A stretch of DNA of 64,000 bases. Origin: Escherichia coli (GTDB lineage: Bacteria; Pseudomonadota; Gammaproteobacteria; Enterobacterales; Enterobacteriaceae). A program made the position numbers and the translations under genes. The notes below the pieces were generated by a model, which did not search any database, was not told the origin of the DNA, and was given only the letters and a program-made list of their open reading frames with translations. Shown piece after piece: positions 1 through 64,000 of this stretch (within the stretch, counting starts at the first letter, position 1; the number at the start of each line of letters is the position of its first letter). The DNA is taken from NCBI RefSeq assembly GCF_046105845.1, contig NZ_CP151004.1; one strand, written 5' to 3'.

Positions 1-1
1 G

Positions 2-1024
2 GAGCAGTTCAAAAAGGATTACATCAGTCAGGAAGGGCGCGTCATTGACCCAAGTGACGCGCGTAAAATCACCACTTCCGAAGGGCAAAGTTACGGCATG
101 TTCTTTGCCCTGGCGGCTAACGACCGTGCAGCTTTCGATAATATTCTCGACTGGACGCAGAACAATCTCGCTCAGGGTTCTTTAAAAGAACGTTTGCCCG
201 CATGGCTGTGGGGCAAGAAAGAGAACAGTAAGTGGGAAGTGCTGGACAGCAATTCGGCCTCCGATGGTGATGTCTGGATGGCCTGGTCGTTGCTGGAGGC
301 GGGGCGTTTGTGGAAAGAGCAGCGTTATACCGACATCGGCAGCGCGTTGTTAAAACGTATTGCGCGGGAGGAAGTGGTGACGGTGCCTGGGCTGGGTTCC
401 ATGTTGTTGCCGGGCAAAGTGGGATTTGCAGAGGATAACAGCTGGCGTTTTAACCCCAGCTACCTGCCGCCGACGCTGGCGCAGTATTTCACCCGCTTTG
501 GCGCGCCGTGGACTACGCTGCGCGAAACCAATCAACGTTTATTGCTGGAAACCGCCCCGAAAGGCTTTTCGCCAGACTGGGTGCGCTATGAGAAAGACAA
601 AGGCTGGCAGCTAAAAGCCGAAAAAACATTGATCAGCAGCTACGACGCGATCCGCGTTTACATGTGGGTAGGCATGATGCCTGACAGCGATCCGCAAAAA
701 GCGCGGATGCTCAACCGGTTTAAACCGATGGCGACATTCACCGAGAAAAACGGCTATCCGCCAGAAAAAGTGGATGTGGCTACGGGGAAAGCGCAGGGTA
801 AAGGACCGGTCGGTTTTTCTGCCGCCATGCTGCCCTTTTTACAAAACCGCGATGCGCAGGCCGTTCAGCGCCAGCGCGTGGCCGATAACTTTCCCGGCAG
901 CGATGCCTATTACAACTATGTGCTGACCCTGTTTGGACAAGGCTGGGATCAACACCGTTTCCGCTTCTCGACAAAAGGTGAGTTATTACCTGACTGGGGC
1001 CAGGAATGCGCAAATTCACACTAA
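2..1024 (+). CDS. bcsZ: Endo-1,4-beta-glucanase BcsZ (cellulose synthase operon), 5'-truncated at window edge
   Basis: ORF 98..1024 stays open in frame back to position 2; translation ([21 protein letters not shown]...) looks like a family-8 glycoside hydrolase; its 3' end overlaps the bcsC start. Confidence 0.9.
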
Positions 1025-4000
1025 ACATATTCACGCTTTCTCTCGGTCTGGCCGTCATGCCGATGGTCGAGGCAGCACCAACCGCTCAGCAACAGTTGCT
1101 GGAGCAAGTTCGGTTAGGCGAAGCGACCCATCGTGAAGACCTGGTGCAACAGTCGTTGTATCGTCTGGAACTTATTGATCCGAATAACCCGGACGTCGTT
1201 GCCGCCCGTTTCCGTTCTCTGTTACGTCAGGGCGATATTGATGGCGCGCAAAAACAGCTCGATCGGCTGTCGCAGTTAGCGCCGAGTTCAAATGCGTATA
1301 AATCGTCGCGGACCACAATGTTGCTTTCCACGCCGGATGGTCGTCAGGCACTGCAACAGGCAAGATTGCAGGCGACGACTGGTCATGCAGAAGAAGCTGT
1401 GGCGAGTTACAACAAACTGTTCAACGGTGCGCCGCCGGAAGGTGACATTGCCGTCGAGTACTGGAGTACGGTGGCGAAAATTCCGGCTCGCCGTGGCGAA
1501 GCGATTAATCAGCTAAAACGCATTAATGCGGATACGCCGGGCAATACGGGCCTGCAAAACAATCTGGCGCTATTGCTGTTTAGTAGCGATCGCCGTGACG
1601 AAGGCTTTGCCGTCCTGGAGCAGATGGCGAAATCGAACGCCGGGCGCGAAGGAGCCTCTAAAATCTGGTACGGGCAGATTAAAGATATGCCCGTCAGCGA
1701 TGCCAGTGTGTCGGCGCTGAAAAAATATCTCTCGATCTTTAGTGATGGCGATAGCGTAGCTGCGGCGCAATCGCAACTGGCAGAACAGCAAAAACAGCTG
1801 GCCGACCCTGCTTTCCGCGCTCGTGCGCAAGGTTTAGCGGCGGTGGACTCTGGTATGGCGGGTAAAGCCATTCCCGAACTACAACAGGCGGTGCGGGCGA
1901 ACCCGAAAGACAGTGAGGCACTGGGGGCGCTGGGCCAGGCGTATTCTCAGAAAGGCGATCGCGCCAATGCGGTGGCGAATCTGGAAAAAGCCCTCGCCCT
2001 GGATCCGCACAGCAGCAACAACGACAAATGGAACAGTCTCCTGAAAGTAAACCGCTACTGGCTGGCGATCCAGCAGGGCGATGCTGCGCTGAAAGCCAAT
2101 AATCCTGACCGGGCAGAACGCCTGTTCCAGCAGGCGCGCAATGTCGATAACACCGACAGCTATGCAGTGCTGGGGCTGGGTGATGTGGCGATGGCGCGCA
2201 AAGATTACCCTGCAGCCGGACGTTATTATCAGCAGACGCTACGGATGGACAGTAGCAACACTAACGCCGTGCGCGGTCTGGCGAATCTTTATCGCCAGCA
2301 ATCGCCGGAAAAAGCCGAAGCGTTTATCGCCTCGCTCTCTGCCAGCCAGCGGCGCAGCATTGATGATATCGAACGCAGCCTGCAAAATGACCGTTTGTCA
2401 CAGCAGGCAGAGGCACTGGAAAAACAGGGCAAATGGGCGCAGGCAGCAGCACTTCAGCGCCAGCGACTGGCGCTGGACCCCGGCAGTGTATGGATTACTT
2501 ACCGACTTTCACAGGATCTCTGGCAGGCCGGACAACGCAGCCAGGCCGATACGTTAATGCGTAATCTGGCGCAGCAGAAGCCGAACGACCCGGAGCAGGT
2601 TTACGCTTACGGGCTGTATCTCTCTGGCCATGACCAGGACAGAGCGGCGCTGGCGCATATCAACAGCCTGCCGCGCGCGCAGTGGAACAGCAATATTCAG
2701 GAGCTGGTTAATCGACTGCAAAGCGATCAGGTACTGGAAACCGCTAATCGCCTGCGAGAAAGCGGCAAAGAAGCTGAAGCGGAAGCGATGCTGCGCCAGC
2801 AACCACCTTCCACGCGCATAGACCTCACGCTGGCTGACTGGGCGCAACAACGACGTGATTACACCGCCGCCCGCACTGCATATCAGAATGTCCTGACGCG
2901 GGAGCCAGCTAACGCCGATGCCATTCTTGGTCTGACGGAAGTGGATATTGCTGCCGGTGACAAAGCGGCGGCACGTAGCCAGCTGGCGAAGCTGCCTGCC
3001 ACCAATAACGCCTCGCTGAACACTCAGCGGCGCGTGGCGCTGGCACAGGCGCAGCTTGGCGATACCGCAGCGGCGCAGCAGACGTTTAATAAGTTGATCC
3101 CGCAGGCAAAATCTCAGCCACCGTCGATGGAAAGCGCGATGGTGCTGCGCGACGGTGCGAAGTTTGAAGCGCAGGCGGGCGATCCAACGCAGGCGCTGGA
3201 AACCTACAAAGACGCCATGGTTGCATCCGGTGTGACCACGATGCGTCCACAGGATAACGACACCTTTACCCGACTGACCCGCAATGACGAGAAAGATGAC
3301 TGGCTGAAACGCGGCGTGCGCAGCGATGCGGCGGACCTCTATCGTCAGCAGGATCTTAACGTCACCCTCGAGCACGATTACTGGGGTTCGAGCGGCACCG
3401 GTGGTTACTCCGATCTGAAAGCGCACACCACCATGTTGCAGGTGGATGCGCCGTACTCTGACGGGCGGATGTTCTTTCGCAGTGATTTCGTCAATATGAA
3501 CGTCGGCAGTTTCTCCACTAATGCCGATGGCAAATGGGATGACAACTGGGGCACCTGTACATTACAGGACTGTAGCGGCAACCGCAGCCAGTCGGATTCC
3601 GGTGCCAGCGTGGCGGTCGGTTGGCGAAATGACGTCTGGAGCTGGGATATCGGCACCACGCCGATGGGCTTCAACGTGGTGGATGTGGTCGGCGGCATCA
3701 GTTACAGCGATGATATCGGGCCGCTGGGTTACACCGTTAACGCCCATCGTCGGCCCATCTCCAGTTCTTTGCTGGCCTTTGGTGGGCAAAAAGACTCTCC
3801 GAGCAATACCGGGAAAAAATGGGGCGGCGTGCGTGCCGACGGCGTGGGGCTAAGCCTGAGCTACGATAAAGGTGAAGCAAACGGCGTCTGGGCATCGCTT
3901 AGCGGTGACCAGTTAACCGGTAAAAATGTCGAAGATAACTGGCGCGTGCGCTGGATGACGGGCTATTACTATAAGATCATCAACCAGAATAATCGCCGTG

Positions 4001-4479
4001 TGACCATTGGTCTTAACAATATGATCTGGCATTACGACAAAGACCTGAGTGGCTACTCACTCGGTCAGGGCGGTTACTACAGCCCGCAGGAATACCTGTC
4101 GTTTGCCATACCGGTGATGTGGCGGGAGCGCACGGAAAACTGGTCGTGGGAGCTGGGGGCGTCTGGCTCGTGGTCGCATTCACGCACCAAAACCATGCCG
4201 CGTTATCCGCTGATGAATCTGATCCCGACCGACTGGCAGGAAGAAGCTGCGCGGCAATCGAACGATGGCGGCAGCAGTCAGGGCTTTGGCTACACGGCGC
4301 GGGCATTACTTGAACGACGTGTTACTTCCAACTGGTTTGTCGGCACGGCAATTGATATCCAGCAGGCGAAAGATTACGCACCCAGCCATTTCCTGCTCTA
4401 CGTACGTTATTCCGCCGCCGGATGGCAGGGTGACATGGATTTACCGCCGCAGCCGCTGATACCTTACGCCGACTGGTAA
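1006..4479 (+). CDS. bcsC: Cellulose synthase outer-membrane subunit BcsC (TPR-repeat N-terminal region, C-terminal beta-barrel)
   Basis: 1157-aa ORF with N-terminal signal-like segment, long Ala/Leu/Gln-rich TPR-like region and Trp/Tyr/Gly-rich C-terminal barrel region; follows bcsZ with overlap. Confidence 0.95.
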
Positions 4480-4560
4480 GTTTTCAGATAGCGCCTCTCT
4501 TAATGCCGCTGCGATCGGGTATACTCGGGCGGCAATCTGGGATTTCCGGGGGGAGACAAT

Positions 4561-6549
4561 TTGCGCGTAAGTCGCTCGTTAACAATCAAGCAGATGGCAA
4601 TGGTGGCAGCCGTTGTCCTGGTGTTCGTTTTTATTTTTTGCACCGTTTTGCTGTTCCATCTGGTCCAGCAGAATCGCTATAACACGGCTACGCAACTGGA
4701 AAGCATTGCTCGCTCTGTCCGCGAACCCTTATCTTCAGCTATTTTGAAAGGCGATATTCCCGAAGCGGAAGCTATTCTTGCCAGCATTAAACCGGCAGGC
4801 GTGGTCAGCCGTGCCGATGTAGTGCTGCCTAACCAGTTCCAGGCGCTGCGTAAAAGTTTTATTCCAGAGCGTCCGGTGCCGGTAATGGTTACTCGCATGT
4901 TTGAGCTACCGGTTCAAATCTCGCTGGGTGTCTACTCGCTCGAACGTCCGGCAAATCCGCAGCCAATTGCCTATCTGGTGCTACAGGCGGATTCCTTCCG
5001 CATGTATAAGTTCGTGATGAGCACCCTCTCAACGTTAGTGACCATTTACTTACTTTTGTCGTTAATATTGACGGTGGCGATTAGCTGGTGCATTAACCGC
5101 CTGATTTTGCATCCGTTACGCAATATTGCTCGCGAACTTAACGCCATCCCTGCCCAGGAGCTTGTTGGTCACCAACTGGCATTACCACGTCTGCATCAGG
5201 ACGATGAAATCGGTATGCTGGTGCGCAGTTACAACCTCAACCAGCAATTGCTGCAGCGCCATTATGAAGAACAGAACGAAAACGCGATGCGCTTCCCGGT
5301 GTCGGATTTGCCGAACAAAGCCTTGCTGATGGAGATGCTGGAGCAGGTTGTCGCGCGTAAACAAACCACCGCGCTGATGATCATCACCTGTGAAACCCTG
5401 CGTGATACTGCGGGCGTGCTGAAAGAGGCGCAACGAGAAATTCTGCTGCTGACGCTGGTGGAAAAACTCAAATCGGTACTGTCGCCACGTATGATCCTCG
5501 CGCAGATTAGTGGTTATGACTTTGCTGTCATTGCCAACGGGGTACAGGAACCGTGGCACGCAATCACTTTGGGTCAGCAAGTGCTCACTATCATGAGCGA
5601 GCGCCTGCCGATTGAACGTATTCAACTCCGTCCGCACTGTAGCATTGGCGTGGAGATGTTCTACGGCGATCTCACCGCCGAACAGCTTTACAGTCGCGCT
5701 ATTTCTGCGGCATTTACCGCTCGCCATAAAGGCAAGAATCAGATTCAGTTCTTTGATCCGCAGCAGATGGAAGCCGCCCAACAGCGGTTGACGGAAGAGA
5801 GCGATATCCTTAATGCACTGGAAAATCATCAGTTTGCGATTTGGTTACAGCCACAGGTCGAGATGACCAGCGGTAAACTGGTCAGTGCAGAAGTGTTACT
5901 GCGTATCCAGCAACCGGATGGCAGTTGGGATCTGCCGGATGGCTTAATCGATCGCATTGAGTGCTGTGGGCTGATGGTTACCGTCGGTCACTGGGTGCTG
6001 GAAGAGTCCTGTCGATTGCTTGCTGCCTGGCAAGAGCGCGGCATTATGCTGCCCTTGTCGGTAAACCTCTCAGCGCTGCAACTGATGCATCCAAATATGG
6101 TGGCGGATATGCTGGAACTGTTAACCCGCTATCGCATTCAGCCGGGAACACTGATTCTGGAAGTGACAGAAAGCCGACGTATTGACGACCCTCATGCTGC
6201 GGTGGCAATCCTCCGTCCGTTGCGTAATGCCGGAGTTCGGGTGGCGCTGGATGATTTCGGCATGGGCTATGCGGGGCTGCGTCAGCTGCAGCATATGAAA
6301 TCGTTGCCAATCGACGTACTGAAAATCGACAAAATGTTTGTTGAAGGTTTGCCGGAAGATAGCAGCATGATTGCTGCAATTATCATGCTGGCGCAGAGCC
6401 TGAACTTACAAATGATTGCCGAAGGCGTGGAGACTGAAGCACAACGCGACTGGCTGGCAAAAGCGGGCGTTGGTATTGCCCAGGGCTTCCTTTTTGCTCG
6501 CCCACTCCCTATTGAAATCTTCGAAGAGAGTTACCTGGAAGAAAAGTAG
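4561..6549 (+). CDS. pdeK: Membrane c-di-GMP phosphodiesterase PdeK (YhjK); degenerate GGDEF (SGYDF) plus EAL (EVL) domain
   Basis: 662-aa ORF from a TTG start (alternative ATG at 4594); N-terminal TM segments, SGYDF in place of GGDEF, EVLLR EAL motif. Confidence 0.88.
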
Positions 6550-6695
6550 CTACCCCAAACTGATTACAAAACTTTAAAAAGTGCTGGTTTGTGCGAGCCA
6601 GCTCAAACTTTTTAACCTTTTTGTTTCAATTATGATCCAGGTACATTTCTGTGATGTTGTCTGGGTGTTATTTTAAGGCCGCAGGTACCCCATAA

Positions 6696-8018
<1,323 letters not shown>

Positions 8019-8032
8019 TCTCACCACTTATG

Positions 8033-8064
8033 CCCGCACTCCCTTCCCCGAGTGCGGGTGTTTG
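8033..8064 (+). terminator. Rho-independent terminator downstream of dctA
   Basis: GC stem cccgcactc / gagtgcggg followed by tgtttg, immediately after the dctA stop. Confidence 0.6.
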
Positions 8065-8237
8065 CGCATAATTGACCCCTGTGCCTGAACTTACCACCTG
8101 GGTGAGTTCAGGTTTATTTCACTTCTTCCGTGACATTTTCATGTTCTTGCGGTCTAACACGAAGTGTTTTTAACGTCATTTAGACTGACCGACAACGGGC
8201 AGTTTTTTATTACCAGGATAGTTGATCAGGGGTTCAC

Positions 8238-9734
8238 ATGCAGGGCACAAAAATTCGACTTTTAGCGGGCGGTTTGCTGATGATGGCCACTGCTGGCTAT
8301 GTGCAGGCAGATGCGCTCCAGCCTGATCCAGCATGGCAACAGGGGACGCTTTCCAACGGTTTACAGTGGCAAGTGCTGACCACGCCCCAGCGTCCCAGCG
8401 ATCGTGTTGAAATTCGCCTGCTGGTTAATACCGGTTCGCTCGCCGAAAGTACACAACAGAGCGGTTACAGCCACGCCATCCCTCGTATTGCGTTAACGCA
8501 AAGCGGTGGCCTTGAAGCAGCACAGGCGCGTTCATTGTGGCAGCAGGGGATCGACCCTAAACGCCCGATGCCGCCGGTAATTGTCTCTTATGACACCACG
8601 CTGTTTAATCTGAGTTTGCCCAATAACCGTAACGACTTGCTGAAAGAAGCGCTCTCTTATCTGGCAAATGCCACTGGCAAACTGACTATCACGCCAGAAA
8701 CCATCAACCACGCGCTGCAAAGTCAGGACATGGTGGCAACCTGGCCTGCCGATACTAAAGAGGGCTGGTGGCGCTATCGTCTGAAAGGATCAACCTTGTT
8801 AGGTCACGATCCTGCCGATCCGCTGAAACAACCCGTTGAAGCGGAAAAGATTAAAGATTTCTATCAGAAATGGTACACCCCGGATGCAATGACGCTGCTG
8901 GTGGTGGGAAACGTGGATGCGCGCTCGGTCGTCGACCAAATCAATAAAACGTTTGGCGAACTGAAAGGCAAACGTGAAACACCGGCTCCGGTGCCGACGC
9001 TTTCTCCGCTGCGTGCGGAAGCGGTGAGTATTATGACTGACGCGGTGCGTCAGGACCGGTTATCAATCATGTGGGATACGCCGTGGCAGCCGATTCGTGA
9101 ATCAGCCGCACTGCTGCGCTACTGGCGTGCGGACCTGGCCCGTGAGGCGCTGTTCTGGCATGTTCAGCAAGCGTTAAGCGCCAGTAACAGCAAAGATATC
9201 GGTCTTGGATTTGACTGTCGTGTGCTGTATCTGCGTGCGCAGTGTGCCATTAACATCGAATCACCAAACGACAAGCTGAGCAGCAACCTTAATCTGGTGG
9301 CGCGTGAACTGGCGAAGGTTCGCGATAAAGGTCTGCCGGAAGAAGAGTTCAATGCGTTAGTGGCGCAAAAGAAACTGGAGCTGCAGAAACTGTTTGCCGC
9401 CTATGCGCGAGCTGATACCGATATTCTGATGGGGCAGCGGATGCGTTCGTTGCAAAATCAGGTCGTCGATATCGCGCCGGAGCAATATCAGAAACTGCGT
9501 CAGGATTTCCTTAACAGCCTGACGGTGGAGATGTTAAATCAGGATCTGCGTCAGCAGTTGTCGAATGATATGGCGTTAATACTGCTGCAGCCGAAAGGCG
9601 AGCCGGAATTTAACATGAAAGCGTTGCAGGCGGCCTGGGATCAAATCATGACCCCATCTACTGCCGCTGCGACCACCTCTGTCGCCACGGATGACGTTCA
9701 TCCTGAAGTGACGGATATTCCACCCGCACAGTAA
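8238..9734 (+). CDS. yhjJ: Periplasmic M16-family (insulinase-like) zinc protease homologue YhjJ
   Basis: 498-aa ORF with signal peptide (MQGTKIRLLAGGLLMMATAGYVQA); K-12 yhjJ position between dctA and kdgK. Confidence 0.88.
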   Translation: MQGTKIRLLAGGLLMMATAGYVQADALQPDPAWQQGTLSNGLQWQVLTTPQRPSDRVEIRLLVNTGSLAESTQQSGYSHAIPRIALTQSGGLEAAQARSLWQQGIDPKRPMPPVIVSYDTTLFNLSLPNNRNDLLKEALSYLANATGKLTITPETINHALQSQDMVATWPADTKEGWWRYRLKGSTLLGHDPADPLKQPVEAEKIKDFYQKWYTPDAMTLLVVGNVDARSVVDQINKTFGELKGKRETPAPVPTLSPLRAEAVSIMTDAVRQDRLSIMWDTPWQPIRESAALLRYWRADLAREALFWHVQQALSASNSKDIGLGFDCRVLYLRAQCAINIESPNDKLSSNLNLVARELAKVRDKGLPEEEFNALVAQKKLELQKLFAAYARADTDILMGQRMRSLQNQVVDIAPEQYQKLRQDFLNSLTVEMLNQDLRQQLSNDMALILLQPKGEPEFNMKALQAAWDQIMTPSTAAATTSVATDDVHPEVTDIPPAQ

Positions 9735-9781
9735 TGTCTGATGGTGATGAGTTAGCACAACCATCAGGTATTTATGGATGA

Positions 9782-9817
9782 GCTGGATAGAGGGGTAACA
9801 CTTTATCCAGCCTTTTG
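9782..9817 (+). terminator. Hairpin plus T-tract between convergent yhjJ and kdgK
   Basis: gctggata...tatccagc stem followed by cttttg; a second hairpin (ctgatggt...accatcag) lies at about 9738..9767. Confidence 0.4.
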
Positions 9818-9829
9818 CATATGCTGCTT

Positions 9830-10759
9830 TTACGCCGGCATCGCCTCACGCGGGATAATCGCGCCGCGATACTGAATAACGGTACTTGCGGTCAGGTGCC
9901 CGCGTTTCGCCGCATTTTCCGCACTGCCGCCCGTCAAACGTACCGCCAGATAACCGGCACTGAAAGAGTCGCCAGCTGCGGTGGTATCGATCACTTTTTC
10001 TTTCGGCAGTTTCACCGCCGGAACATCCACTAACCCTTCGCCAGCAATGGACACCAGGCAAGAATCCGCCCCGCGTTTCACCACCACTTCTTTCACGCCC
10101 GCGTTATGGGTACGTGCAATGACGTCTTCCACCGGCTGTTGACCCCACAGAGCGTCTTCATCGTCCAGCGTCAGGAAGGCGATATCCGTGCATTCCAGCA
10201 TTTGCTGGTACACCTGCTGTGTCTCTTCTTTGCTGGCCCACAGGCGCGGACGATAGTTATTGTCGAAAATTACTTTTCCGCCGTTGGCGCGGCATTCGCG
10301 CAACAAAGAAAGCAGTTTCTCGCGGCTGGTCGGGCTTAAGATCGCCAGGCTAATCCCGCTCAGGTAGAGATAATCGAAATTCGCCAGCTCTTCGCAAATC
10401 GCCGCAGATTGCTCGCTCTCCAGCCAGAATTTGGCGGCGGCTTCGTTACGCCAGTAGTAGAACGTACGTTCGCCGGTGCTGTCGGTTTCAATGTAGTAAA
10501 GGCCCGGCAGACGGTTTTCCATCCGTTGGGTCAGGGAAGTATCAACGTTCTCGCCGTGCCAGGCGTCCAGCATCTGCTGGCTAAAACTGTCCGTTCCCAG
10601 CGCCGTTACGTAATGAACGGTTAATTCCGCAGGATCGACCTGACGGGCGATATAGACGGAAGTGTTCAGGGTATCGCCGCCGAAACCGCGCTTAACGTCC
10701 GCGCCTTTCTCGGAAAGCTCAATCATGCATTCGCCAATCACGGCAATCTTTTTGGACAT
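9830..10759 (-). CDS. kdgK: 2-dehydro-3-deoxygluconokinase KdgK
   Basis: PfkB-family sugar kinase sequence beginning MSKKIAVIGECMIEL at internal Met 117 of the 425-aa ORF; the upstream 116 codons run through the promoter region and are not counted. Confidence 0.92.
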   Translation of the reverse strand: MSKKIAVIGECMIELSEKGADVKRGFGGDTLNTSVYIARQVDPAELTVHYVTALGTDSFSQQMLDAWHGENVDTSLTQRMENRLPGLYYIETDSTGERTFYYWRNEAAAKFWLESEQSAAICEELANFDYLYLSGISLAILSPTSREKLLSLLRECRANGGKVIFDNNYRPRLWASKEETQQVYQQMLECTDIAFLTLDDEDALWGQQPVEDVIARTHNAGVKEVVVKRGADSCLVSIAGEGLVDVPAVKLPKEKVIDTTAAGDSFSAGYLAVRLTGGSAENAAKRGHLTASTVIQYRGAIIPREAMPA

Positions 10760-10827
10760 AGTCGTGAACCTGATCTGTAAAAAATTAGCGTTAGTTTGCG
10801 CTGTGGTGGTTTGCTGGTCAACCATAT

Positions 10828-10845
10828 TAAAACAGTGTTCCATTA
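10828..10845. promoter_or_regulatory. Candidate KdgR operator in the kdgK-pdeH divergent region
   Basis: taaaacagtgttccatta matches about 14 of 18 positions of the KdgR half-palindrome consensus as recalled (tgaaacattgtttcattt); about 70 bp upstream of the kdgK start. Confidence 0.3.
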
Positions 10846-10990
10846 TTTTTTTGAGCCAGAACGTATTCCTGAAAGATTCCGTTGTGGAGTGGGGAAATTT
10901 ACCCCGGCCAGGCGGTAAAGTTCTGCCCTTGCGCGCCGATAATCTTTGTCGAGTCCGGGCAGCATCACTTTTAAACACAGGACATCTTTG

Positions 10991-11758
10991 ATGATAAGGC
11001 AGGTTATCCAGCGAATAAGCAACCCTGAAGCAAGCATCGAGAGCTTGCAGGAACGGCGTTTTTGGTTGCAGTGTGAGCGTGCTTACACCTGGCAGCCGAT
11101 CTATCAAACATGCGGACGGTTAATGGCCGTGGAGCTATTAACGGTGGTCACACATCCCTTGACCCCTTCGCAACGCCTGCCGCCGGATCGCTATTTTACT
11201 GAAATCACCGTCAGCCATCGGATGGAGGTTGTGAAAGAGCAGATTGATTTGCTGGCGCAAAAAGCCGACTTCTTTATAGAGCACGGCCTGCTGGCATCGG
11301 TCAATATTGATGGCCCTACGCTCATCGCCCTGCGTCAGCAACCAAAAATCCTGCGCCAGATTGAGCGTCTTCCCTGGCTGCGTTTCGAACTGGTGGAGCA
11401 TATCCGTCTGCCGAAAGATTCAACCTTTGCCTCGATGTGTGAATTTGGCCCGCTGTGGCTGGATGATTTTGGTACCGGGATGGCAAATTTCTCTGCACTA
11501 AGTGAAGTGCGTTATGACTACATCAAAATCGCGCGAGAACTGTTTGTGATGCTGCGTCAGTCGCCGGAAGGCCGCACGCTCTTTTCTCAGCTTTTACATC
11601 TCATGAATCGCTATTGTCGCGGGGTGATTGTCGAGGGCGTAGAAACGCCGGAAGAGTGGCGTGATGTTCAGAACTCGCCCGCATTCGCCGCACAAGGCTG
11701 GTTTCTTTCACGCCCGGCACCGATAGAAACGCTGAATACGGCGGTTTTGGCGCTATAA
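10991..11758 (+). CDS. pdeH: EAL-only c-di-GMP phosphodiesterase PdeH (YhjH)
   Basis: 255-aa ORF from internal ATG (MIRQVIQRIS...), ELL EAL-type motif, no GGDEF domain. Confidence 0.92.
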   Translation: MIRQVIQRISNPEASIESLQERRFWLQCERAYTWQPIYQTCGRLMAVELLTVVTHPLTPSQRLPPDRYFTEITVSHRMEVVKEQIDLLAQKADFFIEHGLLASVNIDGPTLIALRQQPKILRQIERLPWLRFELVEHIRLPKDSTFASMCEFGPLWLDDFGTGMANFSALSEVRYDYIKIARELFVMLRQSPEGRTLFSQLLHLMNRYCRGVIVEGVETPEEWRDVQNSPAFAAQGWFLSRPAPIETLNTAVLAL

Positions 11759-11827
11759 GCTGCCTCATTTTCCGCCTGGCTGGACTATCTTTAGGACTGG
11801 CACAGGAAGAATATGAGGAAGCGAACG

Positions 11828-13888
11828 ATGAGCAAGGCAGGCAAAATAACCGCTGCGATTTCAGGGGCTTTCTTGTTGTTGATTGTCGTGGCGATCATTT
11901 TGATTGCAACTTTTGATTGGAATCGACTCAAACCGACCATCAACCAGAAAGTCTCTGCGGAGTTGAATCGTCCGTTCGCTATCCGTGGCGATCTGGGCGT
12001 CGTGTGGGAGCGACAAAAACAAGAAACTGGCTGGCGCAGCTGGGTGCCGTGGCCCCATATACACGCGGAAGACATCATTCTCGGCAACCCACCAGATATT
12101 CCCGAAGTCACAATGGTGCATTTGCCACGCGTAGAGGCAACACTGGCCCCGCTGGCGCTGCTGACCAAAACGGTCTGGTTGCCGTGGATCAAGCTCGAAA
12201 AGCCCGACGCACGCCTGATTCGCCTCTCAGAAAAGAACAATAACTGGACCTTTAATCTCGCCAACGATGATAACAAAGACGCGACTGCAAAGCCGTCGGC
12301 ATGGTCGTTTCGGCTGGATAATATTCTGTTCGATCAAGGGCGGATCGCCATTGATGACAAAGTAAGCAAAGCGGATCTGGAAATTTTTGTCGATCCGTTA
12401 GGCAAGGCGCTGCCGTTCAGCGAAGTTACTGGATCGAAAGGTAAAGCGGATAAAGAAAAGGTGGGTGATTACGTTTTTGGCCTGAAGGCGCAGGGACGTT
12501 ATAACGGTGAACCGCTCACGGGTACGGGAAAAATAGGCGGTATGCTGGCGCTGCGTGGCGAAGGGACGCCGTTTCCGGTACAGGCTGATTTCCGCTCTGG
12601 TAACACCCGTGTTGCTTTTGATGGCGTTGTGAATGACCCAATGAAGATGGGTGGTGTCGATTTACGGCTTAAATTTTCTGGCGATTCGCTGGGTGATCTC
12701 TATGAACTGACGGGCGTTCTGCTGCCCGATACCCCGCCGTTTGAAACGGATGGTCGGCTGGTAGCGAAAATCGACACTGAAAAATCGTCGGTCTTTGATT
12801 ATCGCGGTTTTAATGGGCGCATTGGCGATAGCGATATCCACGGTTCTCTGGTCTACACCACCGGCAAGCCACGACCAAAACTAGAAGGTGATGTCGAGTC
12901 GCGGCAATTGCGGCTGGCGGACCTGGGACCGTTGATTGGCGTTGATTCCGGGAAAGGAGCTGAAAAGTCGAAACGGTCTGAACAGAAGAAGGGTGAAAAA
13001 AGCATTCAGCCTGCGGGCAAAGTGCTGCCTTATGACCGCTTCGAAACCGATAAATGGGACGTCATGGATGCCGATGTTCACTTCAAAGGGCGGCGCATTG
13101 AGCATGGCAGTAGCCTGCCGATTAGCGATCTTTCTACTCATATCATCCTCAAAAATGCTGACCTGCGCCTGCAACCGCTGAAATTTGGCATGGCGGGCGG
13201 CAGCATTGCGGCGAATATTCATCTGGAAGGTGATAAAAAACCGATGCAGGGGCGGGCAGATATTCAGGCCCGTCGGCTGAAACTGAAAGAACTGATGCCC
13301 GATGTGGAACTGATGCAGAAGACGCTGGGGGAAATGAACGGTGACGCGGAACTACGCGGTAGCGGTAACTCGGTGGCGGCGCTTCTAGGCAACAGTAACG
13401 GCAACCTGAAACTGTTGATGAATGACGGGCTGGTGAGCCGCAACCTGATGGAGATTGTCGGGCTGAATGTCGGTAACTACATTGTCGGTGCGATATTTGG
13501 TGACGATGAGGTGCGGGTGAACTGTGCGGCGGCGAATCTGGATATTGCCAACGGCGTGGCGCGTCCGCAGATTTTTGCTTTTGATACTGAGAATGCGTTG
13601 ATCAATGTTACCGGCACGGCAAGTTTTGCTTCGGAGCAACTGGATTTGACTATCGATCCAGAAAGTAAAGGGATTCGGATTATCACGCTGCGTTCGCCGC
13701 TGTATGTGCGTGGGACGTTTAAAAATCCGCAGGCTGGGGTAAAAGCCGGACCGTTGATTGCTCGCGGAGCCGTCGCGGCGGCACTGGCAACGCTGGTAAC
13801 ACCAGCGGCGGCGTTACTGGCGCTGATCTCACCTTCCGAAGGGGAGGCTAATCAGTGTCGGACGATTTTGTCGCAGATGAAGAAGTGA
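11828..13888 (+). CDS. yhjG: AsmA-family inner-membrane-anchored protein YhjG
   Basis: About 686 aa, N-terminal TM anchor (ITAAISGAFLLLIVVAIILIATF) then large soluble region; alternative upstream ATG at 11813. Confidence 0.88.
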   Translation: MSKAGKITAAISGAFLLLIVVAIILIATFDWNRLKPTINQKVSAELNRPFAIRGDLGVVWERQKQETGWRSWVPWPHIHAEDIILGNPPDIPEVTMVHLPRVEATLAPLALLTKTVWLPWIKLEKPDARLIRLSEKNNNWTFNLANDDNKDATAKPSAWSFRLDNILFDQGRIAIDDKVSKADLEIFVDPLGKALPFSEVTGSKGKADKEKVGDYVFGLKAQGRYNGEPLTGTGKIGGMLALRGEGTPFPVQADFRSGNTRVAFDGVVNDPMKMGGVDLRLKFSGDSLGDLYELTGVLLPDTPPFETDGRLVAKIDTEKSSVFDYRGFNGRIGDSDIHGSLVYTTGKPRPKLEGDVESRQLRLADLGPLIGVDSGKGAEKSKRSEQKKGEKSIQPAGKVLPYDRFETDKWDVMDADVHFKGRRIEHGSSLPISDLSTHIILKNADLRLQPLKFGMAGGSIAANIHLEGDKKPMQGRADIQARRLKLKELMPDVELMQKTLGEMNGDAELRGSGNSVAALLGNSNGNLKLLMNDGLVSRNLMEIVGLNVGNYIVGAIFGDDEVRVNCAAANLDIANGVARPQIFAFDTENALINVTGTASFASEQLDLTIDPESKGIRIITLRSPLYVRGTFKNPQAGVKAGPLIARGAVAAALATLVTPAAALLALISPSEGEANQCRTILSQMKK

Positions 13889-13930
13889 TGAGGTTGGATT
13901 GTGTTTGTTGGTGAGTTCGGGAGCAGCGTG

Positions 13931-14107
13931 TTCCCCTCACCCTAACCCTCTCCCCAAAGGGGCGAGGGGACTGTTTTGTGCGTGTTGAAACAACGAGTAC
14001 CGCTTTTCCGTTCACTTTCTGGGGGGAGGGCTGTTATGTTCGCGATATAACATCTCGCTCCGCTTTTCTCCCTCTCCCTTTCAGGGAGAGGGCCGGGGTG
14101 AGGGTGG
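13931..14107. repeat. Pair of inverted GC-rich palindromic intergenic repeat units (REP/BIME-like; exact family not determined)
   Basis: Unit 1 at 13931-13972 (ttcccctcaccctaaccctctccccaaaggggcgagggg) and an inverted unit at 14068-14107 (ctccctctccctttcagggagagggccggggtgagggtgg). Confidence 0.7.
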
Positions 14108-14122
14108 CAGCCCGCACGATAC

Positions 14123-15445
14123 TTACAACGACTGATGTCGTGTCTCATGGGTCAGCAGCAGGGCGATTAAGGTCAAGCCAGCCATCGCCGCCAGATATAA
14201 CCCCACCGCACCTAACCCGTAGTTAGTCTGCAACCAGGCTGCGATATACGGCGCAACGGAAGCCCCGAGAATCGACGCTACGTTGTAAGAGAACGATGCT
14301 CCGGTGTAACGCACTTCTGTCGGGAACAGCTCTGGTAACAGCGCGCCCATCGGCCCGAAGGTCAGTCCCATCAGACTTAACCCCAGCAGCAGGAAGGCAA
14401 AAACCAGAATCGGGTTGCCAGAACCGAGCAGAGGGTTAAAGGCGAACAGCGCGAACAGGATGATCAGCGTGGTGATGATTACCATGCTTTTACGGCGACC
14501 AAAGGCATCAGCCAGTAATCCGGCGACTGGCACCATCACGCCAAAACCAATCACTGCCATCATCAGCATCCACAATACTTCGTTACGCGGCAGGCCAAGC
14601 CCAACTGGCGCGGCGGCGGTACTAAAGGTCATAGAGTAGACCGTCATGATGTAAAACAGCGTATAGGTTGCCAGCATGATGAAGGTACCGAGCACCGTGA
14701 CGCGTACGTGTTTGGTCAGCAGCGTACCCAGCGGGATCTTCACCTGCTTTTTCGCTTTAGCGACTTTCTCAAACACCGGCGACTCATGCAGCGACACGCG
14801 AACATACAGGCCGATAATGACCAGCACCGCCGAGAAGATAAACGGCACGCGCCAACCCCAGCTCATAAACTGCTCGTCGGTCAGTAGCCAGGAAAGCAGT
14901 AAGAAAGTGCCGTTGGCAAAGAAGAAGCCAATCGGTGCGCCCAGCTGCGGGAAGGAGCCGTACAATGCACGTTTGCGCGGTGGGGCGTTTTCAGTCGCCA
15001 GCAGCGCCGCGCCGCCCCATTCACCGCCTAAGCCCAGACCCTGACCAAATCGAGCCAGTGCCAGCAGCAGCGGGGCGAAAATACCAATCGTGGCATAGCC
15101 CGGCAGCAGACCAATCACCACGGTCGAAATCCCCATCGTTAGCAACGAGGCGACCAGCGTCGCTTTACGCCCAACACGATCGCCAAAATGACCAAAGACG
15201 GCAGAGCCAATAGGGCGCGCGACGAAGGCGATGGCGAAAGTGGCAAGCGACTGTAGCGTTGCTGCCGTAGGATCGCCCTGCGGGAAGAAGATATGCGGAA
15301 ACACAATAACGGCCGCAGTGGCGTAAATATAAAAGTCGAAGAACTCAATGGCCGTGCCAATGAGAGAGGCGACAAGGACTTTATTACGCGAGTTGATCGG
15401 CGTGTATTCTTGCTCGTGGTCGAGTGTTGTGGCTGTTGCTTGCAT
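14123..15445 (-). CDS. yhjE: MFS metabolite:H+ symporter-family transporter YhjE
   Basis: 440-aa ORF with about 12 hydrophobic segments and an MFS-like GxxxD/RxGRR region (FGHFGDRVGRK). Confidence 0.92.
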   Translation of the reverse strand: MQATATTLDHEQEYTPINSRNKVLVASLIGTAIEFFDFYIYATAAVIVFPHIFFPQGDPTAATLQSLATFAIAFVARPIGSAVFGHFGDRVGRKATLVASLLTMGISTVVIGLLPGYATIGIFAPLLLALARFGQGLGLGGEWGGAALLATENAPPRKRALYGSFPQLGAPIGFFFANGTFLLLSWLLTDEQFMSWGWRVPFIFSAVLVIIGLYVRVSLHESPVFEKVAKAKKQVKIPLGTLLTKHVRVTVLGTFIMLATYTLFYIMTVYSMTFSTAAAPVGLGLPRNEVLWMLMMAVIGFGVMVPVAGLLADAFGRRKSMVIITTLIILFALFAFNPLLGSGNPILVFAFLLLGLSLMGLTFGPMGALLPELFPTEVRYTGASFSYNVASILGASVAPYIAAWLQTNYGLGAVGLYLAAMAGLTLIALLLTHETRHQSL

Positions 15446-15760
15446 AATCTTTTCTTATTTTTTGGCTAACGAATAGCCATATTACGCACAGCAAAAGTGA
15501 TATTTCAATGTGTAACAAATCGCGGAAATAGTCAAAAATCAGGCAAAAAGGGGATAATGTTTAGGCCAGTGATTTTTCTTCTATGAAATGCTTCACATAA
15601 TTTTATAAATGGTGGATAAAACTGGTTTCAGGTTAAATAAAAGTTACCAACTGGATTTATATGCTGGGGTTATGAGTTGGAATGAAATTGTTTGCTCCTG
15701 AAGAGATGTAGTTTCAGGTGGTTATGTGCATGTCATTGCCTGGTCTCTGGCTGGCTTGTA

Positions 15761-15803
15761 CCCCCTCACCCTAATCCTCTCCCCGAAGGGGCGAGGGGAT
15801 CGA
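15761..15803. repeat. Third copy of the GC-rich palindromic repeat unit
   Basis: ccccctcaccctaatcctctccccgaaggggcgaggggatcg, same orientation as the unit at 13931. Confidence 0.7.
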
Positions 15804-15836
15804 CCGTGCGTTTATCAGGCATTATAAACCAATGAA

Positions 15837-16850
15837 TTACCGCTGCGTTTTCCCCGGCATTCGCGGGTCGTCTTTATATTCGGCGGTGGCAATCCACGCC
15901 GCGCAAAACAGCGTCAAACGGGCGAAGAAGTAGAAAAACGCCATCAGCCCCAGCACGGAACCAAATGCTGCGCCAGAGGGGGATTTCATCAGCGATGGCA
16001 GGGTGTAGGTCATCACGATTTTAATCACTTCAAAACCAATCGCAGCCAGAAATGTTCCGCGAATCAGGGCTTTTTTGCGCGGACGGTGGCGCGGTAACCG
16101 CCAGAAGATCCAGAAGAAAAGCAGATAGTTGGCGAAGATGGAAATCGCCAGGCCAATCAACCGCCACGTCGGTTTCAGCCACTCAATGCTGTTCAGGTGC
16201 AGGGCGCTAATAATCATTTGCTGCGCCGAACCGGCAACCGAGGTGATCGAAAGCGTCACAATCAGTGCAATCAACAAACCAATCAGCGAAATAAAATCAC
16301 GCAGATATTTTACCCAGAACTTCTCCTGATCTTGCGGCGAGCGTTCCCAGACATCGCGTGACTGGGCGCGAATCGCTTCACGCAGGTTACCCATCCAGTT
16401 GATGCCGGAATAAAGCGCCACCGCCAGGCCGACAAGCCCTACGGTAGTACGCTGCTGAACGGCGGTGTTAATGGTGTTTTTCAACGTGGCGGCTAGCGTC
16501 GGATCGCTGATGTTTTGCAGAATTTTGTCGAAGATATCCTGTAGCAACATCGGATGGGAGGCCAGCACAAAGCCCCCTGCGGCAAACGACACCATCAAAA
16601 TCGGGATCATCGATAAAAATGAGAAATAGGTGATAGCCGCACCAAACTGGTTACCCAGCCGATCGTTAAAGCGCTCTGTTGCGCGAATCAGGTGCGCAAT
16701 AACCGGTTGGCGTTGGACTTTTTCGGCAGTGGTGGTGACGGTTTCCAGCGCCTGGCTAACTTTGCCGCCTTTCTCGCTATTATCCAACTGCTTAATCGGC
16801 TCGTGCTCCAGATCCTGGGTGGGACGTTTGATCTCGTTTTCCTGCGTCAT
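15837..16850 (-). CDS. yhjD: YihY/BrkB-family inner membrane protein YhjD
   Basis: 337-aa ORF, polar N-terminus followed by multiple TM segments. Confidence 0.9.
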   Translation of the reverse strand: MTQENEIKRPTQDLEHEPIKQLDNSEKGGKVSQALETVTTTAEKVQRQPVIAHLIRATERFNDRLGNQFGAAITYFSFLSMIPILMVSFAAGGFVLASHPMLLQDIFDKILQNISDPTLAATLKNTINTAVQQRTTVGLVGLAVALYSGINWMGNLREAIRAQSRDVWERSPQDQEKFWVKYLRDFISLIGLLIALIVTLSITSVAGSAQQMIISALHLNSIEWLKPTWRLIGLAISIFANYLLFFWIFWRLPRHRPRKKALIRGTFLAAIGFEVIKIVMTYTLPSLMKSPSGAAFGSVLGLMAFFYFFARLTLFCAAWIATAEYKDDPRMPGKTQR

Positions 16851-16898
16851 CCGCTCTTTTGTCCTTCTGTCGTGGTCATTCTTAAAAAGTATAGTCGG

Positions 16899-17798
16899 TC
16901 AGTCCAGGTGCTCTTTCATTACGCCAGCCAGCCACTGCATAAACAGGTTTACACGCCGGGAAAGCTCCCGACGCTGCGGATAAATCAGCGAAAGGGAGAG
17001 CGGCTCGGCACGGTAGCCAGGCAACACTTCAATAAGCCGCCCGGCACGCAGGGCTTCGCGCACGGCAATGCGCGGGATCTGAATAATCCCCAGACCGGCA
17101 AGACCGGCGGCGAGATAGTTTTCGCGACTGTTTACCGTCAACATGCCGCCAGACTTAAACCACTGGACGCCATTAACGCTGGCAACCTCAAAACCTAACG
17201 GATGTACACCCAGGTGCGGTGTGTAGCGCACTATTGCGTGCGAAGTCAGATCGTCGGGGCTTTGAGGATAACCAAAGCGCGTCAGATAGTGCGGACTGGC
17301 ACAGTTGACCATGGTCAGTTTGCCGAGGGGACGGGCGATAACGCCATTTTCCGGTAACGCGCCAGTGCGTATCACGCAATCAAAACCATCGTGAAGAATA
17401 TCTACCGGACGGTCATGGCTACTCAGCTCCAGCTCAATTCCCGGATGCAGATAGAGAAATTCCGACAGACGCGGCAGTAACAGGCTTTTCGCGATTCCTG
17501 GCGGGATGTCGATGCGTAATTTACCGCTGATACTGGTGGCATCCTGTTGAAACAGACCGTCCAGTTCGTTGAGATTACTCAACACATCTTTTGCCCGTTG
17601 ATAATAGGTCATGCCTTCTGGCGTGAGTTTGACCCGCCGCGTGGTGCGCTGGAGAAGCTGGGTGCCAAGTTGATGTTCCAGTGCCTGTATCTGGCGCGAA
17701 ACACTTCCCTTTGGCAAAGCAAAGAAATCCGCCGCGCGGGAAAAACTTTCCAGCTCCGCGACTTTGATGAACAACTGCATTGCGTGAATTTTATCCAT
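16899..17798 (-). CDS. yhjC: LysR-family transcriptional regulator YhjC
   Basis: Start taken at internal Met (MDKIHAMQLFIKVAELESFSRAADF...), a typical LysR N-terminal HTH; the ORF extends 24 codons further upstream. Confidence 0.88.
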   Translation of the reverse strand: MDKIHAMQLFIKVAELESFSRAADFFALPKGSVSRQIQALEHQLGTQLLQRTTRRVKLTPEGMTYYQRAKDVLSNLNELDGLFQQDATSISGKLRIDIPPGIAKSLLLPRLSEFLYLHPGIELELSSHDRPVDILHDGFDCVIRTGALPENGVIARPLGKLTMVNCASPHYLTRFGYPQSPDDLTSHAIVRYTPHLGVHPLGFEVASVNGVQWFKSGGMLTVNSRENYLAAGLAGLGIIQIPRIAVREALRAGRLIEVLPGYRAEPLSLSLIYPQRRELSRRVNLFMQWLAGVMKEHLD

Positions 17799-18316
17799 TT
17801 CTTTGACCGATTGTTGTTCACAGCGAAACAGTAACGCGCATATCGCATTGTTTATTGTTTTTTCTAACATCTAATGCCGGGTTTCACAATGTTGTCATGA
17901 CGAATGTAGCGATTTCTCAGCAGGAAAATGGCGGAATAGCTTTATGAGAAGGTGAATCCCCTTAAACAGAGCGTATTTTTCAGCGATTCCCTTTAAAGTG
18001 AACAGAGGACGTATTGGCTATTTGTGCTTATTTTTGTCTCATTGCCATTTGTTATTTTTGCTTGTGGTCGCGGAGTTTCATTTTTAATTGCATGCGTACT
18101 AACCATCAATATAAGGAAATCCTCAAAATTGTTTTAAATAGTGCCCTCGACATGTAATTTCAGGCGTTTAGCTGTAACTATTTATATCGGTAACTATTTT
18201 CTACGCGTCATCTCTGTAGAATGGCTACCGCCAAATGGCGAATTCTTATTTTTTCTCGCGGGTAATACCCTTCCACTACTTAAGTCTTTTTAACGTATTC
18301 AGGTGGAGATTCAGTT

Positions 18317-18919
18317 ATGCAAATAGTCATGTTTGACAGGCAGTCAATATTTATTCATGGAATGAAAATCAGTTTACAGCAGCGTATTCCAGGAGTGAGT
18401 ATTCAGGGGGCCAGTCAGGCAGATGAGTTATGGCAAAAGCTGGAAAGTTACCCTGAAGCCTTAGTGATGCTCGATGGCGATCAGGATGGTGAGTTTTGCT
18501 ACTGGTTGCTGCAAAAAACCGTGGTGCAATTTCCTGAGATTAAGGTGTTAATCACGGCGACGGATTGCAATAAACGGTGGTTACAGGAAGTTATCCATTT
18601 TAATGTGCTGGCCATTGTGCCTCGTGATTCAACCGTTGAGACATTTGCGTTGGCGGTAAATAGTGCGGCGATGGGGATGATGTTTCTGCCGGGAGACTGG
18701 CGAACGACGCCGGAAAAGGACATTAAAGATCTCAAATCGTTAAGCGCCCGCCAGCGGGAGATTTTAACCATGTTAGCGGCGGGCGAATCAAATAAGGAGA
18801 TCGGCAGGGCGCTGAATATCAGTACCGGAACGGTAAAAGCGCATCTGGAATCCCTGTATCGCCGTCTGGAAGTGAAAAATCGCACCCAGGCGGCAATGAT
18901 GTTAAATATCTCCTCCTGA
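18317..18919 (+). CDS. yhjB: LuxR/FixJ-type HTH regulator with receiver-like N-terminal domain, YhjB
   Basis: 200-aa ORF; C-terminal LuxR-type HTH (LSARQREILTMLAAGESNKEIGRALNISTGTVKAHLESLYRRL). Confidence 0.88.
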   Translation: MQIVMFDRQSIFIHGMKISLQQRIPGVSIQGASQADELWQKLESYPEALVMLDGDQDGEFCYWLLQKTVVQFPEIKVLITATDCNKRWLQEVIHFNVLAIVPRDSTVETFALAVNSAAMGMMFLPGDWRTTPEKDIKDLKSLSARQREILTMLAAGESNKEIGRALNISTGTVKAHLESLYRRLEVKNRTQAAMMLNISS

Positions 18920-18969
18920 AGAGGATAATTTTACAGCCAGCAGGAAGTTAGCGGCTGGCTGTAAAAATA

Positions 18970-20649
<1,680 letters not shown>

Positions 20650-21023
20650 TTATCGGGCTTTTCTTTAAGGGTAGTCATTCGCTCCGCCTGGTGGGCGACA
20701 AAGCGTGCGGTGGATCACGTTTATTAACCTGTCAAAAAATATAACGCACTAATATCCATGGAATTTATAAAAATACAGATTTCGTGTTGTTTTTCATTTT
20801 CAGAACATTCAATCCTACTCTCGCCGCAATCATGATATGCCATTCCTGATCTGGATAATAGGCATAGGCTATCTTATTGATAGTTTATATTCATGTAATT
20901 GATTGATTCCTATCAAAAAGCGTATCTCCCTGTTTTTTATGATGGCTTTGTCTCGCAGAGACGTTTGCAGCATTCTGGAAAATTTTCTGGGTCACAATAA
21001 CTCACCACCGTGAGGGAAGAATA

Positions 21024-22421
21024 ATGAAAATGGTCTCACGTATTACCGCGATCGGCCTGGCTGGCGTCGCGATTTGCTATTTAGGGTTATCTGGTTATGT
21101 GTGGTACCACGATAATAAACGCAGTAAACAGGCTGATGTTCAGGCATCTGCTGTCAGTGAAAATAATCAGGTTTTAGGCTTTCTCCGCGAAAAAGGATGC
21201 GACTATTGCCACACGCCTTCGGCAGAATTACCCGCCTATTATTATATTCCTGGCGCGAAACAGTTGATGGATTACGACATTAAGCTCGGATATAAATCTT
21301 TTAACCTCGAGGCCGTGCGTGCGGCTCTGCTGGCTGATAAACCTGTTTCGCAAAGCGATCTGAATAAGATTGAATGGGTGATGCAGTATGAAACTATGCC
21401 ACCAACGCGTTATACCGCGCTACACTGGGCGGGTAAGGTGAGTGATGAAGAGCGGGCGGAAATACTGGCCTGGATTGCAAAACAGCGCGCAGAATATTAC
21501 GCCAGTAATGATACTGCTCCGGAGCATCGCAATGAACCGGTGCAGCCCATCCCGCAAAAACTGCCTACCGATGCGCAAAAAGTGGCGTTGGGCTTTGCGC
21601 TGTATCACGATCCCCGTTTATCGGCTGATAGCACCATTTCATGCGCTCATTGCCATGCGTTGAATGCGGGGGGCGTCGATGGCAGAAAAACATCGATTGG
21701 TGTTGGTGGCGCAGTTGGGCCGATTAACGCGCCGACGGTATTTAACTCAGTATTTAACGTTGAGCAGTTCTGGGATGGTCGTGCGGCAACATTGCAGGAT
21801 CAGGCTGGTGGACCGCCGTTGAACCCGATTGAAATGGCGTCGAAATCCTGGGACGAAATTATTGCTAAGCTGGAAAAAGATCCGCAGCTTAAAGCTCAGT
21901 TCCTCGAAGTCTATCCGCAAGGTTTCAGTGGCGAAAATATTACTGATGCCATTGCTGAATTTGAGAAAACATTAATTACGCCGGATTCCCCATTTGATAA
22001 ATGGTTGCGTGGAGATGAGAATGCGCTGACGGCACAACAGAAAAAAGGCTATCAATTATTTAAAGATAATAAATGTGCAACTTGTCATGGTGGTATTATT
22101 CTCGGCGGACGTTCCTTCGAACCGTTGGGGCTGAAAAAAGACTTTAATTTTGGTGAAATTACGGCGGCGGATATTGGTCGTATGAATGTGACTAAAGAAG
22201 AGCGCGATAAATTGCGTCAGAAAGTACCCGGTTTACGTAACGTTGCACTAACGGCACCGTACTTCCATCGCGGTGATGTGCCGACGCTGGACGGGGCGGT
22301 GAAACTGATGTTGCGCTATCAGGTAGGCAAAGAGCTGCCGCAGGAGGATGTGGATGATATCGTAGCTTTCCTGCACAGTCTGAACGGGGTTTACACGCCG
22401 TATATGCAGGATAAACAATAA
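21024..22421 (+). CDS. yhjA: Membrane-anchored c-type cytochrome peroxidase YhjA with three CXXCH haem motifs
   Basis: 465-aa ORF with N-terminal TM anchor and motifs CDYCH, CAHCH and CATCH. Confidence 0.93.
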   Translation: MKMVSRITAIGLAGVAICYLGLSGYVWYHDNKRSKQADVQASAVSENNQVLGFLREKGCDYCHTPSAELPAYYYIPGAKQLMDYDIKLGYKSFNLEAVRAALLADKPVSQSDLNKIEWVMQYETMPPTRYTALHWAGKVSDEERAEILAWIAKQRAEYYASNDTAPEHRNEPVQPIPQKLPTDAQKVALGFALYHDPRLSADSTISCAHCHALNAGGVDGRKTSIGVGGAVGPINAPTVFNSVFNVEQFWDGRAATLQDQAGGPPLNPIEMASKSWDEIIAKLEKDPQLKAQFLEVYPQGFSGENITDAIAEFEKTLITPDSPFDKWLRGDENALTAQQKKGYQLFKDNKCATCHGGIILGGRSFEPLGLKKDFNFGEITAADIGRMNVTKEERDKLRQKVPGLRNVALTAPYFHRGDVPTLDGAVKLMLRYQVGKELPQEDVDDIVAFLHSLNGVYTPYMQDKQ

Positions 22422-22532
22422 TTAATTTAATCGCCCGAACAGGAATGTTCGGGTGATTTTTATTGCGATAATAAAGTCTGTTTTTAATATTATCATGTTA
22501 AATGTTTATATTATAAAAAGTCGTTTTTCTGC

Positions 22533-22552
22533 TTAGGATTTTGTTATTTAAA
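22533..22552 (+). promoter_or_regulatory. GAD box (GadE/GadX/GadW-dependent activation site) upstream of gadA
   Basis: ttaggattttgttatttaaa matches the 20-bp GAD box as recalled; about 80 bp upstream of the gadA ATG. Confidence 0.7.
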
Positions 22553-22631
22553 TTAAGCCTGTAATGCCTTGCTTCCATTGCGGATAAATCCTACTTTTTT
22601 ATTGCCTTCAAATAAATTTAAGGAGTTCGAA

Positions 22632-24032
22632 ATGGACCAGAAGCTGTTAACGGATTTCCGCTCAGAACTACTCGATTCACGTTTTGGCGCAAAGGCCATT
22701 TCTACTATCGCGGAGTCAAAACGATTTCCGCTGCATGAAATGCGCGATGATGTCGCATTCCAGATTATCAATGATGAATTATATCTTGATGGCAACGCTC
22801 GTCAGAACCTGGCCACTTTCTGCCAGACCTGGGACGACGAAAATGTCCACAAGTTGATGGATTTATCCATTAACAAAAACTGGATCGACAAAGAAGAATA
22901 TCCGCAATCTGCAGCCATCGACCTGCGTTGCGTAAACATGGTTGCCGATCTGTGGCATGCGCCTGCGCCGAAAAATGGTCAGGCCGTTGGCACCAACACC
23001 ATTGGTTCTTCCGAGGCCTGTATGCTCGGCGGGATGGCGATGAAATGGCGTTGGCGCAAGCGTATGGAAGCTGCAGGCAAACCGACCAACAAACCAAACC
23101 TGGTGTGCGGTCCGGTACAAATCTGCTGGCATAAATTCGCCCGCTACTGGGATGTGGAGCTGCGTGAGATCCCTATGCGCCCCGGTCAGTTGTTTATGGA
23201 CCCGAAACGCATGATTGAAGCCTGCGACGAAAACACCATCGGCGTGGTGCCGACTTTCGGCGTGACCTACACCGGTAACTATGAGTTCCCGCAACCGCTG
23301 CACGATGCGCTGGATAAATTCCAGGCCGACACCGGTATCGACATCGACATGCACATCGACGCCGCCAGCGGTGGCTTCCTGGCACCGTTCGTCGCCCCGG
23401 ATATCGTCTGGGACTTCCGCCTGCCGCGTGTGAAATCGATCAGTGCTTCAGGCCATAAATTCGGTCTGGCTCCGCTGGGCTGCGGCTGGGTTATCTGGCG
23501 TGATGAAGAAGCGCTGCCGCAGGAACTGGTGTTCAACGTTGACTATCTCGGTGGTCAGATAGGGACTTTCGCCATCAACTTCTCCCGCCCGGCGGGTCAG
23601 GTAATTGCACAGTACTATGAATTCCTGCGCCTCGGTCGTGAAGGCTATACCAAAGTACAGAACGCCTCTTACCAGGTTGCCGCTTATCTGGCGGATGAAA
23701 TCGCCAAACTGGGGCCGTATGAGTTCATCTGTACCGGTCGCCCGGACGAAGGCATCCCGGCGGTTTGCTTCAAACTGAAAGATGGTGAAGATCCGGGATA
23801 CACCCTCTACGACCTCTCTGAACGTCTGCGTCTGCGCGGCTGGCAGGTTCCGGCCTTCACTCTCGGCGGTGAAGCCACCGACATCGTGGTGATGCGCATT
23901 ATGTGTCGTCGCGGCTTCGAAATGGACTTTGCTGAACTGTTGCTGGAAGACTACAAAGCCTCCCTGAAATATCTCAGCGATCACCCGAAACTGCAGGGTA
24001 TTGCCCAGCAGAACAGCTTTAAACACACCTGA
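22632..24032 (+). CDS. gadA: Glutamate decarboxylase alpha (PLP-dependent)
   Basis: 466-aa sequence from ATG 22632 ([21 protein letters not shown]...) with SD aaggag upstream; called gadA rather than gadB because gadX lies directly downstream. Confidence 0.95.
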
Positions 24033-24050
24033 TAACATAACGTTGTAAAA

Positions 24051-24097
24051 ACCGAATGCCCAACCTTTAAAAAACAGTTGGGCATTCGGTTGCTTAT
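24051..24097 (+). terminator. Rho-independent terminator of gadA
   Basis: Perfect 14-bp stem accgaatgcccaac / gttgggcattcggt followed by tgcttatt. Confidence 0.8.
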
Positions 24098-24400
24098 TAA
24101 TCGCAATAATATATTGGCTGTCTATTCATCGTGTTGATAAGATATATGTTATATGAATGTTTATTAAATGTAGCAATTATATTTAATGTAACAAAAAGGG
24201 ATTATTTGCTTACTATTAATTTCCCTGCGTTCTTATACACGTTTTTGTATTATAAATCCAGTCATCCTGCCCGTAGAACATCACACATTATCATCCTGTT
24301 TTCCCGCTTCGTTTAAATTTATTTATCAATCAATTTGACTTAAGAGGGCGGCGTGCTACATTAATAAACAGTAATATGTTTATGTAATATTAAGCCAACT

Positions 24401-25225
24401 ATGCAATCACTACATGGGAATTGTCTAATTGCGTACGCAAGACATAAATATATTCTCACCATGGTTAATGGTGAATATCGCTATTTTAATGGCGGTGATC
24501 TGGTTTTTGCGGATGCAAGCCAAATTCAAGTGGATAAGTGTGTTGAGAATTTCGTATTAGTTTCAAGAGACACGCTTTCATTATTTCTCCCGATGCTCAA
24601 GGAGGAGGCATTAAAACTTCATGCACATAAAAAAGTTCCTGCATTACTCGTTCATCACTGTACCAGAGATATTCCTGTTTTTCAGGAAGTTGCGCAACTA
24701 TCGCAGAATAAGAATCTTCGCTATGCAGAAATGCTACGTAAAAGGGCATTAATCTTTGCGTTGTTATCTGTTTTTCTTGAGGATACGCAGTTTATACCGT
24801 TACTTCTGAACGTGTTGCAACCGAACATGCGAACACGAGTTTGTACGGTCATCAATAATAATATCGCCCATGAGTGGACATTAGCCCGAATCGCTAGCGA
24901 ATTGTTGATGAGTCCAAGCCTGTTAAAGAAAAAATTGCGCGAAGAAGGTACGTCATATTCACAGTTGCTTACTGAGTGTAGAATGCAGCGTGCTTTACAA
25001 CTTATTGTTATATATGGTGTTTCAATTAAGCGAGTTGCAGTATCCTGTGGATATCACAGCGTGTCGTATTTCATTTACGTTTTTCGAAATTATTATGGGA
25101 TGACGCCCACAGAGTATCAGGAGCGATCGGCGCAGGAATTACCGAACTGTGGCTCGGCGGCAAGTATGGCTGCGCAAGGGAATTTTTACGGCACTGACCG
25201 TTCTGCGGAAGGAATAAGATTATAG
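24401..25225 (+). CDS. gadX: AraC-family acid-resistance regulator GadX
   Basis: 274-aa ORF with C-terminal AraC-type HTH; AT-rich. Confidence 0.93.
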   Translation: MQSLHGNCLIAYARHKYILTMVNGEYRYFNGGDLVFADASQIQVDKCVENFVLVSRDTLSLFLPMLKEEALKLHAHKKVPALLVHHCTRDIPVFQEVAQLSQNKNLRYAEMLRKRALIFALLSVFLEDTQFIPLLLNVLQPNMRTRVCTVINNNIAHEWTLARIASELLMSPSLLKKKLREEGTSYSQLLTECRMQRALQLIVIYGVSIKRVAVSCGYHSVSYFIYVFRNYYGMTPTEYQERSAQELPNCGSAASMAAQGNFYGTDRSAEGIRL

Positions 25226-25241
25226 AGTTTTACTCAGACAT

Positions 25242-25347
25242 AAAAAAAACCCGGCATAGGGGACCGGGAAGAGGATAGTCTGCCGTCTCCAGACTAATAA
25301 ACCGTTATAACACTCCCTGTTGGCACGGGAAACTTTGTGCTCTCAGT
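25242..25347 (-). ncRNA. gadY: GadY small RNA, cis-antisense to the gadX 3' end
   Basis: Minus-strand sequence actgagagcacaaagtttcccgtgccaacaggg...cccggtcccctatgccgggtttttttt matches GadY as recalled; terminal hairpin plus U-tract. Confidence 0.8.
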
Positions 25348-25593
25348 AAGTTAAATATAACTTTTACTGGAAATAAGATCAGCCATTTTTTTATAAACAT
25401 AAGCTATACGCTGTGCGAAAATATATTCGTGCTGCATTTACTTATTATCAATTAACTGTTATGCAAAACTACTTTGTGGATAAATTTTGGTCCTACCAAA
25501 TCTGGCAGTTTTTGCGCTAAGAAACAGTCTGGCATCATTTCATTAGTATACTGAAATTGAAATAATCGCAGTAATGAAATATAAGGGATAGTC

Positions 25594-26322
25594 ATGACTC
25601 ATGTCTGCTCGGTGATCCTCGTTCGTCGTTCATTCGATATTTATCATGAACAGCAAAAAATATCGTTGCACAACGAGAGTATCCTGTTACTGGATAAAAA
25701 TTTGGCAGACGATTTTACGTTTTGTTCACCGGATACGCGACGACTGGATATCGATGAGCTGACAGTTTGCCATTACTTACAAAATATTCGTCAGATACCA
25801 CGCAATTTAGGGTTACATAGCAAAGACCGTCTGTTAATTAACCAGTCACCCCCCATGCCGCTGGTGACGGCGATTTTTGATAGTTTCAATGACTCTGGGG
25901 TAAATTCGCCGATACTGAGCAAAATGCTCTATCTTTCCTGTTTATCGATGTTTTCTCATAAGAAAGAACTGATCCCCTTACTTTTCAATAGTATCAGTAC
26001 TGTTTCAGGAAAAGTTGAACGCCTTATTAGCTTTGATATCGCTAAACGTTGGTATCTGCGCGATATCGCGGAAAGAATGTATACCAGCGAGAGTCTCATC
26101 AAAAAAAAGTTGCAGGATGAAAATACCTGTTTCAGTAAAATATTACTCGCCTCCAGGATGTCGATGGCCAGACGATTACTCGAGTTACGTCAAATTCCTC
26201 TGCATACTATTGCGGAAAAATGTGGCTATAGCAGTACGTCGTACTTTATAAACACATTTCGACAATATTATGGTGTAACGCCACATCAGTTTGCGCAACA
26301 TTCGCCAGGTACCTTTTCCTGA
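25594..26322 (+). CDS. gadW: AraC-family acid-resistance regulator GadW
   Basis: 242-aa ORF with C-terminal AraC-type HTH, paralogous to GadX. Confidence 0.93.
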   Translation: MTHVCSVILVRRSFDIYHEQQKISLHNESILLLDKNLADDFTFCSPDTRRLDIDELTVCHYLQNIRQIPRNLGLHSKDRLLINQSPPMPLVTAIFDSFNDSGVNSPILSKMLYLSCLSMFSHKKELIPLLFNSISTVSGKVERLISFDIAKRWYLRDIAERMYTSESLIKKKLQDENTCFSKILLASRMSMARRLLELRQIPLHTIAEKCGYSSTSYFINTFRQYYGVTPHQFAQHSPGTFS

Positions 26323-26684
26323 CATATTTTGCATTTGAATATTGGTCAGGATCTCACACCTGCTTCATGTGAAACTCTTCCCTGATGATTTCTGCCGGGC
26401 TACCGGCTAGTTCTCTTTCGCAGTTTGCCAGGCGGTATAGGTATTTTCAGGAGGAAAAGACTCGGCATGTTTGGGATTATTAAGCTGACAATTCATACGA
26501 TTACGGGAATGTGGGTCAGTATTGTGTTGTTTAAATTGATGACGAATGGCTGGAGTGGTTTCTACTTTCAGTGCTGTGTACTAAGCCTGGTATTCCTGAC
26601 GGTTAGCTGGTTGTTGAGTGGTGAATGGTTAGCAGGAAAGAGTAAGGCTGAATCCTCACGTTCAACCTTACTCTCATTTACACG

Positions 26685-29600
26685 TTACGCTTTTTTAAAG
26701 CGGGCAAAGAGATGTTCCACTACAACGAAAAAGACCGGAACGAAGTAAATTGCCAGCACTGTTGCGGCAAACATCCCGCCCATCACGCCGGTACCTACCG
26801 CGTTTTGCGCGCCAGAACCGGCACCATGACTGATAACCAGCGGCAGCACGCCGAGAATAAAGGCCAGAGAGGTCATCAGGATTGGGCGTAAACGCATTCG
26901 CGCCGCTTCGATGATCGCCTCTATCGGCGTTTTCCCTTCTTTCTGCATCATCTCAACGGCAAATTCGACAATCAGGATGGCGTTTTTGGCGGAAAGCCCG
27001 ATGGTGGTCAGCAAACCAACCTGGAAGTAGACGTCATTACTTAAGCCGCGTAGATCGGTGGCCAGTAATGCGCCAACGACGCCTAACGGTACAACCAACA
27101 TCACCGAGAACGGAATTGACCAGCTCTCATAAAGTGCGGCGAGGGCGAGGAACACCACGACCAGTGAAATGGCATACAGCGCGGGAGCCTGGTTTGAGGA
27201 TAACGCTTCCTGATACGACAGTCCGGTCCATGAGTAGCCGACGCCTGCCGGAAGTTTAGCGACCAGGTCTGCCATAAATTTCATGGCGTCACCGGTACTT
27301 TTCCCGGCCGCCGCTTCACCTAAAATCTCCATTGACGGGATGCCGTTGTAGCGTTCCAGTCGCGGTGAACCATAGGTCCATTCGGTAGACGAATAGGCAG
27401 AAAGCGGTGCCATCGTGCCAGAGGCGTTGCGTACATACCACTGGTTGATGTTATCCGGCAACATACGGAACGGCGTGCCTGCCTGGACATACACTTTTTT
27501 CACCCGCCCCTGGTTGAGGAAGTCGTTCACGTAGCTGCTGCCGAAGGCGGTGGAAATTGTCTGGTTGATATCAGACAGCGCCACACCCATTGCCTCGGCT
27601 TTCGCGGCGTTGACGTTCACTTTGAACATCGGTGTATCTTCCAGGCCGTTCGGGCGTACCCCGGTGACTTGATTCGGTGATTGCGCTGCCAGTGATAATA
27701 GCTCGTTTCGCGCCTGGGTCAGTTTTTCGTGCCCCAGGTTGCCGTTGTCCAGCAGTTCCATATCAAAACCTGACGCGGTACCCAGTTCAGCCACCGCAGG
27801 TAAGTTGAACGGGAAGACGACGGCTTTATTGATACTGCTTAACGCAATCATTGCCCGCTGAATGATCGCGGTAACCGAGTTTTCCTCACCGACACGTTCA
27901 GACCACGGTTTGAGGCTGATAAACGCCAGACCGTTGTTTTGCCCCTGGCCGCTGAAGCCAAAGCCGCCAACGGTAAACACCGACTGAACATTATCTTTCT
28001 CTTTAGTCAGATAATAATCCGTCACCTGTTGCAGCACTTTCGTGGTGTTAACCATGGTGGCACCGGAAGGTAACTGCGCGGTGGTCATAAATACCCCCTG
28101 ATCCTCTTCTGGTAAGAAAGAGGTCGGCGTACGCAGGAACAGCACCGCCATCCCGGCGCAAATCAGCAGGTAGACCACCATGTAGCGACCGGTACAACGC
28201 AACAGCGAGCGGGTGCTATCGGTATAGTGCTGAGTTGATTTTTCAAACAGCGTGTTGAAGCGTGCGAACAGGGCGTTAGGTTTATGACCGCCTTCCGGCG
28301 CGGCTTTCAGAATGGTGGCGCACAGGGCAGGAGTCAGGCTCATTGCCACAAATACTGAAAGCAGCATGGAGGAGATCAGCGTGATGGAGAACTGGCGGTA
28401 GATCTCCCCGGTTGCACCGCTCATAAAGGCCATCGGCATAAACACTGCGGAAAGAACAACGGCAATCCCGACCAGCGCACGTTGGATCTGCCCCATCGAT
28501 TTATGCGTTGCTTCCTTCGGCGGTAGCTTATCTTCCGCAATGACACGCTCGACGTTCTCCACCACCACGATGGCGTCATCCACCAGTAACCCTATCGCCA
28601 GCACCATCCCGAACATAGTTAACGTGTTGATGGTGAAACCGACCGCCGACAAGATCGCAAACGTCCCGAGAATAACCACCGGTACGGCAATCGTCGGGAT
28701 GATTGTGGCACGGAAATTCTGCAAAAACAGATACATGACTAGGAAGACGAGGATGATAGCCTCAACCAGTGTTTTAAAAACTTCCTGAATAGAAATTTCG
28801 ATAAACGGCGTGGTGTCGTAAGGATAAACCGTCTTCAGACTTGCGGGGAAATAGGCTGATAAGCGGTTCAGCTCCTCTTTGACTGCCCGCGAGGTATCCA
28901 GGGCGTTTGCTCCGGTAGCCAGTTTGATGGCGATCCCGGCAGCAGGTTTGCCGTTATAGCGCGCCACGGTGGAATAATCTTCCGCTCCAAGTTCGACGCG
29001 GGCGACATCACGCAGCAGCACTTGCGAACCATCTTGCTGAACTTTCAACAGGATTTTGCCAAATTCTTCCGGCGTTTGCAGACGCGTCTGCACAATGATC
29101 GAGGCGTTTAGTTGCTGGTCTGCCGCCTGTGGCATGCCACCCAGTTGACCACCAGAAATCTGGTTGTTCTGCACCTTAATCTGGGAAATAACATCGGAAG
29201 GTACCAGATTGTATTTATTGAGTTTTTGCGGGTCCAGCCAGATACGCATGGCGTACTCGGAACCAAAGAGCTGTACGCTACCAACGCCCGCGGTACGGCT
29301 TAGCGGGTCTTTGATATTAGACGCTACATAGTCCGCGATATCGTACTGGTTGAGGCTGCCGTTATCAGAAATAAACGCCGCTACCATCAGGATATTACTG
29401 CTCGACTTATCGACGCTAATCCCCTGCTGCTGCACCGCTTCAGGTAATGAAGGCATAGCGAGTTGCAGTTTATTTTGCACCTGAACCTGTGCGATATCAG
29501 GAGATGTCCCAGTCTCGAAGGTCAGAGTGATAGAGGCATTGCCCGCCGCATCACTGGTTGAAGACATGTACATCAGGCCATCAAGCCCATTCATATTTTG

Positions 29601-29798
29601 CTCAATCACCTGAGTGACCGAGTCTTCTACCGTTTGCGCATCGGCACCTGGATAGGTAGCGCTGACGGTAATGGTCGGTGGCGCAATCTGCGGATACTGC
29701 GCAACCGGTAAGTTCATGATCGCCAGACCGCCTGCAAGCATCATAATAATGGCAAGTACCCAGGCAAAAACCGGGCGATCAATAAAATAGTTAGCCAT
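26685..29798 (-). CDS. mdtF: RND multidrug efflux transporter MdtF
   Basis: 1037-aa ORF with RND pump architecture ([24 protein letters not shown]...). Confidence 0.95.
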
Positions 29799-29822
29799 GA
29801 AAGTCCCCTTAAGCCTGCAACG

Positions 29823-30980
29823 TTATTGTTTCGATTCGGTGCTGGCGTTTTCCTGGCTGGAGGAAATTGCTCGTGCTTTGATACCCGGACGAATGCGTTG
29901 CAAACCGGAAACGATCACCCGATCGCCAGCCTGCAAGCCAGAGGTTACAACCCACTGGTCGCCGATGGCTTTGCTGGCTTCGATTTCGCGTAGCTGCACG
30001 ACATTGTCTTTATCCAGAATGAGCGCCGTTGCTTTACCCTGGGCGTTGTGGGTGACGCCTTCCTGCGGCACCAGTAATACATTCTGGCGGCTACCTTCAT
30101 CCACTAATGCCGTAACGTACATGCCAGGCAGCAAGTCACCATTTGGGTTGGGGAAAATCGCCCGTAACGTCACGGAGCCCGTGGTTTCATCCACCGTCGG
30201 GTCGGAGAATTTCAGCGTGCCGGTCTGGCTGTAACGTTTACCATTTTCCAGATTGAGCTGTACTGGCGTACTGCCCTGAACCTGTTTGATTTGCCCACTG
30301 GCGACCTCTTCTTTCATACGCAAGAAATCCTGCACCGACTGCGTGAGATCGACATAAATCGGGTCCAGACGTTGTACGGTAACCAGCGAATCTGCCTGAT
30401 TAGCGGTAACGAGTGCGCCGACGGTCACCGACGATTTCCCGCTGACGCCCGTAATCGGCGAGGTGACATTCGCGTATTGCAAATTGATCGTCGCCTGTTC
30501 AACAGCCGCTTTGGCGACGGTGACATTGGCTTCTGCTTCATTCAGCTGGGTGCGCGCGGTGTCGTAATCCTGACGGCTAACGTAGTTGGTCTTCAGCAAC
30601 GATGCCTGGCGGTTAAAGGTGATGCGGGCATTGCTGGCGGTAGAGAGCGCTTTCGCCAGCGTGCCTTTGGCGGAGTTCAGCTCGGCCTGTAAAGGTGCAG
30701 GATCAATCTGATACAGCGAATCGCCCTGGTTCACTTTATCGCCTTCGATAAAGTTGCGTTTAATGATAATACCGCCCACCTGGGGACGTATCTCGGCAAC
30801 TTCATAAGGAACGGTTCTACCGGGCAATTCGCTCAATACATTGACCGAACCGGGGGAGAGTGTGACGACACCGACCTCAGGCGTCATGGCGGCAGCGTTT
30901 TCCGCCGATTTGTCATCGCAGGCGGTGAGCATCGCGCCGCAGAATAACAACGGTATTAACAGCTTTCTTCTTCTGTTCAT
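29823..30980 (-). CDS. mdtE: RND efflux membrane fusion (periplasmic adaptor) lipoprotein MdtE
   Basis: 385-aa ORF with lipobox (LTAC); directly upstream of mdtF. Confidence 0.95.
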   Translation of the reverse strand: MNRRRKLLIPLLFCGAMLTACDDKSAENAAAMTPEVGVVTLSPGSVNVLSELPGRTVPYEVAEIRPQVGGIIIKRNFIEGDKVNQGDSLYQIDPAPLQAELNSAKGTLAKALSTASNARITFNRQASLLKTNYVSRQDYDTARTQLNEAEANVTVAKAAVEQATINLQYANVTSPITGVSGKSSVTVGALVTANQADSLVTVQRLDPIYVDLTQSVQDFLRMKEEVASGQIKQVQGSTPVQLNLENGKRYSQTGTLKFSDPTVDETTGSVTLRAIFPNPNGDLLPGMYVTALVDEGSRQNVLLVPQEGVTHNAQGKATALILDKDNVVQLREIEASKAIGDQWVVTSGLQAGDRVIVSGLQRIRPGIKARAISSSQENASTESKQ

Positions 30981-31318
30981 TTTAGTCCCTGAAAATTCTT
31001 GAGAAATAACGGTTCTTTAAATTGCGCGCGAGGAGAGATATGAGGGATTTACAGACCAGCGGCGTAGTGGGGTTGTCAGCCAGTAAGGTGGGATACAGGC
31101 ATAGTGATCGACATGGTGAGGTCAACGACAAAAAAAATGTTGCCGTTCTGCCAACAGTTCCTGCCAGCATTCGGGCAACGAAGGGTTCTACTGGTGGATA
31201 CATATACCAGGGGAATAAAGTCGTTTTAACCTCTCCTTTAGTAATCACCGGGGGTAATGAAATCAGCATCTGCATCCCTCGTCATGCCAGCCATCAATTT
31301 CAGTTGCTTATGTCCTGA

Positions 31319-31846
31319 CTAAAAATAAGATGTGATACCCAGGGTGACGATGTCGCTCATACGTCTTAGTTTCAGCTTGTACATAATGTTGAATTTCTGA
31401 ATCTTTAATGTTTGTTGCGAAATATTGAGCGTCGACGTGATATTGCTTTCATTTTTATTTTTCAGAATCAGTTGCATAATTTTGAACTGATTATGTGAAA
31501 AACATAATTGTGAATTCTTATGGGGCAAGTGTTTACCATAAGTAATCTCAAGAAGATTTTTGATACTTTCTTTGCGGCTGACAAAATAAATAGGCGCTTT
31601 AGCTTTTAGTTTACTGATGTGATAAGGTGCCAAAACAATAATTCTCTCGGCATCTAATTTCTCCAGAAATTTAATCGCTTCTTCATCAAGGATATGATTG
31701 TGATAGGTATCAATGATAACCTTGAAGGGTTTATTACCTACTTTTTTGATCTCTGACAGGGAATTGATTTTTATCATTTCGTGATTATCTTTCAACTGCC
31801 AAAAGCCCTGTAAAAGAAAAGAATCTTTCGTCATGAGAAAAATCAT
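31319..31846 (-). CDS. gadE: LuxR-family acid-resistance master regulator GadE
   Basis: 175-aa sequence from internal Met (MIFLMTKDSFLLQGFWQL...); the ORF extends 26 codons upstream; very AT-rich. Confidence 0.92.
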   Translation of the reverse strand: MIFLMTKDSFLLQGFWQLKDNHEMIKINSLSEIKKVGNKPFKVIIDTYHNHILDEEAIKFLEKLDAERIIVLAPYHISKLKAKAPIYFVSRKESIKNLLEITYGKHLPHKNSQLCFSHNQFKIMQLILKNKNESNITSTLNISQQTLKIQKFNIMYKLKLRRMSDIVTLGITSYF

Positions 31847-32644
31847 AACTTGCTCCTTAGCCGTTATCGTTTCGAACATGTCATCCTTTTCATTATTTAC
31901 ATCCTTGTCCGAATCGTTGTTCAATATAGTAAACGCCTATAAGAACTTTGCCCTTCGTGAACTAATACGTCTATTAACACTAATCAATGCTTCAGATTTA
32001 TCCATCACGCACTCCATATATTGATCCTAAGTAAAATTCCTGGTTGTTATCAGTTTGTAAACAGCAAACAAAAACTTAACGTTTGCGGATTACTGCCCAA
32101 GAATAAGTTATCAATAACCAGTTTGTGATCTCTGAAGAATATTACTAAAGTTAAAATGTAATCCGATTTAAATATCGAGTCTCCTTGTTTCGACTTAAGC
32201 TGGCAATTGGATTGCCAGCTTTCTTTTAACGCATTGAAATTACCTGAGTAAATAACTCATTCATGTCTTCAGGTTTTTATATAGCGTCTGGAGACACGGA
32301 TATTTATGCAATGTAATCAACGCCAGTTGCAAAAAAATGAACCCGGATTACTTATTTAACCGCCCATAGCATCAACGCTTACGGAACTCTTTGTTCACTT
32401 TCCCACAGCACTTTTAAAACATTAAACCTGACTACGGAAAATATCAGCCATGATAATGTTTGAAATGGCTAATTTGCCATGGAATGAAAAAAATTAGATG
32501 AAATTCAGTAGGTTGAAATAATCATCAGCAGGTAATTATTTCAATGATAGTGCGCAATTGATCTACAACGCTGTGTAGCGGAGAGAGTATTAATCGGATC
32601 ATAGTCACATCAAGTGACTATGATCCGGGTGACAACAGGGATAA

Positions 32645-33217
32645 TTATTGCTGCTTAACGAACAAACTGGCGAAGCTGAACAGGCTGGCGGCGCTAAATA
32701 TCAGTTCAATACCCACCAGTGTGGAAACCAAAGTTACAGACACCATCGGCGTTGCACCAAGGAATATCCATGCAATGACGATATCCAGCACACCAATAAC
32801 GAGCTGTAGCCAGCTGCCTTTCATTGAACGCTGACGATACCAACTCATCAGGCGAATAACCCCTGCAACACAGAACAAACCGGCAATAAATGCCGCAATG
32901 GCAAAAATGCCCAGCTCCGGTGCGCGGATGAAGAAATAGCCGATCAATAAATAGGCGACTGCGACGAGGAAACCGGATAATACAGGCCAGAAATTATGAC
33001 TGCGGTTGCTGAATAATCCAACAATAAGCGCTATGCCCGAGCAGATTAATAATGCACCCACTACCGTGCTTAAAATATCGCCAGAGACGAACGGGAAACT
33101 GATACACAGCAACCCGACGATAAACAGTAGCACGGCAATAAACTGGATTGCTCTGCGATGCTTTTTCAGCATCTCCAGATCAAACTTCAAAATTGTTGCC
33201 TTATCTATATATAACAT
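32645..33217 (-). CDS. hdeD: Acid-resistance membrane protein HdeD
   Basis: 190-aa ORF with about 6 TM segments, divergent from hdeAB. Confidence 0.93.
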   Translation of the reverse strand: MLYIDKATILKFDLEMLKKHRRAIQFIAVLLFIVGLLCISFPFVSGDILSTVVGALLICSGIALIVGLFSNRSHNFWPVLSGFLVAVAYLLIGYFFIRAPELGIFAIAAFIAGLFCVAGVIRLMSWYRQRSMKGSWLQLVIGVLDIVIAWIFLGATPMVSVTLVSTLVGIELIFSAASLFSFASLFVKQQ

Positions 33218-33471
33218 AGAACCACCCTATAAAATTAAGAAGAAAATCCCCTGCTATCAATCTATGCCAAAAACGCGTCTAAGAATGCAGTCGATTTAAT
33301 AAAAATTTCCTAATTACAGTATCTGATGCATCTGTAACTCATTGTATTGAAATAAAAATATCTGATTTTGATATTTTCCATCAACATGACATATACAGAA
33401 AACCAGGTTATAACCTCAGTGTCGAAATTGATTCGTGACGGCTCTTTCACTTTATAGTTGAGGATATTACG

Positions 33472-33804
33472 ATGAAAAAAGTATTAGGCGTTATTCTTGG
33501 TGGTCTGCTTCTTCTGCCAGTTGTGAGCAATGCAGCGGATGCGCAAAAAGCAGCTGATAACAAAAAACCGGTCAACTCCTGGACCTGTGAAGATTTCCTG
33601 GCTGTGGACGAATCCTTCCAGCCAACTGCAGTTGGTTTTGCTGAAGCGCTGAACAACAAAGATAAACCAGAAGATGCGGTTTTAGATGTTCAGGGTATTG
33701 CAACCGTAACCCCAGCTATCGTTCAGGCTTGTACTCAGGATAAACAAGCCAACTTTAAAGATAAAGTTAAAGGCGAGTGGGACAAAATTAAGAAAGATAT
33801 GTAA
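33472..33804 (+). CDS. hdeA: Periplasmic acid-stress chaperone HdeA
   Basis: 110-aa ORF with signal peptide (MKKVLGVILGGLLLLPVVSNA). Confidence 0.95.
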   Translation: MKKVLGVILGGLLLLPVVSNAADAQKAADNKKPVNSWTCEDFLAVDESFQPTAVGFAEALNNKDKPEDAVLDVQGIATVTPAIVQACTQDKQANFKDKVKGEWDKIKKDM

Positions 33805-33919
33805 TTCCGGGAATGCGTTACATCGTACTTCCTTGCATATTGAACAGGCCGGAATATCTTCTTTAAAAGCAGCTATTCCGCCTGTTCATATATAATCTCT
33901 ATATTGAATGGGTTACAAA

Positions 33920-34246
33920 ATGAATATTTCATCTCTCCGTAAAGCGTTTATTTTTATGGGCGCTGTAGCGGCTTTGTCACTGGTGAACGCACAATCTGCG
34001 CTGGCAGCCAATGAATCCGCTAAAGATATTACCTGCCAGGAATTTATTGATCTGAATCCAAAAGCAATGACACCGGTTGCATGGTGGATGCTGCATGAAG
34101 AGACAGTATATAAAGGTGGCGATACCGTTACTTTAAATGAAACCGATCTCACTCAAATTCCTAAAGTGATCGAATACTGCAAGAAAAACCCGCAGAAAAA
34201 TTTGTATACCTTCAAAAATCAAGCATCTAATGACTTGCCGAATTAA
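33920..34246 (+). CDS. hdeB: Periplasmic acid-stress chaperone HdeB
   Basis: 108-aa sequence from internal Met (MNISSLRKAFIFMGAVAALSLVNAQSALA...). Confidence 0.93.
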   Translation: MNISSLRKAFIFMGAVAALSLVNAQSALAANESAKDITCQEFIDLNPKAMTPVAWWMLHEETVYKGGDTVTLNETDLTQIPKVIEYCKKNPQKNLYTFKNQASNDLPN

Positions 34247-34258
34247 TGAGGTACAAGT

Positions 34259-34306
34259 AAAAAGGAGTAGCAAGTTGAGCCATCTTGCTGCTCCTTTTTG
34301 CATTTT
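34259..34306 (+). terminator. Hairpin plus T-tract after hdeB (partial terminator ahead of yhiD)
   Basis: aaaaggagtagcaag / cttgctgctccttttt stem followed by ttttgcattttt. Confidence 0.6.
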
Positions 34307-34309
34307 TAT

Positions 34310-34957
34310 ATGACAGCAGAATTTATTATACGTCTTATACTCGCAGCAATTGCCTGTGGCGCTATTGGCATGGAAAGGCAAATACGCGGCAAAGGAGCAG
34401 GGTTACGCACACATGTATTAATTGGCATGGGAAGCGCCCTGTTTATGATTGTTTCGAAATATGGTTTTGCTGACGTACTGTCTTTAGATCACGTCGGACT
34501 GGACCCCAGCCGTATTGCTGCTCAGGTGGTGACGGGCGTCGGGTTTATCGGTGCAGGTAACATTCTCGTTCGTAACCAAAATATTGTAGGTCTGACGACG
34601 GCAGCGGATATCTGGGTGACCGCCGCCATAGGTATGGTTATTGGCAGTGGTATGTACGAACTGGGTATTTATGGTTCAGTGATGACCTTGCTGGTGCTGG
34701 AAGTCTTCCATCAATTAACCTTCCGCCTGATGAACAAAAATTACCATTTACAGCTGACATTAGTGAACGGTAATACGGTATCAATGCTCGACTGGTTTAA
34801 GCAGCAAAAAATAAAAACGGATTTAGTTTCGTTGCAGGAAAATGAAGATCATGAAGTGGTCGCCATTGATATCCAGCTTCATGCCACGACGTCGATAGAA
34901 GATCTGTTGCGATTATTAAAAGGTATGGCAGGGGTGAAAGGCGTTTCAATTAGCTAA
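34310..34957 (+). CDS. yhiD: MgtC/SapB-family inner membrane protein YhiD
   Basis: 215-aa sequence from ATG (MTAEFIIRLILAAIACGAIGMERQ...); the ORF track starts at an upstream TTG. Confidence 0.9.
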   Translation: MTAEFIIRLILAAIACGAIGMERQIRGKGAGLRTHVLIGMGSALFMIVSKYGFADVLSLDHVGLDPSRIAAQVVTGVGFIGAGNILVRNQNIVGLTTAADIWVTAAIGMVIGSGMYELGIYGSVMTLLVLEVFHQLTFRLMNKNYHLQLTLVNGNTVSMLDWFKQQKIKTDLVSLQENEDHEVVAIDIQLHATTSIEDLLRLLKGMAGVKGVSIS

Positions 34958-35008
34958 TCTGTATAGTTATTTATTCGCAGGAGTACCAAAGCGGTACTCC
35001 TGTTGGTT

Positions 35009-35779
35009 TTAATGATCGAGGACGATCAGTGGTGAATGGTTGGCAGGATCTTTAAGTACGGTAATATCCGCGCCGTAGAGCATTGTCAGCGCCTGCTGTG
35101 TCAATACATCCTGCGGTTTACCATTTGCGATAACCTTTCCTTTTTGCATTAATACAATACGGTCTGCATAACGTGCGGCAAGATTTAGATCGTGCAATAC
35201 GCAGCAAACATTGAATTGCCGTTCGTGAACTAACTGGCGTAATAAACGGAACAAGTGCTGCTGATGGTGAATATCCAGCGCCGAAGTTGGTTCATCAAGA
35301 AATAACCATTTCGGTGAGGGAGTAGGTTCCCAGAGTTGCACCAGCAGGCGCGCTAATTGCACGCGCTGTTGTTCACCACCGGATAATTGCCGATAGTCGC
35401 GGTTTGCTAACGCCTGACAGTCACATAACGCCATTATTTGTGCTGTTTCATTATCCTGATTACCAGTACGATGCGGATGCCGACCCATCTGGATAACTTC
35501 TTGTACGCTGAATGGAAACGCCATGTGGCTATTTTGACGCATCACGGCCCGGTGTTTCGCCAGTTCAGTAATCGACCATTCATTTAATGGCTTATTAAAC
35601 AACCGACATTCGCCGCTATCAGGTTGAAGATAGCCGGTTAACTGGCGAAGCAGCGTAGATTTTCCCGCACCATTAGGGCCGAGAATGGCAACAATTTCCC
35701 CACCGGGAAAAGTCAGCGAGACATTATCAGTCAGACGCCGCCCCTGAAGGCTATAAACCAGATTCTGGGCGCTGATCAT
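35009..35779 (-). CDS. chuV: Haemin ABC transporter ATP-binding protein (ChuV/HmuV)
   Basis: Walker [13 protein letters not shown] signature LSGGEQQR, Walker [12 protein letters not shown]; start at internal Met (MISAQNL) overlapping the chuU stop as ATGA. Confidence 0.9.
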
Positions 35780-36768
35780 GTGATCCTCCGGTTGCGCAGA
35801 ATCAACCACATAAAATAAGGACCACCAAGCAGGCTGGTTAATAATCCCACGGGCATTTCTGCTGGCTGTACCAGCGTGCGGGCAAGCGTGTCTGCCATCA
35901 GCAATAAACAGGCTCCGGCGAGGGCGGAACAAGGGATTAGCCAGCGGTGATTTGCTCCGGTAGTCATGCGAATCAGATGCGGGATTACCAGGCCAATAAA
36001 GCCGATAATGCCGCTTACCGATACGGCAGCACCAACGAGCAGTGAGCTCACTAACAGTAATTGCTGGCGTTTACGCTTAACGTTCACGCCGAGGTAATGG
36101 GCTTCTTCATCACCGAGCTGCAGTAAATTCAGCGTTCCGGCGAGATAAGTTGTTGCGATAATGGCCGGTAGGATGAATGAACTGGCAACCAATAACGTCG
36201 GCCATTGCGCCTGTCCAAGATTGCCCATCATCCACAATGTGAGTTGTCGTAGCTGCTGCTCATCGCCGATATAGCTCAGGATGCCGATCGCTGCGCCGCA
36301 CAGGGCATTGATGGCGATACCGGCGAGTAATAATTGCATCATGCTGCCATCGCGATGGCGCTGCGTGATGAGAAAAATGATGGTGCAGACCACTAAACTT
36401 CCGGCAATGGCAAACACCATTTGCTCATAGAGCACCAGCACCACTGGGAAGGAGAAGGGCAGCACAATAGCAACGCCAACCATTAATGCAGAACCGCTAC
36501 TGACGCCGAGTAATCCAGGGTCAGCCATTGGGTTGCGAAAAAGCCCCTGCATAATTACCCCGGCGGTTGCCAACGCTGCACCTACCAGCACCGCCAGCAA
36601 AACCCGTGGTAGACGAATATTGAGCCAGATATCGCGGTATTCCTCATCAAAAAGGGCATCAAAACTGATCTTTAACGCTCCCTGACTGGCACCGAACAGC
36701 ACTAGGGCAAGCAATAATAGTGATAGCCCCATAAAGACCCTGGCGGATGAAAATGAATCCTTGAGCAC
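35776..36768 (-). CDS. chuU: Haemin ABC transporter permease (FecCD family) ChuU
   Basis: 330-aa polytopic ORF; 2-nt overlap into chuV. Confidence 0.9.
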
Positions 36769-36818
36769 GCAAAACTCCGTTATGACGTTGCGGCGCGGAG
36801 AGTCTGCGCCGCATGGGA

Positions 36819-37442
36819 TTACGCCGGTTTCAGGTCAGGTTCAATCAGACTGTAGATCTGCTTGTTGAGTGCTGGCGCGTTTGCCAGTTCATGAATGTGT
36901 GCAGCGACATCGGCACGGTGAACAAAACCATGACACTCCTGATGTTGTATCCGTTGTGCTTTGCCCGTTGCCGCACCATCAAGCAGACCGCCAGGGCGGA
37001 GAATGGCGTAATCAAGCTGGCTGGTTTGCAACCAGCTTTCCGCCAGCGTTTTTTCCCGTACCGCCTGACCAAACGCAGCCTTTGCCCGCTCCGATAAAAA
37101 CGGCCAGCTATCGCCGCATCCCAAAGAGGTCACCAGAATCATGCGACTGATGCCGGCCTTTTCGGCCTCATCAATCACTGTTCTGTGCGCCAGATAATCC
37201 TGAGCTCCGCCCATTGTTGAGATGATAAGCGCATCCGGGCCAGCTGCGCGGCAAGCAGCCGCAACTACGCTGGCATCACAGGCGTCGCCTGTAAAAACCT
37301 GTACGCCTTGTTGCGCCAGTTTCGTGGCGGCATCGGCATGACGAATGACAGCAACGACCGGACGTTGTTCCGCCAGCGCCAGTTCAAGCGTTCTGGCACC
37401 CACACCTTTTCCGCCTGCGCCAAAGAGTAGCCACGGCGTCAT
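36819..37442 (-). CDS. chuY: NAD(P)-binding Rossmann-fold reductase ChuY (haem catabolite reductase)
   Basis: 207-aa ORF with N-terminal GxGxxG-like motif (LLFGAGGKGVGA); start overlaps the chuX stop by 1 nt. Confidence 0.85.
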   Translation of the reverse strand: MTPWLLFGAGGKGVGARTLELALAEQRPVVAVIRHADAATKLAQQGVQVFTGDACDASVVAAACRAAGPDALIISTMGGAQDYLAHRTVIDEAEKAGISRMILVTSLGCGDSWPFLSERAKAAFGQAVREKTLAESWLQTSQLDYAILRPGGLLDGAATGKAQRIQHQECHGFVHRADVAAHIHELANAPALNKQIYSLIEPDLKPA

Positions 37443-37936
37443 CAGGCGTGCTCCTTTAACGATGCCGCCAGAGCATGGAAAGCGTTGACCTGTTCGCTCA
37501 GGAGCTGACGATGGTCATCCCTGCCGAGGAAGATTTTCAGCATGGCGCTGCCTTCCTTATTGAAAAAGAGAATAGAGGCGGTGTCCATGCCCATAAATTT
37601 ACGTTCGATCAAGGCAATATGCGTGCAGTTTTCTGCTTTGATATGCCCGGACATGCCGTGCTTTCCGCGTAGGTTGAAATAGCCGTGGCGGTGGAAACCC
37701 GAAGGCAGTTCGCCGCTAAATTCGAGGATTACATCGGCAGTATGTACTAACGTGGTGACGTTGCCCCATTCGCAGACGGTATCCCAGACAGTATCGAATT
37801 TATCGCCTGACACTATGGTAGAGGAGGGCAGATTTTTCACTACTTCCAGCAGTGTGGTGTTGTATTGTTCGGCTACCACCTCCAGCGTACCGTCCGGCTC
37901 CGTTTTCAAAAATTCTTGTAACGAGACATGGCTCAT
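37442..37936 (-). CDS. chuX: Haem utilisation / haem-binding protein ChuX
   Basis: 164-aa ORF between chuW and chuY. Confidence 0.85.
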   Translation of the reverse strand: MSHVSLQEFLKTEPDGTLEVVAEQYNTTLLEVVKNLPSSTIVSGDKFDTVWDTVCEWGNVTTLVHTADVILEFSGELPSGFHRHGYFNLRGKHGMSGHIKAENCTHIALIERKFMGMDTASILFFNKEGSAMLKIFLGRDDHRQLLSEQVNAFHALAASLKEHA

Positions 37937-37948
37937 AAATCACTCCTG

Positions 37949-39286
37949 TTATGGTTTTTCACGCACAATCGCTGGCGCATTAAGTACCTGAATTAGTTCA
38001 TTAAGAGACTGCAAAATATTGCTTGCCCAGAAACGACCTTCATTAGTCAGCCGCAGGCAAGTTGAAGCATCGCGGCTTAAGCCTTTTTGGTGCCATTGAG
38101 CCAGTAACGGCGCGAGTTTTTCGGCATGTGGCGTAAGTTCATCCAGCGGTACACGCGCTGTTTCAACACCTGACTGCAAGGTATGACGCCATTGCGCATT
38201 ACGTTCGGCGTTACGCATGATCATCATCAGCGGTTTTTTGCCTGCCGCGACGGATTCATGCCAGGTCTGCAGATTGCGTTCGTTCATCCAGGAGTAACCA
38301 TTAATCGAACCGCCGGCTCCGGAACCAAAGGCCAGACAATCGGCACCTTGTTTAATCAGCAGGTTATAGAGATTGCATTCGCGTGTGGTACGGCCCCAGT
38401 GGCTGTTACTAATACAGCGCCAACCGGCTTCGTCCATGAAGTCACACCCTTGCAGATAAAGATCGCGACGTTCTGCCGGAGAGGGCACGGTAGTACGCCC
38501 ATTTTCCACGGCTTTGCCCAGCGGTGTATTGGGCAGGACATTGAGCGCATAGAGATCGACGCCGTCGAGACCGATATCGCGAGCAATAGCCAGATCTTCT
38601 CCCCAGGTTTGCGCATCCTGACCCGGCAGGCCAAACAGCAGGTCACAGACCACCGCTGCACGGTCGCGTTTGACCAGGCTTTCCATAAACGCAATGGCGG
38701 TTGGGCCATCCGAGGTGCGGGCCATTTTCTTGCGGATTTTGCTGTTAAACGACTGAATACCAATTGAGAAGCGGTTTGCTCCTGCATCAAGGCAAGCATC
38801 GATTCGCTCAGCGTCAAAATTCAGTACCCGGCCTTCGATAGTGATTTCACAATCAGGGGCCAGTGGCAGCTTTTCTCGTAATGTGGTGATAATTCTGGCC
38901 AAATCGTGTGCCGAAAGCGCGGAAGGCGTGCCGCCACCGAAATAGACCGCGTGGATGGGGGCAGACTGATGCAATACGCTGTCCGCTTCCATTTCTATTT
39001 CACGAATCAGGGCGTCGGTATAATGAGCACACGCATCCTCATTAAAACGGTTCTGATAAAAACCACAAAACGTGCAGTGTGTCGCACAAAAAGGAATGTG
39101 TAGATAAACCAGTCGCTTACGTGGTGATACCGTTTGATTGATCATCTCTTGCCAGGTCTGTGCCAGTTGCTCTTTGGCAACTGGAATGGCCCCACGAAAC
39201 GGCATCATGGCGCGCCTGTCTTTAAATGGCTGATCACCGTCTAAAGCAAAATGTGGCGTGAGATCCAGGGTGTTATTTACGTTCAT
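37949..39286 (-). CDS. chuW: Radical-SAM anaerobic haem-degrading enzyme ChuW (HemN-like)
   Basis: 445-aa ORF with CxxxCxxC motif (CATHCTFC) near the N-terminus. Confidence 0.9.
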   Translation of the reverse strand: MNVNNTLDLTPHFALDGDQPFKDRRAMMPFRGAIPVAKEQLAQTWQEMINQTVSPRKRLVYLHIPFCATHCTFCGFYQNRFNEDACAHYTDALIREIEMEADSVLHQSAPIHAVYFGGGTPSALSAHDLARIITTLREKLPLAPDCEITIEGRVLNFDAERIDACLDAGANRFSIGIQSFNSKIRKKMARTSDGPTAIAFMESLVKRDRAAVVCDLLFGLPGQDAQTWGEDLAIARDIGLDGVDLYALNVLPNTPLGKAVENGRTTVPSPAERRDLYLQGCDFMDEAGWRCISNSHWGRTTRECNLYNLLIKQGADCLAFGSGAGGSINGYSWMNERNLQTWHESVAAGKKPLMMIMRNAERNAQWRHTLQSGVETARVPLDELTPHAEKLAPLLAQWHQKGLSRDASTCLRLTNEGRFWASNILQSLNELIQVLNAPAIVREKP

Positions 39287-39305
39287 TCGTCTGATTTAAA
39301 TCCAT

Positions 39306-40220
39306 TTATTGCGGCCAAAGCTGCTGGTGTAAAGACTCAACGACATCAGCAATACGCGGACCCATTCCCAGAATCAGGTTTTGATCAACGGTGATAATGC
39401 GCTGGTTTTTCCATGCGGCAGTGTGGGTAATTCCGGCAATAGAACGTAGCCGGTTAATATCGCCATCGACCATTTGTGAGGTTACGACAATCACTTCTGG
39501 ATTAGCCGCAATCAGTGATTCTGCACTGTAGCTTTTGTACTGCTGGTGGGTTGCGACGTTTTCTGCTCCGGCAAGCGAAAGAATGGCGTCCGCGACGCTG
39601 CCTTTACCGGCAACCTGTGGCGCACTTCCGCCTGCGGAGAGAATAAACATGGCTTTAACCGGGGCTTTTTTGGCCGCCACGTTTTGCTGTACTCGCTCCA
39701 GGCGTTGGTTGATCTGTGTCACCAGCGCCTCGCCTTGTTCAGGAACCTGTAGCGTTTTTGCCAGTTGGCGAATGTTGGCGTACATCTGCTGAAGGGTGGC
39801 AGGCACACGCGGCAGGGTGACGACGTTGACTTTCTGCGCTCGTAATTGGTCGAGCACAATTTGTGGCCCGGCATCCTGCCAGGTAATTACGCTATCCGGG
39901 CGAAGTGACAAAATGCCTTCGCTGTTGAGTTGTTTCCAGTAGCCAATATGCGGCAGTTTGGCGGTTTCTGGTGGATAAGATGTCGTTTCATCGACACCAA
40001 CCACGCGTTCGCCAGCGCCCATCGCGTAGATTAGCTCCGTCAGCGATCCTCCTGCGACCACGATACGTTCGGCAGCCGTTACGCTAAAAGCCCAGCTAAG
40101 AGCCAGTACTGCCGTAAACAATTTTTTTCGTTTTACCGCGGTCTTCGCGGCAGAGGCCACGGCTGAAATACATAACGTCAGTGGAGAAAAAAGAAACGGC
40201 CTGGTGATGATCCTTGGCAT
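39306..40220 (-). CDS. chuT: Periplasmic haemin-binding protein ChuT (start uncertain)
   Basis: Substrate-binding-protein-like ORF; the longest ORF start (40298) lies upstream of a Fur box, so the ATG at 40220 or a downstream non-ATG start before the signal-like KKLFTAVLALSWAFSVTA is more likely. Confidence 0.8.
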   Translation of the reverse strand: MPRIITRPFLFSPLTLCISAVASAAKTAVKRKKLFTAVLALSWAFSVTAAERIVVAGGSLTELIYAMGAGERVVGVDETTSYPPETAKLPHIGYWKQLNSEGILSLRPDSVITWQDAGPQIVLDQLRAQKVNVVTLPRVPATLQQMYANIRQLAKTLQVPEQGEALVTQINQRLERVQQNVAAKKAPVKAMFILSAGGSAPQVAGKGSVADAILSLAGAENVATHQQYKSYSAESLIAANPEVIVVTSQMVDGDINRLRSIAGITHTAAWKNQRIITVDQNLILGMGPRIADVVESLHQQLWPQ

Positions 40221-40245
40221 AATATGAGAACTCTTATCAAGTTGA

Positions 40246-40264
40246 GAATGATCATGATTATCAT
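40246..40264. promoter_or_regulatory. Fur box at the chuT(WXYUV) promoter
   Basis: gaatgatcatgattatcat closely matches the Fur consensus gataatgataatcattatc. Confidence 0.65.
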
Positions 40265-40594
40265 TTGAGTTATATATGAAATACAACCGTCGATTCAATA
40301 CGCACGGCGTTACAAGCGTATTTATTTTTGATTTTTATCAAGATGCTTCGTCAGCTAACGTTCTTGTTACCGACTAAATTTCAGCGCGGGAAAAAGCTGA
40401 GAACCCAGAGATATCGAGGCTTGCAGAGCAAAGCGAAGAGAAAATTATCACTGTTAACGACAAAGTTTAGTGATGAGGTCATGGGGGAATAACCATAAAA
40501 ATAAAGTGGTTTTCAGGGCGCGGGATAGGTTTCATAACCCCCTGTTTATTGTGTTAATGGCGGTTAAAAAAAGCTTGATCATAAAAAATTGATC

Positions 40595-40613
40595 GATAAT
40601 AATTCTCATTATC
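40595..40613. promoter_or_regulatory. Fur box at the chuA promoter
   Basis: gataataattctcattatc matches 15 of 19 consensus positions; about 290 bp upstream of the chuA ATG, implying a long 5' leader. Confidence 0.65.
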
Positions 40614-40881
40614 ACATTTGCGCTTAACAAAACACGACCATATGGATAACAAAACCATAGCATTTGCAAGGGATAACGCACAGCGCTCTTCACTCCTGAT
40701 GGGGCATATCGTTTTGCCTGACAAAGAGGGCGTGCTTTTGCGTATTTGCCGAGATACCAGGCAATTTCATGGGATATAAACGCCTGTAAACTCACCCGGC
40801 GAATATTATCGCCCTGAATTTTAAATAAATTTATTTTTCGCCAGCCACCCCGGTATTAACCCAGGCAGCCAGCATTTTTTA

Positions 40882-40896
40882 TTTTCCTCATGGAGA
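40882..40896 (+). promoter_or_regulatory. U-rich/SD hairpin in the chuA leader (candidate FourU-type RNA thermometer)
   Basis: ttttcc tcat ggaga: the U-rich tract can pair with the GGAG Shine-Dalgarno just 5' of the ATG. Confidence 0.4.
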
Positions 40897-40902
40897 ATCG
40901 CT

Positions 40903-42885
40903 ATGTCACGTCCGCAATTTACCTCGTTGCGTTTGAGTTTGTTGGCTTTGGCTGTTTCTGCCACCTTGCCAACGTTTGCTTTTGCTACTGAAACCATGAC
41001 CGTTACGGCAACGGGGAATGCCCGTAGTTCCTTCGAAGCGCCTATGATGGTCAGCGTCATCGACACTTCCGCTCCTGAAAATCAAACGGCTACTTCAGCC
41101 ACCGATCTGCTGCGTCATGTTCCTGGAATTACTCTTGATGGTACCGGACGAACCAACGGTCAGGATGTAAATATGCGTGGCTATGATCATCGCGGCGTGC
41201 TGGTTCTTGTCGATGGTGTTCGCCAGGGAACGGATACCGGACACCTGAATGGTACTTTTCTTGATCCGGCGCTGATCAAGCGTGTTGAGATTGTTCGCGG
41301 ACCTTCAGCATTACTGTATGGCAGTGGCGCGCTGGGTGGGGTGATCTCCTACGATACGGTCGATGCAAAAGATTTATTGCAGGAAGGACAAAGTAGTGGT
41401 TTTCGTGTCTTTGGTACTGGCGGCACGGGGGACCATAGCCTGGGATTAGGCGCGAGCGCGTTTGGACGAACTGAAAATCTGGATGGTATTGTGGCCTGGT
41501 CCAGTCGCGATCGGGGTGATTTACGCCAGAGCAATGATGAAACCGCGCCGAATGACGAGTCCATTAATAACATGCTGGCGAAAGGGACCTGGCAAATTGA
41601 TTCAGCCCAGTCTCTGAGCGGTTTAGTGCGTTACTACAACAACGACGCGCGTGAACCAAAAAATCCGCAGACCGTTGAAGCTTCTGATAGCAGCAACCCG
41701 ATGGTTGATCGTTCAACAATTCAACGCGATGTGCAGCTTTCTTATAAACTCGCCCCGCAGGGCAACGACTGGTTAAATGCAGATGCAAAAATTTACTGGT
41801 CGGAAGTCCGTATTAATGCGCAAAACACGGGGAGTTCCGGCGAGTATCGTGAACAGATAACAAAAGGAGCCAGGCTGGAGAACCGTTCCACTCTATTTGC
41901 CGACAGTTTCGCTTCTCACTTACTGACATATGGCGGTGAGTATTATCGTCAGGAACAACATCCGGGCGGCGCGACGACGGGCTTCCCGCAAGCAAAAATC
42001 GATTTTAGCTCTGGCTGGCTACAGGATGAGATCACCTTACGCGATCTGCCGATTACCCTGCTTGGCGGAACCCGCTATGACAGTTATCGCGGTAGCAGCG
42101 ACGGCTACAAAGATGTTGATGCTGACAAATGGTCATCTCGTGCGGGGATGACTATCAACCCGACCAACTGGCTGATGTTATTTGGCTCATATGCCCAGGC
42201 ATTCCGCGCCCCGACGATGGGCGAAATGTATAACGATTCTAAGCACTTCTCGATTGGTCGCTTCTATACCAACTATTGGGTGCCAAACCCGAACTTACGT
42301 CCGGAAACTAACGAAACTCAGGAGTACGGTTTTGGGCTGCGTTTTGATGACCTGATGTTGTCCAATGATGCCCTGGAATTTAAAGCCAGCTACTTTGATA
42401 CCAAAGCGAAGGATTACATCTCCACGACCGTCGATTTCGCGGCGGCGACAACTATGTCGTATAACGTCCCGAACGCCAAAATCTGGGGTTGGGATGTGAT
42501 GACGAAATATACCACTGATCTGTTTAGCCTTGATGTGGCCTATAACCGTACCCGCGGCAAAGACACCGATACCGGCGAATATATCTCCAGTATTAACCCG
42601 GATACCGTTACCAGCACCCTGAATATTCCGATCGCTCACAGTGGCTTCTCTGTTGGGTGGGTTGGTACGTTTGCCGATCGCTCAACACATATCAGCAGCA
42701 GTTACAGCAAACAACCAGGCTATGGCGTGAATGATTTCTACGTCAGTTATCAAGGACAACAGGCGCTCAAAGGTATGACCACTACTTTGGTGTTGGGTAA
42801 CGCTTTCGACAAAGAGTACTGGTCGCCACAAGGCATCCCACAGGATGGTCGTAATGGAAAAATTTTCGTGAGTTATCAATGGTAA
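40903..42885 (+). CDS. chuA: TonB-dependent outer-membrane haem/haemoglobin receptor ChuA
   Basis: 660-aa ORF with signal peptide, TonB-box-like region (ETMTVTAT) and aromatic C-terminus ending ...VSYQW. Confidence 0.95.
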   Translation: MSRPQFTSLRLSLLALAVSATLPTFAFATETMTVTATGNARSSFEAPMMVSVIDTSAPENQTATSATDLLRHVPGITLDGTGRTNGQDVNMRGYDHRGVLVLVDGVRQGTDTGHLNGTFLDPALIKRVEIVRGPSALLYGSGALGGVISYDTVDAKDLLQEGQSSGFRVFGTGGTGDHSLGLGASAFGRTENLDGIVAWSSRDRGDLRQSNDETAPNDESINNMLAKGTWQIDSAQSLSGLVRYYNNDAREPKNPQTVEASDSSNPMVDRSTIQRDVQLSYKLAPQGNDWLNADAKIYWSEVRINAQNTGSSGEYREQITKGARLENRSTLFADSFASHLLTYGGEYYRQEQHPGGATTGFPQAKIDFSSGWLQDEITLRDLPITLLGGTRYDSYRGSSDGYKDVDADKWSSRAGMTINPTNWLMLFGSYAQAFRAPTMGEMYNDSKHFSIGRFYTNYWVPNPNLRPETNETQEYGFGLRFDDLMLSNDALEFKASYFDTKAKDYISTTVDFAAATTMSYNVPNAKIWGWDVMTKYTTDLFSLDVAYNRTRGKDTDTGEYISSINPDTVTSTLNIPIAHSGFSVGWVGTFADRSTHISSSYSKQPGYGVNDFYVSYQGQQALKGMTTTLVLGNAFDKEYWSPQGIPQDGRNGKIFVSYQW

Positions 42886-42933
42886 TCATCTGCCCCGATA
42901 TTTCGGGGCATTTATCTGGAAGGAAGAGAGACA

Positions 42934-43962
42934 ATGAACCACTACACACGCTGGCTTGAGTTAAAAGAACAAAATCCCGGAAAGTACGCGCGTGACATCG
43001 CAGGTTTAATGAATATTAGCGAAGCAGAACTGGCATTTGCACGCGTCACGCACGATGCGTGGCGGATGCGCGGCGATATCCGTGAAATTCTGGCGGCGCT
43101 CGAAAGTGTTGGCGAGACCAAATGTATTTGTCGTAATGAATATGCAGTCCATGAGCAAGTTGGTGCGTTCACAAACCAGCATTTGAACGGACATGCCGGA
43201 TTGATCCTCAATCCACGCGCGCTGGATTTGCGTCTGTTTCTCAATCAATGGGCCAGTGTTTTCCACATCAAAGAAAATACGACTCGTGGCGAACGCCAGA
43301 GTATTCAGTTCTTTGATCATCAGGGCGATGCATTACTAAAAGTTTATGCCACCGACAATACCGATATGGCGGCATGGAGTGAGCTTCTGGCACGGTTTAT
43401 CGCCGATGAGAATACGCCGCTTGAGTTAAAAGCCGTTGATGCGCCAGTCGTTCAAATGCGAGCCGATGCCAGTGTGGTCGAGCAAGAGTGGCGGGCGATG
43501 ACCGACGTTCATCAGTTTTTTACGTTGCTCAAGCGCCACAACCTGACGCGCCAACAGGCGTTCAATCTGGTGGCAGACGATTTGGCCTGCAAAGTATCCA
43601 ACAGTGCGTTGGCGCAAATTCTTGAATCTGCACAGCAGGATGGCAATGAAATCATGGTGTTTGTTGGCAACCGTGGCTGCGTACAGATTTTCACTGGCGT
43701 GGTAGAAAAAGTGGTGCCAATGAAAGGTTGGCTGAATATTTTTAACCCGACGTTTACTCTTCATCTATTAGAAGAGAGCATTGCTGAAACCTGGGTAACC
43801 CGTAAACCTGCTAGTGACGGTTATGTGACCAGTCTGGAATTGTTTGCCCATGATGGTACGCAGATAGCGCAACTTTATGGTCAACGTACAGAAGGCGAAC
43901 AGGAGCAAGCGCAATGGCGTAAGCAAATTGCTTCGCTGATACCGGAAGGCGTTACTGTATAA
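42934..43962 (+). CDS. chuS: Cytoplasmic haem oxygenase / haem utilisation protein ChuS
   Basis: 342-aa ORF immediately downstream of chuA. Confidence 0.92.
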   Translation: MNHYTRWLELKEQNPGKYARDIAGLMNISEAELAFARVTHDAWRMRGDIREILAALESVGETKCICRNEYAVHEQVGAFTNQHLNGHAGLILNPRALDLRLFLNQWASVFHIKENTTRGERQSIQFFDHQGDALLKVYATDNTDMAAWSELLARFIADENTPLELKAVDAPVVQMRADASVVEQEWRAMTDVHQFFTLLKRHNLTRQQAFNLVADDLACKVSNSALAQILESAQQDGNEIMVFVGNRGCVQIFTGVVEKVVPMKGWLNIFNPTFTLHLLEESIAETWVTRKPASDGYVTSLELFAHDGTQIAQLYGQRTEGEQEQAQWRKQIASLIPEGVTV

Positions 43963-44022
43963 CGTATAATTAACGGGAGGTCTGGCTATTTATTGTTGGG
44001 CCTCTTTATATTAATCAATCGA

Positions 44023-44553
44023 TCACACCAGATAATCAATATGCTGATGGCGTACCAACTCATTGATCCGCTTAAGATTGAGGATCATCATGATATTGTG
44101 TTTATGGCAGTAGAACGTTTTTAGCGATATTTTCAGTTTCTCCAGAATATCTTCCGTTGTCATTTGATTCGCAATGCAGCTCAGAACCTGATGCTGCTTG
44201 CGCGAAAGGGACACATCCGCTTCAGGCACAGAGCAGTAACTGCCATTGATGAGTGCGACAAAGTCGATGATGGTGATAGTTCGCGGAACAAAGGTCACCG
44301 GTACTTTCCCCAGGCAGCGTTTAATATTAAAGGGGGAGAAAATAATCACATGGACAGGTTTTAATCGTTCAATTTGAGTGAGCAAATTAGAATGAAATAC
44401 ATTATTCATTAATGTATCAATAATGACGAAGGCATGCTGATGCAACATTACGTCGATCTCTTCTTCGTTCTGTATATGAACGACATTACCTTTACTCAGA
44501 ATGTTTTTCATCGCAGTGAAGAACATCGTATCCCTGGTAATTATAAGAAACAT
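44023..44553 (-). CDS. dctR: LuxR-family regulator DctR (YhiF)
   Basis: 176-aa AT-rich ORF with C-terminal LuxR-type HTH. Confidence 0.9.
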   Translation of the reverse strand: MFLIITRDTMFFTAMKNILSKGNVVHIQNEEEIDVMLHQHAFVIIDTLMNNVFHSNLLTQIERLKPVHVIIFSPFNIKRCLGKVPVTFVPRTITIIDFVALINGSYCSVPEADVSLSRKQHQVLSCIANQMTTEDILEKLKISLKTFYCHKHNIMMILNLKRINELVRHQHIDYLV

Positions 44554-44708
44554 AACCGACTCCTGGTGCGGACATTAACTTTATAATCAGTTTGCCAAAG
44601 GTAATTAACAGGACAGGGCTTATAATAATAATAGTTAGCTGGCTGTGTATTAATTTGATGTAATGCATGATGCAGATGCTGAGAAAGCATCTGCATCTCT
44701 CGGTGGTG

Positions 44709-45275
44709 TTATTTGACCAGCTCAGGTGTTACCTGACTCACCGCATTGGTGTAGTAAGGCGCGCCCCAGCCCGGTTCCGGCCAGAATGCACCATAGCCGT
44801 AATCCCACAGGTTATAGGTGGTATTAACCACTTCTCTCAAATGCCACACCTGGATGCCCTGCATATTCACTTCGAGGAAGTTATACGGGACTTTATTGAT
44901 AAAGCCAGGTTGTTCACCCTGAATGGTACCGAGGATGGTAACAAAGTGATTACGATAGTTCACTGGATCAAGGAAGCCGCTTTGTCTGGCGAGCAGTCGG
45001 CCCTGATAGTTGGCTTCAATATCAGGCTTCGCATAGCTATCCAACGGTAATACAGCGATTTCTAACAACGTATCCGTTTTGCCATTGATAACGTTGATAA
45101 CCTTCCCACCAAAGCGCGCTTGTTGACCAACATATAACCCCGGCTGGTTATGAACAGCAACAAAACTTTTTTGAATATCAGGTTGGTTATTGCCTTTGAT
45201 ATTTTGCGGAATTGAACTACATGCGGCAAGCAAAAATGAAAGGCTGAGGATGAGTGCACCTTTTGTCATGTTCAT
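44709..45275 (-). CDS. slp: Starvation-inducible outer membrane lipoprotein Slp
   Basis: 188-aa sequence from internal Met (MNMTKGALILSLSFLLAACSS, lipobox LAAC); the ORF extends 11 codons upstream. Confidence 0.9.
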   Translation of the reverse strand: MNMTKGALILSLSFLLAACSSIPQNIKGNNQPDIQKSFVAVHNQPGLYVGQQARFGGKVINVINGKTDTLLEIAVLPLDSYAKPDIEANYQGRLLARQSGFLDPVNYRNHFVTILGTIQGEQPGFINKVPYNFLEVNMQGIQVWHLREVVNTTYNLWDYGYGAFWPEPGWGAPYYTNAVSQVTPELVK

Positions 45276-45518
45276 GTTACTATCCTTATCAACAAATATT
45301 AAAACCATAATAGATATTTCTTTATAGTTTTCATCTGATTCTGAGGCGATATGCCTGATAGTAACGTAAACCTGTCTGATGTTTATATCCCTCTGTTTAG
45401 TTTAATTCTGTTAATTTTGGGGCGTGACATGAGTATCCATCGCCCCATAAAATAGCCTTTTTTTAAAGGTACATAAAATCTATTTTATTCAATGATTATA
45501 AAGCGCTAATGTTCAATA

Positions 45519-46742
45519 TTATGGGATTATATTCTGGTAATGATTTGATAAGCGAATTCTTTTGCCAGTTGGTATTTCTATTTCCACCCCATAATTTATA
45601 GTTTTTTCATCAGGTAGCGATCTCTTTAAATAAGGTGCGCATGACATTTTTTTTGGGTTAAGCGTCTCGCGTTGAAATACTTCGAATTGATATTCAGACA
45701 TTTCTGCCCATGTTTGAATTTTATTGTATCGGGAGAGTGTCGTAAAGGCTTTAACTTGCTTATAACATTGTTTTTTGAATTCTTGCTGATATTTTAATAT
45801 GTCATTGTATGAAATATTGGTTATCCTGGCCTCTAAGAATTTAATTATTGTCGAAGCAATTTCCGCTTTTGCTCGTAAAAAGTTGTCATTAATGGTTAAT
45901 AATGTTGAAAATAAACCTTCGATTTGTTTGTCAAGATATTGTTCGTCTTTATATAATTTGGGGGTAGGGTGTTCTTTATGTGAAAAAATAGTGTCACCTA
46001 AATTTGCGTCAGTGAAATTTATATTAAGTAGATCTTCGAAATAAAACCTTGACAAGGTTAGAACGAACCCGGACAGGTTCTGTCCTGTCATATTGAAATC
46101 AATAAAGTTGGTTCCGGCAAAGACTTTCATCCTGTTTTTATTTTCACTGTGCTCAATATATAACTTCGTCATTTTTTGATACAGGTTTTGAATATCTTTT
46201 ATATTAGTCGGTAAGTCAGCTCGTTGTTCAGCAATAAAATTAGTATCTGAAAACGTGGTTTGGACACTGAATGTTATGGGTATTCCCTCTTCTACGCTAA
46301 TTTTAGTTATGATTGCCTTGTCGGGTTTAGGATTAGCGACAACAATGATTCGACATTCAGCACTTTTGTTCTTTTCGTATCTAATGTTATTAATTTGATT
46401 AAGTAGTCCCTGTGCCTGCCGCGTAAGTGGTGTCGAACTTATCGATTCAATGTTAGTAATAAGACTTACAAGTTGAGCCACAACTTTGGAGTAGTCTGCA
46501 TTTGTATATGTGGTGTTCGTGCGGCACGCATAAATTTGTGGGAGGTGTTTCCGCGCTAAATCATATTGTTCAGGGTTGTATCCTTCTCCAGAGAATGGGG
46601 AATTAATGGGTTGTTGTTCTTCCTGATTATCACAAGGCCACATCGGTGTGTCTGGTGTTTTAACATTGTCGGTATCTGTTGTGCGGTTATAAATATCGCC
46701 GTGATATGTATTTATCATACTTGGGGTAAAGTCAATTGACAT
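45519..46742 (-). CDS. yhiS: YhiS-type hypothetical protein, intact 407 aa; polar N-terminus and a pentapeptide-repeat-like tract
   Basis: ATG at 46742 with SD aagga 6 nt upstream; very AT-rich; no signal peptide or TM segment; central tract [45 protein letters not shown]. Confidence 0.8.
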
Positions 46743-47322
46743 AACATTCCTTATTGTTCATCTATTTCGCTAAATTTTTGTAAATCGGAGAATTAGAGCA
46801 GGAATGGATTTTCTTCTACGCGGAAATAAACACAATGCGCCATATCTTCCTGATATAATTACCTTTAACTTCCCTTTCATTTCCACCCGGTAATATTTGT
46901 GTATAAAAAAAGGGCAGTGATAGTATCGTAAAGGAAAACGTTAACAACTATCAAAAAGCGCTCATTTTAAAAAGTTATGATGTTCTCCGATAGTGTGTGA
47001 AGTGATATTTTTGTGATGTTTTAGATGTGTAATAATGAACCAGGTTAAAGTGTATTTAAAAATGTGTTGTATTGGCGACTGAAATCTGCCCTTTAAAAGG
47101 GGGGATAGCACTGAGACAAAGAGGCATTGCTTCTCCGATAAAATGTCAGAGAAGCATGATTGCGTGGTGATTGTCGATTGATGACTTACTGACGGATCCG
47201 TCATCATTCTCAAAGCATTAGTTAAGTTATTTGTGATTTTTAAGGATTATCCTATCTATGATTTTCTACTCAGAAGGATAAGGCACTCACAATGCTCCTT
47301 ATAGTTTACTGCTGGCATCTAT

Positions 47323-48324
47323 TTAAAATAGCATTTGAGTCAAATAGCCCATCAAGATAGCCATACCTAAGATAACCGTCAGGAATGCAGCTATCATCGG
47401 CATTCTGAACATTGATTTAAGTAATATCACTTCCGTCAGGCTTGCTCCGGCACTGCCGATGATTAATGCCATTAATGCTCCCAGCCCCATTCCTTTTGTC
47501 ATCAGAACAGATGCCAGAGGGATAACCGCCTCTGCCCGGATATACAGCGGAATTCCGACAACGGCGCTCAATGGGATGGCGAAGGGATTATCTGCCCCTG
47601 CATGAGCGGCAATCCACTCTGAGGGAATAAAGCCATAAATAAAAGAGCCTATTAATACCCCTAACAAAAGATATGGCAGTACATCTTTAAACTGTTGCAA
47701 CGCATCTTTGGTGGCTAGTTTTATGGGATTAATACTTACCACAGCTTTGGTACTGCAACAGTTTACTACAGGTTTCTCAATGGCTTTAGCCGCTGGACTA
47801 CAGCAACTCACTTTTATTGGCGTATATGTCGTCCCCGGCGAAGTTTTGGCTGGAGCACAACAATTTGCTGATGAGCTTTTACTGGCAATGATATGACGTT
47901 CAAATCCCAGGGAATCCAGGATAATACTGGCAAGTACGGAGACGCCGGCGGCGATAATCGCGTACAACAAGGTAACTTTCCAGCCAAAGGTCACCCACAT
48001 TAACCCGACGATAATGGGATTAAGTAATGGGGAAACAAATAAAAAAGTGAGGGTCGGACCAAACCCGGCTTTCGCTGATAACAATCCACGTAACATGGGG
48101 ATTGTCGAGCAACTACAGAACGGGGTAACGGCTCCCAACAGAGCAGCCAGGAGATAACCTCTCCCTTTTCTGGCCCCCATCATCTGCTGGATTTTATGGT
48201 CTGGCACCTTTTGTCTTATCAGGCTGACACCGGCACTAATCACTATAAACAGCAAAGAAAGCTCGACGGCGAGAAACACAAACATCTCTGCGGCATCTTG
48301 CAGCATCGCAAGCCAACTACTCAT
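47323..48324 (-). CDS. Cys-rich polytopic permease (DUF318 / ArsP-like, TPFCSCS motif)
   Basis: Start taken at ATG 48324 (MSSWLAMLQ...), which has SD gagg; an alternative ATG lies at 48336. At least 8 hydrophobic segments, motif AVTPFCSCSTIPML, central loop with three CC pairs. Confidence 0.8.
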   Translation of the reverse strand: MSSWLAMLQDAAEMFVFLAVELSLLFIVISAGVSLIRQKVPDHKIQQMMGARKGRGYLLAALLGAVTPFCSCSTIPMLRGLLSAKAGFGPTLTFLFVSPLLNPIIVGLMWVTFGWKVTLLYAIIAAGVSVLASIILDSLGFERHIIASKSSSANCCAPAKTSPGTTYTPIKVSCCSPAAKAIEKPVVNCCSTKAVVSINPIKLATKDALQQFKDVLPYLLLGVLIGSFIYGFIPSEWIAAHAGADNPFAIPLSAVVGIPLYIRAEAVIPLASVLMTKGMGLGALMALIIGSAGASLTEVILLKSMFRMPMIAAFLTVILGMAILMGYLTQMLF

Positions 48325-48349
48325 ACGTAACCTCATTGAATAAATCTAT

Positions 48350-48369
48350 ATTTCCAGAATAATCGAAAT
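48350..48369. promoter_or_regulatory. 20-bp dyad box 1 (ATTTC-N10-GAAAT) in the divergent permease/regulator promoter region
   Basis: atttccagaataatcgaaat; second near-identical copy 37 bp away. Confidence 0.4.
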
Positions 48370-48386
48370 GAAATTCAGATCAAGAT

Positions 48387-48406
48387 ATTTCTGGTATTAT
48401 CGAAAT
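48387..48406. promoter_or_regulatory. 20-bp dyad box 2 (ATTTC-N10-GAAAT), candidate operator of the adjacent ArsR-like regulator
   Basis: atttctggtattatcgaaat; about 25 bp upstream of the regulator ATG. Confidence 0.4.
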
Positions 48407-48431
48407 ATCAACCAGACAAAGGGGGTGTCAT

Positions 48432-48728
48432 ATGCAGTTGGAAGAAGTTGCTAAAGCGCTGAAAGAGCTAGGTCACCCGACCCGTTTGTTCATATTCAAA
48501 CACCTGGTCAAAGCGGGGGAACAAGGTTTGCCGGTCGGTGAGTTGCAAAAGCAGCTTGGGATACCCGGCTCTACACTCAGTCACCATATTTCAGCACTGG
48601 TATCGGTAGGGCTGGTCAAACAAAACCGTGAGAGTCGGACGCTGATGTGTGTTTCGCAATACGCAATGCTGGAAGCGATAATTGAATTCTTACGCGAGGA
48701 GTGCTGCGTAAATAGCAAAATTGCCTGA
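48432..48728 (+). CDS. ArsR/SmtB-family winged-helix regulator, atypical (no CVC site; C-terminal CC pair)
   Basis: 98-aa ORF with ATG and strong SD (aaaggggg); HTH region LGHPTRLFIFKHLV...LGIPGSTLSHHISALVSVGLV; C-terminal EECCVN. Confidence 0.8.
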   Translation: MQLEEVAKALKELGHPTRLFIFKHLVKAGEQGLPVGELQKQLGIPGSTLSHHISALVSVGLVKQNRESRTLMCVSQYAMLEAIIEFLREECCVNSKIA

Positions 48729-48777
48729 TGCGCTACGCGCTACAGATTTCATGCCATATATTGAATTTGCACGGTTT

Positions 48778-48816
48778 TGTAGGTCGGATAAGACGCGTTA
48801 GCGTCGCATCCGACAT
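48778..48816. repeat. REP (repetitive extragenic palindrome) element
   Basis: tgtaggtcggataagacgcgttagcgtcgcatccgacat resembles canonical E. coli REP units (gccggataaggcg...cgcatccggc); lies between convergent genes. Confidence 0.6.
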
Positions 48817-48861
48817 AAACGAAGCGCACTTTACCAACTATCGGCAGTGGATATCGCCGCT

Positions 48862-49287
48862 TTATTTCAGGCGTTTACCCGCTTCATCAACCACTTTCTC
48901 GCCATCTTCCTTGGTGAACGCGCCTTGTTGCGCATTTGGCAGAATTTCCAGCACCACTTCTGAAGGGCGGCACAGGCGAGTTCCCAGCGGCGTCACCACA
49001 ATCGGGCGATTAATCAGAATCGGGTGCTGAAGCATAAAGTCGATTAACTGATGGTCAGTAAATTTATCTTCTGCAAGGCCCAGTTCCTCATACGGCTCGA
49101 CGTTTTTACGCAGCAGCGCGCGTACGGAAATCCCCATATCGGCAATGAGTTTGACCAGCTCATCGCGCGTTGGCGGTGTTTCCAGATAATAGATAATGGT
49201 CGGTTCTGTACCGCTGTTGCGGATCATCTCCAGCGTGTTACGCGACGTGCCGCAGGCCGGGTTGTGATAAATGGTAATGTTGCTCAT
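48862..49287 (-). CDS. arsC: Arsenate reductase (glutaredoxin-coupled) ArsC
   Basis: 141-aa ORF, N-terminal MSNITIYHNPACGTSRNTLEMI with catalytic Cys. Confidence 0.95.
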   Translation of the reverse strand: MSNITIYHNPACGTSRNTLEMIRNSGTEPTIIYYLETPPTRDELVKLIADMGISVRALLRKNVEPYEELGLAEDKFTDHQLIDFMLQHPILINRPIVVTPLGTRLCRPSEVVLEILPNAQQGAFTKEDGEKVVDEAGKRLK

Positions 49288-49299
49288 ATCAATATCTCA

Positions 49300-50589
49300 T
49301 TACAAAGTGAAAGAGAGACGTAGCGCCAGCGCAGCCAGCGTCACAAAAAGCACCGGCAGGGTCATGATAATTCCTGTACGGAAGTAATATCCCCAGCTGA
49401 TAGTCATATTCTTCTGCGAAAGTACGTGCAGCCAGAGTAGCGTAGCCAGGCTACCAATTGGGGTAATTTTCGGTCCCAAATCGCAGCCAATCACGTTGGC
49501 ATAAATCATCGCTTCTTTGATAACGCCAGATGCCGTGCTGCCATCAATGGACAACGCGCCAACCAGTACCGTCGGCATATTGTTCATAATAGAAGAGAGG
49601 AAGGCGGTGAGGAATCCGGTGCCGAGCGTCGCGGCCCACAGGCCGTTTTCCGCCAGCACGTTGAGTACGCCAGAAAGATATTCCGTTAGTCCGGCATTGC
49701 GCAGGCCATAAACCACCAGATACATGCCGAGCGAGAAGATGACAATCTGCCAGGGCGCACCGCGTAGCACCTTACCCGTATTAATTGCATGACCGCGTTT
49801 AGCGACGGCAAATAATATCAGCGCGCCCACTGCCGCAATGGCGCTGACCGGAATGCCGAGCGGTTCCAGGACGAAAAATCCCACCAGCAGAAACAGTAAA
49901 ACAACCCAGCCAGTTTTGAAGGTTGCAGGATCTTTAATCGCTTCTGCGGGAGATTTCAGCAGCGCCATATCGTAGTTCTGCGGAATATCTTTGCGGAAAT
50001 AGAGATGCAACATCACCAGCGTGGCAACAATTGCGGCGATATCCACCGGCACCATCACCGATGCGTATTCGCGAAAGCCGAGGCCAAAGAAATCTGCGGA
50101 AACGATATTCACCAGGTTGGAGACAATAAGCGGCAGGCTGGCGGTATCGGAAATGAATCCGGCCGCCATCACGAACGCCAGCGTAGTGCCTTTACTGAAC
50201 CCTAAAGCCAGCAGCATGGCGATGACAATTGGCGTTAAAATCAGCGCCGCACCATCATTGGCAAACAGAGCTGCAACGGCAGCACCGAGCAGGACAATCC
50301 AGGTGAACAGCAAGCGACCGCGTCCATTGCCCCAGCGTGAGACGTGCAGCGCTGCCCATTCAAAAAAGCCGGACTCATCCAGCAGCAGGCTGATGATAAT
50401 AACGGCAATAAACGCAGCCGTCGCGTTCCAGACGATATTCCACACCACCGGAATATCACCCGGATGTACCACGCCCGTAACTAACGCCAGTACTGCGCCG
50501 AGTGTTGCACTCCAGCCGATGCCTAAACCTTTCGGCTGCCAGATAACCAATACGATGGTCAGGACAAAGATAGCGCCTGCCAGTAACAT
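49300..50589 (-). CDS. arsB: Arsenite/antimonite efflux pump ArsB
   Basis: 429-aa polytopic protein from internal Met ([17 protein letters not shown]...). Confidence 0.95.
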
Positions 50590-50643
50590 AATGCCTCCCG
50601 GAAAAAACACATGTGCAAATCCATATGTGTTTAGATAAATTTT

Positions 50644-50997
50644 TTAACTACAAATGTTCTTACTGTCTTCGGAACAATTTTGTCGAGCCAGGTTGCGGAC
50701 AATCACCTGAACCTTTTCCTGTTCACATCGCCAGGCCTCATCAATAATTTTCGCCGCCCATGCTGGAATATGCGGTGATAAGCGGTAATGAACCCACTTA
50801 CCTTGCTTGCGATCCAGCAATAGCCCGCTTTCACGAAGAAGCGCCAGGTGGCGGGATATCTTGGGCTGCGACTGATCGAGGGCAGTACAGAGATCGCAGA
50901 CACATAACTCTCCCAGCTCGCTTAGCAGTAAAACGATGCCCAGACGGGTCTCATCAGCAAGAATTTTGAACAGTTGGATGGGTAACAGAAATGACAT
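50644..50997 (-). CDS. arsR: Arsenical resistance operon repressor ArsR (canonical, CVC metal site)
   Basis: 117-aa ORF with ELCVCDLC As(III)-binding motif and ArsR HTH. Confidence 0.95.
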   Translation of the reverse strand: MSFLLPIQLFKILADETRLGIVLLLSELGELCVCDLCTALDQSQPKISRHLALLRESGLLLDRKQGKWVHYRLSPHIPAWAAKIIDEAWRCEQEKVQVIVRNLARQNCSEDSKNICS

Positions 50998-51148
50998 ATT
51001 GCGCTCCTGATTGTTGCCGGTAGTGTCTCTCTTCGAAGCGGATAAGTCAAAAACATATATGACTTAACGAATATGTAAGTGTGGAGAAAGGTATAGATGT
51101 GAATTAAGCGTTGGGTATTCATTTGAAAGGAGGTCTGAATCAGGACGT

Positions 51149-51233
51149 AAAAAAACCGACTTTGCGTCGGTTTTTTACTTTCCAGCCCTGAGTTGGTGGC
51201 TCTGGCTGGAGTGAGAGAGCTCTTATCTAACAG
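51149..51233 (-). ncRNA. agrB: agr-type antisense sRNA repeat (probably agrB), antitoxin of dinQ
   Basis: About 85 nt between arsR and dinQ; minus-strand transcript would end at hairpin ccgacgcaaagtcgg plus U-tract; body is complementary to a dinQ leader segment (ctggccggagtgagagagttcttatctaaca at about 51632-51662); A/B assignment from recalled K-12 order. Confidence 0.5.
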
Positions 51234-51383
51234 TTCAATACTATTAGCCAGTGGCTAACATTGCAAGAATTAGCGATTTCTTCAGCTGGAGAAGGGACAG
51301 TTTGCTATACATGTTGGTGAAAGAGGATTTATATACTTTCATCGGGTCGCTGCCGTACCAAGCCTTGTCCGAATCCGGACGTA

Positions 51384-51467
51384 AAAAAACCGACTTCGCG
51401 TCGGTTTTTTACTTTCCAGCCCTGAGTTGGTGGCTCTGGTTGGAGTGAGAATGCCATCATCTAACGC
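51384..51467 (-). ncRNA. agrA: agr-type antisense sRNA repeat (probably agrA)
   Basis: Second copy of the same repeat and hairpin, 235 bp from the first. Confidence 0.5.
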
Positions 51468-51529
51468 ATCAATGCTAATACCATACTGAAACTATTGCAA
51501 GGACGTGCTGGTTTTATAACCTGCATGTA

Positions 51530-51545
51530 CTGTATGATTATCCAG
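51530..51545. promoter_or_regulatory. LexA (SOS) box at the dinQ promoter
   Basis: ctgtatgattatccag fits CTGT-N8-(A/C)CAG; about 195 bp upstream of the dinQ ORF. Confidence 0.55.
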
Positions 51546-51738
51546 TTAGCTCTGAGGCATTTTCACTCTGGTAATGCGCATAAACGCTTTCAAAGTCCTG
51601 GTCAGAAGTACGGGTGGTGCCGTTAACTGATGCTCTGGCCGGAGTGAGAGAGTTCTTATCTAACAATGAGACATGCGCCGTGACAGGCAGTGGATGAGTA
51701 AGCGGATGCATTCTCACTCCATCGCATGGAGAAAACGG

Positions 51739-51822
51739 GTGATTGATAAAGCAATCATCGTTCTTGGGGCGTTAATTGCGCTGCTGGAACTGATCCGCTT
51801 TCTGCTTCAGCTTCTGAACTGA
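51739..51822 (+). CDS. dinQ: Type I toxin DinQ (27-aa membrane peptide)
   Basis: GTG-initiated 27-codon ORF translating to (M)IDKAIIVLGALIALLELIRFLLQLLN, matching DinQ as recalled. Confidence 0.7.
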   Translation: MIDKAIIVLGALIALLELIRFLLQLLN

Positions 51823-51838
51823 TAGCGGAAACGTAACT

Positions 51839-51868
51839 AAGGGCAAAGAGCACACCACTCTTTGCCCT
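51839..51868. terminator. Hairpin between convergent dinQ and gor (bidirectional terminator)
   Basis: Perfect 11-bp stem agggcaaagag / ctctttgccct followed by ttaacattt. Confidence 0.6.
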
Positions 51869-51875
51869 TTAACAT

Positions 51876-53228
51876 TTAACGCATGGTCACGAACTCTTCT
51901 GCCGCCGTCGGGTGAATGGCGACGGTATTGTCGAAGTCTTTTTTGGTCGCCCCCATCTTCAGCGCCACCGCGAAGCCCTGCAACATTTCATCCATACCAA
52001 AACCAATGCCGTGAATTCCGACAATCTTCTCTTCCGGTCCAACGCATACCAGTTTCATGCGGCACGGCTGGCGGTGAGTGGTGACGGCGGTATACATCGC
52101 GGTGAAAGAGGATTTATACACTTTCACCTGATCGTCGCCGTACTGCTCGCGCGCCTGCGGTTCCGTTAAACCAACAGTACCAATCGGCGGATGGCTGAAG
52201 ACCACGGTCGGAATGTTGCTGTAATCCAGATGCTCATCAGGCTTGTTATTAAACAGGCGTTCAGAGAGACGGCGACCCGCTGCAACTGCCACCGGTGTCA
52301 GTTCCACTGCACCCGTGTTATCGCCCACCGCGTAAATACCTTCAACGTTGGTGTTTTGATATTTATCGACGACGATATAGCCTTTTTCGTTGGTTTTTAC
52401 ACCAGCGGCTTCCAGGTTGATGTTGTCATTGGCAGGCTCGCGACCAATCGCCCAAATCAGGCAATCTACCGTTTCACTGCGACCATCTTCCAGCTCCAGC
52501 GTCAGGCTGCCGTCGGCATTTTTCACCACCGCTTTCGGGATGGCGTTGGTGTGCAGCTGCGGGCCTTCGGCGTTCATCACTTCGACCAGCGTTTCAGAGA
52601 TCATCGGGTCGAAGCTGCGCAGCGGCGCATGTTTACGCACAAACAGATGCGTTTTCGCGCCGAGGCCGTTAATCACGCCCGCCAGCTCAACGGCGATGTA
52701 ACCCGCGCCAACAACCGCCACGCGCTCTGGCAAAGCAGGAAGGGCGAAGAAGCCATCAGAATCAATACCGTATTCCACGCCCGGAATATCCGGGTGGCTC
52801 GGACGACCGCCGGTGGCGATCAGAATATGATCGGCCGTGATGGTTTCGCCGTTTACCTCCAGCGTTTTGGCATCAACGAAGCGGGCAAAGCCTTTGATTA
52901 CATCAACGTTATTTTTACCGAGCACGTTTTCATAGGAAGTATGAATACGGTCGATATAGGCGGTACGGCTGGCGATCAACGTTTCCCAGTTGAATTTATT
53001 TATAGTGGTATCGAAACCATAATCCGGACCGTACATGTGGATCGCTTCACGGATTTGCGCCGCGTGCCACATCACTTTCTTCGGTACGCAGCCGACGTTC
53101 ACGCAGGTGCCGCCCAGCTCTTTGGCTTCAATCAGCGCGCATTTCTGGCCGTACATAGCCGCGCGGTTGATGGAGGCGATACCGCCGCTGCCGCCGCCGA
53201 TGGCGATGTAATCATAGTGTTTAGTCAT
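51876..53228 (-). CDS. gor: Glutathione-disulfide reductase
   Basis: 450-aa ORF with FAD-binding GGGSGG and redox-active [10 protein letters not shown] motif. Confidence 0.95.
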
Positions 53229-53299
53229 GACAGAGTGTCCTTATCGTTGATTACCGCGATTGTAGCGCGAGACGTAATAGGTGCCAGCAATGGCTGCAA

Positions 53300-54142
53300 T
53301 TACTCCGGCACGATCCAGCTTACGGTGGCGTGCCCGGTACCAGCCGGAACCAGTTTGCTGTGCAGCCACGGCAGCACGTTATTCATCTGCTGTTCCAGCT
53401 TCCACGGCGGATTAATCACAATCATGCCGGAAGCGGTCATGCCACGGCGATCGCTGTCTGGCAGTACCGCCAGTTCAATTTGCAGAATTTTGCGAATGCC
53501 GGTCGCTTCCAGGTCGTGGATCATGCGCTTAATTTGCTGGCGCAGCACCACCGGATACCACAGTGCGTAAGTGCCAGTGGCGAAACGTTTGTAACCTTCT
53601 GCTATCCCGCTGACCACCGACTGATAGTCGGTTTTCATTTCATACGGCGGATCGATAAGGATTAAACCACGGCGGGAAACCGGCGGCAGTTTGGCCTTAA
53701 GCTGCTGGAAGCCATCGGCTTTTTCGACGCGCGCACGGCTGTCTTTCTGAAATTCAGAACGCAGCAACGGGTAATCGCTCGGGTGCAGTTCGGTCAGTTG
53801 CAGGCTGTCCTGTTCACGCAGTAACTGACGGGCAATCAACGGTGAACCGGGGTAGTAACGCAACTGACCGCTACGGTTGAAGTGTTTTACCACATTGATG
53901 TACGCCTCCAGCTCCGCAGGCAAATCGTCCTGCTGCCAGATACGGGCGATACCTTCGAGATATTCGCCGGTACGCTCGGCATGTTCGCTGCCTAACTGAT
54001 AACGCCCGGCCCCTGCGTGGGTATCGAGATAGAGAAACGGTTTATCTTTCTCTTTCAGCGACTCGATGATCAGGCTCTGAACGGTATGTTTAAGGACGTC
54101 GGCGTGGTTGCCAGCGTGAAAGCTGTGGCGATAACTGAGCAT
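53300..54142 (-). CDS. rlmJ: 23S rRNA m6A2030 methyltransferase RlmJ (YhiR)
   Basis: 280-aa sequence from internal Met (MLSYRHSFHAGNHADVLKH...), DPPY motif (LILIDPPYE); the ORF extends 17 codons upstream. Confidence 0.9.
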   Translation of the reverse strand: MLSYRHSFHAGNHADVLKHTVQSLIIESLKEKDKPFLYLDTHAGAGRYQLGSEHAERTGEYLEGIARIWQQDDLPAELEAYINVVKHFNRSGQLRYYPGSPLIARQLLREQDSLQLTELHPSDYPLLRSEFQKDSRARVEKADGFQQLKAKLPPVSRRGLILIDPPYEMKTDYQSVVSGIAEGYKRFATGTYALWYPVVLRQQIKRMIHDLEATGIRKILQIELAVLPDSDRRGMTASGMIVINPPWKLEQQMNNVLPWLHSKLVPAGTGHATVSWIVPE

Positions 54143-54344
54143 GGGTAAAGGTGTTCCGGTAAGTAAAAATCGGCCCGTATTCGGGGCGCACAAAAGCCTA
54201 TCAGGACAGTATACCGAAAAGAGGCCGCCGCCGCGAAAGCGTAACGTTTCTCATTGAAATTCACTACACTTAACCCCATGCTACAAACATTATGTAAAGC
54301 GCCTGTTGAGCGCTTCCTTAACCTCTTTAACCAGGACTGCGCTA

Positions 54345-56387
54345 ATGACGAATCCGTTACTGACTCCCTTTGAATTGCCTCCGTTTTCTAAAATTCTCCC
54401 GGAACATGTCGTTCCAGCCGTGACTAAGGCGCTGAACGACTGCCGCGAAAATGTGGAGCGCGTAGTAGCGCAAGGGGCACCGTACACCTGGGAAAATCTC
54501 TGCCAGCCGTTGGCGGAAGTGGACGATGTGCTGGGGCGTATCTTCTCCCCGGTCAGCCATCTGAACTCGGTGAAAAATAGCCCGGAACTGCGTGAAGCGT
54601 ACGAACAAACCCTGCCGCTGCTGTCGGAATACAGCACCTGGGTAGGGCAACATGAAGGGCTGTATAAAGCGTATCGCGACCTACGCGATGGCGATCATTA
54701 CGCCACGCTGAACACGGCGCAGAAGAAAGCGGTTGATAACGCACTGCGCGACTTCGAACTCTCTGGCATCGGTCTACCAAAAGAGAAACAACAACGCTAC
54801 GGTGAGATTGCTACCCGTCTTTCTGAACTGGGCAATCAGTACAGCAACAACGTCCTCGATGCGACGATGGGCTGGACCAAACTCGTTACCGACGAAGCGG
54901 AGCTGGCGGGGATGCCAGAAAGCGCGCTGGCTGCGGCAAAAGCCCAGGCCGAAGCGAAAGAGCTGGAAGGTTATTTGCTGACGCTGGATATCCCAAGCTA
55001 CTTGCCGGTAATGACCTACTGCGACAACCAGGCTCTGCGCGAAGAGATGTATCGTGCTTACAGCACCCGCGCTTCCGATCAAGGCCCGAACGCCGGTAAG
55101 TGGGACAACAGCAAGGTGATGGAAGAGATCCTCGCGCTGCGTCACGAACTGGCGCAACTGCTGGGTTTTGAAAACTACGCCTTTAAATCCCTTGCCACTA
55201 AAATGGCAGAAAATCCGCAGCAGGTGCTTGATTTCTTAACCGATCTGGCAAAACGCGCGCGTCCGCAAGGTGAAAAAGAGCTGGCGCAACTGCGTGCCTT
55301 CGCTAAAGCCGAATTTGGCGTGGATGAGTTGCAGCCGTGGGATATCGCGTACTACAGCGAAAAACAAAAACAGCACCTCTACAGCATCAGTGACGAACAA
55401 CTGCGTCCGTACTTCCCGGAAAACAAAGCGGTTAACGGCTTGTTTGAAGTGGTGAAACGTATTTACGGCATCACCGCTAAAGAGCGTAAAGATGTTGATG
55501 TCTGGCATCCGGATGTACGTTTCTTCGAACTGTATGACGAGAACAACGAACTGCGCGGCAGCTTCTACCTCGACCTGTATGCCCGTGAAAACAAGCGCGG
55601 CGGGGCGTGGATGGATGACTGTGTAGGCCAGATGCGTAAAGCCGACGGTTCGCTGCAAAAACCGGTCGCGTATCTGACCTGTAACTTCAACCGCCCGGTA
55701 AATGGTAAACCGGCGCTGTTTACCCATGACGAAGTGATCACCCTGTTCCACGAGTTCGGTCACGGCCTGCACCATATGCTGACCCGCATTGAAACTGCTG
55801 GTGTATCTGGTATCAGCGGGGTGCCGTGGGATGCGGTCGAACTGCCGAGCCAGTTTATGGAAAACTGGTGCTGGGAGCCGGAGGCGCTGGCGTTTATCTC
55901 CGGTCACTATGAAACCGGCGAACCGCTGCCGAAGGAGCTGCTGGATAAAATGCTGGCGGCTAAGAACTACCAGGCGGCGCTGTTTATTCTGCGCCAGCTG
56001 GAGTTCGGCCTGTTTGATTTCCGCCTCCATGCCGAGTTCCGCCCGGATCAGGGAGCGAAAATCCTCGAAACTCTGGCAGAAATCAAGAAACTGGTTGCCG
56101 TAGTACCGTCTCCATCCTGGGGCCGTTTCCCGCACGCTTTCAGCCATATTTTCGCCGGTGGTTATGCCGCAGGTTACTACAGCTACCTGTGGGCCGACGT
56201 GCTGGCGGCAGATGCCTTCTCGCGCTTTGAGGAAGAGGGCATTTTCAACCGTGAAACCGGACAGTCGTTCCTCGACAACATTCTGAGCCGTGGCGGTTCA
56301 GAAGAGCCGATGGATCTGTTCAAACGCTTCCGTGGTCGTGAACCGCAGCTGGATGCGATGCTGGAGCATTACGGCATTAAGGGCTGA
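54345..56387 (+). CDS. prlC: Oligopeptidase A (M3 family zinc metallopeptidase)
   Basis: 680-aa sequence from internal ATG ([17 protein letters not shown]...), HEFGH zinc-binding motif. Confidence 0.95.
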
Positions 56388-56394
56388 TCATTCA

Positions 56395-57147
56395 GTGAAA
56401 ATCTGCTTAATTGATGAAACAGGCACCGGAGACGGTGCCTTATCTGTTCTGGCGGCCCGCTGGGGGCTGGAGCACGATGAAGACAACCTGATGGCGCTGG
56501 TGTTAACGCCGGAACATCTGGAATTGCGCAAGCGTGATGAGCCAAAACTTGGCGGCATCTTTGTTGATTTTGTTGGCGGAGCGATGGCGCACCGACGCAA
56601 ATTCGGCGGTGGTCGCGGTGAGGCGGTGGCGAAAGCGGTGGGCATTAAAGGCGATTATTTGCCGGATGTGGTGGATGCCACTGCAGGACTTGGGCGCGAT
56701 GCCTTTGTGCTGGCTTCAGTCGGCTGCCGCGTGCGGATGCTGGAGCGTAATCCAGTCGTTGCCGCATTGCTCGACGACGGCCTGGCGCGTGGTTATGCGG
56801 ATGCGGAAATCGGCGGCTGGTTGCAGGAGCGTTTGCAGTTAATTCACGCCTCCAGCCTGACGGCGCTGACCGATATTACTCCGCGCCCGCAGGTGGTCTA
56901 TCTCGATCCGATGTTCCCGCATAAGCAGAAAAGCGCGCTGGTGAAAAAAGAGATGCGTGTCTTTCAGTCGCTGGTGGGGCCGGATCTCGACGCGGATGGG
57001 TTGCTGGAGCCTGCGCGGCTGCTGGCGACTAAACGCGTGGTGGTAAAGCGTCCGGACTACGCGCCACCGCTGGCGAATGTTGCTACGCCAAACGCGGTTG
57101 TCACTAAAGGGCATAGGTTTGATATTTATGCAGGTACGCCAGTGTAA
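56395..57147 (+). CDS. rsmJ: 16S rRNA m2G1516 methyltransferase RsmJ (YhiQ)
   Basis: About 250 aa from a GTG start just after the prlC stop ([30 protein letters not shown]...); the ORF track's upstream extension overlaps prlC. Confidence 0.85.
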
Positions 57148-57152
57148 AAGTA

Positions 57153-57182
57153 AAGCAGGGTAGCGATAACGCTACCCTGCTT
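57153..57182. terminator. Bidirectional hairpin between convergent rsmJ and dtpB
   Basis: Perfect 12-bp stem agcagggtagcg / cgctaccctgct with loop ataa. Confidence 0.65.
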
Positions 57183-57195
57183 TCTGCAAGAATAA

Positions 57196-58665
57196 TTAAT
57201 GGCTTTCCGGCGTCGCAATCATGCGTTTCAGCCACGGCACCATCAACAGCATCACTACTGCAACGCCCAGCGTGACCAGGCCAATCTTACCAAACACGTT
57301 GGTATAGACGGGCAACGTCTCAAGCGGATCGGTAATGTTGTCTGGTACTGCGGTAAATGTTGCCACATAGCCGCCCAGCAAGAACGCGGCAGCCTGCGTC
57401 AGGAACCACATCCCGAGAATAAAGCCCATCAAATGCTGCGGCACCAGGGCAGCAATCATCGCCAGACCCAGGGCGCTAATAAACAATTCACCCAGGCTCT
57501 GGAACAAGTAAACCAGCACGATAAACCACGGCGATGTCAGTCCTTGTGCATCAGCAAACCACATTCCCGCAGCGGCGGCTGTAAGAAAGCCCAGCGAGCA
57601 CATAAACATGCCGAGAGTAAATTTCATCGGCATCGAGAGGTCTTTGCCTTTGTTACCCAGATGCGTGTAAATGCCTGCTAGTATTGGGCTGGCGAGTACC
57701 ACCCAGAACGGGTTAAGCGCCTGGAAGCTGACCGGGTTGATGGAAAAGCCGAGAATTTCATGATGCACGTTGTTGATAGCAAAGAAATTCAGCGACGTTG
57801 GCATCTGGGCGTAGAGAATGTAAAACACCACCGCTTCGAGCATCAGGACAAAGGCGACAAACATTTTATTGCGCCCGGTTTTATCCAGCTTGAATGCCTG
57901 ACGAAAGAAAATGATGGTGACGACGATGGAGAGAACAATCAGCACCAGATTGGCGACTTCTACGTTGTGCATCAGCCATGCACAGACGAAGATCATCACC
58001 ACGCTGCCAAGTAACACGTACAACAGTTTGCTGAAGCTCATCGGCCGGAAGTCGGGTTCAGAACCAATGTCTTTCACCATTCCGCGACAGGCGATGTAAA
58101 CCAATAGCGCGATAATTAATCCCGCACCGCACAGGTTGTAGGTGACTGAATAGCCGAATCTATCAGCGATCACAGGGGCCAGCGATAACGCTATCAACGA
58201 GCCGATGTTGATCGACATATAGAACAGGGTAAATGCGCCATCAAGCCGCGGATCTTTCGGCGGATAGCACTTCGAAAGCAAGCTGGCTGGGTTAGCTTTA
58301 AACAGGCCGTTACCGACAGCGATAGTCCCCAGGGCGATGAAAATCAGGTCAGGCTTAAGTAGCGACAGGCCGGTCATGAAGTAGCCAATCGCCAGCACAA
58401 GTGCTCCGAGAACAATGGTGCGTTTGGTCCCCAGCAGGTGGTCGCCGACATAGCCGCCAATGGAAATGAGGCCATAGACCAGCGCAGCAAAAGCACCAAA
58501 AGTGACAAAAGCCTGTTCTTGCGAGAATCCAAGCTGCTTAACGAAGAAAACCGCCAGTACGCCCTGCACGCCGTAGTAGCCGAATCGCTCCCATAACTCG
58601 ACAAAAAAGATCATGAAAAATGGGCGAGGTTGCTGCAGCATCCCCATGGGTGTTGTTGTATTCAT
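57196..58665 (-). CDS. dtpB: Di-/tripeptide:H+ symporter DtpB (POT family)
   Basis: 489-aa polytopic ORF, POT/PTR2-like. Confidence 0.93.
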
Positions 58666-58921
58666 ATTTATTAACCTTCCAATACCATCCTGAAAAGTAT
58701 GAACGCGTAAGGGATAACGCGCGAAAAAGTTTACATCTGTCAGAGATTCTTAATATTGATGCGGTGAATAGATTAATACACTATTACAACAGAAAATAAC
58801 CAGCTGATCACACTAATGATGGAAAATATGATGGTGTTAAATGTTGTATTGGTAGGGGATTTTGATTGCGTACGCAGACCGTAGGCCAGATAAGGTGTTT
58901 ACGCTGCAAGGTAACAAGGCG

Positions 58922-58956
58922 CGCCAAAAAGCAAAACGCCCGCATATGCGGGCGTT
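58922..58956 (-). terminator. Rho-independent terminator of uspA
   Basis: Minus-strand stem aacgcccgc / gcgggcgtt with loop atat, followed by ttttgcttttt. Confidence 0.8.
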
Positions 58957-58980
58957 CAGGAACACGTCGTAGAGGGAAGA

Positions 58981-59415
58981 TTATTCTTCTTCGTCGCGCA
59001 GCGGAACAATCAGCATATCAACGTGAACGGTGTTGATCAGCTGACGTGCGGAAGACATCAGTTTGCTCCAGAAGTCCTGGTGGTGACCACAAACCACCAA
59101 ATCCATATCGTATTTCTTGATTGCATCGACCAGAACCTGACCCAGGTCGCCGCTGCCGCTCAGGGTTTCAGTGATTGGGTAGCCTGCATTAGTGGAAAGC
59201 TCGGTCAGCGCATGATGTGTCTCTTCAGAGATGCGTTTCTGCATATCACCCAGATTCACATCAATAAGCCCGGTGTATAGGTCAGAGTAGTTTACATCTA
59301 CGTGGATCAGAGAAACTTTCGCATTGTAGGGGCGAGCCATAGAGACTGCTTTCTCTACCAGAACTTTGCTTTCCGGGGAGAGATCGACCGCGATGAGAAT
59401 GTGTTTATAAGCCAT
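58981..59415 (-). CDS. uspA: Universal stress protein A
   Basis: 144-aa ORF ([40 protein letters not shown]...). Confidence 0.95.
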
Positions 59416-59805
59416 AGTGTTACTCCTTCCATAAAGTTGTCGATGACTGGCCAGCTAGCGTTTCTTGTGCCGTTACGTCACCCGCGTCCTGCGAACTACG
59501 TGCGCGGGGCTAACCCAGCCGTAAAGATTCAGTGTTAAGACCATCCTTACCTTATAGCGACCCGGATGATCCGTCAATCCGCCTTGCTTACCCGTTAGAT
59601 AAACAAATTTTCGACATGAATATATTGATAGTGGTTAACCTTCTGGAAAAAAAACAACCTGATCTCCTACACTATCTATAGAGCCGCTCGGATGTTGGTC
59701 ACCACAAAAGCGGTTTCTCCAGGACCTGGTGTTAACTGATTGGCAGCGTATCGGGAGCGGTAGCCCCGGGGTGGAACTCCGCGGGCAGGTCGCCGGGGAG
59801 GAGGT

Positions 59806-60141
59806 ATGATAAGCACCGTCGCATTATTTTGGGCTTTATGTGTCGTTTGCATTGTTAACATGGCGCGCTATTTCTCATCACTACGCGCGTTGTTAGTGGT
59901 ACTGCGTAACTGCGATCCATTGCTCTATCAATATGTTGATGGAGGGGGCTTTTTTACCTCACATGGCCAACCCAACAAACAGGTGCGTCTCGTTTGGTAT
60001 ATCTATGCCCAACGTTATCGCGATCATCACGATGATGAGTTTATTCGCCGCTGTGAGCGGGTGCGTCGGCAGTTTATTCTGACCAGCGCATTGTGTGGTC
60101 TGGTGGTGGTCAGCCTGATTGCATTGATGATTTGGCATTAA
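59806..60141 (+). CDS. uspB: Universal stress protein B (small membrane protein)
   Basis: 111-aa ORF with two TM segments, divergent from uspA. Confidence 0.93.
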
Positions 60142-60211
60142 GCACTTCAGCAAAAATAACGCATAAAAAAAGCGGGCCAGTAAACTGACCCGCTCGTTTT
60201 GGTGCGTGCGA

Positions 60212-61711
60212 TTACAGGAACTGCAAGGAGAGCCAGTAAAGCCCGCCGGAAAGCAGTACCGCAGCCGGAAGGGTAAACACCCAGGCCATCAGAATACTGG
60301 TCACGGTTTTACGCTGTAAGCCGCCGCCATCTACCACCATCGTCCCCGCGACAGAAGAGGAGAGTACGTGAGTGGTGGAAACCGGCATCCCGGTATAACT
60401 CGCCAGGCCGATGGACACTGCCGCCGTCATCTGGGCAGACATCCCCTGAGCGTAGGTCATGCCTTTCTTACCGATTTTCTCACCGATAGTCGTTGCCACA
60501 CGACGCCAGCCAATCATCGTACCGATACCTAACGCCAGCGCGACCGCCATGATGATCCACACCGGTGCATACTCGATGGTGCTAAGCATGTCGGACTTCA
60601 GTTTCTTCAACAGGCGCTGATCGTCAGCACTCACACCAGGCATCTTCACCACTTTGTCGATAGTGTCAGAAACGCACAGCATAATGCGGCGCATCTGGCT
60701 ACGTTGATCAAGCGACAGCTTGTCGTAGCTTTCCACATCGGTAGTCAACATGCCTTTCAGGCGGTTGAGCGCGTTAATGGTATTCGACGGATGGCAATGG
60801 AACTCCGCAGGTTGCGTTGCGCCAGCTTCCGGAGCCGGTACTAACTGATCAGCACCGGTAGCCTGTTTCAGCAGCGCAGGGTGCTGCTCAAAGTAAGCTT
60901 CCACGTTGTTGATGGCATCACGGGTACGGGTGATTTCGTAGCCAGTGGCATTCATGTTCACCACGAAGCCTGCTGGTGCGACGCCAATCAATACCAACAT
61001 AACCAGACCAATGCCTTTCTGACCATCGTTCGCGCCATGCGAAAACGCCACGCCGATAGCGGAAAGGATCAGCGCAATACGCGTCCAGAACGGCGGCTTT
61101 TTCTTGCCGTCTTTCTTTTCACGCTCCGCTGGGGTCAGGTGGATACGGGCGCGTTTCTTGGTGCCGCTCCAGTAGCGACGCAGCAAGAAAATCAGACCGC
61201 CAGCAAACACCAGGCCGACAATAGGGGAAACGATCAGAGAACCGAAAATACTTAATACTTTCGGGATATTGAGTGCATCCACCACTGACGTCCCGGTCAT
61301 CAACGCATTGGTTAAACCAATCCCGATGATCGCGCCAATCAGCGTATGAGAGCTGGATGCAGGTAAACCAAAGTACCAGGTACCCAGGTTCCAGATAATC
61401 GCCGCCAGCAACATAGAGAACACCATGGCAAGGCCATGAGACGATCCCATATTAAGCAGCAGATCCGTCGGCAGCATATGCACAATGGCATAGGCAACAC
61501 TCAGACCACCCAGCAAAACACCCAAAAAGTTGAATACCGCCGCCATAACCACGGCGAGCTGAGAACGCATCGCGCGGGTATAGATAACGGTTGCCACGGC
61601 GTTGGCTGTGTCATGGAAACCATTGATGGCTTCGTAGAACAGCACAAAAGCCAGTGCAAGCAATAATAACAGCCCGGTATGCAAATCCAGGCCAGCAAAC
61701 AAATGTAGCAT
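60212..61711 (-). CDS. pitA: Low-affinity inorganic phosphate transporter PitA
   Basis: 499-aa polytopic ORF, PiT-family like. Confidence 0.95.
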
Positions 61712-61942
61712 AGGACGTTACGCCATTTTGAGGACATGAACGCGGCGCATTATCAGTGACTTTCGCGGCGCGGGCAAAGTGAAATATAGACTTTTTTTGA
61801 TTTGCCTCCTGTATGGATTTCACTCAAAAAATAATTATCTTATATAATTCAGGCAAATACTTCCTTTTAGTAATATTGATGCTGGTGCGACCACTGAGGA
61901 ATCTTTACAATTCACGCCCGTTTTTTCTAAGAGGAGCGCAAC

Positions 61943-63157
61943 GTGGAAAGGTTTGATGCCATTATTATAGGCGCTGGTGCGGCGGGTATGTTCTGTTCTG
62001 CGCTGGCAGGTCAGGCAGGACGCCGGGTTCTGCTGATCGATAATGGTAAAAAACCAGGGCGCAAAATCCTTATGTCTGGCGGTGGGCGCTGCAACTTTAC
62101 CAACCTTTATGTCGAACCAGGCGCTTATCTGAGCCAGAATCCGCATTTTTGTAAGTCTGCACTCGCGCGTTTTACCCAGTGGGATTTCATTGATCTGGTC
62201 AATAAACACGGCATCACCTGGCACGAGAAAACGTTAGGGCAACTCTTCTGCGATGACTCCGCGCAGCAGATTGTCGACATGCTGGTGGATGAGTGCGAGA
62301 AGGGCAATGTGGCCTTCAGATTGCGTAGCGAAGTGCTGAGCGTGGCGAAGGATGATACAGGCTTCACGCTTGAACTGAACGGCATGACTGTCGGTTGCGA
62401 AAAGCTGGTCATCGCGACCGGTGGACTGTCAATGCCGGGGCTGGGCGCGTCGCCGTTTGGTTATAAGATTGCCGAACAATTTGGCCTCAACGTGCTGCCG
62501 ACCCGCGCGGGCCTGGTGCCATTCACTCTGCATAAACCGTTGCTCGAAGAGTTACAGGTGCTGGCGGGCGTGGCGGTGCCTTCCGTGATTACCGCTGAAA
62601 ACGGCACCGTTTTCCGTGAGAACTTACTCTTCACCCACCGCGGCTTATCTGGACCGGCGGTGTTGCAAATTTCCAGCTACTGGCAACCGGGTGAATTTGT
62701 CAGTATCAATCTGCTACCGGATGTGGACCTCGAAACCTTCCTGAATGAGCAGCGTAATGCACATCCGAATCAGAGCCTGAAAAACACACTGGCGGTTCAT
62801 CTACCGAAGCGGTTGGTTGAACGTTTACAACAACTCGGGCAAATCCCGGATGTTTCGCTAAAACAGCTCAACGTGCGTGACCAACAGGCACTGATTAGCA
62901 CATTGACCGACTGGCGCGTACAACCCAACGGCACTGAAGGCTATCGCACTGCCGAAGTGACGCTCGGCGGAGTGGACACCAACGAACTCTCTTCACGGAC
63001 GATGGAAGCGCGCAAAGTGCCTGGGCTGTACTTCATCGGCGAAGTGATGGACGTCACCGGTTGGCTGGGGGGCTATAATTTCCAGTGGGCGTGGTCGAGT
63101 GCGTGGGCTTGTGCGCAGGATTTGATTGCAGCGAAGTCGTCCAGAGCTATTTCCTAA
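61943..63157 (+). CDS. yhiN: FAD-dependent flavoprotein YhiN (HI0933-like family)
   Basis: 404-aa ORF with N-terminal dinucleotide-binding motif (DAIIIGAGAAGMFC). Confidence 0.9.
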   Translation: MERFDAIIIGAGAAGMFCSALAGQAGRRVLLIDNGKKPGRKILMSGGGRCNFTNLYVEPGAYLSQNPHFCKSALARFTQWDFIDLVNKHGITWHEKTLGQLFCDDSAQQIVDMLVDECEKGNVAFRLRSEVLSVAKDDTGFTLELNGMTVGCEKLVIATGGLSMPGLGASPFGYKIAEQFGLNVLPTRAGLVPFTLHKPLLEELQVLAGVAVPSVITAENGTVFRENLLFTHRGLSGPAVLQISSYWQPGEFVSINLLPDVDLETFLNEQRNAHPNQSLKNTLAVHLPKRLVERLQQLGQIPDVSLKQLNVRDQQALISTLTDWRVQPNGTEGYRTAEVTLGGVDTNELSSRTMEARKVPGLYFIGEVMDVTGWLGGYNFQWAWSSAWACAQDLIAAKSSRAIS

Positions 63158-63458
63158 AGATGAAAATTATTAGAGTCGCATTAAAAATGAGCTAATTTTG
63201 ATAGTGGTTATCTTGTGATTATTTTCTAATGAGCCTGTGAACTGAGACCCTCCATGCTTAATATAAGGTGGAGGGAAAGGTGATTAAAACTCCCCCAGTG
63301 GCCAGATCTTTATAAAATATGAACAGGTTGAAAAAAACAGTAACTTTGCTGTTTTTTATACTTAACCACTATGCATTAATGCTGCGTTATTTCATTCTAC
63401 CTAAGAAAAACCAGCGTTACGCAAATGGTCAACGCTGGTTTTATCCGGTACGTTGCAA

Positions 63459-64000
63459 TTATTTTTTAGCAGAACCCGCTTCTAATATTGAAACGATTGA
63501 GAACAACGTAAAGCATACCGCTCCCAAACCGACCAGAACCCGCGAAGGAATAAAATATCCCATATCGGTCTGCGCCATTTCCGCAAGAAACGATGCCAGG
63601 AAAAGGCAAAACAGGCAGGTGAAGACGGGAATCATCGGTATTCTGTTGGCTAACGAACAGGTACGTCTCCAGACCAGTGCCAGTAGCCAGACTTTTGAGA
63701 ATATGCTGTAACAGATCATTCCGAGGCAAATGAGGATAATGCCGGGAGCCAGTCGGGCGCTTGCATCGGAGCTGACTAACACGTATATGCCCTGCAGCAC
63801 CGTGATTGAGCCGAGAATAATAACCCAATAACACCACAGCCAGTGCTCTTTGGATGAGAACGTATTACGTGTTTGATGGACGATTGTGGCAACAAGGCCA
63901 ATTAGACAGGCACAGATTGCGGTTAACCCAAGCAATACGTGACCGGCGACATAATGCGGAGTTATGTCGGCACTACGTAACAGCGTAATAGACCAAATGA
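63459..64000 (-). CDS. yhiM: Inner membrane protein, probably YhiM, 5'-truncated at window end
   Basis: Hydrophobic multi-TM ORF reaching the window edge; identity rests mainly on recalled position next to yhiN. Confidence 0.6.
   Translation of the reverse strand, partial: IWSITLLRSADITPHYVAGHVLLGLTAICACLIGLVATIVHQTRNTFSSKEHWLWCYWVIILGSITVLQGIYVLVSSDASARLAPGIILICLGMICYSIFSKVWLLALVWRRTCSLANRIPMIPVFTCLFCLFLASFLAEMAQTDMGYFIPSRVLVGLGAVCFTLFSIVSILEAGSAKK

Follow-up and report, generated by a model that had tools for sequence, protein, structure and literature searches.

Introduction

The haem-uptake loci of Escherichia coli (chu) and Shigella (shu) are well studied for their layered control by iron and temperature. 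A FourU RNA thermometer was described in the leader of the receptor gene (Kouse et al., 2013), is represented in Rfam as the shuA/chuA thermoregulator RF02597, and has been subjected to mutagenesis at the −19 U and −17 C bases (PMC3660397). Iron- and Fur-dependent repression has also been reported (PMC5458455, PMC7157518). Specifically, the divergent promoters are Fur-repressed (Wei et al., 2017; PMC5458455), chuAS and chuTWXYU belong to the direct Fur regulon (Banerjee et al., 2020; PMC7157518), and PMC9002310 further cites Torres and Payne (1997) for Fur repression. On the chuT side, mapping in S. dysenteriae placed the shuT transcription start site (TSS) 42 nt 5' of the ATG, with a Fur box at +1 to +19 and a second thermometer that was mutated at U15/U16 (Wei et al., 2017; PMC5458455).

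Published inputs on the chuA leader comprise CyaR, Hfq/RyhB/Esr41, and Rho. Sy and Tree (2022; PMC9002310) described a 291-nt leader subject to CyaR and Rho, with a Term-seq 3' end at +129 and a region, +177 to +217, that confers ~9-fold repression and is needed for Rho termination at +271. These authors also inferred an unidentified repressive element that is relieved by CyaR. A FourU-like hairpin 5' of Yersinia hemR1 confers no thermoregulation (PMC6158557), and architecture alone is therefore no proof of function.

Here, we analyzed a 64-kb stretch of E. coli DNA (hereafter, the window), within which a 682-bp interval separates chuT from chuA. This interval very probably serves the E. coli haem-uptake locus as its divergent control region and works as published, which amounts to textbook-level control of a virulence-associated haem receptor by both iron and temperature. 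A preliminary description of the interval, made from the sequence, is supported in its main finding. That finding is already known, since the Fur boxes, the thermometer, and the long leader are all in published work, and it adds nothing new. What is possibly new is the leader as the wreck of a hemP gene, an ancient conserved leader motif, and an FNR site beside chuT. Sequence features, their uniqueness in the window, conservation, and Rfam family membership were computed here; Fur dependence, temperature dependence, start sites, and the effects of CyaR and Rho are taken from the literature.

Fur Boxes and Divergent Promoters

The identities of the two genes given in the preliminary description agree with RefSeq gene calls. 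The coding sequences and the elements that govern their transcription are as follows.

39306–40220, minus strand: chuT/shuT, encoding a periplasmic haem-binding protein; RefSeq annotation carried over from NZ_CP023353
40903–42885, plus strand: chuA coding sequence (TonB-dependent haem receptor), RefSeq
40244–40262, no strand assigned: chuT-side Fur box, 16/19 (3 mismatches), +1 to +19 of the chuT transcript
40595–40613, no strand assigned: chuA-side Fur box, 16–17/19 (3 mismatches on the plus strand, 2 on the minus strand), overlapping the −10 and the TSS
40269–40298, minus strand: chuT promoter, −35 TTGAAT (40298–40293), 18-bp spacer, −10 TATAAC (40274–40269)
40575–40603, plus strand: chuA promoter, −35 TTGATC, 17-bp spacer, −10 AATAAT (promoter scan)
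40221–40262, minus strand: chuT 42-nt 5' untranslated region (UTR), the published shuT RNA thermometer (hsp17-like single stem-loop; PMC5458455)
40612–40902, plus strand: chuA 291-nt leader, TSS from enterohemorrhagic E. coli (EHEC) dRNA-seq (PMC9002310)

Both strands of the window were searched with a 19-bp Fur consensus (GATAATGATAATCATTATC), allowing at most three mismatches. Exactly two matches were found in the 64 kb, at 40244–40262 and 40595–40613, while 100 dinucleotide shuffles yielded none (0 expected by chance). The chuA-side box had been placed exactly in the preliminary description; the chuT-side box, given there as 40246–40264, was 2 bp off the best match. A weaker match, shifted by 6 bp, overlaps the chuT-side box. 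The chuT-side box is nearly invariant in Escherichia, with one T-to-A change confined to E. albertii, and it sits within the transcript rather than over the chuT promoter. The chuA-side box spans the predicted −10 as well as the TSS, as indicated both by the promoter scan and by PMC9002310. Most of ~75 orthologous loci have an equivalent Fur box 300–320 nt 5' of the start codon of the receptor gene; in a few loci with insertions it lies further upstream.

The scan predicts a chuA TSS at ~40610–40612, inside the Fur box, in agreement with leaders of 291 and 293 nt. The distance from this box to the ATG had been estimated at about 290 bp (40903 − 40613 = 290), and the long leader that this implied is borne out by dRNA-seq (291 nt; PMC9002310) and by the cloned leader (293 nt; PMC3660397). 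When iron is available, Fur on the box at the chuA −10 and start site and on the chuT box at +1 to +19 would shut both promoters; when it is not, chuA would be transcribed with its 291-nt leader.

The chuT promoter was read from the sequence, anchored on the TSS of PMC5458455, and agrees with the 36-nt promoter span reported there. The annotated start of chuT is the ATG at 40220, which yields an N-terminus with a typical Sec-type signal peptide (MPRIITRPFLFSPLTLCISAVASA-A). The longest reading frame would begin at a TTG at 40298, a start that the preliminary description had argued against. That rejection is correct, as the published shuT TSS corresponds to 40262 and the TTG is upstream of it. 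The chuT −35 hexamer opens with this same TTG, a point that had been overlooked, as had the thermometer of chuT itself. When the UTR and AUG of the window are folded, one stem-loop with weak pairs and an internal loop is obtained in which U15/U16 pair with AGAG of the Shine-Dalgarno sequence (SD; −5.8 kcal/mol); inclusion of 12 more coding nucleotides changes the minimum free energy (MFE) structure, which is then no better than shuffles (z +0.97). The 42-nt chuT leader may fold into a second, different thermometer.

The chuA Thermometer

40881–40898, plus strand: FourU hairpin, 5' arm AUUUUCC (40881–40887), loop UCAU, 3' arm GGAGAAU (40892–40898), SD GGAG at 40892–40895

At all temperatures tested, the hairpin AUUUUCC-UCAU-GGAGAAU is the MFE structure (−6.1 kcal/mol at 37°C). 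Within it, U40882–U40885 pair with A40897, A40896, G40895, and A40894, and the GGAG lies 7 nt from the AUG. Its energy is unexceptional relative to shuffles (z −0.87), and its identity is settled not by fold energy but by a match of RF02597 to positions 40874–40905 (60.1 bits, gathering score 58, E = 3.2e-8, 32/32 identical to the consensus). The proposal that a FourU hairpin occludes the GGAG is supported by family membership and by published mutagenesis of the same bases, which are 40884 (−19 U) and 40886 (−17 C) in the window (PMC3660397). Folding at 25 versus 37°C, which had been suggested as a check, reproduced the hairpin with its SD; it did not reproduce the opening. Predicted pairing of the SD in nearest-neighbor folding exceeds 99% from 20 to 45°C, even as the free energy of the hairpin shifts from −8.4 (25°C) to −6.1 kcal/mol (37°C), and the comparison is uninformative because the SD stays >99% paired at both temperatures. 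Temperature-dependent translation has been demonstrated by experiment for the identical sequence (PMC3660397, PMC9002310). In the proposed mechanism, the four U (40882–40885) and two C would pair with GGAGAAU in the last 22 nt of the leader, such that the ribosome-binding site would be hidden at ~25°C and open at 37°C.

Of 2235 chu-positive E. coli genomes, 2184 carry the 81 nt from 40831 to 40911 at 99% identity or more, a band below which a single mismatch would fall. Over the whole intergenic region, the E. coli allele classes are only ~89% alike. The leader of the window is of the EHEC type, with ~96% identity to that of O157 and zero indels relative to it.

Two candidate helices occur within 40866–40908: the proximal hairpin and a distal AGCAUUUUUUA/UGGAGAAUCGCU helix. 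RNAalifold did not recover an SD helix from a 55-sequence alignment, because the U-tract columns are gappy, and the SD helix was therefore counted by hand across genera. Weak Rfam matches elsewhere (Hammerhead_HH9 at 40092–40167, E = 0.11; a snoRNA; and others) were taken as chance.

The Upstream Leader and the Position of hemP

40642–40779, plus strand: 45-codon open reading frame (ORF) at the hemP position of other genera (candidate relic), start context ATGGATAAC shared
40715–40741, plus strand: mid-leader hairpin and U-tract (terminator-like in the scan), coinciding with the published 3' end at +129
40788–40828, plus strand: +177 to +217 region, coordinates mapped from PMC9002310
40840–40873, plus strand: HPRE-like bipartite GCCAGCC-N19-CAGCCAGC motif, with one occurrence in the window against 0 expected
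40865–40878, plus strand: predicted CyaR pairing core GCAGCCAGCAUUUU (RNAduplex with CyaR nt 20–33)

The mid-leader hairpin is an invariant island between E. coli allele classes. The +177 to +217 region begins 9 nt past the stop codon of the 45-codon ORF. Pairing of the last 80 nt of the leader with the 5' part of CyaR, whose sequence was verified as RF00112, places the predicted core 14 nt 5' of the SD, which fits the "about 15 nt" given in PMC9002310. The published inputs from CyaR, Hfq/RyhB/Esr41, and Rho were not part of the preliminary description. Taken together with the thermometer, they would have CyaR pair immediately 5' of the hairpin, RyhB/Esr41 act on the ribosome-binding site, and Rho terminate transcription prematurely at +271.

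We compared the leader with ~75 Enterobacteriaceae loci from more than 15 genera. Where E. coli has the leader, ~70 of ~73 non-Escherichia loci carry an ORF ending in GKLILTK before its stop codon, and two representatives of these match the Pfam hemP family PF10636 (E = 2.6e-17 and 1.2e-16; 60–63 bits). This hemP ORF is missing from all seven Escherichia alleles examined. In five of the alleles, an ATG is retained at the matching position within a common ATGGATAAC-type context, and in one this codon is GTG. Downstream of the Fur-regulated promoter and ahead of the receptor gene lies a short ORF at the same promoter distance and with the same start context; the Escherichia ORFs end at different points (45, 53, 40, and 34 codons). 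Searches of E. coli leader ORFs against the Pfam and NCBIfam hemP models returned no match at E up to 10. The leader ORF is therefore not a HemP protein, and only descent is proposed. We also rejected the leader ORF as a conserved micro-protein, given that frames and ends differ between lineages and that substitutions are mostly non-synonymous.

In the alignment of the leaders, no columns are more conserved than those of the GCCAGCC (40840–40846) and CAGCCAGC (40866–40873) halves. The bipartite motif was found once each in 67 of 87 loci, on the plus strand and, in those checked, with its end ~30 nt 5' of the receptor ATG, including in genera whose receptor is only 57–59% identical.

A Candidate FNR Site Beside chuT

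40328–40341, no strand assigned: perfect FNR consensus TTGAT-N4-ATCAA (candidate), centered at about −72.5 from the chuT TSS

Activating positions for FNR are −41.5 or about −61.5, −71.5, and −82.5. The site at 40328–40341 is one of two perfect FNR sites in the 64 kb. The other is intergenic, with TreF on one side and a di-haem peroxidase-family ORF of 465 aa on the other; we take this ORF to be yhjA, a known FNR/OxyR target. The chuT-side site lies inside an island (40325–40360) that is invariant in E. coli, E. albertii, and two divergent Escherichia lineages, with flanks that diverge. Matches with at most one mismatch number 8 in the window versus 3 expected, a modest enrichment. In avian pathogenic E. 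coli (APEC), loss of FNR lowered chuA-lacZ expression and FNR shifted a "chuA promoter" fragment (PMC5481319). Neither the window nor any of the compared loci contains the chuA FNR site predicted in the APEC study (TTGTAATGTTTCAA).

Alternative Readings of the Leader and the FNR Site

The long chuA/shuA leader may be the decayed remnant of hemP, as found in the hemP-hemR arrangement of Yersinia, Enterobacter, and Citrobacter. This origin would complement published control rather than compete with it, and we consider it on balance slightly probable. Under it, the promoter and Fur box would be those of hemP, the thermometer and the conserved 70 nt would be the old hemP-hemR intergenic region, and Rho termination in the leader would be an ordinary polarity effect in a region that has lost its translation. 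The conserved distance of the Fur box from the receptor ATG and the shared position and start context of the ORF argue for such descent, as does a hand count in which substitutions between the window and B2 alleles within the ORF are almost all non-synonymous. The ORF stop (40777–40779, ~+166 to +168) also falls just 5' of the region required by Rho. In anchored global alignments, Escherichia and hemP intervals are 50–53% identical (z 2.2–5.1), and 0 of 500 shuffles reach the alignment score for most pairs, although the shuffles behind the best z values keep mononucleotide composition only and the compared loci are mutually related. Standard homology tools, however, are non-significant: in addition to the failed profile searches of the ORFs, hhalign gave a P of 0.15, the HemP profile scored ~0 bits in all frames (the Escherichia consensus was also non-significant), nhmmer in both directions gave E = 0.72 and 0.46, though both at the right place, tblastn returned noise only, and a blastn search of 5426 E. 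coli genomes with Enterobacter hemP was likewise non-significant. Furthermore, the shu locus is described as having no hemP homolog (PMC6158557), and hemP could instead have been replaced by unrelated DNA of similar length. Descent from hemP is therefore kept as a hypothesis based on position and anchored alignment, with weak residual similarity. If true, it would explain in evolutionary terms why the leader is 291 nt long and sensitive to Rho, and would account likewise for the repressive element left unexplained in 2022.

HmuP-responsive elements (HPREs), which go with the small regulators HemP/HmuP/ChuP, have been described in the leaders of haem-receptor genes of alpha- and beta-proteobacteria. 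The invariant block GCCAGCCACCCC…CAGGCAGCCAGC (40838–40873) might be the enterobacterial counterpart, with the HemP-family protein YdiE as the candidate trans factor in E. coli and with the block itself perhaps the repressive element that CyaR overcomes (Sy and Tree, 2022), a suggestion that we regard as rather unlikely. It draws on the uniqueness and breadth of the bipartite motif, on its co-occurrence with hemP in non-Escherichia loci, on overlap of the predicted CyaR core with its second half, and on the match of YdiE (PDB 4ynx) to the HemP profile (E = 6.5e-21). The motif also resembles the Chromobacterium violaceum chuR HPRE CCCGCAAGCCAGCCGACAGCCAGCCAGCG, located 26 nt from the ATG (PMC9131926), although this comparison involves two sequences quoted outside the HPRE consensus paper (Amarelle et al., 2019). 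On the other hand, the role of HemP or YdiE at chuA is a proposal only, the motif halves are almost without informative covariation (60% of cells paired, with a single compensatory pair among 4 related sequences), and the conservation could stem solely from CyaR pairing, from a rut site, or from ribosome standby. If true, HPRE-like motifs would extend to gamma-proteobacteria, and YdiE/HemP would be a candidate for the missing factor. The SD-proximal hairpin might, in turn, be generic weak structure with no sensing role, like its Yersinia hemR1 look-alike, and its ordinary energy and the lack of predicted melting between 25 and 37°C would fit this. Such an account is highly improbable given that the identical sequence was tested by stabilizing and destabilizing point mutations in S. 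dysenteriae, uropathogenic E. coli, and EHEC, and that it is near-invariant across the chu-positive genomes. As for the chuT side, the perfect FNR box could render chuTWXYUV, which encodes the anaerobic haem-degradation enzymes ChuW, ChuX, and ChuY, responsive to oxygen, with FNR as a class I-type activator from about −72; we judge this plausible but somewhat short of likely. The perfect match, its only counterpart in the window beside the yhjA-like ORF, the invariant island with its diverging flanks, the APEC expression and shift data, and the annotated operon products all point toward it. Against it, the center, as measured from the TSS mapped in S. dysenteriae, is 1 bp off the classical −71.5, conservation within E. 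coli is good across the entire chuT-side half of the intergenic region, near-matches are only modestly enriched, and the APEC study predicted a different site. If true, the operon for anaerobic haem degradation would be under oxygen control.

Collectively, these readings can be joined in a tentative account, which we hold to be possible yet less than even. The chuA leader would be a hemP gene that decayed in an Escherichia ancestor, its invariant 3' end would keep an ancient, HPRE-like bipartite element, common to hemP-hemR operons in many genera, that may now be read by CyaR and possibly by the trans-encoded HemP paralog YdiE, Rho termination and the +177 to +217 repression would represent polarity on an ex-coding region, and the perfect FNR site would tie chuTWXY to oxygen.

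Comparison With Known Systems

The window shares with RF02597 and the system of Kouse et al. (2013) the same hairpin, SD, AUG spacing, and long leader, and no difference was found for E. coli. Among 20 other genera scanned, in contrast, only E. albertii reaches the gathering score; in the other genera, GGAG(AG) is still sequestered, mostly by a distal CUUUUC tract beside the CAGCCAGC block. Likewise, the shuT system (Wei, Kouse and Murphy, 2017) is matched in leader length (42 nt), in a Fur box at +1 to +19 that has 3 mismatches, and in U15/U16 lying opposite the SD. It differs in that the window carries a minority single-nucleotide variant (G at 40241, equal to C22 in the loop) and in that the published mapping was conducted in S. 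dysenteriae. With respect to the layered regulation by CyaR, ChiX, Rho, and Hfq (Sy and Tree, 2022), the window has the same leader length and EHEC-type sequence. What is added here is that the +177 to +217 rut/repressor region starts just past the stop of an ORF at the hemP position. Finally, the hemP-hemR operons (hemPRSTUV/hmuP'RSTUV) found in Yersinia and further Enterobacteriaceae resemble this locus in having a Fur-controlled promoter ~300 nt 5' of the receptor and, in the last ~70 nt, a C/A-rich bipartite motif and an SD hairpin. They differ in that E. coli has no recognizable HemP ORF at that place and in that the Escherichia chuT-chuV genes are inverted and divergent, an arrangement that brings a second Fur box and the FNR box to the locus.

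The chuT-chuA Control Region and Its Promoters

The reading of the DNA between the divergent haem-uptake genes chuT and chuA (40221-40902) as their control region is supported. Published experiments have already taken this region apart, and Rfam carries a family for it (RF02597), so it is already known. What may be new, all of it put forward as hypothesis, is limited to a relic of hemP (the gene for a small regulator of the HemP/HmuP family) in the chuA leader, a motif resembling a HmuP-responsive element (HPRE), and an FNR box near chuT. The locus DNA was found in 2,236 of 5,426 complete E. coli genomes, and its RefSeq-annotated homolog is 99.3% identical across 3.9 kb. Flanking genes are hutW, hutX, chuY, and chuU on one side and chuS, dctR, and slp on the other.

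39306-40220, - strand, chuT/shuT (RefSeq annotation of homologous DNA)
40903-42885, + strand, chuA (RefSeq annotation of homologous DNA)
40575-40603, + strand, chuA promoter TTGATC-17-AATAAT (promoter scan)
40298-40293 and 40274-40269, - strand, chuT promoter, -35 TTGAAT and -10 TATAAC (read from the sequence)

With up to three mismatches allowed, the 19-bp Fur consensus matched only two sites in the 64-kb window, at 40244-40262 and 40595-40613, and none in 100 shuffles. The preliminary description had placed the chuA-side box exactly; its chuT-side box exists, although the best placement is 2 bp further left than the 40246-40264 proposed. The functional shuT Fur box, with three mismatches, was reported at +1 to +19 (window 40262-40244; Wei et al., 2017, PMC5458455). 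It thus sits in the transcribed region and not over the promoter, a point that had been missed or slightly misstated. Among the direct targets of Fur listed for UPEC are chuAS and chuTWXYU (Banerjee et al., 2020, PMC7157518). The chuA start site implied by the promoter scan falls within the Fur box, consistent with the published mapping in EHEC, 291 nt 5' of the ATG (window ~40612; Sy and Tree, 2022, PMC9002310). The ~40 bp 5' of the chuA -35 (40536-40574, TAACCCCCTGTTTATTGTGTTAATGGCGGTTAAAAAAAG) are nearly invariant across Escherichia species.

The suggestion that TTG 40298 is an unlikely chuT start holds on grounds beyond the Fur box that had been invoked for it. The shuT start site was mapped 42 nt 5' of the ATG (window 40262; PMC5458455), and the TTG lies upstream of it, forming the first three bases of the -35 hexamer TTGAAT; a start at ATG 40220 yields a normal signal peptide.

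Within E. coli, the intergenic region comprises two allele classes that are mutually only ~89% alike, and 1,229 of the 2,236 genomes fall in the 80-90% identity band relative to the window. The differences cluster in the central part of the chuA leader (~40616-40825). Five representative alleles show no variation in either Fur box, in the chuT leader, or over the final ~80 nt before chuA, and the 81 nt at 40831-40911 are at least 99% identical in 2,184 of 2,235 genomes.

RNA Thermometers in Both Leaders

The proposal that a hairpin of the FourU thermometer type sequesters the chuA Shine-Dalgarno (SD) sequence is borne out. Minimum-free-energy folding of the region gives the AUUUUCC/UCAU/GGAGAAU hairpin at 40881-40898 (-6.1 kcal/mol; not unusual relative to shuffles, z -0.87), and RF02597, the shuA/chuA thermoregulator family, matches 40874-40905 with 60.1 bits (gathering score 58) and all 32 positions equal to the consensus. 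The hairpin of S. dysenteriae shuA and UPEC chuA is a FourU RNA thermometer, studied in a cloned 293-nt leader (Kouse et al., 2013, PMC3660397). Point mutations in that study, at U -19 and C -17 from the AUG, correspond to window 40884 and 40886 and coincide exactly with paired bases of the window hairpin. Folding at different temperatures, suggested earlier as a check, was non-discriminating, with the modeled SD >99% paired from 20 to 45 °C.

Additional layers of control have been reported for this leader, including activation by CyaR pairing ~15 nt upstream of the SD, 3' ends at +129, +271, and +297, and premature Rho termination at +271 that requires +177 to +217 (PMC9002310). Although the mid-leader mostly diverges, it contains an island, 40715-40741, that is its best-conserved part and comprises a hairpin and UGCUUUUGCG; the island ends at the Term-seq 3' end at +129 and is aligned with the LLGEEG codons of hemP.

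The chuT leader has its own thermometer, which the preliminary description overlooked. The 42-nt shuT leader is an hsp17-type RNA thermometer destabilized by changes at U15 and U16 (PMC5458455). Both residues are present in the window and pair with the SD AGAG in a fold of the UTR and AUG. One divergent Escherichia allele carries a 1-nt insertion between the chuT ATG and the Fur box. The G at 40241 (C22, in the thermometer loop) is a minority allele, this position being A in four other aligned E. coli alleles and three other Escherichia lineages.

SD pairing was predicted in 53 of 55 distinct orthologous sequences, most of which use a distal tract (AGCGCUUUUCA versus UGGAGAGUUGCU). Pairing in this distal helix holds for 86.8% of cells, compared to ~50% in slid controls, with a compensatory C-G to U-A change seen in Escherichia and at three other loci. 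In E. coli, the proximal, experimentally validated hairpin is favored over the distal one (-6.1 versus -2.1 kcal/mol). Among the 20 genera scanned, only E. albertii reached the RF02597 threshold. Because a look-alike hairpin of Yersinia hemR1 is not thermoresponsive (PMC6158557), the FourU class should not be widened to other genera without experiments.

A Possible hemP Relic in the chuA Leader

A scan for ChuA orthologs (one genome per species) yielded 80 loci from >15 enterobacterial genera. In most, a Fur box lies 300-320 nt 5' of the receptor ATG (-308 in E. coli). Alignment of the leaders revealed that genera other than Escherichia have a gene in this interval, with an ORF that has a common C-terminal ending; representatives match Pfam hemP (PF10636; E 2.6e-17). 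HemP is absent from all seven Escherichia alleles compared (window, O157, B2, E. albertii, and three divergent lineages), and the shu locus has been described as having no hemP homolog (PMC6158557). An ATG is nevertheless kept at the hemP start position and context (ATGGATAAC type; window 40642) in five of the seven, and the ORFs that begin there have stops that differ between lineages.

40642-40779, 45-codon ORF starting at ATGGATAAC, the hemP start position of other Enterobacteriaceae

This ORF is not recognizable as a HemP protein, and homology of the E. coli interval to hemP is undetectable by standard tests. Since sequence of clear homology flanks the interval on both sides, anchored global alignment was applied; it gave 50-53% identity to hemP intervals (z 2.2-5.1 versus shuffles), with collinear matches at the start, the LLGEEG codons (AAAGAGGGC versus GAAGAGGGC), and the stop region (CCTGA…AAATAA). 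In-situ decay of hemP is considered slightly more likely than not as the origin of the E. coli interval. The stop codon of the putative relic is at 40777-40779, and the +177 to +217 segment starts 9 nt after it. If hemP did decay here, Rho termination and the 9-fold repressive +177 to +217 segment would represent ordinary polarity.

Leader length varies elsewhere. In five Buttiauxella loci (L042, L045, L046, L054, and L073), an additional 100-200 nt separates hemP from the receptor gene; the Fur box is found at -420 to -515, and the last 70 nt remain conserved. Escherichia sp. MOD1-EC7003 (L007, ~2180-2310) has a ~130-nt ERIC/IRU-like insertion in the chuA leader that moves the Fur box to -438, and chuT was not found within 2.5 kb upstream. 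In E. coli WP4-S17-ESBL-03 (L006, 2913-3700), IS26 breaks the intergenic region after 412 nt, and partial rlmJ and gorA stand in place of the lost chuA.

A Candidate FNR Box Near chuT

A perfect FNR consensus, TTGATTTTTATCAA, is present at 40328-40341, centered 72.5 bp 5' of the chuT start site. The surrounding island (40325-40360), unlike its diverging flanks, is invariant in two divergent Escherichia lineages as well as in E. coli and E. albertii; the adjoining GATGCTTCGTCAGCTAAC is likewise invariant. Just one further perfect site occurs in the window, at 20903-20916, in the intergenic region between the two neighbors listed here; it can be taken as a positive control for the pattern.

18970-20619, - strand, TreF
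21024-22421, + strand, 465-aa di-haem peroxidase-family ORF

By position and family match, the latter is taken to be yhjA, a published FNR/OxyR target. The chuT operon is annotated as encoding anaerobic haem-degradation enzymes. In APEC, chuA expression was reported to be FNR-dependent and FNR to bind a 'chuA promoter' fragment (PMC5481319); the FNR site predicted in that study was not found in any locus examined. The candidate box upstream of chuT is a reasonable lead. Two Pseudocitrobacter loci (L011 and L068) have perfect FNR-type palindromes (TTGATACATATCAA and TTGATACAAATCAA) at -332 from the receptor ATG, overlapping the -35 region of the hemP promoter, which may be due to chance.

A Bipartite HPRE-like Motif

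The best-conserved part of the compared leaders is not the 5' arm of the thermometer but a bipartite motif, GCCAGCCACCCC-N-CCCAGGCAGCCAGC in the window. The pattern GCCAGCC-N10-30-CAGCCAGC has a single match in the window (40840-40873; 0 expected) and occurs once each, on the + strand, in 67 of 87 loci, including genera with a receptor only 57-59% identical. In loci checked, it ends ~30 nt 5' of the receptor ATG. With the CyaR sequence confirmed as RF00112, the predicted CyaR pairing core (40865-40878) corresponds to the second motif half, in agreement with the published position. The halves are also predicted to be capable of forming an imperfect hairpin of G-C doublets split by A/C mismatches, for which covariation is uninformative because the columns hardly vary. 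In a single lineage, E. albertii (L051, 2440-2470, versus 40838-40873), opposed A/C mismatch positions of this putative hairpin are jointly changed to G/U.

YdiE (PDB 4ynx), encoded elsewhere in E. coli, matches the HemP profile (E 6.5e-21), and a trans-acting reader of the motif is therefore conceivable. The GCCAGCC…CAGCCAGC motif is similar to the HPRE of C. violaceum chuR, CCCGCAAGCCAGCCGACAGCCAGCCAGCG, as quoted in PMC9131926.

Follow-up and report, generated by a model that had tools for sequence, protein, structure and literature searches.

The yhiS gene of the Escherichia coli DNA analysed here (a stretch of 64,000 nucleotides from contig NZ_CP151004.1, hereafter the window) is intact and under coding constraint, and its product contains a short, degenerate core that appears from its sequence to be of pentapeptide type and to form the sole recognisable element of the protein. 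The interpretation preferred here, given about an even chance of being right, is that yhiS is a real, selectively maintained yet dispensable coding gene confined to E. coli and Shigella, in whose product the pentapeptide-type core would serve as scaffold and a variable helical domain would provide an interaction surface. Both the gene and its intact form already feature in databases, as a hypothetical protein; what is new is the evidence for the degenerate core, together with hyperdivergent mosaic alleles that retain residual purifying selection. Coding constraint, pentapeptide-type core and deep mosaic alleles amount to a first testable description of yhiS, a y-gene on which K-12 cannot inform because its copy is broken.

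The reading frame and the repeat tract of YhiS

The yhiS frame occupies 45519..46742 on the minus strand, where it runs from an ATG start through 407 codons without interruption or insertion sequence, as read from the list of open reading frames and from the sequence itself. A Shine-Dalgarno motif, AAGGA (46748..46752, minus strand), precedes the start codon with a 5-nt spacer, in agreement with the initial annotation, which had described an uninterrupted frame with a good ribosome-binding site. The exact protein is already present in a public collection, on three contigs, and the DNA is 99.8% identical to the copy in E. coli 19KM1831. The GC content of the gene is 0.355, versus 0.498 for the whole window, and its third-position value (GC3) is 0.326. 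The corresponding GC and GC3 values are 0.448 and 0.480 for slp, 0.401 and 0.497 for dctR, and 0.465 and 0.473 for the permease gene upstream. The GC3 comparison (0.326 versus 0.473-0.497) thus bears out the earlier remark that yhiS is more AT-rich than its neighbours.

The product is soluble. It has neither a signal peptide nor a transmembrane segment, again as first described: the Kyte-Doolittle mean over 19 residues peaks at 0.99, and no hydrophobic core is seen by eye in the N-terminus. Codons 1-60 (46563..46742, minus strand) encode a polar, acidic N-terminus that is probably disordered, to judge from its composition and from AlphaFold2, which returns a pLDDT of 19-44 without secondary structure. 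This segment contains 11.7% threonine, 11.7% proline, 10% asparagine, 10% aspartate and 6.7% serine, has no leucine or alanine, and carries a net charge of -8. It had been characterised as rich in Ser, Thr, Asn and Pro and as effector-like; the enrichment holds for threonine, proline and asparagine, with aspartate in addition, and serine stands at the value just given. The supposedly effector-like composition is not distinctive, because the share of S, T, N, P, I and Q is only slightly higher in residues 1-25 (0.52) than in the AT-coded protein as a whole (0.44).

The repeat tract lies within codons 192-255 (45978..46169, minus strand), a segment delimited by profile comparison and periodicity that consists of a helix followed by ten pentapeptide-like units (residues 206-255 in the canonical register). 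Leucine, phenylalanine or methionine recurs ten consecutive times at a 5-residue spacing, starting from residue 208. This periodicity is equalled in none of 20,000 global and none of 20,000 local shuffles, in which the longest runs are 7-8, and the centre residues are hydrophobic at all ten positions in 90 of 90 distinct full-length variants. Relative to the pentapeptide consensus A(D/N)LXX, position i-1 is D or N in six of the ten units, and position i-2 is small in four (T, S, A, T), the others having K, F, Q, F, E and I. The tract noticed at the outset is therefore real, with ten units instead of the about nine first counted and with the register shifted by one residue.

Profile searches point in the same direction. 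The PDB entries that a profile built from 20 alleles matches best are 2F3L (E 0.006) and 3N90, both pentapeptide proteins and both aligned at residues 202-253. In an exhaustive search of 1.84 billion representatives, the profile matches 12 proteins outside its own cluster and fragments (E 6e-7 to 1e-3), all aligning within residues ~179-328; ten of the 12 were read as sequence, and all ten are obvious pentapeptide-repeat proteins. Comparison of the full alignment with one pentapeptide protein by hhalign gives a probability of 84% over residues 192-255, a stretch in which the helix ahead of the repeats is matched to the part of the target that precedes its own repeats. The tract alone, aligned with four pentapeptide proteins, yields probabilities of 82-95% and scores of 38-51, which lie 12-17 SD above column-shuffled controls (11-12 +/- 2). 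A synthetic consensus repeat, which was selected by no search, gives a score of 25.1 versus 7.4 +/- 1.9 for shuffled columns, a difference of 9 SD.

The curated families are not reached. The window allele has no Pfam match even at E<=10, PF00805, PF13599 and PF13576 included, and none of the Pfam pentapeptide models matches the 20 alleles at E<=0.1; the best sub-threshold matches belong to allele P0068 (PF13599, E 2.2; PF00805, E 5.6). The suggestion of a pentapeptide-repeat-like tract is thus upheld by the tests that depend on residue order and stops short of the Pfam families: the tract is pentapeptide-repeat-like in sequence and below curated-model membership.

Structure prediction, which had been proposed as a check on the fold, gave models of low confidence. 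AlphaFold2 reaches a mean pLDDT of 37 for the full-length protein with 20 alleles and of 49 for residues 186-407 with 12 alleles; in both runs the alignment is shallow, and the tract has a pLDDT of 22-44 without a beta-helix. A Foldseek search of the second model (residues 186-407) against the PDB returns nothing meaningful, the best E being 0.55. If folded like the canonical members, the core would form ~2.5 turns of a quadrilateral beta-helix. Action as a DNA mimic, like that of Qnr and MfpA, was set aside, as ~2.5 turns looks too short for it.

Beyond the core, codons 301-381 (45600..45842, minus strand) form the most variable part of the protein within a predicted helical domain (residues 263-361), as seen from the alignment, dN/dS and AlphaFold2. 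There, 57% of the sites are polymorphic, 12 of the 24 multi-state sites of the protein (three or more states) are found, and the model consists of helices with a pLDDT of 51-74. Codons 382-407 (45522..45599, minus strand; with the sequence INYGVEIE) encode a conserved C-terminal region, putatively a beta-hairpin, which has the lowest entropy and is modelled as two short strands at low confidence.

Allelic divergence, distribution and loss

Between allele classes, yhiS has a dS of 0.18-0.31, a dN of 0.085-0.14 and a dN/dS of 0.38-0.56 (about 0.45), and ranks with the chromosomal loci that differ most from one E. coli strain to another. For slp, dS is 0.02-0.04, with dN and dN/dS both ~0; for dctR, dS is at most 0.12, dN at most 0.01 and dN/dS mostly at most 0.10; for the permease, dS is at most 0.14, dN at most 0.024 and dN/dS 0.05-0.18. 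The Slp protein, encoded 210 bp downstream of yhiS, is identical in eight of nine annotated genomes, and the remaining genome has a single-residue difference. The excess divergence is limited to the yhiS frame, inside which identity is 72-90% per 100 nt; on the slp side it jumps sharply to 97-100%. Each allele is a patchwork of blocks drawn from a small number of deep haplotypes; at least 18 recombination events (Rm) are counted among nine sequences, and the alleles do not track the split between chuA-positive and chuA-negative strains.

Despite this divergence the frame is preserved. No indels separate the intact alleles, across protein identities of 74-96%, and the two most distant alleles differ by 185 substitutions, or 15% of the nucleotides. 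When 185 substitutions are placed randomly, the frame stays open in 0.04% of trials, and 120.8 +/- 5.4 amino-acid changes are predicted versus the 101 observed. By region, dN/dS is 0.21-0.30 in the repeat tract, 0.09-0.39 in residues 258-300, where dS reaches 0.66, and 0.57-0.71 in residues 301-381; the tract is one of the two parts with the lowest values, and no region exceeds 1 at meaningful counts.

The yhiS locus is found in 5416 of 5426 complete E. coli genomes, chromosomal in every case, and at least 80% of the query is present in 4327 of the complete genomes. All 136 named protein matches belong to E. coli or Shigella, the lowest full-length identity being 74%. Among the 1.84 billion representatives, YhiS forms one full-length cluster at the 50% level plus fragments. 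Its orthologues share 74-96% protein identity over 407 residues without gaps, and in a separate set of protein matches there are large clusters of full-length 407-residue proteins, with 8964, 2855, 539 and 394 members. Pfam, NCBIfam and PADLOC return no match, and the sole PHROGs match has an E of 0.28. By tblastn, the phage collection contains no copy, and the plasmid collection gives three matches, each on a record of 4.8-4.9 Mb, apparently a chromosome with the wrong label. Two scans of species-representative genomes, one with the motifs KTPDTP[MK]W and PCDN[QRW]EEQ and one with degenerate DNA for a ten-residue segment, gave no match and missed E. coli itself, and thus say nothing on other Escherichia species. 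In one chuA-positive genome (L004) a 1-nt deletion interrupts the second pattern, and the miss is explained if the E. coli representative is of this type. A literature search on yhiS/b3504 found no functional study of the protein. As far as these data go, yhiS is an orphan of E. coli and Shigella.

The gene is frequently inactivated. In K-12-type genomes an IS5 element lies inside it at nucleotides ~742-746 of the gene (codon 248), as the initial annotation had stated and as reported for K-12, in which yhiS is described as an IS5-split pseudogene (PMC8170033, PMC11677980). IS1 and ISVsa5 insertions occur in other genomes. Sequence comparison places a 1-nt deletion of the O157:H7 copy in an A8 homopolymer (45647..45654, minus strand; codons 363-366), which leaves a 371-residue form, and a 1-nt deletion of two further genomes (L008 and L009) in a T6 homopolymer (45983..45988, minus strand; codon 252). 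The positions of these two deletions suggest slippage-prone sites. The frame is shifted in both EHEC records sampled (O157:H7 and O111:H8), and in the chuA-positive strain TUM11356 a deletion leaves only the first ~126 codons, themselves frameshifted. Altogether the frame is intact in six of the 11 genomes examined, the window included; because broken copies occur in about half of the genomes sampled, selection for yhiS is weak or conditional. The recurrent loss points to a dispensable gene, and a K-12 deletion mutant showed an unchanged chlorhexidine MIC, the one phenotype assayed (PMC8170033).

The 19KM1831 copy (NZ_CP151026.1; 6220-7443 of record L001), one of the six intact ones, is flagged as frameshifted in RefSeq, yet its frame is open for 407 codons and its protein differs from that of the window by two residues; the flag probably arose because the copy was compared with a 371-residue reference protein. 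Automatic frameshift flags at the yhiS locus can therefore be wrong. In NZ_CM135829.1, labelled E. coli DH5alpha, the yhiS query is matched in one uninterrupted piece at 93.7% identity; this label or the assembly may be wrong, because a K-12 derivative should carry IS5 in yhiS.

Genomic setting and upstream region

The yhiS gene belongs to the chromosomal backbone, where slp lies on one side and the ars region on the other; it has no chaperone gene beside it and is not set in a prophage or island. Its neighbours are the same in ten genomes, and the position beside slp is kept. The upstream intergenic region (46743..47322, minus strand; 580 bp) is AT-rich, with a GC content of 0.36-0.37, and its composition and its match to K-12 make it a likely promoter and H-NS-bound region; at least the yhiS-proximal ~260 bp (to window position 47000) match the K-12 arsC/yhiS region. 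Sigma-70-like matches upstream of yhiS are no commoner than in shuffles, and no terminator was found in the upstream region scanned. Rfam models over 43500-49000 give only sub-threshold REP-like matches, outside yhiS. Among the sub-threshold Rfam matches, naRNA4 and ES036 (E 0.02-0.3) fall at 48736-48825, downstream of the ArsR-type gene, and are taken as REP-type elements.

In K-12, the arsC/yhiS and insH/slp regions are listed among the H-NS-bound 'promoter islands' with predicted foreign genes (PMC3661553, Table 1), and a 2026 preprint places yhiS among the loci with strong StpA binding (bioRxiv 10.64898/2026.02.10.705075). Over-expression of YdeO does not induce yhiS (PMC4222967). The H-NS data stem from K-12, where yhiS is disrupted. 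For the source strain of the window, a foreign origin and H-NS silencing of yhiS are plausible on the basis of composition and the K-12 literature. The earlier proposal of a horizontally acquired, H-NS-silenced gene thus agrees with the observed composition, and its regulatory part applies to the K-12 locus, for which H-NS and StpA binding are reported.

Several features of the surrounding DNA may be recorded. Between yhiS and arsC, a 337-residue permease with a Cys-rich loop (CC...CC...CC) is encoded at 47323-48336 (minus strand), divergently from a 98-residue ArsR/SmtB-type regulator at 48432-48728 (plus strand). Several E. coli genomes have this pair, which is absent from the K-12-type and O157:H7 records and may be an accessory metal(loid) module. 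Beyond dctR, homology to the 19KM1831 record identifies chuA and chuS at 40903-43962, a place taken by yhiD and hdeB in K-12-type genomes, so the source strain belongs among the chuA-positive E. coli lineages. The mechanical slp frame at 44709-45308 (minus strand) yields 199 residues from an upstream ATG; the annotated Slp proteins all begin 11 codons later, at MNMTKG, and have 188 residues.

Interpretation and comparison with known systems

In the preferred reading of a maintained but dispensable gene, a disordered acidic N-terminus would lead through a mixed helical and strand region into the ten-pentad core, which would be followed by the helical domain and the conserved C-terminal hairpin. 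The protein would act as a non-enzymatic, protein-binding scaffold, in which the constrained repeat core and the helix after it may provide a rigid frame, and the helical domain, predicted to carry most of the strain-to-strain variation, may set specificity. The AT-rich patch that contains the gene borders the acid fitness island and is bound by H-NS and StpA in K-12, and for that reason yhiS would probably be silent in the laboratory.

Two other accounts start from the pattern of variation. One takes yhiS for a functionless remnant, a foreign gene heading for loss whose frame is open in the source strain only as decay has not yet arrived. Inactivation in at least five independent ways among the sampled genomes would fit, as would silencing in K-12 (PMC3661553), the lack of a phenotype of the K-12 mutant in its single assay (PMC8170033), and a dN/dS that is high for E. 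coli (about 0.4-0.55 versus 0-0.18 in most comparisons of neighbouring genes). This account is judged unlikely: over a nucleotide difference of 15% the frame has remained open and free of indels, with a chance of 0.0004 under random placement; dN/dS is clearly below 1, varies by region and is lowest in the repeat core and residues 258-300; and the full-length clusters of 407-residue proteins are large. The other account would make YhiS a polymorphic, strain-specific recognition protein, built from a pentapeptide scaffold and a variable helical surface, that acts in an unrecognised conflict with a phage, plasmid, competitor or host; balancing or diversifying selection on the helical domain would preserve its long-lived, recombining alleles. 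If true, it accounts for a synonymous divergence ~ten times that of slp, and it draws on the confinement of that divergence to the frame, with near-identity regained on the slp side, on the few deep, reshuffled haplotypes, on the concentration of half the multi-state sites in residues 301-381, and on the independence of the alleles from the chuA split. Yet no region has a dN/dS above 1 at meaningful counts, PADLOC gives no match, the gene is outside any defence island, frequent loss equally fits relaxed selection, and introgression from elsewhere in Escherichia or a local mutation bias in H-NS-bound, AT-rich DNA could yield the same excess of dS; the account is held to be quite improbable. If the divergence reflects selection and not introgression or mutation bias, yhiS would mark an unstudied strain-specific interaction beside the acid fitness island; if it does not, the gene is no more than a foreign orphan of the ordinary kind, silenced and slowly being lost.

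The effector link suggested by the initial annotation is not supported by the analysis and is very improbable. It would make YhiS a type III secretion substrate of the LEE or ETT2 system, with the polar N-terminus as secretion signal and the pentapeptide core binding host proteins, as in PipB2, SopA and NleL. Effectors that contain pentapeptide repeats do exist (NleL; PMC3013003). The N-terminus of YhiS is polar, Leu-free and probably disordered, its core is pentapeptide-like, and an AT-rich, fast-evolving, lineage-restricted and often decayed gene has a profile shared by many effectors. Against this, YhiS has no similarity to SopA, NleL, PipB2 or any solved effector in the PDB (E<=10), the 1.84 billion representatives or Pfam, and its N-terminus is acidic and hardly unlike the rest of the protein in composition. 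The locus is nearly universal in complete E. coli genomes, although most E. coli lack a working type III secretion system, and it sits on the backbone beside slp, away from any chaperone gene, prophage or island. The serotypes O157:H7 and O111:H8 carry the LEE, yet yhiS is frameshifted in both sampled records. The link fails on homology, context and distribution.

With the pentapeptide-containing effectors (PipB2 and SopA of Salmonella, NleL/EspX7 of EHEC) YhiS shares a polar N-terminus, a putative pentapeptide-type module followed by a C-terminal domain, AT-richness and lineage restriction; it differs from them in having no detectable homology and no context linked to type III secretion, and in its near-universal presence in E. 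coli. Its C-terminal part comprises ~150 residues, whereas the HECT-like domain of SopA and NleL has about 400. With the pentapeptide-repeat proteins (PF00805/PF13599; Rfr32, PDB 2F3L; TL15, PDB 3N90) the likeness lies in the 5-residue periodicity with ten L/F/M centres, D or N at i-1 in six units, the pre-repeat helix and a profile similarity far above shuffles. In contrast to those proteins, YhiS stays below every Pfam threshold, has a small residue at i-2 in only four of ten units, and is predicted to hold only ~2.5 turns inside 407 residues, the other ~350 of which are without known relatives.

Like the H-NS-silenced 'promoter island' genes of K-12 (PMC3661553), which are AT-rich, predicted to be foreign and bound by H-NS and StpA at arsC/yhiS and insH/slp, the yhiS of the window is AT-rich; binding and silencing of the intact gene would follow by extension from K-12. 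The closest counterpart is yhiS of K-12 itself (b3504, UniProt P37635; pseudogene yhiS_1/yhiS_2), which is the same gene in the corresponding position, flanked by slp and the ars region. On either side of IS5, the K-12-type DNA is 94-95% identical to that of the window, whereas the copy of the source strain is uninterrupted. The source strain differs further from a K-12-type genome (L002) in having the chu genes beyond dctR and, separating yhiS from arsC, the pair of permease and ArsR-type genes.

Follow-up and report, generated by a model that had tools for sequence, protein, structure and literature searches.

A two-gene cassette beside the arsRBC operon of Escherichia coli belongs to the SpArsR-arsP system and probably senses and exports trivalent organoarsenicals

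Results

Organization of the locus

The window, that is, the whole stretch of 64,000 nucleotides of E. coli DNA that was analysed (contig NZ_CP151004.1 of assembly GCF_046105845.1), contains a divergent pair of open reading frames (ORFs) that encode proteins of 98 residues (48432..48728, plus strand) and 337 residues (47323..48336, minus strand). The pair is flanked by arsC (48862..49287, minus strand) and by a yhiS-like ORF (45519..46742, minus strand), the latter being a pseudogene in several strains. All the features that had been claimed for this region in a preliminary description are present: both ORFs, the TPFCSCS motif and three CC pairs of the permease, the EECC of the regulator and two ATTTC-N10-GAAAT boxes. 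For the permease, the probable start codon is the ATG at position 48324 (MSSWL..., 333 aa) and not 48336, because the RefSeq annotation and all homologues begin there and a GAGG is found 8 nt upstream. Residue numbers given below for the permease follow the 337-aa ORF. The features are as follows.

47323..48324, minus strand: ArsP_1 (DUF318) permease gene; 48324 is the probable start, giving 333 aa, and the longest ORF extends to 48336
47683..47919, minus strand: central hydrophilic Cys-rich loop of the permease, residues 140-218, with three CC pairs (hydropathy, sequence, model)
48106..48126, minus strand: TPFCSCS codons, predicted substrate site (invariance; helix break in the model)
48325..48431, no strand: divergent promoter/operator region, boxes 37 bp apart, start to start
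48350..48369, no strand: predicted operator box 1, ATTTCCAGAATAATCGAAAT, permease side (pattern; kept in orthologous intergenic regions)
48387..48406, no strand: predicted operator box 2, ATTTCTGGTATTATCGAAAT, regulator side (pattern; 22-nt identity with Shewanella)
48432..48728, plus strand: SpArsR-type ArsR/SmtB repressor gene, 98 aa (ORF, Pfam, NCBIfam, SpArsR match)
48648..48650, plus strand: codon of Cys73, third conserved cysteine (RTLxC conservation; aligns with SpArsR Cys83)
48702..48707, plus strand: codons of Cys91-Cys92, predicted two-coordinate MAs(III) site (alignment to AfArsR and SpArsR)
48862..50997, minus strand: adjoining arsRBC operon, context only, with its own type-1 CVC ArsR (ORFs, profiles, RefSeq)

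The regulator and its cysteines

The smaller protein had been assigned to the ArsR family, and Pfam profiles agree, identifying it as an ArsR/SmtB winged-helix protein (HTH_20, E = 2.4e-14; HTH_5, E = 1.3e-6). It also matches the NCBIfam HTH_metalloreg model NF033788 with 61.9 bits, the cut-off being 55. It contains just three cysteines, C73, C91 and C92. With no cysteine before residue 73, the protein lacks the type-1 CVC(x2)C As(III) site of helix alpha-3, and the translations thus bear out the difference already noted from the neighbouring ArsR, which reads ELCVCDLC. That neighbour is matched by NF007528 at 231 bits, whereas the 98-aa regulator is not matched at all. The E. coli chromosomal and R773 ArsR, sensors of inorganic As(III)/Sb(III), have their metal site elsewhere (the alpha-3 CVC). 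The vicinal cysteine pair described for the regulator does exist, but it is not literally terminal: the EECC sits six residues before the C-terminus and is followed by VNSKIA, a tail free of cysteines. Among about 120 homologues of the regulator, (E/D)ECC is near-invariant, and so is the RTLxC cysteine (Cys73). This conserved Cys73 has no part in the model proposed below.

The best relative of known structure is AfArsR of Acidithiobacillus ferrooxidans (PDB 6J05, E = 5e-10), which has a type-2 As(III) site. The EECC of the regulator, whose CC closes the C-terminal helix, aligns with the ENCC of AfArsR, which supplies the arsenic ligands Cys95/96. AfArsR, a sensor of inorganic As(III), has Cys102 as a third ligand; the cysteines of the E. 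coli regulator, in contrast, end at the CC pair, so that it has no equivalent of Cys102.

A closer counterpart is SpArsR of Shewanella putrefaciens 200, which reportedly stems from work by Chen, Nadar and Rosen in 2017 and was later put to use in a biosensor (PMC12124457). Its sequence was reconstructed from a machine-read PDF (the supplement of a biosensor paper), with two dropped letters restored from the ANA-3 orthologue; the C-terminal two-thirds of the reconstruction lie in one reading frame. The regulator is 58% identical to this reconstructed SpArsR (E = 3e-41), and the SpArsR ligands Cys101-Cys102 align with Cys91-Cys92. Both proteins thus have a vicinal cysteine pair at an equivalent position and no third cysteine of the AfArsR type, although SpArsR is longer at its N-terminus, by 10 residues that the E. 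coli regulator does not have. The two proteins also share an identical segment, IPGSTLSHHISAL, presumably the DNA-recognition helix.

Predicted operators in the divergent promoter

The likeness extends to gene layout, as SpArsR (Sput200_1227) and arsP (Sput200_1226) also form a divergent pair with the same ATTTC-N10-GAAAT operators. The intergenic region, however, is 107 bp long in E. coli, with boxes 37 bp apart, and 222 bp in S. putrefaciens 200. The pattern has exactly two matches in the 64-kb window (48350-48369 and 48387-48406), both intergenic, against 0.11 matches expected by chance; none of 100 shuffles gave two. Allowing one mismatch yields no more sites elsewhere in the window than chance predicts. 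The 22-nt stretch AGATATTTCTGGTATTATCGAA, which covers box 2, is identical in E. coli, in Shewanella ANA-3 and in the arsP promoter of S. putrefaciens 200, a target of repression by SpArsR. Moreover, 42 of 44 orthologous intergenic regions contain at least one box and 33 of the 44 contain at least two, which corresponds to 8.5 boxes per kb, compared with 0.051 per kb in the flanks. Thus, the two 20-bp dyad boxes previously described in the shared promoter are both present and conserved, and they are the predicted operators of the regulator. A scan for sigma-70 promoters in the intergenic region found promoter-like hexamers overlapping the boxes, but in numbers no higher than in shuffled sequence; the promoters are therefore left unassigned.

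The permease

The divergent gene encodes a member of the DUF318/ArsP family, as had been suspected: residues 13-334 match positions 3-293 of the 294 in PF03773 (ArsP_1), that is, over the full length, with E = 6.9e-53. The hydropathy profile displays eight peaks and a 79-residue central loop, in line with the published family description of about eight hydrophobic segments, a 4+4 repeat and an optional hydrophilic insert between segments 4 and 5 (PMC2963123). A PDB sequence search with the permease returned no match. The structural model shows a transporter fold with hairpins, similar to that of ArsB and DASS carriers, and an internal repeat is visible in its helix pattern. ArsB itself is a larger carrier, unrelated in sequence.

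The TPFCSCS motif (residues 71-77) is invariant in 83 aligned sequences, and the model places it at a break between helices 52-66 and 71-83. A tPF-CSC motif defines ArsP cluster 2 (PMC4435449). Both the motif and the loop had been read as marks of ArsP-type permeases. The family assignment stands, but the motif does not identify the substrate, since TPFCSCS/CSC is found throughout the family, Cu/Zn exporters included.

The CC pairs of the hydrophilic loop are located at residues 159-160, 178-179 and 193-194. In the model the loop is disordered (pLDDT below 50). Its length and sequence are highly variable among homologues, most of which nonetheless have a Cys-rich loop with CC pairs. Compared with the ANA-3 partner of the SpArsR orthologue, the permease shows 51% identity from end to end, Cys-rich loop included.

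By family description, the permease has PF03773/TCDB 2.A.119 in common with ArsP of Campylobacter jejuni. We take the latter to be of the short type, about 315 aa without a long Cys-rich loop, and its gene presumably lies inside an ars operon without a regulator of its own. A two-cysteine C(S/T)C motif is conserved in both proteins (PMC6205960, PMC4435449), and C. jejuni ArsP is an exporter of MAs(III)/Rox(III) (PMC6205960). For members of the long-loop ArsP subfamily, we found no transport measurements in the literature.

Distribution and genomic context

Of the 5426 E. coli genomes that are complete, 2224 (about 41%) contain the intact pair and 3170 (58%) have a K-12-type deletion scar in its place. 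Hence, the earlier view of an extra pair that K-12 does not have was right about K-12 but not about "extra": the pair is an ancestral cassette that K-12 has lost by deletion, and its presence here is not due to an insertion. K-12 is sensitive to MAs(III) (bioRxiv 10.1101/2023.01.09.523296); this strain carries only the scar. A diverged copy of the pair resides on 647 plasmids, mostly conjugative, whose hosts include E. coli, Salmonella and Klebsiella. Many of the carrier plasmids come from poultry and swine.

Outside E. coli, the pair adjoins ars operons of differing architecture in Citrobacter, Yersinia (where the orientation is inverted), Aeromonas aquatica, Endozoicomonas, Vibrio, Shewanella ANA-3 and Desulfovibrio. 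Across 80 species, however, about 90% of the orthologous pairs are found alone, far from any ars gene. One copy is shared by Pseudomonas saliphila, Salinicola, Nitrincola and a Sphingopyxis MAG; an ISL3 transposase is the single feature seen around it, and resistance genes are absent.

Discussion

Our results show that the two genes next to arsRBC are a member of the already known SpArsR-arsP system and not a system of a new kind. The reading that we favor, with a probability of about 65%, is that they form a self-contained cassette for sensing and exporting trivalent organoarsenicals, orthologous to SpArsR-arsP of S. putrefaciens 200. When SpArsR and its arsP promoter were placed in E. coli, 1 uM MMAs(III) produced 73% of full derepression and 50 uM As(III) produced 9%, while MMAs(V), DMAs(V) and DMAs(III) produced none (PMC12124457). 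SpArsR has no third cysteine of the AfArsR kind and responds to MAs(III) only (PMC11868830; PMC13236881). A Shewanella orthologue that responds strongly to MMAs(III) and almost not to As(III) supports the original suggestion of a second metalloid-responsive module, possibly for trivalent organoarsenicals. We also considered a three-coordinate As(III) site made up of Cys73 and Cys91/92, possibly across the dimer. Such a site is disfavored, because SpArsR has the same cysteines (83, 101 and 102) and yet hardly answers As(III). The stand-alone arsR1-arsP pair of P. mercurii, possibly orthologous, was not induced by inorganic arsenic, a result that speaks neither for nor against an organoarsenical ligand.

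On this basis, we propose that dimers of the regulator bind the two dyad operators in the shared divergent promoter and keep both genes off. From the behavior of SpArsR, we infer that the ligand of the E. coli regulator is of the MAs(III) type: methylarsenite, and probably also reduced roxarsone-like trivalent organoarsenicals, would be bound two-coordinately by Cys91-Cys92 at the end of the dimerization helix, and the liganded repressor would leave the DNA. The induced ArsP_1/DUF318 carrier is expected to consist of two inverted halves, each with one re-entrant helical hairpin, the CSC motif lying mid-membrane at the tip of the first hairpin. As to substrate and energy coupling, we infer that the permease drives the organoarsenical out by means of the membrane potential. 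The Cys-rich loop, probably cytoplasmic, may catch the substrate and pass it to the CSC site. At 58% and 51% identity to the Shewanella proteins, room should be left for a shifted specificity in the E. coli pair.

The loop also invites a more speculative reading, which we regard as unlikely: its CC pairs may form a domain that captures arsenic in the manner of ArsD, giving a substrate range different from that of canonical ArsP, in which case the spread on conjugative plasmids would reflect selection by arsenical feed additives. If so, the substrates might be, for example, aromatic arsenicals (reduced roxarsone) or arsenic-thiol adducts, and the spread of the cassette would be tied to co-selection with antibiotic resistance.

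A related explanation, rather unlikely in our estimate, is that the regulator does sense MAs(III) while the long-loop permease has a physiological substrate other or broader than that of canonical ArsP, possibly aromatic arsenicals, Sb(III) species or arsenic-thiol conjugates. Its occurrence in arsenic islands alongside another ArsP_1 paralogue would thereby be explained. Indeed, both ArsP_1 types stand side by side in Shewanella ANA-3 and in a Desulfovibrio element, the permease is only 29% identical to the second paralogue of the same Shewanella island, and the type found in ars operons lacks the CC-pair loop. In addition, a glutathione-synthase-like gene follows the permease gene in Shewanella, and two size classes of ArsP were noted as early as 2010 (PMC2963123). 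Nevertheless, regulators usually sense what their partner exports, and paralogues may differ in regulation rather than in substrate.

Quite improbable, in our view, is a soft metal cation (Zn, Cd, Cu or Hg) as both inducer and exported substrate, with the cysteines of the loop and the regulator as metal ligands, as in the SO_0444/Shew_3410 branch of the family. Shew_3410, a DUF318 protein, is important under zinc stress (bioRxiv 10.1101/072470). The SO_0444 Cu/Zn exporters, Shew_3410 and SaoE share both the Pfam family and the CSC motif with our permease, whose best-scoring curated HMMs are those of SO_0444 (NF033936, the best NCBIfam match) and SaoE (NF040736). The three conserved cysteines of the regulator could form a metal site, and the remoteness of most pairs from ars genes also fits. 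However, the scores of 109.2 bits for SO_0444 and 86.5 bits for SaoE are far under the respective cut-offs of 300 and 325, and these proteins, unlike the E. coli permease, have no arsenic context. Shew_3410 sits beside ZntR. To our knowledge, the characterized Cu/Zn members are paired with regulators of the MerR/ZntR type, not of the ArsR type, which also counts against a metal cation. Among the neighbor families that recur around the pair, ars genes are the sole resistance genes, and the orthologous regulator has proved MAs(III)-selective by experiment (PMC12124457, PMC11868830, PMC13236881).

It is also very unlikely that the cassette no longer functions in E. coli and is merely decaying there. 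The loss from 58% of complete genomes and the yhiS-like pseudogene next door would agree with decay, but both ORFs and the operators are intact, comparison of the chromosomal and plasmid copies gives dN/dS of 0.10 for the permease and 0.02 for the regulator, and the cassette persists in 2224 genomes and is spreading on conjugative plasmids. Least probable of all is a sensor that uses its cysteines to detect thiol-reactive oxidants or persulfides like BigR, SqrR and YgaV, coupled to export of a sulfur compound: although YgaV and BigR come next after AfArsR among relatives of known structure (E about 2e-7), the regulator scores 38.5 bits against a cut-off of 155 for that class (NF040642), appears in the alignment to have a non-cysteine residue in place of the alpha-2 cysteine whose partner in BigR-type sensors is a C-terminal cysteine, and has no persulfide dioxygenase or rhodanese among the neighbors examined.

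K-12, the standard methylarsenite-sensitive host, is a strain without the cassette, which about two-fifths of sequenced E. coli keep. Should the cassette make its host resistant to methylarsenite or reduced roxarsone, natural E. coli would be split into resistant and sensitive populations, and such a split would bear on arsenic metabolism in the gut and on the antibiotic-like role proposed for methylarsenite in microbial competition. Where livestock receive arsenical feed additives, resistance of this kind could also help to co-select resistance plasmids, and the cassette would supply organoarsenical biosensors with a sensor part native to E. coli. This biology, if true, would extend a known system rather than found another.

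A predicted methylarsenite-responsive module beside arsRBC

Judging from sequence, the pair formed by a regulator gene and a divergent permease gene is orthologous to the methylarsenite-responsive module SpArsR-arsP, and the same role is predicted for it in E. coli. The gene order in the window is gor, arsRBC (minus strand), the pair, a yhiS-like ORF, slp, dctR and chuS/chuA. The preliminary description of the pair holds: both ORFs, their cysteine motifs and the boxes are present.

47323..48336, minus strand: permease ORF, 337 aa in the longest reading (ORF listing)
48350-48369: box 1, predicted operator (pattern match)
48387-48406: box 2, predicted operator (pattern match)
48432..48728, plus strand: regulator ORF, 98 aa (ORF listing)

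The RefSeq annotation and the start in all homologues make 48324 the likely permease start (333 aa). The yhiS-like ORF (45519-46742) is intact (407 aa) and matches no NCBIfam family; the K-12 copy is split by IS5, and that of strain 19KM1831 is frameshifted. The gap between the convergent regulator gene and arsC (48735-48860) is filled with REP-type palindromic repeats, which explain many short matches across E. coli genomes and a spurious ORF at 48728-49030.

The regulator shares the cysteine pattern of SpArsR

Profile searches assign the regulator, as proposed earlier, to the ArsR/SmtB winged-helix proteins. It has three cysteines (C73, C91 and C92) and does lack the canonical CVC site, ELCVCDLC, present in the neighbouring ArsR. 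In the alignment with its best solved relative, the As(III) sensor AfArsR of Acidithiobacillus ferrooxidans (6J05), EECC matches the As(III) ligands Cys95/96, and the third ligand, Cys102, has no counterpart. A vicinal pair without this third cysteine is the defining pattern of SpArsR from Shewanella putrefaciens 200, whose inducer is methylarsenite, MAs(III), and not arsenite (PMC13236881, PMC11868830); the pattern of the E. coli regulator is exactly alike.

The SpArsR sequence was obtained by translating the construct printed in the supplement of PMC12124457, where Sallet et al. 2025 describe a biosensor combining SpArsR (Sput200_1227) with 222 bp upstream of arsP (Sput200_1226). Two letters missing from the machine-read PDF were filled in from the near-identical Shewanella ANA-3 orthologue; the resulting 105-aa protein, with CC at 101-102, agrees with the published numbering. 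Over 92 residues the regulator and this protein share 58% identity (E = 3e-41), with C91/C92 corresponding to Cys101/102 and C73 to Cys83; the segment IPGSTLSHHISAL, interpreted as the DNA-recognition helix, does not differ between them. In E. coli, the biosensor reached 73% of the repressor-free signal with 1 uM MMAs(III) and 9% with 50 uM As(III), and gave zero signal with MMAs(V), DMAs(V) or DMAs(III) (PMC12124457). The PMC12124457 supplement also gives the sequence of NdArsR, another regulator that responds to MAs(III); its cysteines follow the same pattern, and its box is similar.

RTLxC and (E/D)ECC are near-invariant among about 120 regulator homologues, down to 65% identity. The cysteine of RTLxC, Cys73 (codon 48648-48650), lies in the beta-wing and is near-invariant family-wide, SpArsR (Cys83) included. 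A three-coordinate arsenite site as the explanation of this third cysteine is disfavoured by the SpArsR data, because SpArsR, too, carries all three yet its As(III) response is minimal.

The predicted operators are conserved

The two dyad boxes reported for the shared promoter region are the only ones in the window: ATTTC-N10-GAAAT has exactly two matches in 64 kb, against 0.11 expected by chance, and a 37-bp direct repeat includes both. In the S. putrefaciens promoter one box is a perfect ATTTCTGGAATTATGGAAAT, and at the second box 22 nt, AGATATTTCTGGTATTATCGAA, are identical across E. coli, S. putrefaciens and ANA-3. Both boxes are kept in orthologous intergenic regions (plasmid copy, Aeromonas, Citrobacter, Yersinia, Vibrio, Shewanella and Desulfovibrio), where the surrounding sequence has diverged. 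Over 44 divergent pairs, each from a different species, with at most one mismatch allowed, box density is 8.5 per kb in the intergenic regions vs 0.051 per kb in the flanks; one or more boxes occur in 42 of the 44 regions and two or more in 33, with the consensus tATTTCGA-N6-T(A/C)GAAATa. A scan of the divergent region for promoter hexamers gave none assignable above chance.

The permease is a long-loop ArsP_1 protein

The suggested DUF318/ArsP membership of the permease is confirmed by a full-length Pfam match (ArsP_1/PF03773, E = 7e-53). The TPFCSCS motif occupies residues 71-77, and the three CC pairs (159-160, 178-179, 193-194) lie in a 79-residue hydrophilic loop. Two NCBIfam alternatives were rejected, the best-scoring SO_0444 Cu/Zn exporter family (109 bits, cut-off 300) and then SaoE (86 bits, cut-off 325). 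The permease has 51% full-length identity to its counterpart in ANA-3 (the orthologue of Sput200_1226), whose loop likewise has several CC pairs, but just 29% to the second ArsP_1 paralogue of the same arsenic island. The long-loop class was noted earlier by Castillo and Saier, who also described ArsP homologues encoded within E. coli, Yersinia and Aeromonas ars operons (PMC2963123), and the tPF-CSC cluster was defined by Yang et al. (PMC4435449). CSC is not informative on substrate, because Cu/Zn exporters and SaoE conserve it as well.

An AlphaFold2 model (83-sequence alignment as input; pLDDT 86.4, pTM 0.81) confines disorder to the central loop and has two broken helices, 52-66/71-83 at TPFC and 249-260/264-276 at PLYIR. 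By the positive-inside rule, a hairpin model fits far better than a plain 8-TM model, and from it we infer that the Cys-rich loop would be cytoplasmic. The loop is highly variable in length and sequence; in most homologues it is rich in cysteines and includes CC pairs.

The pair occurs on mobile elements and recurs at ars loci

What stays constant across 80 species is the pair itself, and in about 60 of them the regulator is adjacent; some 90% of pairs stand alone, without ars neighbours. Ars genes are found within 10 kb of the pair in Citrobacter gillenii (arsRDABC), Aeromonas aquatica, Vibrio sp. CK2-1, two Endozoicomonas (acr3-arsDA) and Shewanella ANA-3 (beside arrAB-arsDABC); in a Marinobacterium they are further off. 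They are also near the pair in Citrobacter prophages, in Yersinia, where its orientation is opposite to that in E. coli, and on a Desulfovibrio mobile element (arsR-arsM-arsP-trx-acr3). These varied architectures argue for repeated recruitment.

In Citrobacter (L004-L006 1230-7092), arsRDABC and the pair are flanked by lambda-P/DnaT-like replication genes on one side and by DinI, RusA and lysis genes on the other, and appear to be lambdoid prophage cargo. In Yersinia frederiksenii, a gene between arsC and the pair (L010 4148-4651) encodes an N-acetyltransferase resembling ArsN1 (arsinothricin-resistance family; 132 bits, below the cut-off of 170), a further organoarsenical-related neighbour. 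The Desulfovibrio sp. contig (L009 1-5898) has T4SS/relaxase genes, placing the pair on a conjugative-element-like stretch; directly adjoining it is arsR-methyltransferase (ArsM-like)-ArsP_1-thioredoxin-like-Fer2_BFD-Acr3, whose ArsP_1 differs in having an N-terminal CCC and no Cys-rich loop. In the ANA-3 island (L037 6922-9358, 9986-12649), one ArsP_1 paralogue shares an operon with two LMW-PTP-type arsenate-reductase-like genes and a canonical ArsR. The SpArsR-partnered paralogue precedes a eukaryotic-type glutathione-synthase-like gene (205 bits, below cut-off) that recurs in four Shewanella loci. Nitrincola, Salinicola, Pseudomonas saliphila and a Sphingopyxis MAG (L070, L071, L085, L086) share the same or nearly the same C-terminal regulator sequence, which suggests recent horizontal transfer among these unrelated genera; an ISL3 transposase adjoins the pair in L086.

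A diverged copy, with DNA identity of about 83% and protein identities of 85% (permease) and 94% (regulator), occurs on 647 PLSDB plasmids from Escherichia (400), Salmonella (186), Klebsiella (32) and others; 457 are conjugative, and many listed hosts are chicken, turkey, duck and swine. One example, on E. coli plasmid p2 (NZ_CP182385.1; L002 7430-8895), adjoins IS26 and has no ars genes nearby. Comparison of the chromosomal and plasmid copies gives a dN/dS of 0.10 in the permease gene and 0.02 in the regulator gene.

Two states of the locus in E. coli

About 1.5 kb had been suspected to be absent from K-12. The intact pair is indeed missing there, but K-12 is not ancestral, as it bears a deletion scar. 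Its arsC-yhiS spacer (MG1655, L091 4664-4990), the counterpart of 46743-48862, retains the last ~23 regulator codons (YTMLDAIIGISRREYCVNSKIA*; 78% identical DNA) and a permease fragment of ~41 nt. Of 5426 complete E. coli genomes, 2224 carry the intact cassette and 3170 the K-12-type scar, together nearly all of them; the species is therefore dimorphic here. K-12 is MAs(III)-sensitive, and heterologous arsP confers resistance (bioRxiv 10.1101/2023.01.09.523296).

Orthology with SpArsR-arsP thus favours the original interpretation of a second metalloid-responsive module, possibly for trivalent organoarsenicals. Modules of this kind are already known, and the E. coli pair belongs among them as an addition.

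Follow-up and report, generated by a model that had tools for sequence, protein, structure and literature searches.

The ArsR proteins of the E. coli chromosome and of R773 are autoregulated repressors that act at an imperfect dyad upstream of arsRBC. These type 1 proteins carry a CXCXXC motif (Cys32, Cys34 and Cys37) in helix α3, and SmtB binds zinc through His, Asp and Glu ligands of helix α5. The operator pattern of the ArsR/SmtB family is the imperfect 12-2-12 repeat, each bound by one dimer, and the smt divergent operator-promoter contains two such repeats (PMC8790569, PMC6555750). The As(III) ligands of AfArsR, a type 2 protein from Acidithiobacillus ferrooxidans, are Cys95, Cys96 and Cys102 (PMC11868830). 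SpArsR of Shewanella putrefaciens 200 is an MAs(III)-selective protein, answering to MAs(III) but not As(III), with a Cys pair and without a Cys102 equivalent (PMC11868830, PMC13236881).

We analysed a 64-kb stretch of E. coli DNA (hereafter the window) that contains a divergent gene pair labelled by NCBI merely as 'helix-turn-helix transcriptional regulator / permease'. The permease gene (47323–48324, minus strand) encodes a 333-aa protein of the ArsP_1 family (PF03773), and the regulator gene (48432–48728, plus strand) encodes a 98-aa protein assigned to the ArsR/SmtB family by Pfam and NCBIfam. The RefSeq start of the permease, at 48324, is preceded by GAGGT, and the first ATG is at 48336; the RefSeq start leaves an intergenic region of 107 bp (48325–48431). 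Two dyads occupy this region between repressor and target, a dual-operator layout of the smt type: in smtA–smtB of Synechococcus PCC 7942, a divergent region of about 100 bp likewise holds two imperfect 12-2-12 repeats (PMC8790569, PMC6555750). The half-sites differ, the classical sequence being TAxAxTCAAATA-xx-TATTTGAxTxTA (PMC6555750) and the one found here GATATTTCgata-xx-tatcGAAATATC. The target differs as well, a metallothionein in smt and an efflux permease here.

The original prediction had placed two 20-bp copies of a box with ATTTC/GAAAT ends between the divergent start codons. Both 20-mers are present at the positions it gave, and they lie between the start codons whether the permease begins at 48324 or at 48336. 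Box 1, the permease-proximal operator candidate (48350–48369, unstranded, centre 48359.5), reads ATTTCCAGAATAATCGAAAT and has arms of just 5 bp. Box 2, the regulator-proximal candidate (48384–48409, unstranded, centre 48396.5), reads GATATTTC-TGGTATTATC-GAAATATC, and its core is the 20-mer ATTTCTGGTATTATCGAAAT (48387–48406). The local order is ctat ATTTCCAGAATAATCGAAAT gaaattcagatcaagat ATTTCTGGTATTATCGAAAT atcaacc, with 16/20 identity between the two 20-mers and a start-to-start distance of 37 bp. The predicted ends are real, but taken alone they describe the element too narrowly: the fuller dyad is of the 12-2-12 or 8-N10-8 form, aTTTCGATa-N2-tATCGAAAt. Box 2 is a perfect 8-N10-8 dyad (GATATTTC-N10-GAAATATC, arms 100% complementary) that can also be read as an imperfect 12-2-12 repeat, GATATTTCTGGT-AT-TATCGAAATATC, in which 8 of the 12 arm positions match. 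In E. coli, the symmetry does not extend to the inner 10 bp of either box. Both boxes also fall within a 37-nt head-to-tail direct repeat (48348–48384 and 48385–48421, 70% identity), which suggests an origin by tandem duplication; the likeness beyond the boxes is weak (8/15) and is not kept in other genera.

Motif scans covered the 64-kb window and about 0.5 Mb of flanks of orthologous loci. On both strands of the window, ATTTC-N10-GAAAT has only two matches, boxes 1 and 2, whereas the shuffled window averaged 0.11 matches and none of 100 shuffles gave at least two. The boxes are also the sole matches in the window to the degenerate consensus at up to three mismatches. A weight matrix of 28 columns, built from orthologous sites and used with a cut-off of 12 bits, scored box 2 at 35.0 bits, box 1 at 32.9 bits and the runner-up in the window at 2.9 bits. 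With no site beyond the two boxes, a wider regulon within the window was rejected. The motif is absent upstream of arsRBC, whose canonical type 1 arsR (50644–50997) belongs to the ArsR family, as does the regulator.

We then compared 80 species loci with an orthologous regulator. TTTC-N10-GAAA has 96 matches in 15.8 kb of regulator-upstream DNA (200 nt each), distributed over 64 of the 80 loci, against 12 matches in 460 kb elsewhere in these loci, an upstream enrichment of about 230-fold; composition-matched shuffles of the upstream regions gave a mean of 0.39. In the 80 loci, every matrix match of at least 12 bits precedes either the regulator gene or an ArsP_1 permease gene, and the motif accompanies the regulator gene, and separately the permease gene, in about 70 of the 80 species genomes, across several orders. 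An adjacent, divergent permease (about 50 loci) goes with two sites, or in most Vibrio with three, at −38, −125 and −175. Where it lies 1–2 kb off or downstream (loci L049, L078, L058, L054 and L063), the permease has sites of its own, and in L049, L058 and L078 the regulator too retains a single upstream site. At loci with no permease nearby (many Photobacterium, Serratia, and some Vibrio, such as L071, L073 and L082), a single site at about −41 of the regulator usually persists. In most of 72 loci, the regulator-proximal site is centred at about −28 to −36 relative to the ATG. An autoregulated repressor with the permease as its second target would be expected to show this distribution of sites.

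The boxes also stand out in an alignment of 14 intergenic regions (alignment A2) that was made independently of the motif search and draws on E. coli, Citrobacter, Buttiauxella, Limnobaculum, seven Aeromonas and a Desulfobulbus genome. All 14 genomes have the two-dyad divergent layout; the invariant columns are the two boxes, with box 2 the best-conserved block, and the 17-bp spacer and the flanks vary. Pooling of 79 distinct sites gave the consensus aTTTC[G/T][A/G]n[T/A]A-[T/A][T/A]ATCGAAAt, in which ATCGAAA, forming the right half, and the outer TTTC hardly vary. Vibrio sites come near a perfect palindrome, TTTCGATA-AA-TATCGAAA. Some E. coli, such as E69 (L011, CP089930.1, 2896–3000), have a second, diverged type of the module, with a regulator of 86% and a permease of 75% identity and with the boxes TTTCTAAAATTATCGAAA and TTTCTGGTATCATCGAAA spaced 39 bp apart.

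The centre of box 1 is 35.5 nt from the permease ATG at 48324, and that of box 2 is equally far from the regulator ATG at 48432, so that the region is pseudo-symmetric about 48378. A putative extended −10 element of the regulator, TGgTATTAT (48392–48400, plus strand), can be read inside box 2; its TG is invariant in A2, and every one of the 32 distinct regulator-proximal sites has T at position 8, A at position 9 and T at position 13. The predicted permease promoter (48356–48383, minus strand) would consist of a −35 TTGATC (48383–48378), a 16-nt spacer and a −10 TATTCT (48361–48356) inside box 1. A CAA immediately to the left of box 2, read as TTG on the minus strand, is conserved in alignment A2, with no symmetric counterpart on the other side. 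These promoter assignments are weak consensus matches. A σ70 consensus scan proposed TTGAAT-16-AATAAT on the plus strand plus two minus-strand pairs, and it did not list TTGATC/TATTCT. We set the plus-strand proposal aside because its −35 falls in sequence that is not conserved in A2, and preferred the promoters backed by conservation, namely the TGn extended −10 in box 2 and the TTGAYC −35 with TATTCT in box 1. We infer that the promoters stand back to back and that one operator covers the −10 of each. The equal distances from box centres to facing starts, together with the overlapping −10-like hexamers, make an own operator for each promoter probable, and the data fit this arrangement better than a cooperative pair.

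The 37-bp distance had also been taken as meaningful in itself, as about 3.5 helical turns. This part of the original prediction fell away: site-to-site spacings across taxa are 37, 39, 49–52, 61–66 and 84–89 bp, and helical phasing, which is therefore probably irrelevant, was rejected as a conserved functional feature and carries no weight as an argument. The distances between adjacent sites (loci L003–L082) are discrete, falling at approximate multiples of 12.5 bp with no continuum.

By curated sequence thresholds, the regulator is a member of the ArsR/SmtB winged-helix family, with matches to Pfam HTH_20 (1.5e-14, 54.2 bits, cut-off 27) and HTH_5 (5.3e-07, 29.9 bits, cut-off 22) and to NCBIfam NF033788 HTH_metalloreg (61.9 bits, cut-off 55). 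PADLOC Csa3 matches were discounted as reflecting the generic winged-helix fold only. Close homologues, at 62–88% identity, are found in Aeromonas, Citrobacter, Serratia, Yersinia, Photobacterium, Vibrio, Shewanella, Endozoicomonas and Desulfovibrio/Desulfobulbus. In an alignment of homologues (alignment A1), each position of the recognition helix STLSHHISAL is invariant or nearly so, and Cys73, Glu90, Cys91 and Cys92 are invariant. Relatives with solved structures include AfArsR, YgaV, BigR, NolR, NmtR and CzrA; AfArsR (6J05) ranks first with an E value of 4.7e-10, followed by BigR and YgaV.

The cysteines of the regulator are placed differently from those of type 1 proteins: it reads GLPVGELQ, with no Cys, where the arsR product of the window reads ELCVCDLC. 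In place of the α5 His/Asp/Glu ligands of SmtB it has Cys73 and Cys91-Cys92. It resembles AfArsR in its C-terminal vicinal Cys pair and its association with ars genes, and Cys91-Cys92 align with Cys95-Cys96 of AfArsR (EECC versus ENCC). The full type 2 site of three cysteines (Cys95-Cys96-Cys102) is nevertheless not found in the regulator. The protein ends six residues after the Cys pair (C terminus CCVNSKIA, with no Cys after Cys91-Cys92), and a counterpart of Cys102 is therefore absent; Cys73 is invariant instead. This residue, which AfArsR lacks, may replace Cys102, possibly from the other subunit: located just before α5, it could approach the Cys pair of the partner in an antiparallel α5 dimer. 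SpArsR likewise has a C-terminal Cys pair, equivalent to Cys95-Cys96 of AfArsR, and no Cys102 equivalent. Its pair is at residues 101-102, so SpArsR is longer and probably a different protein, and Cys73, a third invariant Cys in the regulator, could permit three-coordinate As(III) binding here. The ArsR2 of P. mercurii hgcAB was also considered as a relevant system and set aside, as it is a different, four-Cys regulator.

The permease matches Pfam ArsP_1 at 5.8e-53 (180.4 bits, cut-off 32.3) and carries an FCSCS motif and a loop with three CC pairs. By both threshold and CSC motif it is a member of the ArsP/PF03773 family (TCDB Organo-Arsenical Exporter family). CSC is a signature common to ArsP/PF03773 members and a general soft-metal-binding motif (10.1101/2022.07.06.499078).

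On this evidence, the boxes are almost certainly bound by the adjacent regulator, and we consider it quite probable that they are its operators, that they cover both promoters, and that the repressor is released by a thiol-reactive, most likely arsenical, inducer. The asymmetric inner 10 bp and the short arms of box 1 count against this reading. One regulator homodimer would bind each imperfect 12-2-12 dyad. Binding at box 2, over the extended −10 of the regulator, would give autorepression, and binding at box 1, over the minus-strand −10 of the divergent permease, would repress the permease. A thiol-reactive inducer would be bound at Cys91-Cys92, at the end of helix α5, probably together with Cys73; it would most likely be a trivalent arsenical, As(III) and/or methylarsenite. 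Inducer binding would release the repressor and switch on the ArsP-type efflux permease along with the regulator. The central claim of the original prediction, that the boxes are operators through which the adjacent dimeric winged-helix repressor controls both genes, finds strong, if indirect, support in the family thresholds, in the co-travel of the motif with the two genes and in the conserved islands of A2.

The pair adjoins arsC, arsB and arsR in the window and in several other Enterobacterales. On plasmids, a 95%-identical copy of the regulator heads an arsH–σ70-family–arsD cluster, with the permease divergent. This cluster and the alignment of the Cys pair make trivalent arsenicals likely inducers. 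The absence of a counterpart to Cys102 makes an arsenical signal less certain. The boxes might instead be true operators of a regulator that senses something other than an arsenical (Cu, Zn, Cd, Hg, a thiol-reactive electrophile or a persulfide), with the enteric ars context secondary, a reading we regard as improbable. The nearest curated models of the permease, SO_0444 Cu/Zn efflux and SaoE, point in that direction, but its NCBIfam scores are far below their cut-offs (109 versus 300 bits and 86.5 versus 325 bits, respectively), and it falls in neither subfamily. A non-arsenical signal would also suit the general metal-binding character of the CSC signature, the three CC pairs in the permease loop and the rank of BigR and YgaV, both sensors of sulfur species, as the next closest solved relatives of the regulator; the Cys pair, however, is aligned with the arsenite ligands of AfArsR. 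Most marine loci are without ars genes, and none were found within 3 kb at the Aeromonas, Vibrio and Photobacterium loci, whereas arsH directly follows the regulator in three genera, including Serratia and Citrobacter, and arsH, sigma and arsD genes accompany it on plasmids.

We regard it as very unlikely that the boxes are bound by an unlinked factor, such as a global regulator of AT-rich sites like Fur, with the ArsR-like protein acting elsewhere. The box centre is AT-rich, with ATTATC/GATAAT-like hexamers, and the chu genes for iron uptake are within a few kb, but the invariant positions are TTTC/GAAA and TCGAAA rather than the AT-rich centre, and the site is kept at about −41 of the regulator even where both the permease and the common neighbours are missing. 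The motif also stays with the regulator gene when the surrounding DNA is unrelated, for instance on plasmids or beside a Tn3-family transposase, which makes an unlinked factor unlikely. Least credible is that the dyads are 5′-leader RNA hairpins or a functionless relic of the 37-bp tandem duplication: the boxes do lie in a 37-nt tandem direct repeat and box 2 could fold into an 8-bp hairpin of −5.7 kcal/mol, but box 1 reaches just −0.7 kcal/mol, the z-score of the intergenic region as a whole is −0.3, Rfam gives no match, and arm positions 2–4 and 15–17 are invariant with one-sided, uncompensated changes at position 1/18, so RNA structure was rejected, and a neutral relic is excluded because the boxes are conserved across orders with variable spacing and a copy number of 1–3.

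The operators proposed for the adjacent repressor belong to a pair with a variable genomic setting. The chromosomal order is slp, a 407-aa ORF, the permease, the divergent regulator, arsC, arsB, arsR, dinQ and gor. The intergenic region was matched in 2385/5426 complete E. coli genomes (about 44%), with 3041/5426 lacking a match, and the pair is therefore an accessory module. The 407-aa ORF in the slp–permease gap (45519–46742, minus strand) is annotated 'hypothetical protein', is frameshifted in the closest strain, 19KM1831, and has no match in Pfam, NCBIfam or PADLOC. E. coli strains also differ by an 11-bp indel within the query 47200–48900 (1701 versus 1690 bp matched), which the annotation coordinates of two strains place in the regulator–arsC spacer (48729–48861); the window strain has the minority long form and is 99.4% identical to 19KM1831 and GF60.

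The pair was found on 648 PLSDB plasmids, in some of which the regulator heads the arsH–σ70-family–arsD cluster, and the plasmid copies keep both boxes at the 37-bp spacing. Mobile copies of the pair with its boxes include those on the E. coli plasmid pYLMB20b (L083, 5860–7422) and on a Citrobacter arsenatis plasmid (L086, 6999–10364). The neighbours of the pair include a Tn3-family transposase and a resolvase on a plasmid with phage P1-type genes (C1 repressor and antirepressor). At L041 (3281–3895) and 24 other Vibrio/Psychromonas loci, a gene for an ECF-type sigma factor (Sigma70_r2 / r4_2) directly follows the regulator. This sigma factor has a cysteine-rich C terminus, CCNLS...C...CGKC, and its gene overlaps the 3′ end of the regulator in the inspected loci L041, L075 and L082, an overlap that hints at co-transcription and a regulatory cascade.

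A more far-reaching interpretation is possible, though we hold it only tentatively and doubt it as a whole. The regulator would represent an uncharacterised ArsR subfamily with the boxes as its operator, and its intersubunit Cys73′/Cys91-Cys92 site would be a fifth placement of an arsenical site on the ArsR scaffold. The pair would form a self-contained, highly mobile organoarsenical-efflux module (about 44% of complete E. coli genomes, more than 600 plasmids, Tn3-family transposase neighbours), which in Vibrio would head a small cascade through co-transcription of a Cys-rich ECF sigma factor.

From the sequence evidence, the boxes appear to be an operator motif specific to this subfamily, for which we found no earlier description, in a module that is widespread, mobile and probably arsenical-responsive. 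Our literature search returned no paper on WP_001175589, on the TPFCSCS motif or on regulation of the plasmid ars cluster. The architecture is an ordinary, textbook ArsR/SmtB repressor-operator arrangement and leaves the understanding of ArsR-family regulation unchanged; its main use is in annotation and biosensor design. The pair is present in close to half of the complete E. coli genomes and on hundreds of resistance plasmids; confirmation of these sites would assign it a defined operator, along with a minimal regulon predicted to comprise autoregulation and the ArsP-type permease. Biosensors of trivalent arsenicals, possibly including organoarsenicals, could then draw on a ready-made promoter/operator/repressor cassette, and the convergent evolution of ArsR sensor sites would gain a further variant in where the cysteines are placed.

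Follow-up and report, generated by a model that had tools for sequence, protein, structure and literature searches.

Organization of the locus

We analyzed a stretch of 64,000 nucleotides of E. coli DNA (hereafter the window), in which the region of interest corresponds to the E. coli gor-dinQ-arsRBC-yhiS-slp-dctR locus, reversed relative to K-12. The features discussed below are collected in Table 1. Two genes, one coding for an ArsR/SmtB-family regulator and the other being arsC, converge on a short intergenic segment that holds a repetitive extragenic palindrome (REP). The ArsR-like stop codon lies 50 nt to the left of the REP and the arsC stop codon 46 nt to its right, so that the REP is indeed found between convergent stops, where the original prediction had placed it. 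A gene for a permease is located on the other side of the regulator gene and is transcribed divergently from it.

Table 1. Positions in the window of the genes, repeats and relics described in the text.
Feature	Position	Strand	Description
Permease gene	47323–48336	-	337 aa; Pfam ArsP_1 (PF03773), 180 bits against a cut-off of 32.3 bits
ArsR/SmtB-family regulator gene	48432–48728	+	98 aa; C-terminal EECCVNSKIA*
ArsR-like stop codon (TGA)	48726–48728	+	Inside the left iREP
arsC	48862–49287	-	Last gene of arsRBC
BIME-1-like composite	about 48716–48845		About 130 bp; left flank GCAAAAyTGCC, iREP, linker, REP, right flank; left boundary uncertain by about 6 nt because GCAAAA occurs also in the outgroup gene
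Left iREP, truncated	48723–48745	+	5' arm GCCTGATGCGCTACGC (48723–48738) intact; CTAC remnant at 48740–48743
Linker between REPs	48746–48778		About 33 nt; homologous to the dppA-dppB BIME linker
REP	48779–48815	+	GTAG-GTCGGATAAGACGC-GTTA-GCGTCGCATCCGAC-A; 37-nt imperfect palindrome
GTAG tetranucleotide of the REP	48779–48782	+	5' foot
Inverted arms of the REP	48780–48796 / 48801–48817		17 nt each, 82% complementary, 4-nt gap
BIME right flank motif	48815–48845		AAGCGCACTTT..CAAC.ATC.GC
Hairpin and T-run abutting the arsC stop	48846–48861	+	What decay has left of the ancestral shared terminator; intact in E. whittamii (AAGGGGGATATACCCCCTT)
Interval missing from K-12-type alleles	47083–48658		About 1.58 kb, except collinear micro-relics
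Permease-gene relic	47677–47699		23 nt, collinear in "empty" alleles; CAGTACATCTTTAAACTGyTGC
Second probable relic	48070–48083		12/13 match

The regulator aligns best to AfArsR (PDB 6J05; phmmer), with its EECC placed on ENCC and its CC pair on Cys95/Cys96, and it ends six residues past the CC pair, without a third cysteine at the position of Cys102. This two-cysteine pattern is that of the MAs(III)-selective SpArsR, whereas the third cysteine (Cys102) is present in As(III) sensors (PMC11868830). The permease contains a TPFCSCS motif and a Cys-rich loop; ArsP exports trivalent organoarsenicals (PMC6205960). In NCBIfam, neither protein scores above the cut-off of any equivalog. The pair adjoins arsRBC in three genera (Escherichia, Citrobacter and Buttiauxella) and arsH on plasmids; the plasmid permease copies lie next to arsH, and the plasmid copies are 84–85% identical. 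Homology and context make a function in organoarsenical sensing and efflux the most likely one for the pair. It would have in common with the ArsP/two-cysteine ArsR module (C. jejuni ArsP; S. putrefaciens SpArsR; A. ferrooxidans AfArsR) the ArsP_1 family, the CC pair, the missing third cysteine and the ars context, homology and context being the grounds on which the module is recognized here. The regulator also has an extra cysteine in the segment LMCVSQ.

The intergenic palindrome is a canonical REP

The segment 48778–48816 reads TGTAGGTCGGATAAGACGCGTTAGCGTCGCATCCGACAT, all but its first and last nucleotide being the REP proper. As RNA, the palindrome is predicted to fold with -25.7 kcal/mol, compared with -11.5 ± 2.3 kcal/mol for 200 shuffled sequences (z = -6.16), none of which folds as well. 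On the plus strand it has the "REP" orientation, with GTAG at the 5' foot (convention of PMC3333891), and in the stem GGATAAGACGC faces GCGTCGCATCC, a mismatch of AA opposite GC as read by eye. A 5' GTAG and a two-base stem mismatch are the hallmarks of E. coli REPs, and both are needed for recognition by TnpA_REP (PMC3333891, PMC3479197).

With regard to class, the element matches the published long z-type consensus GCCTGATGCGACGCTGGCGCGTCTTATCAGGCCTACG at 28 of 32 positions and the y-like consensus at 30 of 35 (PMC11208160). It is mixed: the foot (TCGGA...TCCGA) is y-like, with two compensatory pair changes relative to the long-z consensus, and the apex (ACGCG-TTAG-CGTC) is of long-z type. 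In Rfam the element scores 29.7 bits with the REP-derived naRNA4, below the gathering score of 59.5.

As judged by a two-arm pattern search, this is the sole full REP in the 64-kb window (shuffle mean 0.005), and the same search found no tandem repetition of it there. Elsewhere the sequence is abundant. A 51-nt query centred on the REP has matches in 5425 of 5426 E. coli genomes, at no fewer than 14 places in each matching genome and at a median of at least 40; of the places counted, up to 40 per genome, 203101 are chromosomal and 182 are on plasmids. Fourteen of 15 sampled matches have no annotated feature beneath them. The "canonical-looking" REP of the original prediction is thus borne out by its arms, fold, GTAG, consensus match and copy number: it is a canonical E. 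coli REP, high in copy number, dispersed and extragenic. With the REPs described by Stern, Higgins and Gilson (reviewed in PMC3333891) it shares palindrome size, GTAG, the AA/GC mismatch, an extragenic position and dozens of copies, and it differs from them as a class hybrid, with a y-like foot and a long-z apex.

The REP is one half of a BIME-1-like composite

The linker separates the REP from a second one on its left, in inverse orientation (iREP), which the original prediction had missed. In the window the 3' arm of this iREP is gone, as part of a loss of 8 bp that read CTGTCAGG in K-12. The dppA-dppB intergenic region contains a paralogous BIME, which aligns with this one over 137 nt, from the left flank through the iREP, the homologous linker and the REP to the right flank. 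With a 201-nt query, genomes have five or more matching places each at E ≤ 1e-10 (the median being 18), a value that a lone 39-nt REP could not reach, as estimated from BLAST statistics. The multi-place matches and the dppA-dppB alignment together identify the unit as a single-copy BIME-1-like composite, of which the REP is the right, GTAG-bearing half.

In BIME-1 elements a long L linker separates the REPs and frequently carries an IHF site (PMC3333891). Like the BIME-1 of dppA-dppB, the composite has inverse REPs whose CTAC and GTAG face a linker of about 33 nt, a single copy of the unit, and flank motifs. It differs in that the iREP of the window has no 3' arm, and in that the linker has diverged and its IHF-like core is weak: read by eye, the core departs from WATCAANNNNTTR at about two positions in the window and at some three in K-12. 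Some strains (alleles L006, L093, L095 and L096) carry an 11-bp deletion (TATATTGAATT) in the linker, and in alleles of the L006/L093 type the IHF-like core is deleted outright. The REP classes would differ as well, the textbook combination being z1 and y, whereas here a short-type left REP is combined with a right REP of y-like foot and long-z apex.

The K-12-type locus is a relic of the regulator/permease pair

The regulator/permease pair is variable among E. coli strains. Counting a locus as occupied when at least 80% of the query 46800–49300 is covered, we find it occupied in 2224 of 5426 complete genomes (41%), the remaining genomes matching in two pieces. A K-12-type, "empty" locus, for which at least 80% of the 628-bp K-12 arsC-yhiS spacer had to be covered, is present in 3166 (58%). 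Phylogroup B1 has the pair, and A, E and B2 are without it. The original prediction rested on two suppositions about K-12, both of which hold. The same REP is found downstream of arsC (MG1655 3650711–3650747; 37/39 identical), and the MG1655 annotation passes from arsC to yhiS with nothing between, so that the two genes, whose presence there would have meant that there is no indel, are missing.

The original prediction also proposed to define the borders of the indel by aligning the junction with K-12 and other phylogroups. We aligned the window and the occupied alleles of GF60, 2013C-3277, 54214, 1943 and MS1665 with K-12 (EC600, MG1655), O157 and B2 alleles, and these alignments place the borders at about 47083 and at 48659. 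The right-hand homology begins inside the ArsR-like gene, about 120 bp from the REP. Still present in the K-12, O157 and B2 alleles are the right flank, the linker, the two REPs and some 70 bp from the 3' end of the ArsR-like gene; their relic ArsR-like tail reads ...TMLDAIIGISRREYCVNSKIA*, and further upstream it has stop codons and a 5-bp insertion. On the left, homology ends in AT-rich unique sequence. There is no REP at this border, and the two-arm pattern finds no REP arms anywhere in 46743–48722.

Between the two borders, K-12-type alleles hold about 65 nt, in which relics of the permease gene are found. One is identical at 22 of 23 positions in the B2 allele L003 (BLAST E = 9e-6) and occurs also in K-12 and O157; the second is probable. 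MAFFT placed this middle piece differently in two runs, and its position was settled by BLAST and by global alignment with cheap gap extension, where matches of 8 nt or less (e.g. AAGCAGCT) were treated as possibly due to chance. Because the internal permease fragments are collinear, the pair appears to have been lost through several internal deletions. Judged by these alignments, the "empty" locus is an eroded relic of the pair, and the REP is the end point of no deletion. Two genomes (H137 and H138) that had been candidates for a break at the REP edge were rejected; their alleles are ordinary occupied ones, and megablast had stopped at the 11-bp deletion in the linker.

The two types of locus differ in the left REP. 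It is complete, with 29 nt (GCCTGATGCGCTACGCCTGTCAGGCCTAC), in the K-12, O157 and B2 alleles, and that of K-12 is of the short type (27/29 to GCCTGATGCGCTACGCTTATCAGGCCTACG). The 8 bp are lost in all six sampled occupied alleles (the window and five others). A search with a synthetic occupied allele in which the 8 bp had been restored found no occupied allele with the K-12 form of the intact left REP in the 5426 complete genomes, the best match having 96.3% identity and a span shorter by 8 nt. The association of an occupied locus with a truncated left REP is complete among complete genomes.

Outgroups and the order of events

From a scan of one GTDB representative genome per species, 80 permease loci were kept, among which E. 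fergusonii, E. albertii, E. marmotae and E. ruysiae are not represented. In E. whittamii the pair occupies the corresponding syntenic position (gor-arsRBC-ArsRlike-permease-slp-dctR), and in Citrobacter gillenii it lies next to arsBC (arsBC-ArsRlike-permease); in Buttiauxella the permease adjoins arsCBR in another arrangement. No REP half-sites are found at the E. whittamii or C. gillenii loci. The arsC-regulator spacer of E. whittamii holds nothing but a terminator-like hairpin (AAGGGGGATATACCCCCTT, then ATTTGTT) directly after arsC, and that of C. gillenii holds a GC hairpin.

The regulator of E. whittamii ends in ...CCVNSKTDGEGAAENK*, and its homology to the E. coli regulator stops at AGCAAAA, where the REP sequence starts. 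The E. coli regulator ends in ...CCVNSKIA*, with its TGA inside GCCTGATGCG, so that its last two codons and the stop codon are BIME sequence. As the outgroups have the pair without a REP, the BIME would have been inserted later, a timing that we read from these two REP-less outgroup loci.

Based on these observations, we propose the following order of events. The ancestral Escherichia locus would have consisted of arsRBC and a divergent arsR-like/arsP-like pair, arranged tail to tail with a shared small hairpin terminator. In the E. coli lineage, a BIME would then have entered the intergenic space at the tail end of the ArsR-like gene, taking the place of its last ten or so codons and donating the TGA of GCCTGATGCG. 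In one haplotype (K-12, O157, B2; 58%), several deletions would have eroded the pair, leaving the 3' tail, permease crumbs and the BIME; in the other (that of the window; 41%), the pair would have stayed intact, and the left REP would have lost 8 bp and with them its hairpin. We thus consider it likely that the REP is the intact half of a BIME that was retained in both haplotypes, that it predates the indel, and that it sits outside the indel and occurs in both states.

Haplotype divergence, recombination and IS621 insertion at the REP

Occupied and relic alleles are 81.9% identical in the ArsR-like tail, 93.8% in the 5' arm of the left REP, 56.4% in the rest of the left REP and the linker, 94.9% in the right REP (98% when the stems only are counted) and 71.5% in the right flank. 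In the first 60 nt of arsC the identity is 94.6%, equal to the value within each class. Fisher's test of REP against flanks, applied to three relic alleles separately, yields p of about 1e-3 each time. Since B1 occupied strains and K-12 have identical ArsC and ArsB proteins, the deep divergence does not extend beyond some 250 bp linked to the indel, and we regard this block as an old two-haplotype polymorphism. Allele differences within the REP fall mostly in the loop (TTAG, CCAG, TCAG); B2 and O157 alleles tolerate single stem-breaking changes, and compensatory changes in the stem are absent from the sampled alleles of this locus.

One haplotype combines both types. In strain NIPH17_0020 (allele L090), the sequence to the left of the REP is an O157-like relic (63/64 and 38/39), and to the right it is of the occupied type (45/45, against 35/47 to O157). 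The switch points to a crossover inside the REP, which is the only long identical stretch. Up to 274 genomes (about 5%) belong to this haplotype at an identity of at least 99%. As the sole long identity between diverged haplotypes, the REP can host homologous crossovers.

In strain MB53, and only there, an IS621 is inserted in this REP, between GTAG and GTCGG, with a 2-bp AG (CT) overlap. IS621 is a member of the IS110 family with a bridge-RNA recombinase, and it targets REPs at a CT core, its natural target being the REP tail ATCAGGCCTAC or ATCGGGCCTAC (PMC11208160). The target used here, ATCCGACCTAC, has two mismatches to the preferred ATCAGGCCTAC. The MB53 insertion has in common with the described system (PMC11208160; Choi 2003) its position at the CT core of ATCCGAC-CT-AC, and the ends of the element would form the circle junction ACAGTAT-CT-TGTAT. 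It is, however, unrelated to the permease/regulator indel.

A possible role of the REP at mRNA 3' ends

REP hairpins define and protect mRNA 3' ends (PMC6061677). No T-run follows the REP on either strand, so that by itself it does not make an intrinsic terminator, and a scan found no terminator-like site on the arsC strand. The hairpin dominates the predicted folds of both convergent transcripts. The arsC transcript would enter the REP 46 nt past its stop codon. Decay of the ancestral arsC terminator in E. coli has left no other strong hairpin downstream of this gene. We propose that transcription of the convergent arsRBC and ArsR-like units would end by diffuse or Rho-dependent termination, after which the hairpin, although it has no U-tract, would shield the 3' ends of both mRNAs from 3'-5' exonucleases. 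This role as 3'-end protector for the arsRBC and regulator transcripts is the one that we favour, as inferred from the features in common with documented REP-stabilised 3' ends (Newbury 1987; Dar & Sorek 2018, PMC6061677), namely a stable hairpin without a U-tract, 46–50 nt past convergent stops, and a decayed ancestral terminator. It differs from those cases in being recognized here by structure and position. The BIME is not maintained as a whole, given that the linker is poorly conserved and in some alleles partly deleted.

The left REP may have acted differently. Liang, Rudd and Deutscher reportedly found in 2015 that a REP hairpin starting at a stop codon stalls terminating ribosomes and lowers expression of the upstream gene. 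If the left REP was originally such a hairpin, starting at the stop codon of the regulator, the 8-bp deletion, present in every sampled pair-bearing allele and in no sampled relic allele, may have been adaptive, a repair that released the ArsR-like gene from translational repression by the REP, with the right REP being kept by selection as the 3' protector shared by the two convergent transcripts. We offer this reading as speculation, and rate it as rather improbable.

Alternative explanations

The alternative that fares best is that the REP has no local function and is a selfish or neutral repeat, kept uniform by concerted evolution (gene conversion, TnpA_REP/RAYT), with the crossover and the IS621 insertion being incidental. 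Concerted evolution with the other REP copies could indeed account for the conservation of the REP amid diverged flanks. The linker and the left REP have decayed freely, as seen in their 8-bp and 11-bp deletions and 56% identity, and only the form that TnpA_REP can bind is intact (PMC3333891). The lack of compensatory stem changes and the tolerance of stem-breaking changes in B2 and O157 agree with this explanation too. The decay of the arsC terminator, which left the REP as the only strong hairpin downstream, nevertheless speaks for a local role, as do the documented activity of REPs as 3'-end protectors (PMC6061677) and the concentration of allele differences in the loop, which structural constraint predicts. 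We hold a purely selfish or neutral REP to be possible but doubtful.

A second alternative is that the BIME serves mainly to bind proteins (IHF in the linker, gyrase or Pol I on the REPs) and organises topology between the convergent units. The BIME-1-like architecture, in which the linker frequently has an IHF site (PMC3333891), and the homology of the linker to that of the dppA-dppB BIME fit such a function. The linker, however, is the least conserved part of the BIME, with 56% identity, and its IHF-like core has two to three mismatches, as read by eye, and is deleted in L006/L093-type alleles, which makes protein binding as the main function unlikely.

The remaining two alternatives concern the indel itself. 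The original prediction suggested that the REP may be the recombination scar, or a landmark, of the event that removed or added the pair. REPs are substrates for rearrangement and IS insertion (PMC3333891, PMC11208160), this REP lies on the arsC side of the variable segment in both states, and one recombinant haplotype switches inside it. As a border it nonetheless fails: homology continues past it for about 120 bp to the left, through the linker, the second REP and about 70 bp of ArsR-like sequence, to 48659; the left edge has no REP; the internal permease fragments of relic alleles imply multiple deletions; and the outgroups have the pair without a REP. An origin of the REP as scar or border is thus very unlikely. 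What stands is a weaker sense of landmark, in that the REP is retained on the arsC side of the indel and hosts a crossover in one haplotype class, without being the border.

Finally, that the pair is a recent island inserted into an empty, K-12-like site with the BIME as attachment site would agree with related pairs on plasmids near arsH, Tn3 and IS26, with the patchy chromosomal spread (B1 with, A, E and B2 without), and with close permease relatives in distant genera such as Aeromonas, but it is highly improbable in view of the decayed regulator 3' end (in-frame stops, 5-bp insertion) and permease fragments in empty alleles, of the E. whittamii pair at the same syntenic site and the C. gillenii pair by arsBC, and of the mere 84–85% identity of the plasmid copies.

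Implications for the E. coli ars locus

The features found here are all of known kinds: REP/BIME, gene erosion and IS621 targeting. REPs or BIMEs between convergent E. coli genes are textbook, and the presence or absence of the pair is ordinary pan-genome variation. The reading that we prefer, a BIME older than the indel and retained on both haplotypes, has consequences for how this locus is seen in E. coli. The 628-bp arsC-yhiS spacer of K-12 is not empty, holding a BIME and an eroded arsR/arsP-like relic. The arsR/arsP-like module, which about 41% of complete E. coli genomes still have, would be ancestral at this site in Escherichia. The stop codon of a gene comes from a mobile repeat, and the REP stands, about 95–98% identical, inside a block in which the haplotypes differ by 20–45%.

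Recombination at the REP and allelic mosaicism

Across about 250 bp (window 48620-48861, against 3330-3570 of the relic-allele locus L001), occupied haplotypes, which carry the ArsR-like/permease pair, differ by 18-44% from relic haplotypes, in which the pair is eroded. The arsC and arsB proteins beside this divergent block can be identical across haplotypes, as between B1 and K-12. The divergence looks like an old two-haplotype polymorphism that has been reshuffled by recombination. NIPH17_0020 carries a recombinant haplotype with its crossover within the REP (L090 1200-1380, equivalent to window 48783-48820): the sequence left of the REP is relic and O157-like, and that to the right is of the occupied type. 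Haplotypes of this kind occur in up to 274 genomes in the class of at least 99% identity.

The best overall match to 46800-49300, from the occupied-allele strain GF60, reaches only 99.2%. Over the ~100 bp immediately upstream of yhiS (46743-46842), the window and GF60 are markedly unlike every other allele sampled, whether occupied or relic, and this segment is a further local mosaic block.

Insertion and deletion within the BIME

In MB53, and in that genome only, the REP is interrupted by IS621, an IS110-family element with a bridge-RNA recombinase (L097 3086-4365). The element sits exactly at GTAG|GTCGG, where the overlap is the 2-bp CT core, and its target, ATCCGACCTAC, has two mismatches relative to the preferred ATCAGGCCTAC. 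In a subset of occupied alleles (L006, L093, L095 and L096) the BIME linker lacks 11 bp, equivalent to window 48764-48774, and with them TATATTGAATT, the IHF-like core.

The inverted left REP of the BIME (48723-48738) provides the final two codons and the TGA stop (48726-48728) of the ArsR-like gene; in the outgroup E. whittamii, where the BIME is absent, the ArsR-like C-terminus is 10 residues longer (TDGEGAAENK). The 100-aa ORF that crosses the REP and runs antisense to arsC is a typical spurious frame spanning a REP. Elsewhere in the window, a truncated y-type REP has a GC hairpin shortly downstream of it (about 58936-58955), and two strong Rfam matches to AgrB are the counterparts of the agrA/agrB antisense RNAs that the K-12 annotation places at the dinQ locus.

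Additional features in the window
Feature	Position	Strand	Remark
100-aa ORF	48728-49030	+	contains …GRIRRVSVASD…
AgrB (Rfam)	51147-51230	-	108 bits
AgrB (Rfam)	51381-51464	-	100 bits
Truncated y-type REP, GTAGGCCAGATAAGGTGTTTACGCTGCA	58880-58910		second arm absent

Gene content and the permease/ArsR pair

In the B2-type genomes L003, L091 and L092, arsR and arsB are both absent and arsC directly adjoins dinQ/gor, so that arsC is an orphan there. E. whittamii lacks yhiS between the permease gene and slp (L010 5087-5671), so E. coli may have gained yhiS later.

The permease (47323-48336, minus strand) contains a Cys-rich loop, CCAPAK...SCCSP...NCCSTK, at residues ~165-205, which may bind metalloids. 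The length of the loop differs among alleles and relatives, whose genes or matches span roughly 330-380 aa. A copy of the pair with about 85% nucleotide identity is found on the ETEC1722 plasmid (L008 3301-5674), where arsH comes next and Tn3-family and IS26 sequences lie on the flanks; a related module is therefore mobile.
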